From the IMG/VR virus record IMGVR_UViG_2667527789_000017: a stretch of 9,399 nt of DNA. One strand, written 5' to 3'. Positions 1-9,399 of the stretch are shown here, piece by piece. The notes under the pieces are model-generated. The model made no database searches. It was not told the DNA's origin and was given only the letters and a program-made list of their open reading frames with translations. Made by a program: the position numbers and the translations under genes. Source of the stretch: a virus. Taxonomy: Duplodnaviria > Heunggongvirae > Uroviricota > Caudoviricetes. How positions within the stretch are numbered: position 1 is the first letter of the stretch; each line of letters opens with the position of its first letter.

Positions 1-1251
1 GTGCTTACCGATACAAAATTAAAAAACCTCAAGCCGCAGGACAAACTGTACAAGGTCTCCGATCGTGACGGGCTGTATGTAGCTGTGCTTACGTCAGGCA
101 CGGTCTCGTTTCGCTATGACTACCGTATCAACGGTCGTCGCGAAACACTGGTAATCGGGCAGTATGGGCGTGACGGTATCAGCCTGGCAGAAGCGCGAGA
201 AGAACTGATTGCTGCAAAGAAGCTGCTTAAAGCAGGCCAGTCACCGGCTGCGGCTAAACGTGACGGTATCAAAAAGATTCGTGGTGCCGAGACGTTTACG
301 GTACATACCGACAGTTATATGAAACACGTCATCCTGGCTGACAGTACCCGCGCAATGAAGCAGGCGGTGATCGACCGTGACATACTTCCAGTTCTTGGCA
401 ACAAAATGATGACTGAAATTACCACATCGATGGTTCGTGATTTGTGTGACCGGATTGTCGAACGCGGTGGCCGGGCAACAGCAGTGCAGGCCAGGGAGAT
501 CATCAGCAGCGTATACCGTCACGCCAATGACCGTGGTCATGGTTTGTTTAATCCTGCGGCTGATATTAAGCCTTCATCTATCGCCATATTTAAACCACGA
601 GAGCGAACGCTGACACCAGAAGAAATTGGTCTTTTCTTCCGCACGCTGGATGCCATTGGTGCTATGGGCACTATGAAAATGGCTTTAAAACTGGTGCTTA
701 TCACTATGGTTCGTAAGGGCGAATTCACCAATGCAACGTGGGATGAAATAGATTTTAAAAAATGGACATGGACAATTCCTTCAGACCGCATGAAGGGAAG
801 CCGGGCGCATGTTATTTACCTGCCTAAACAGGCACAGGATATATTGGTCGGGTTGCAGATGTGCGCTGGTGGAAGTGAATATCTGGTTCCTGGTCGTTAC
901 AATTTCCGGAAGCCATTATCTAATGCCGCGCTGAACTCTCTGATCGACAGAACGGTGAAAATAATAAATGAAGATGGTGAGCATATTCAGGATTTTACCG
1001 TACACGATATGCGCCGTACAGCCAGTACGTTGTTGCATGAGGCTGGTTATCCTTCAGACTGGATTGAAAAGGCTCTGGCACATGAGCAGAAAGGTGTGCG
1101 CGCCGTATATAACAAAGCGGAATACGCCAGACAGCGCGCCTGGATGTTGCAGCAGTGGGCCGATATGATTGATTCCTGGATTGACGGGGAGCATACGGAT
1201 CTGATTCCGTTCTCCCCGTCGAAGTTTGAGAAGTGGATGGCGGGGGAATAA
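1..1251 (+). CDS. int: Tyrosine recombinase / phage integrase (P4/CP4-57-like)
   Basis: 416-codon ORF from GTG at 1 to TAA at 1249-1251; the true start may lie at or just upstream of the window edge. C-terminal region has tyrosine-recombinase signatures (VHDMRRTASTLLHEAGY with HxxR, and RAVYNKAEYARQR as candidate catalytic Tyr). N-terminus MLTDTKLKNLKP...RYDYRINGRR resembles the arm-binding domain of P4-type integrases. Confidence 0.9.
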   Translation: MLTDTKLKNLKPQDKLYKVSDRDGLYVAVLTSGTVSFRYDYRINGRRETLVIGQYGRDGISLAEAREELIAAKKLLKAGQSPAAAKRDGIKKIRGAETFTVHTDSYMKHVILADSTRAMKQAVIDRDILPVLGNKMMTEITTSMVRDLCDRIVERGGRATAVQAREIISSVYRHANDRGHGLFNPAADIKPSSIAIFKPRERTLTPEEIGLFFRTLDAIGAMGTMKMALKLVLITMVRKGEFTNATWDEIDFKKWTWTIPSDRMKGSRAHVIYLPKQAQDILVGLQMCAGGSEYLVPGRYNFRKPLSNAALNSLIDRTVKIINEDGEHIQDFTVHDMRRTASTLLHEAGYPSDWIEKALAHEQKGVRAVYNKAEYARQRAWMLQQWADMIDSWIDGEHTDLIPFSPSKFEKWMAGE

Positions 1252-1254
1252 CGT

Positions 1255-1449
1255 TTAATTATTCTGCTGATTTTCTTCCATCTCGGCTTCTGCTGCCAGT
1301 GATTCAATTTTATCTGTGAATATTGCTGACAGTGCTGCAAATTCAGCATCAGTGACAGCGGGAATTGGAACAAACCTGATCCCGCTGTGTGCAAGCATGT
1401 TTGCAGTTTCAAGGCATTTCCTTAAATCTGCTGGTGATGCCCTGTTCAT
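1255..1449 (-). CDS. Hypothetical small protein (64 aa), last gene of the leftward operon
   Basis: ATG at 1449-1447 overlaps the TGA stop of the upstream methyltransferase gene (ATGA overlap, + strand tcat at 1446-1449). Stop TAA at 1257-1255, 3 bp from the int stop. The longer 104-aa form from 1569 would overlap the methylase by 124 bp and is less likely. No recognisable family. Confidence 0.45.
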   Translation of the reverse strand: MNRASPADLRKCLETANMLAHSGIRFVPIPAVTDAEFAALSAIFTDKIESLAAEAEMEENQQNN

Positions 1450-2096
1450 GCTGCACGCTCCCGCCCCTGGTTGTCTGTTGGTGACAGCGGAGCATTGCTG
1501 AATGCATTTGTTAATCTGGTAATATCCAACGCGTATCCAGGGGTTAGTTGCACTGCCGGGTCTTCGCACTGATTACCCCAAACATCGAAGCCATGAGACG
1601 ACTGGCGGGCGAACAGTTCAATGCGAGAAACATCGCCTAACAATTGCACAAGTTTTTCGCGAACGACATCTGGTTTTCTTGAATGCTCAAGCCGCGGTGC
1701 GGTAAATGACTGAACGATCCCTGCATTAATGCGCGGAGGTAGTTTTCCCTTTACTGCAAACAGGCAATCTTCACTATTGGCGCGAGTCATGTGTCCCATA
1801 CCCATAACCAGTTTATCTGGTTGTCGACTACCACATTTTATCCACGTGAAGCCCTTCATGGTCATCAGACGGAATCCCCAGGCTTCAACAACTTTTAGCG
1901 CTTCGAGTGGTTGTGTTGGCACCCACCACATGGCCAACAGACAGTTTTCATCGGCCAAATCCCACACAGGAAGGCGGCAGATATCCAGCACACTCATAAC
2001 CGGATATTTAAAACCGGCACCGCGATTACCATCTGCGGCTTTATCCCGGTATACCCAGGGTGGATCTGCATAGATTAGCGTGTATTTCTTAGTCAT
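1446..2096 (-). CDS. MT-A70-family DNA N6-adenine methyltransferase
   Basis: 216-aa ORF; N-terminal YTLIYADPPWVY carries the DPPW catalytic motif characteristic of MT-A70-type adenine methyltransferases. SD-like GGGGTGG a few nt upstream of ATG at 2096. No adjacent restriction endonuclease candidate, so it appears to be an orphan methylase. Confidence 0.85.
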   Translation of the reverse strand: MTKKYTLIYADPPWVYRDKAADGNRGAGFKYPVMSVLDICRLPVWDLADENCLLAMWWVPTQPLEALKVVEAWGFRLMTMKGFTWIKCGSRQPDKLVMGMGHMTRANSEDCLFAVKGKLPPRINAGIVQSFTAPRLEHSRKPDVVREKLVQLLGDVSRIELFARQSSHGFDVWGNQCEDPAVQLTPGYALDITRLTNAFSNAPLSPTDNQGRERAA

Positions 2097-2340
2097 AAAC
2101 CACCCCGCAACATCCTATGCCGCTATAGTCGCCACGGCGAAGGCCGTTACCTTTTGTGATACATTGGTCCCTGCGAACCGCGATCCTTGCACGCTCAACA
2201 TCACCAGAAGCAACATCCATACACTGAAGCCAAAGGTGGGCAGCAATGCGGAACTGCCCTTTTTTCTCTCTTTCAATCGCGCGTTTTTCGATCTCTATCG
2301 CCGCAGGAGTAACGGCAACAACCTTTGAAGGGCTGCGCAT
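2089..2340 (-). CDS. Hypothetical small protein (83 aa; alternative GTG start at 2388 gives 99 aa)
   Basis: ORF overlaps the methylase start by 8 bp. ATG at 2340 is preceded by AAGG with 5-nt spacing; alternative GTG at 2388 is preceded by GAGAGGG with 9-nt spacing. No recognisable domain; start choice unresolved. Confidence 0.4.
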   Translation of the reverse strand: MRSPSKVVAVTPAAIEIEKRAIEREKKGQFRIAAHLWLQCMDVASGDVERARIAVRRDQCITKGNGLRRGDYSGIGCCGVVYD

Positions 2341-2497
2341 TGAAACCTTGTTCATGTGATATTTTTCAAGTCGGCTTAACTTTCTCACTTAATCCAACCC
2401 TCTCTGAAAATTAATGCCAGCAGATAAAGCCATGCTGAAACAGAGGCCAGGAATAAGTACCATCCTGACCATTTGCTCCAGTGCCTTAGCAGCACAC

Positions 2498-2746
2498 TCA
2501 TGCCGCGTTGCTCACAGGACGATATACACGTTGCTGAACAGGAGGTTTTTTACCCTGGAACTCTGCCGGGCTTGCTGCCTGACGTTCATCAAGCCAACGC
2601 TCAACTTCATCACGGTTCCATGCGCAGCGTTTGTCAGTGATATACCAGCGTTTAGGAAATTCCCCTGCGCGCTCCATACGGTCGATAGTGCTCCATGACA
2701 GTGGCACCACCGCCAGGAGTTCCTTCTTACCTAATGCACCTTTCAT
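2498..2746 (-). CDS. AlpA/Xis-family excisionase-like DNA-binding protein
   Basis: 82-aa ORF; LSWSTIDRMERAGEFPKRWYITDKRCAWNRDEVERWLDER matches the AlpA / phage excisionase winged-helix signature (S-x-S-T-I-x-R..FP...W...E-V-E-x-W-L). SD GAGAGG 5 nt upstream of ATG at 2746. Confidence 0.8.
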   Translation of the reverse strand: MKGALGKKELLAVVPLSWSTIDRMERAGEFPKRWYITDKRCAWNRDEVERWLDERQAASPAEFQGKKPPVQQRVYRPVSNAA

Positions 2747-2768
2747 AAATACCTCTCTTGGTTGCAGT

Positions 2769-2787
2769 GCGGCGCGCGTGGCGCCGC
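2769..2787 (-). other. GC-rich hairpin between bet stop and xis-like start (7-bp stem GCGGCGC/GCGCCGC, 5-nt loop)
   Basis: Perfect inverted repeat gcggcgc(2769-2775) gcgtg gcgccgc(2781-2787). No U-run follows on either strand, so it is not a canonical intrinsic terminator; possible RNA processing or attenuation structure. Confidence 0.4.
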
Positions 2788-2795
2788 GGTGGTGG

Positions 2796-3677
2796 TTACA
2801 TAGATGTTTCGTTTAATTCTTCCCGACAAACGCTGTAAACGTCGGTGGCTTTTGCCAGCAGTTCGTCATCATCTGAAAGTTTTTGTGCAATGTATTTGTA
2901 AGCCTTATCCAGTTCGGAGACAGTGCTGTAATTCATCGCTGCGCTGGTAAAGGCCATCAGCATTTCTTCTGGATCACGGCTATCCGCTTTACGCGTTTGC
3001 TCATCATGCTTTTTCGCTGGTTTAGCGTTGATCAGACTGTTCATTCCCGCAGCAGTAGTCGTTTGCGGAGTAATGTCTCGCTCAACACGCGGTGCCGTTT
3101 CCTGTAATTCGTCAGGGGTGTAAACACCGAGAAGCACATCAGGAGCGTGCAGGCGAGCCCATCGTTTCGTGCAAAGATAGGCAAGCTGCTGGCGCGGATC
3201 CTGTTCCCACAATGGAGAGTTACGCACTCCGGCTTGCGCCATACTGATGGTAAGCTCACGGGGTTCTGCTTCTCCTTTAAGAACTGCTGACACAGTTACC
3301 GTCAGATTCGGTGATTTATCTGTTTTGCCGTTAACATTCGACCAGTCACCGCTCCAGCGATAATTCAGGCGTGTCGCTAGCAGGCTGGAAGAGGATACGA
3401 CCGCGTTTACCAACTGTGCTTCGTAGCCTAACGTTCCGTTTACCACATGCGTTTTCTGCGCCACGGCGAAAGGGTTCATTCCCCACTGTGCCGCCTGCAT
3501 GGTCACCGCCAGACAATCGGCAGGTTTGCCTTCAAGATGTTTCGGTACAGTCGCTTTGCTTTGTGACATCAACTCCGCGAAACGCACCAGTTGATTCATG
3601 CCCTCCGGGCTGAAGATTGCCGCAGCAGTACCTACAGTTGCGCCTGGTTGTGATGTGATTGCGATATCATTGCTCAT
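2796..3677 (-). CDS. bet: Bet/Redbeta-family single-strand annealing protein (RecT superfamily)
   Basis: 293-aa ORF; local similarity by eye to lambda Bet (window NPFAVAQK... / RQQLAYLCTKRWARLHAPDVLLGVYTPDELQE / RVERDITPQ versus lambda NPWTKEIYAF... / MLRHKAMIQCARLAFGFAGIYDKDEAER / ERQPERDITP). ATG at 3677 overlaps the exonuclease stop (ATGA). Confidence 0.85.
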   Translation of the reverse strand: MSNDIAITSQPGATVGTAAAIFSPEGMNQLVRFAELMSQSKATVPKHLEGKPADCLAVTMQAAQWGMNPFAVAQKTHVVNGTLGYEAQLVNAVVSSSSLLATRLNYRWSGDWSNVNGKTDKSPNLTVTVSAVLKGEAEPRELTISMAQAGVRNSPLWEQDPRQQLAYLCTKRWARLHAPDVLLGVYTPDELQETAPRVERDITPQTTTAAGMNSLINAKPAKKHDEQTRKADSRDPEEMLMAFTSAAMNYSTVSELDKAYKYIAQKLSDDDELLAKATDVYSVCREELNETSM

Positions 3678-4495
3678 ACGTACATATCCTGTTTACGTGC
3701 CCAGTCAGGGCGTTTAATAATTTCCACTCCGCCCCACTCATCGTTGATGCGGCATTCGTGATAGGTATTCAGATCCCGGCGGAACAGAGCGTGCCCGGCA
3801 TCGACATCCGGCGCATCCAGCTCGAACACGCGTACCGGATACCGACCACAATCAATGCTTTCGCTCACGGCAAGAAAGAAAAAACCATGCGGCTGACCAG
3901 TAACCCTCATTGCGCCTTCGCGGTACATTGCGTCCTGCACGTGGTAGCGGAATTCCTCGATGTGGCGTGCAAAACGGTCCATATCTGCAACCTTTTTCAC
4001 GTCGACGATCACGTTGTGCTCGTTCAGCCATTTGTCTGGACGAATGCGGCACAACTCACCAGTATCTTCATCGTTCCAGTACATTGATGCTTCGCAGTAA
4101 CCAGGTGCTTCCAGCATCCAGCGTGCCGCCGGGTGAGCCATTGCGCTATCACGCATCATCTCCAGTTTCCGCCACTGCTCGGCATCAAGTACCGTAATCC
4201 CCATATCCGCCACATCACGAAGAAATGCCTCTTCGTCAGCTTTACCTTGTTTCGTCCGACGATCGAATTTCGGTGAAACAATGAAGCGTTTGTCGAACTC
4301 TCCAGGCTCCAGAAGCAGACAGTGCAATGCGGTTCCCATATCCAGTGCAGACTTTTTCTCTTCGTCTTCTGGTGCTGCCTGAACCCATTTAAGAAGCGCC
4401 GGATTCTTGGCAACCATGTCCAGTTGCGACTTACTCACGCCGTCACCGGCGTGGTAGTCTTCGTTGCTGATGTCGAAATAAATTCCCGGTTTCAT
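3674..4495 (-). CDS. RecE-like PD-(D/E)XK exonuclease (exonuclease VIII C-terminal-domain type)
   Basis: 273-aa ORF beginning MKPGIYFDISNEDYHAGDGVSKSQL, the typical N-terminal signature of the short RecE-like / PDDEXK phage exonucleases; candidate catalytic residues in RIRPD ... IVDVKK (D ... D-x-K). Directly upstream of and translationally coupled to the annealing-protein gene. Confidence 0.8.
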   Translation of the reverse strand: MKPGIYFDISNEDYHAGDGVSKSQLDMVAKNPALLKWVQAAPEDEEKKSALDMGTALHCLLLEPGEFDKRFIVSPKFDRRTKQGKADEEAFLRDVADMGITVLDAEQWRKLEMMRDSAMAHPAARWMLEAPGYCEASMYWNDEDTGELCRIRPDKWLNEHNVIVDVKKVADMDRFARHIEEFRYHVQDAMYREGAMRVTGQPHGFFFLAVSESIDCGRYPVRVFELDAPDVDAGHALFRRDLNTYHECRINDEWGGVEIIKRPDWARKQDMYV

Positions 4496-4791
4496 GCCGC
4501 GTCCCTCTGTCCATCAAGCTGATCAGCCAGATCCCAGCGGGCGATAATTGCCATTGCCTCGCGCCGGTAGGAATCCATCAGTTCTTCGAACTCTGGACTG
4601 TCTTTAGCGGCCTCCAGTACTTCCTGGCGAACGCCTTTACCTGTTACAGCGTCGAAAGTTGAGGCTAGTTGATGAATCCGGATGCTCTCGATCAGTTCAA
4701 CTTGTCGGTCATATAGCTGTTCTGACAGGCGGTAGTCCTTGTCGAATGCCTGCATGATTTTTTGAAGATTTTTCTGCTGATTAACGTTCAT
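4492..4791 (-). CDS. Hypothetical protein (99 aa) preceding exo; function unknown
   Basis: ORF track gives start at 4806, but the internal ATG at 4791 is preceded by GGAGGG with 6-nt spacing (minus strand ATGGGAGGGCTGATAATG), so 4791 is the likelier start. Stop overlaps the exo ATG (ATGA). Acidic, helical-looking sequence with no recognisable family. Confidence 0.55.
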   Translation of the reverse strand: MNVNQQKNLQKIMQAFDKDYRLSEQLYDRQVELIESIRIHQLASTFDAVTGKGVRQEVLEAAKDSPEFEELMDSYRREAMAIIARWDLADQLDGQRDAA

Positions 4792-4793
4792 TA

Positions 4794-4946
4794 TCAGCCC
4801 TCCCATATCTCGTTATCGTTGGCCACATCGCGAGCTTCTTTGCTGACGAAAGCCCACTTAATGCCTTCCTGTAAGGTGCGGAACTTCCAGCTCATGAATC
4901 CGCATGCAGTAACGCAGTACCAACCGTTGATGATTTTCCACTGCAT
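4794..4946 (-). CDS. Candidate small ORF (50 aa, MQWKIINGWYCVTACGFMSWKFRTLQEGIKWAFVSKEARDVANDNEIWEG), first gene of the leftward operon
   Basis: Not in the supplied ORF track (below its size cutoff). ATG at 4946 is preceded by GAGGT about 8 nt upstream; stop TGA at 4796-4794 lies 2 nt before the next gene's ATG at 4791. Trp/Cys-rich hydrophobic N-terminal half. Sits immediately downstream of operator site 4966-4980. Confidence 0.3.
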   Translation of the reverse strand: MQWKIINGWYCVTACGFMSWKFRTLQEGIKWAFVSKEARDVANDNEIWEG

Positions 4947-4965
4947 AACTTGTTACCTCGGCTTG

Positions 4966-4980
4966 TTACCTTTGAGGTAA
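4966..4980. promoter_or_regulatory. Operator-like palindrome TTACCTTTGAGGTAA (member of TTACC-N5-GGTAA family)
   Basis: Perfect 5-bp inverted half-sites with 5-bp spacer, directly read from sequence; just downstream of the pL-like promoter elements; an orphan TTACC half-site lies at 4953-4957. Confidence 0.7.
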
Positions 4981-4982
4981 TG

Positions 4983-5008
4983 ATTATGCGTATTTGGTTT
5001 GATGTCAA
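4983..5008 (-). promoter_or_regulatory. Putative leftward early promoter (pL-like)
   Basis: On the minus strand a consensus -35 TTGACA (+ strand 5003-5008) is followed by an A/T-rich -10 region CATAATCAT (+ strand 4980-4988). Exact -10 register is ambiguous (best hexamer CATAAT gives a 14-bp spacer). Flanked by operator sites at 4966-4980 and 5028-5042. Confidence 0.35.
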
Positions 5009-5027
5009 TAGATATGAGTTAAAAAAA

Positions 5028-5042
5028 TTACCTGCAAGGTAA
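5028..5042. promoter_or_regulatory. Operator-like palindrome TTACCTGCAAGGTAA
   Basis: Perfect TTACC-N5-GGTAA; centre 62 bp from the centre of site 4966-4980, upstream of the pL-like -35. Confidence 0.7.
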
Positions 5043-5055
5043 TTGTATGGGCAAT

Positions 5056-5078
5056 AAAAAAGCCGCCATGAGGCGGCT
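5056..5078 (-). terminator. Rho-independent terminator of the repressor gene
   Basis: Minus-strand reading: stem AGCCGCC, loop TCAT, stem GGCGGCT, followed by TTTTTTATT. Stem is + strand 5061-5067 paired with 5072-5078, and the U-run corresponds to the + strand A-run 5056-5060. Begins about 22 bp downstream of the repressor stop at 5100. Confidence 0.8.
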
Positions 5079-5099
5079 TACTTGCTGAAAACTATAGTT

Positions 5100-5684
5100 T
5101 TATTGTTTGCTTTTTTCGTTCTGGTTGATGACAAATTCAATGTAACTTTCGATCTTTGCTTTCTCGGTTTCGGGTAACAATGCGTAGCGCGAGCGGTCAT
5201 AGTTGATAGTCGCGGGGTCGTGCGGGTGAATCAGTAATTCATATCCGTGACGCCCGAATGCGGATGCAACATTCTCCAGGGTGGAAATGGAAACGCTGAC
5301 CTCATTGTTTAACAGGCGGCTGATTGTCACCTGGGCGACGCCGGATGCGCGGTGAAGTTTTCCCTGCGTTGAAAGGTCGCGGCTTTCGCTCATCCAGCGT
5401 TCCAGGTTGTGAGCCGCCAGCTGACCAATGTCGCTTGGTCCGACAGGCTGAAAACCTTCCTGAGAAAGCGAGCGATCGATATCAAGCCAGTTACGGGGTT
5501 TATTGGCGGCAGCTTCAATTTTTCGCGCAACCTGGTCGCCGATAACCTTCTTGCCAAGAGCCCAGCGGTTTACCAGATTTGCCTGAGTTCCAAGTTTTTC
5601 TGCCATCCGCGTCTGAACACCATTGAATTCACGGTCGATCAAGTCGTTGAGATTTTGCCTGCGGACGTCCTGGATACTTTTCAT
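5100..5684 (-). CDS. Prophage repressor (CI-like role) with two tandem Cro/C1-type HTH domains and no S24 peptidase domain
   Basis: 194-aa ORF divergent from a Cro-like gene across an operator-rich intergenic region. Two HTH_XRE-like segments: GVQTRMAEKLGTQANLVNRWALGKK and ASGVAQVTISRLLNNEVSVSISTLENVASAFG. C-terminus shows no LexA/CI-type autopeptidase signature. No SD within normal distance of the ATG at 5684, compatible with a leaderless or short-leader mRNA as for lambda cI from pRM. Confidence 0.75.
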   Translation of the reverse strand: MKSIQDVRRQNLNDLIDREFNGVQTRMAEKLGTQANLVNRWALGKKVIGDQVARKIEAAANKPRNWLDIDRSLSQEGFQPVGPSDIGQLAAHNLERWMSESRDLSTQGKLHRASGVAQVTISRLLNNEVSVSISTLENVASAFGRHGYELLIHPHDPATINYDRSRYALLPETEKAKIESYIEFVINQNEKSKQ

Positions 5685-5739
5685 TTTCTGGAAAATCGCC
5701 TCATATATGAATCAGTAGATGATTCAATTTAAAGCAATA

Positions 5740-5754
5740 TTACCCAACAGGTAA
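5740..5754. promoter_or_regulatory. Operator-like palindrome TTACCCAACAGGTAA (immunity region site 1)
   Basis: Perfect TTACC-N5-GGTAA in the divergent repressor/Cro intergenic region. Confidence 0.7.
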
Positions 5755-5756
5755 AT

Positions 5757-5771
5757 GCACCCCATAGGTAA
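5757..5771. promoter_or_regulatory. Operator-like site GCACCCCATAGGTAA (immunity region site 2, one half-site variant)
   Basis: Right half GGTAA perfect, left half GCACC instead of TTACC; centre 17 bp from site 1. Confidence 0.55.
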
Positions 5772-5777
5772 CTATCC

Positions 5778-5813
5778 TTGATTTTTGTTACCTTATGGGT
5801 GAATATTTATTAT
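5778..5813 (+). promoter_or_regulatory. Putative rightward promoter for the Cro-like gene (pR-like)
   Basis: Candidate -35 TTGTTA (5785-5790), 17-bp spacer, -10 TATTAT (5808-5813). Alternative -35 TTGATT (5778-5783) with -10 GAATAT (5801-5806). Operator site 3 overlaps the -35/spacer. Confidence 0.4.
5788..5802. promoter_or_regulatory. Operator-like site TTACCTTATGGGTGA (immunity region site 3, one half-site variant)
   Basis: Left half TTACC perfect, right half GGTGA (reverse complement TCACC, same variant class as GCACC). Lies in the spacer of the putative rightward promoter. Confidence 0.55.
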
Positions 5814-5838
5814 CTGAAATAAATATCAGGCAATAGCT

Positions 5839-6069
5839 ATGAGCGATAACGGACATTTCGATTTCAAAAAGCACTGGCTTGCACTTACTCCGGATGAGCG
5901 TGAAGCCTTCGCACAGGAAGCCGGAACGACGAGTCACTATATCCAGACTCACTTAACAGGTAAGCGCAAAATGCCAGGTAAGGTATTGATGAATGGGCTT
6001 TTTAAAGCCTGTAAAACAAGACAATGGCTGAGCTCAAAAGCAGAACTGGCATACTTCTTCTACTCATGA
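5839..6069 (+). CDS. Cro-like small HTH DNA-binding protein
   Basis: 76-aa ORF divergent from the repressor. AFAQEAGTTSHYIQTHLTGKRKMPGKVLMNGLFKAC resembles the Cro/YdaS-type HTH layout (compare lambda Cro [29 protein letters not shown]). Followed by a strong terminator. Confidence 0.7.
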   Translation: MSDNGHFDFKKHWLALTPDEREAFAQEAGTTSHYIQTHLTGKRKMPGKVLMNGLFKACKTRQWLSSKAELAYFFYS

Positions 6070-6090
6070 TATCCAGCCACAACCCTCTGT

Positions 6091-6114
6091 AGACCGCCAT
6101 CCGGCGGTCTTTTC
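6091..6114 (+). terminator. Rho-independent terminator after the Cro-like gene (tR1-like position)
   Basis: Stem AGACCGCC (6091-6098), loop ATCC, stem GGCGGTCT (6103-6110), then TTTT (6111-6114); 22 bp after the Cro-like stop. Confidence 0.8.
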
Positions 6115-6124
6115 ATATCTATTC

Positions 6125-6139
6125 GCACCTCAAAGGTAA
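6125..6139. promoter_or_regulatory. Operator-like site GCACCTCAAAGGTAA immediately downstream of the Cro-gene terminator
   Basis: Same family (GCACC variant left half, perfect GGTAA right half); lies 11 bp after the terminator T-run and about 80 bp before the next gene. Confidence 0.5.
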
Positions 6140-6217
6140 CAAAAAACCAAATCTGGTTGATCAAATTTTCCAATTGTGCAAAATAGCCAATATCAATAAC
6201 AAAAAGGGGCAGAAAAA

Positions 6218-6430
6218 TTGAAGATAGTAACCAGAATGGAGGCCGCAAAAGCCGGGTTAAATCGCTATTTCACAGGAAAGCGGTGCCGTCACGGCCATCT
6301 CTCTGAAAGGTATGTTCTGAACGGAACATGTGTTGAATGTGCAATGAATAGCGCCAACCGCCATCGTAATGAATTTGCTTGTGCACTAAAGAGTGCAAGA
6401 GGGGAAACCTATGGCAAGCAGCTGGATTAA
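6218..6430 (+). CDS. Small protein with putative zinc-binding motif (C-x-H-x-H ... C-x2-C), function unknown
   Basis: 70-aa ORF from TTG at 6218 preceded by AAAGGGG 8 nt upstream; an internal ATG at 6236 has no SD. Motif GKRCRHGHLSERYVLNGTCVEC. Occupies the position between cro and the replication genes where lambda has cII, but shows no similarity to CII. 3' end overlaps the next gene by 20 nt. Confidence 0.5.
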   Translation: MKIVTRMEAAKAGLNRYFTGKRCRHGHLSERYVLNGTCVECAMNSANRHRNEFACALKSARGETYGKQLD

Positions 6431-7247
6431 GGTTGAAGTTATCACTCCTGATAAACCTGAAATTTTTCAGATAGCAGAAATTCTGGGTATTGATCCAGAT
6501 GCTGTTCTTGGAAAGCTGGTTCGTATATGGGCATGGGCTGACCAGCAAACAATAGACGGTAACGCTGGCAGCGTTACAAAAGGAGTACTTGATAGACTCG
6601 CTTTTATTACAGGATTTGCTGACGCCCTCATTAGCGTCGGATGGCTTGCTTATCATGACGGTAAACTAATTCTTCCAAACTTTGAGCGACACAATGGAGA
6701 ATCATCGAAAAAACGTGCACTTACGAATAGAAGAGTGGCAGAGCATCGAAAACGAGTAACGCAAAAAGTAACGCCAACAGCGTTACAAAAGGAGTTACCA
6801 GAGGAAGAGGAAGAGGAAGAGGAAGATATATATAAAACCCCACACATAGCGCACGTGCGCGAGGGTGCTCCGACCAGTGAAGCGAACGGTATGCCGTTGC
6901 AGGTGGCTGAACCTGAATTTCTGGATGGCCTGAGTGAACCCATCGGGAAATTTCCGATGACCGATGGTTGGCATCCGTCGCCGGATTTTCGACGGCGTGC
7001 TGTGCTGTGGGGAACGGCCCTGCCGGAACCGGAATTTACACCTGCTGAACTTGCTGCATTCCGGGATTACTGGATGGCTGAGGGCAAAGTGTTCACGCAG
7101 GTTCAGTGGGAACAAAAATTCGCCAGGCACGTAAATCATATCAGGGGAAAATCAAAAAACGCCGGGAAAAGCGATGAGCTTGACTGGAATAACACTGACT
7201 GGATAGAAGGGGTGTGGGATGAAATCAACTCCAGAACTTCTCAATGA
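6411..7247 (+). CDS. Replication initiation protein: phage replisome-organiser-like N-terminal region fused to a DnaT-like C-terminal domain
   Basis: ATG at 6411 preceded by AAGAGGGG with 6-nt spacing; the ORF-track start at 6393 has no SD. C-terminal IGKFPMTDGWHPSPDFRRRAVLWGTALPEPEFTPAELAAFRDYWMAEGKVFTQVQWEQKFARH aligns by eye with E. coli DnaT [61 protein letters not shown]. N-terminal SWIKVEVITPDKPEIFQIAEILGIDPDAVLGKLVRIWAWADQ resembles phage replisome-organiser N-domains. Central poly-Glu linker. Confidence 0.85.
   Translation: MASSWIKVEVITPDKPEIFQIAEILGIDPDAVLGKLVRIWAWADQQTIDGNAGSVTKGVLDRLAFITGFADALISVGWLAYHDGKLILPNFERHNGESSKKRALTNRRVAEHRKRVTQKVTPTALQKELPEEEEEEEEDIYKTPHIAHVREGAPTSEANGMPLQVAEPEFLDGLSEPIGKFPMTDGWHPSPDFRRRAVLWGTALPEPEFTPAELAAFRDYWMAEGKVFTQVQWEQKFARHVNHIRGKSKNAGKSDELDWNNTDWIEGVWDEINSRTSQ
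6559..6577. repeat. Inverted repeat GTAACGC-TGGCA-GCGTTAC followed by AAAAGGAGT (copy 1 of intragenic repeat)
   Basis: Directly read; 7-bp arms with 5-bp spacer, inside the replication-initiator gene. Confidence 0.7.
6756..6786. repeat. GTAACGC half-site (6756-6762) plus inverted repeat GTAACGC-CAACA-GCGTTAC (6768-6786) followed by AAAAGGAGT (copy 2)
   Basis: Shares GTAACGC ... CAGCGTTACAAAAGGAGT with copy 1 but sits in a different codon phase of the same gene (copy 1 starts at codon position 2, copy 2 at position 1), so the repeat is conserved at the DNA level rather than the protein level. Confidence 0.7.
6801..6824 (+). repeat. Hexanucleotide tandem repeat (GAGGAA)x4 encoding a poly-Glu linker
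   Basis: gaggaagaggaagaggaagaggaa read directly; translates as EEEEEEEE in the initiator gene and is followed by AT-rich GATATATATATAAAA. Confidence 0.9.
6849..6860. repeat. Perfect 12-bp palindrome GCGCACGTGCGC
   Basis: Read directly; lies just downstream of the AT-rich stretch inside the initiator gene. Confidence 0.7.
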
Positions 7248-7995
7248 GTACGATCGCTTACGTGAGCATGGTGTTGATGTGCATGAAGAGCGGCGTGGCA
7301 GCAATGGCAAAAAGGAGCAGGTTGCTAGAATTTTCAATGAACTATTTGTCCAGTTACAGGCTGCATTTCCTGCAAGCGTTTCGACCATAAGGGAGCAGAA
7401 CAAACTTAATGAATTCCGTAAGCAATGGATGCTTGCGTTTCTGGAGAATGGGATCACTACAATGGAACAGGTTAACGCTGGTATGCGCCACGCTCGCGCC
7501 AGTGAGTCTCCGTTCTGGCCGTCGCCAGGGCAATTCATCAAGTGGTGTAAAGACAGCAAGATGGTTCTTGGCGTCACCATTGACGATGTGATGGCGGAGT
7601 TTCACCGGTACAGCAAGGAAAAAAGTTTATATCCTGGTGGTCCCGAAAGATTCCCGTGGTGGCATCCGGTTATGTACTGGGTCGTATGTGATACCCGCCG
7701 TGCAATGTATCAGCGCCAGCTTAGCGAGATTGAGGTTGAGAAACACGCGCGCAGGCTGCTCGATGATTGGGCGAAAAAGGTGGCTTCCGGACAGCAGATA
7801 CCCGATCCGGTGATCAGCATACAGGCAAAGCCAGAACCCATGAGTACGCCTCCGGACACAGGGAGAGACGTTTACCATCCACCAGGGCGAAGTTTCGGGT
7901 GTATGCCTAACGCCGCCACCCTGGGGGGAATAACACCGGCGCAGTGGCTGATGGAGGAATGCAGGCGGGGAAAGGCGTCAGGATTTATCAAGTAA
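7219..7995 (+). CDS. P: Replication protein P homologue (lambda P-like helicase-loader)
   Basis: 258-aa ORF; VARIFNELFVQLQAAFPASVSTIREQNKLNEFRKQWMLAFLENGITTMEQVNAGMRHARASESPFWPSPGQFIKWC is near-colinear with lambda P VAQIINGVFSQLLATFPASLANRDQNEVNEIRRQWVLAFRENGITTMEQVNAGMRVARRQNRPFLPSPGQFVAWC. ATG at 7219 preceded by GAAGGGG; overlaps the 3' end of the initiator gene by 29 nt. Confidence 0.9.
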   Translation: MKSTPELLNEYDRLREHGVDVHEERRGSNGKKEQVARIFNELFVQLQAAFPASVSTIREQNKLNEFRKQWMLAFLENGITTMEQVNAGMRHARASESPFWPSPGQFIKWCKDSKMVLGVTIDDVMAEFHRYSKEKSLYPGGPERFPWWHPVMYWVVCDTRRAMYQRQLSEIEVEKHARRLLDDWAKKVASGQQIPDPVISIQAKPEPMSTPPDTGRDVYHPPGRSFGCMPNAATLGGITPAQWLMEECRRGKASGFIK

Positions 7996-8000
7996 TACCA

Positions 8001-8020
8001 GCGCGATAGCGCATTTTTTT
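8001..8020 (+). terminator. Weak candidate intrinsic terminator after the P-like gene
   Basis: Short stem GCGC (8001-8004), loop GATA, stem GCGC (8009-8012), then A and TTTTTTT (8014-8020). Only a 4-bp stem, so low confidence. Confidence 0.3.
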
Positions 8021-8032
8021 ACGCCTCGATAA

Positions 8033-8047
8033 TTACCTGTTGGGTAA
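8033..8047. promoter_or_regulatory. Operator-like palindrome TTACCTGTTGGGTAA
   Basis: Perfect TTACC-N5-GGTAA, upstream of the promoter-like elements that precede the gene at 8113. Confidence 0.7.
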
Positions 8048-8066
8048 TAAAATATTCTAAAATCTA

Positions 8067-8095
8067 TTGATTTAGTGTCTTATGTGGTTTTTAAT
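8067..8095 (+). promoter_or_regulatory. Putative sigma70 promoter for the downstream operon
   Basis: -35 TTGATT (8067-8072), 17-bp spacer, -10 TTTAAT (8090-8095); predicted start site falls inside operator site 8096-8110. Confidence 0.45.
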
Positions 8096-8110
8096 TACCT
8101 TAGAGGTAAA
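8096..8110. promoter_or_regulatory. Operator-like palindrome TTACCTTAGAGGTAA overlapping the transcription start and RBS of the gene at 8113
   Basis: Perfect TTACC-N5-GGTAA; its GAGG doubles as the Shine-Dalgarno sequence 6 nt before ATG 8113; centre 63 bp from the centre of site 8033-8047. Confidence 0.7.
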
Positions 8111-8112
8111 TC

Positions 8113-8457
8113 ATGAGAAAACAGATACAGGCTCTTGGTCGACTCAAAACAGGCCAGATGAACAAAACAGAATCTGCGTATTGCCAGCACCTTGAGCTGC
8201 GTAAACGTGCAGGAGAAATCGTCTGGTATCGATTTGAGGGTATCAAGCTGCGGTTAGCTGACAACACGTTCTATACGCCCGATTTTGCTGTGATGCTCGC
8301 CACCGGCGAGATGGAACTGCACGAAGTGAAAGGTTTCTGGACCGACGACGCCAGGGTGAAAACCAAAGTCGCCGCAGATCAGTATCCGTTCCGAATCATC
8401 GGGGTAACGGTTAAACCAAAGAAAGCAGGTGGTGGCTGGAACATCGAAGAGTTCTGA
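8113..8457 (+). CDS. DUF1064-like phage protein with PD-(D/E)XK nuclease-type motif (putative structure-specific nuclease)
   Basis: 114-aa ORF; FYTPDFAVM ... ELHEVKG gives a D ... E-x-K arrangement typical of PD-(D/E)XK nucleases. Overall pattern recalls the DUF1064 family of small phage proteins, assigned from memory only. Confidence 0.6.
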   Translation: MRKQIQALGRLKTGQMNKTESAYCQHLELRKRAGEIVWYRFEGIKLRLADNTFYTPDFAVMLATGEMELHEVKGFWTDDARVKTKVAADQYPFRIIGVTVKPKKAGGGWNIEEF

Positions 8458-8518
8458 ATCGACGATCTTTTTAGTTATCAATGTAATCAATAAGTTATGT
8501 GGATAAGCGAGGGTAAAG

Positions 8519-9079
8519 ATGGAAAGTAATATCAAAGGGTTAGTTGCCGCCGGGCATGAGATGGCTTCGGAACTGAAAGCAGAATGCGGTGCCGTTGATA
8601 TGCGCAGTGTGGCAAAGCTGATCAGCGATTTGGCAACGCAACTGGAAGTGCAACTGGTGCGTGCTAATGCGCTGGCCGAAGACCAGCAGAAAGCGATTGA
8701 GTCAATTAAGCAGGCTGATTCGGCTGTTAAGTTGGCACACGAGAAGTTTTCGGCGCTTGCGGCGGAGAATGAACTGGCTCGTAAGGCAGTTCAGGCATTC
8801 TGCGATGTTGTTGGCGACAACACCGAGGTTATCGCTGAGGAGGTTGGGCGAGATGGCGTTCTGGTTATTTTGGAGGCCATGAAGGCAACAGGAAATATGC
8901 CAGCCACCGATGCTTTCCTGTCGGATGTGCGGGCTGGGGCGTTTAACGACCTTTGCGCGGCGTTCGTTAAGGACGCGACGGTTGTCGGGCTGGACGATGG
9001 CGACATCGTTACGGTGAAAGAAGCGAAGGACGCCCTGCTGCATTGTGCGGAACAGCTTCGCAAAGGAGGCAACCAGTGA
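8519..9079 (+). CDS. Hypothetical phage protein (186 aa, Ala-rich, acidic, predicted helical)
   Basis: ORF preceded by GAGGG 5 nt before ATG 8519; consistent coding frame; stop TGA at 9077-9079 overlaps the GTG start of the next ORF. No family recognised. Confidence 0.6.
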   Translation: MESNIKGLVAAGHEMASELKAECGAVDMRSVAKLISDLATQLEVQLVRANALAEDQQKAIESIKQADSAVKLAHEKFSALAAENELARKAVQAFCDVVGDNTEVIAEEVGRDGVLVILEAMKATGNMPATDAFLSDVRAGAFNDLCAAFVKDATVVGLDDGDIVTVKEAKDALLHCAEQLRKGGNQ

Positions 9080-9399
9080 GCAAGATTGACTATCAGGCAC
9101 TGCGTGATGCGGCAGTAGCAATTGAAACAGTAGCAACGCCTCAAAAATTGCTGGCATTTCGTATGAAAGTCACACCTCAGGTTGTGCTGGCACTGCTGGA
9201 TGAACGGGAAAGAAACCAGCAATACATTAAACAGCGCGACCAGGAGAACGAGGAGATTGCGCTAACGGTAGGAAAGCTGCGTGTTGAGCTTGAGGAAGTA
9301 AAACAACACGCTGAAGAATTATCCGAAACCAAGGCTGTTCGTAACCAATGGCGGCCAGATATTTGCCCAATAACCGGACGTACATTTTTCATGTGGATT
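9076..9399 (+). CDS. Hypothetical phage protein, 5' partial (runs off the window); possibly Ea22-like coiled-coil protein
   Basis: Not in the supplied ORF track. GTG at 9076 preceded by AAGGAGG with 6-nt spacing and overlapping the upstream stop (GTGA). Open frame for 108 codons to the window end: VSKIDYQALRDAAVAIETVATPQKLLAFRMKVTPQVVLALLDERERNQQYIKQRDQENEEIALTVGKLRVELEEVKQHAEELSETKAVRNQWRPDICPITGRTFFMWI. The Ea22-like assignment is a weak recollection. Confidence 0.5.
   Translation, partial: MSKIDYQALRDAAVAIETVATPQKLLAFRMKVTPQVVLALLDERERNQQYIKQRDQENEEIALTVGKLRVELEEVKQHAEELSETKAVRNQWRPDICPITGRTFFMWI

Follow-up and report, generated by a model that had tools for sequence, protein, structure and literature searches.

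A probable repressor-gated early operon with a DUF1064 nuclease and Eae- and Ea22-like proteins in a phiV10-type prophage

The 9,399-nucleotide stretch of DNA analysed here (the window) represents the early region of an E. coli prophage of the phiV10/epsilon15 type (Uetakevirus), inserted next to guaA, and positions 8001-9399 are the start of the third early transcription unit of this prophage. The best overall explanation of this unit, which we favour with moderate confidence, is an early operon gated by the phage repressor at an inferred promoter, termed P3, that encodes a DUF1064 nuclease acting on DNA junctions together with Eae/Ea22-like modulators. The original prediction had singled out the segment 8113-9399 as the best candidate in the window for accessory or undescribed functions, including defence or anti-defence. 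Instead, an early operon that is common and conserved begins here, an ordinary one and not a new module of defence or anti-defence. It is already known: its three genes are almost identical to genes annotated in phiV10-like prophages and belong to named families.

The segment 7990-9399 is 98.4% identical to a prophage adjoining guaA (L001), whose genes run in the order integrase, RecT, YqaJ exonuclease, repressor, DnaT-like O, P, DUF1064, Ea22-like, small genes and terminase. An equal gene order is seen in phiV10 (NC_007804, Uetakevirus; p40-p55) and in the Salmonella phage SPN1S, and the layout of the flagged stretch is that of phiV10 genes p45-p48. Both phages share with the window the succession of P, terminator, DUF1064, Eae-like and Ea22-like genes, as well as two palindromes upstream of the DUF1064 gene, and the phiV10 DUF1064 protein is 97% identical to that of the window. 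They differ from the window in that their Eae-like and Ea22-like gene bodies are other mosaic variants, the DNA identity stopping about 50 codons into the Eae-like gene. Among 5426 complete E. coli genomes, 2602 match parts of 7990-9399, and only 5 match the window's version of the second and third genes end to end. The operon continues beyond the window, as had been expected, and the sequences of relatives show about ten small genes, a strong terminator and then the terminase genes with their own operators, located before terS. These neighbours constitute an ordinary phiV10-type late-early region, which agrees with the more mundane outcome that the original prediction had allowed for; the well-characterised housekeeping proteins that were part of that outcome are found only to a limited extent, since the families are named and only lambda Ea22 is partly characterised biochemically.

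The open reading frames of the flagged stretch are as follows:

8113-8457, plus strand: ORF1, 114 aa, a DUF1064 PD-(D/E)XK nuclease (equivalent of PhiV10p45), putative structure-specific or junction-resolving endonuclease
8519-9079, plus strand: ORF2, 186 aa, an Eae-like all-helical mosaic protein (position of PhiV10p46; phrog_492, 2e-49)
9076-9399, plus strand: ORF3, the first 108 codons of a 233-aa Ea22-like protein (GTG start; Shine-Dalgarno GGAGG at 9064-9068)
8254-8535, 8702-9157 and 8791-9222, minus strand: ORFs antisense to genes with thousands of homologues

The three plus-strand ORFs are real genes, with 6854 homologues for ORF1, 6957 for ORF2 and a Pfam match of 68 bits for ORF3. The overlapping starts previously described for the latter two are present at the junction of ORF2 and ORF3, where the GTG start overlaps the ORF2 stop (GTGA, 9076-9079); between ORF1 and ORF2 lies a gap with a constant length of 61 nt. 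No RNA family turned up in an Rfam scan of the full window, and with NCBIfam none of the three proteins had a family match above noise.

ORF1 displays both elements of the PD-(D/E)XK signature recognized in the original prediction, YTPDF at residues 54-58 (nt 8272-8286) and EVK at residues 71-73 (nt 8323-8331), and it matches the DUF1064 profile (Pfam PF06356) over residues 18-92 with 31.3 bits, above the cutoff of 24.7. The same profile is matched by 42 of 50 diverse homologues. As the top 120 homologues, all at least 80% identical, are too alike to provide depth, family-wide conservation was derived from a representative search: in 50 representatives with 48-68% identity, E20 and D57 are invariant and E71 and K73 are at least 90% conserved. 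The protein is thus a small single-domain one with an E...PD...E-x-K motif, and its structural model contains the predicted α-β-β-β-α-β core of the PD-(D/E)XK superfamily. Its homologues occur in many phage groups, where some are annotated as endonuclease I-like, and in annotated relatives it is a syntenic core gene directly after the replication protein P. A DUF1064 protein in the same post-helicase-loader position in a Staphylococcus phage is annotated as a junction endonuclease (PMC12323379).

The closest sequence-level relative of ORF1 with a structure is consistently the Holliday-junction resolving T7 endonuclease I (gp3). The two cores show 40% identity over 53 columns (hhalign probability 92%), and the YTPDF and E-x-KG motifs of ORF1 bring D57, E71 and K73 into register with D55, E65 and K67 of the T7 enzyme, the helix-1 glutamate E20 being equivalently spaced (37 residues before D57 versus 35 in T7). 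The T7 endonuclease I sequence used in one of these alignments agrees with the PDB alignment. The match in the PDB search is itself borderline (E 0.05-0.2), and ORF1 scores below the cutoff of the Phage_endo_I family (Pfam PF05367; 14.9 versus 29.1 bits), to which only 5 of the 50 family members match at E<=0.01. ORF1 is also shorter than the T7 enzyme (114 versus 149 aa), and its activity is a predicted one. In fold searches the monomer model is equally near to tRNA-splicing endonucleases, Bax1, TnsA and restriction enzymes, and T7 endonuclease I is absent from the top structural matches; we suspect that this is because a domain-swapped dimer compares poorly with a monomer model.

These generic fold matches leave some room for ORF1 being another kind of PD-(D/E)XK enzyme, either a sequence-specific nicking or restriction-like one or a nuclease of replication initiation or DNA packaging, an assignment which we consider doubtful but worth keeping in mind. 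Seven family members match a TnsA-like Pfam model and two a restriction enzyme model, some records call ORF1-type proteins 'putative restriction endonuclease', and the work that in 2005 predicted DUF1064 to be a PD-(D/E)XK nuclease linked it to T4 gp4, a head completion protein (PMC1189080). However, ORF1, as a single domain of 114 residues, is without an extra domain for DNA recognition, its four catalytic residues align with those of T7 endonuclease I, and the phage possesses recombination genes with no other annotated resolvase. In phiV10 the equivalent of ORF1 is the only junction-resolvase candidate of the annotation, with none of RusA, Rap and RuvC annotated anywhere in that genome. The literature searched contained no published nuclease assay of any DUF1064 protein. 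Junction resolution remains our preferred reading: ORF1 would cut the branched DNA arising from replication and from recombination by the phage RecT and exonuclease, and so make the genomes packageable, a role that would be the same as that of RusA or Rap/NinG in the lambda nin region.

In the lambda nin region the resolvase genes (Rap/NinG; RusA in lambdoids) follow the replication genes and are reached through N-mediated antitermination from pR. The parallel with ORF1 lies in a small structure-specific nuclease, predicted in our case, encoded just downstream of the replication genes and behind a terminator. In contrast, the folds and families of Rap/NinG and RusA are unrelated to that of ORF1, and the ORF1 operon has its own candidate repressor-controlled promoter in place of antitermination from pR. 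The elements on which this regulatory proposal is built are:

5100-5684, minus strand: repressor gene, 194 aa, with two HTH regions (YdaS-type HTH at 20-60, Pfam HTH_3 at 105-146) and no peptidase domain
8001-8020, plus strand: weak intrinsic terminator after replication gene P, a GCGC-GAUA-GCGC stem-loop followed by A and U7
8033-8047, no strand: distal operator TTACCTGTTGGGTAA, an exact palindrome centred about 62 bp upstream of the proximal operator
8067-8095, plus strand: inferred sigma-70 promoter P3, with -35 TTGATT (8067-8072), a 17-nt spacer and -10 TTTAAT (8090-8095)
8095-8109, no strand: proximal operator TTACCTTAGAGGTAA, an exact palindrome overlapping the last -10 base, the expected start site and the Shine-Dalgarno GAGG (8103-8106)

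The palindrome TTACC-N5-GGTAA, with at most one mismatch, occurs 7 times in the window against 0.18 expected, a number reached in none of 200 shuffles. Six of the matches form three pairs, at the leftward early promoter (4966/5028), in the repressor-cro intergenic region (5740/5788) and upstream of ORF1 (8033/8095), where the pair flanks the inferred promoter, in good agreement with the operator gating originally proposed; the seventh, at 6650 with one mismatch, lies inside the replication gene 6393-7247. A palindrome also found in the repressor-cro region overlaps the inferred promoter, as in early promoters controlled by a repressor and its operators. In phiV10 every exact palindrome is located in a regulatory gap, and outside the early region there are 3 against 0.02 expected. 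Conservation was assessed in 83 related loci with 70 distinct upstream sequences. The distal operator lies at -80 from the ORF1 ATG in all 83, with invariant half-sites and four free central nucleotides, the proximal operator at -18 in 82 of them, and the distance of 62 bp between the two is kept in the window, L001, phiV10 and SPN1S. A search for covariation between operator and repressor found the same half-sites in all 83 loci and SPN1S, with no other immunity type among them, and hence these loci document conservation only. No description of phiV10 or epsilon15 operators, and neither a footprint nor a mapped transcription start, was found in the literature searched, which did not extend to the original epsilon15 and phiV10 genome papers.

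In three phages, an 85-nt cassette containing P3 can be aligned with the leftward early promoter without any gap. In this alignment the distal operator coincides in position with the distal operator of the leftward promoter, and the P3 -35 is in register with the leftward TTGACA -35 in the window, phiV10 and SPN1S. Across the 70 distinct upstream sequences the CTATTGA block of the -35 does not vary, while the adjoining bases drift. Judging from this, P3 is probably a second copy of the cassette found at the leftward early promoter. Together with the operator statistics and the conservation in the 83 loci, the ungapped match lends sequence-level support to the earlier suggestion of a separately promoted unit. 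A consensus scan gave TCGATA-16-TAAAAT (8026-8053) as its sole plus-strand promoter in this region; this candidate was rejected as its -35 falls among the least conserved stretches in the 70 relatives. The predicted P3 leader is only about 10 nt long, a point that counts against this promoter.

The terminator 8001-8020 folds with -7.4 kcal/mol (z -3.7) and is annotated at the equivalent position in the phiV10 record; in the 70 distinct relatives its stem and T-run are conserved and its loop varies (GATA, GACA, GGCA). Its stem has only four pairs, on account of which the consensus scan missed it, and its weakness implies that read-through from the rightward promoter may contribute to expression of the operon. 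Taken further, this would mean that the three genes have no promoter of their own and are the distal part of the rightward early operon, with the palindromes acting as repressor roadblocks or looping anchors. We regard this as improbable. Besides the four GC pairs of the terminator, it would account for the imperfect P3 hexamers that the consensus scan did not select, and for the proximal site being only 4 nt away from the start codon, a position from which the repressor, once bound, could also obstruct elongation or translation. Against it, the leftward early promoter to which the cassette aligns must be a promoter, CTATTGA is invariant in the leftward cassettes as well as in those of P3, and the unit is bracketed by one terminator directly upstream and another at the operon end.

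The likely binder of the palindromes is the product of the gene at 5100-5684, which is annotated as 'putative repressor' in phiV10 and SPN1S and is flanked by the palindrome pairs 4966/5028 and 5740/5788. In the proposed mechanism, transcription coming from the replication genes would meet the weak terminator, and P3, as a separate sigma-70 promoter, would drive ORF1 and all the genes downstream. P3 would lie between two operators about six helical turns apart, the proximal one covering the edge of the -10, the start site and the ribosome-binding site, so that in a lysogen cooperative occupancy of both sites by the two-HTH repressor would silence the operon; judging from the promoter sequence, the P3 operon appears to be switched off by the phage repressor in this state. 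Upon inactivation of the repressor, which in this phage group is the work of an antirepressor, the P3 operon would fire alongside the left and right early operons. Antirepressor-based induction has been described for a sister phage (PMC9782041).

This arrangement resembles OL/OR of lambda CI in that palindromic operators overlap early promoters and are common to the repressor-cro region and the leftward promoter. It differs in that the operator would also gate a third early promoter and, in relatives, packaging, structural and antirepressor units; that the repressor has two HTH regions and no self-cleaving domain, unlike the CI type; and that at both P3 and the leftward promoter of the window and phiV10 a pair of sites 62 bp apart brackets the promoter, as opposed to the tandem triplets of OL/OR.

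For ORF2 and ORF3 no family had been assignable in the original prediction; ORF2 is now recognized as Eae-like and ORF3 as a member of the Ead/Ea22 family, and with all three genes in named families that interpretation is only partly right. The assignment of ORF2 derives from its phrog_492 match and from tblastn matches to the Eae/EaE-like genes of PAS61, ZX5, MG40, SPC32H and ES18 (gp43), and the phiV10 equivalent is annotated as eae-like. Eae-like proteins of P22-like and Stx phages (ES18 gp43, ST104 orf9; phrog_492) are 37-55% identical to ORF2 over most of the length of the latter. There the gene forms part of the leftward 'ea'/exo-xis region, whereas ORF2 comes second in the third early operon. 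Among the 120 homologues listed, nearly all the named ones are from E. coli. ORF2 has no Pfam match at E<=0.1, a sequence search of the PDB gave nothing below E 0.49, and the best Foldseek E-value is an uninformative 2.8 for an AF2 model (pTM 0.37) that is all-alpha and elongated with a 75-residue helix at 26-100. A paralogous relationship of ORF2 with ORF3 or lambda Ea22 was considered and rejected (hhalign probabilities of 0.1% to ORF3 and 0.2% to lambda Ea22); RefSeq nevertheless names ORF2 'ead/Ea22-like' although no Ea22 homology was detected. In the alignment a conserved head and then the hinge PATDAFL precede a variable cassette, which is followed by the tail QLRKGGNQ; the shuffling of cassettes between these fixed junction motifs is striking.

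ORF3 matches Ead_Ea22 (Pfam PF13935) with 68.3 bits for the part in the window and 64.3 bits for a full-length relative (GA 27), and the full-length gene is intact in L001 (13087-13788). By BLASTP it reaches 7e-25 to lambda Ea22, with near-identity over residues 33-75; its sequence indicates that it is a true homologue of this protein, unlike ORF2. Shared by the two are the N-terminal and coiled-coil part and the C-terminal AGIRIKG tail, in an architecture of short N-terminus, coiled coil and variable C-terminal domain. After about residue 75 the alignment is gapped and weak until the last 12 residues, which match, and the lambda-type C-terminal domain with its solved NMR fold was not recovered in ORF3. 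Both are early genes; ORF3 belongs to a right-hand operon after the replication genes, lambda ea22 to the leftward operon, where it sits in the exo-xis region. The lambda protein, made early, forms coiled-coil tetramers, has a C-terminal domain that varies and favours lysogeny (PMC10834534, PMC7093339). By this analogy, which says little on mechanism, ORF2 and ORF3, as helical and probably oligomeric proteins with swappable C-terminal cassettes, would probably act through protein-protein contacts to modulate host functions or the choice between lysis and lysogeny.

A defence or anti-defence module, in which ORF1 attacks the DNA of the host or of a competing phage and the Eae/Ea22-like proteins are immunity inhibitors diversified in an arms race, is in our view unlikely, although an early anti-defence role of ORF2 and ORF3 is conceivable. 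There is no credible match in PADLOC-DB, with none for ORF1 and ORF3 and only a weak one to JetD for ORF2 (E 0.0014, 15.9 bits) on a helical stretch. ORF1 behaves as a core gene, being 93-100% conserved at a fixed position within an upstream layout that is invariant in 83 of 83 loci, and its homologues occur in the DNA-replication modules of unrelated phages. Furthermore, P3 seems designed for silence in the lysogen, and this speaks against a defence expressed by the prophage. We likewise attach a low probability to the P3 operon being a dedicated repressor-gated unit for early host takeover or counter-defence, in which ORF2, with its constant head, hinge and tail and its interchangeable middle and C-terminal cassettes, would serve as a shuffled scaffold, each cassette aimed at a different host factor or immunity system. 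In a modest version of the latter, one two-HTH repressor and one palindrome would gate every transcription unit of Uetakevirus-type prophages directly, without an antitermination cascade; no description of such an architecture was found in the literature searched.

PhiV10-like prophages with such genes are found in a large share of E. coli genomes, and the segment has little to offer for discovery. From the sequence evidence emerge a third early promoter that is a candidate for control by the repressor and, in relatives, operators spread over the genome, in a group whose regulation has hardly been studied; P3 and its operators lend themselves directly to footprinting and reporter assays. The DUF1064 family is very large, with 4671 clusters at 50% identity, and a phage with no other annotated resolvase is a clean system for probing its members as junction-resolving enzymes. 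The operator network across operons and the cassette-shuffled Eae-like gene are more modest side observations.

Its ORFs, together with profile searches and a comparison at the DNA level, identify the window as the early part of a prophage of the phiV10/epsilon15 type (Uetakevirus), with a gene order common to phiV10 and Salmonella phage SPN1S:

1-1251: integrase (ORF list and profile searches)
between integrase and RecT: MT-A70 methyltransferase, PerC-like and AlpA-like genes
2796-3677, minus strand: RecT
3674-4495, minus strand: YqaJ-type exonuclease
5100-5684, minus strand: repressor of 194 aa with two HTH regions
5839-6069: cro
6393-7247: DnaT-like initiator
7219-7995: lambda-P-like helicase loader (gene P)
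8113-8457, plus strand: ORF1
8519-9079, plus strand: ORF2
from 9076, plus strand: ORF3

The last three ORFs lie where the original prediction placed them, with the YTPDF and EVK motifs present, and all three are real genes by homologue counts (6854 in the database for ORF1, 6957 for ORF2) and, for ORF3, by Pfam score. ORF1 begins with ATG at 8113 behind GAGG (8103-8106), ORF2 with ATG at 8519 after a gap of 61 nt, and ORF3 with GTG at 9076 behind GGAGG, overlapping the ORF2 stop as GTGA; the proposed overlapping starts thus apply to the second and third genes only. The feature is a very common and already known prophage module. The prophage beside guaA of E. coli STEC1585 shares 98.4% identity with segment 7990-9399; among 5426 complete E. 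coli genomes, 2602 have matches to parts of this segment, and phiV10 p45-p48 have the same layout as this operon.

The region between gene P and ORF1 contains two 15-bp palindromes of the form TTACC-N5-GGTAA. With up to one mismatch allowed, this pattern occurs at seven sites in the window (0.18 expected), a number reached in none of 200 shuffles, and the pairs at 4966/5028 and 5740/5788 are placed as expected for the operators of a repressor:

8033-8047: TTACCTGTTGGGTAA, distal to ORF1
8095-8109: TTACCTTAGAGGTAA, proximal to ORF1
4966/5028: pair directly 5' of the leftward early genes and 3' of the repressor-gene terminator
5740/5788: pair in the repressor-cro intergenic region

In the leftward pair and in the ORF1 pair alike, the two sites are 62 bp apart. 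Among 80 IMG/VR relatives, three GenBank/RefSeq loci and the window (84 in all, 83 scorable), an operator stands at -80 from the ORF1 start in 83 of 83 loci and at -18 in 82 of 83. The half-sites are invariant, as is a CTATTGA block containing the -35 TTGATT, and the central four bases and flanks are free to vary (70 distinct upstream sequences). The upstream region of ORF1 aligns without gaps over 85 nt to the sequence around the leftward promoter in the window, in phiV10 and in SPN1S, both operators and CTATTGA being in register, and on this basis 8067-8095 (TTGATT, 17 nt, TTTAAT) is predicted to be a promoter duplicating the leftward early cassette. The proximal operator spans the -10 end and start site of this predicted promoter, and the ribosome-binding site. 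A consensus-scan promoter at 8026-8053 was rejected, as it is not conserved among relatives.

Immediately 5' of the promoter region, the stem-loop GCGC-GAUA-GCGC with seven U after it (8001-8020) has a folding energy of -7.4 kcal/mol (z -3.7); its stem is kept and its loop varies among relatives, and the phiV10 record has a terminator annotated at the equivalent position. In relatives the operon ends at a strong terminator about 4 kb downstream, directly followed by a tandem palindrome pair and the terminase small-subunit start; the module does reach beyond the window as foreseen. Having terminators at both ends and its own operators and predicted promoter, the unit is thus set off on either side and under separate control, which bears out the original prediction on this point; we infer both repressor binding at the palindromes and promoter activity. 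The lambda nin region is functionally alike, with a resolvase that lies behind a terminator and 3' of the replication genes, but is reached by antitermination, whereas the ORF1 operon has its own predicted repressor-controlled promoter. The ORF1 operon also carries genes that in lambdoid phages are housed in the exo-xis region.

Elsewhere in the window, a strong terminator follows cro (6091-6110, -15 kcal/mol), and 3' of it, 5' of a small gene at 6218 and the replication genes, lies a degenerate operator with two mismatches (GCACCTCAAAGGTAA, 6125-6139; phiV10 counterpart GTACCTCAAAGGTAA). Gating or attenuation may occur at this junction as well. A one-mismatch palindrome within the DnaT-like gene (TTATCATGACGGTAA, 6650-6664), kept in the STEC1585 prophage, could be a chance occurrence, an origin or a repressor site.

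The three genes, the last two of them once described as unassignable, can be placed: ORF1 exceeds the Pfam threshold for DUF1064 (31.3 versus 24.7 bits), ORF2 matches PHROG 492 (2e-49) and ORF3 scores 68 bits against Pfam Ead_Ea22. A 2005 prediction made DUF1064 a PD-(D/E)XK nuclease (PMC1189080), and our literature search found no biochemical study of it. The family comprises 4671 clusters at 50% identity; ORF1 homologues are spread over many phage groups, several being annotated as endonuclease I-like. ORF1 also has a match (7e-43) to PHROG 190, which carries the label Holliday junction resolvase, and among proteins of solved structure T7 endonuclease I is consistently its best relative (phmmer E 0.2; family profile E 0.048; hhalign probability 92%, 40% identity over 53 columns). 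The catalytic D55, E65 and K67 of the T7 enzyme pair with D57, E71 and K73 of ORF1, and its E20 is matched by an invariant E20 on helix 1. E20 and D57 never vary in a set of 50 representatives at 48-68% identity, in which conservation of E71 and K73 is at least 90%. ORF1 misses the Pfam Phage_endo_I threshold (14.9 versus 29.1 bits) and so is not filed in that family. A Staphylococcus phage also has a DUF1064 gene, labelled junction endonuclease, 3' of its helicase loader (PMC12323379). RecT and the exonuclease are present in these phages, and no RusA, Rap or RuvC is annotated anywhere in phiV10. ORF1 is probably the phage's structure-specific, putatively junction-resolving, nuclease. With 93-100% identity among relatives and a fixed position, it behaves as a core gene. 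The ORF1-ORF2 spacer (8458-8518) keeps a length of 61 nt in most relatives; some have 64 nt and one has 49 nt.

Profile searches found no Pfam or NCBIfam family for ORF2. It resembles the eae/EaE-like genes of phiV10, PAS61, ZX5, ES18 (gp43) and P22-like phages, and unnamed exo-xis-region genes of Stx phages. Its predicted model is all helical, including a 75-residue helix, and structure and PDB sequence searches gave uninformative matches. RefSeq names its orthologues 'ead/Ea22-like', but profile comparison gave no homology to lambda Ea22 or ORF3. In the window (8519-9079) and relatives L001-L083, the gene after DUF1064 is a mosaic in which the fixed motifs ALAAEN, ATDAFLAEVRA, QLRKGGNQ and LLDERERNQQYIK divide interchangeable segments:

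head (about 50 residues), constant in the family
heptad block of 28 residues, present in some members only
middle segments in alternative versions
hinge ATDAFLAEVRA
C-terminal cassette, variable (60 loci yield at least 17 types)
constant tail QLRKGGNQ; the following gene has its ribosome-binding site and start within these codons

In 82 loci the counterparts show more than 50 length variants, the shortest of 134 aa and the longest of 363 aa, and begin 61-64 nt after ORF1, save one at 49 nt. Some variants are in-frame fusions to an Ea22 segment.

ORF3, by sequence comparison, is a genuine Ea22 homologue (BLASTP 7e-25 to lambda Ea22), near-identical to the lambda protein at residues 33-75 and sharing its C-terminal tail AGIRIKG. 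The full-length counterpart in the closest relative has 233 aa and a C-terminal domain unlike that of lambda Ea22. The latter is an early tetrameric coiled-coil protein that favors lysogeny (PMC10834534, PMC7093339). RefSeq splits the STEC1585 orthologue (13087-13788 of that locus) into two partial 'ead/Ea22-like' pseudogene fragments, but the reading frame is intact from its GTG; the pseudogene annotation is probably an artefact of mosaic similarity.

The suggestion of a possible defence role is not supported by these results. PADLOC models gave no match to the three proteins beyond a weak one on a helical stretch, ORF1 shows core behaviour, and a promoter apparently built for silence in the lysogen does not fit easily with prophage-encoded defence. 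That the shuffled proteins of ORF2 and ORF3 have an early part in anti-defence or host modulation appears rather unlikely. The modest leads are the cassette-shuffled Eae-like gene and the operator network.

The repressor has HTH regions at about 20-60 and 105-146, and therefore one protein could contact both half-sites. It is without a LexA-like cleavage domain; induction would then depend on an antirepressor, as proposed for the sister phage ZX5. In phiV10 the palindrome also lies 5' of the terminase genes and the portal operon, and near a Bro-type (Bro-N) antirepressor gene, with three exact sites in the remaining 29 kb (0.02 expected):

phiV10 NC_007804 87-101, 3252-3266 and 20497-20511: further operator sites
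STEC1585 prophage (L001) 16291-16362, outside the window: tandem operator pair after the strong terminator and before the terminase small-subunit start

All 66 relatives with at least 5 kb of downstream sequence have at least one further palindrome site, and the large majority have the tandem pair between the strong terminator and the terminase small-subunit start. Given palindromes at the terminase, portal and antirepressor units, the predicted repressor gating seems to act directly on most transcription units of these phages. No description of such a network was found in the searchable literature, which excluded the original genome papers. The annotated terminase small-subunit start (L001 16281 in RefSeq; 41 in phiV10) lies 5' of the terminator hairpin and operator pair, and the ATG at about 16359-16362 of L001, behind the operators, looks like the real one.
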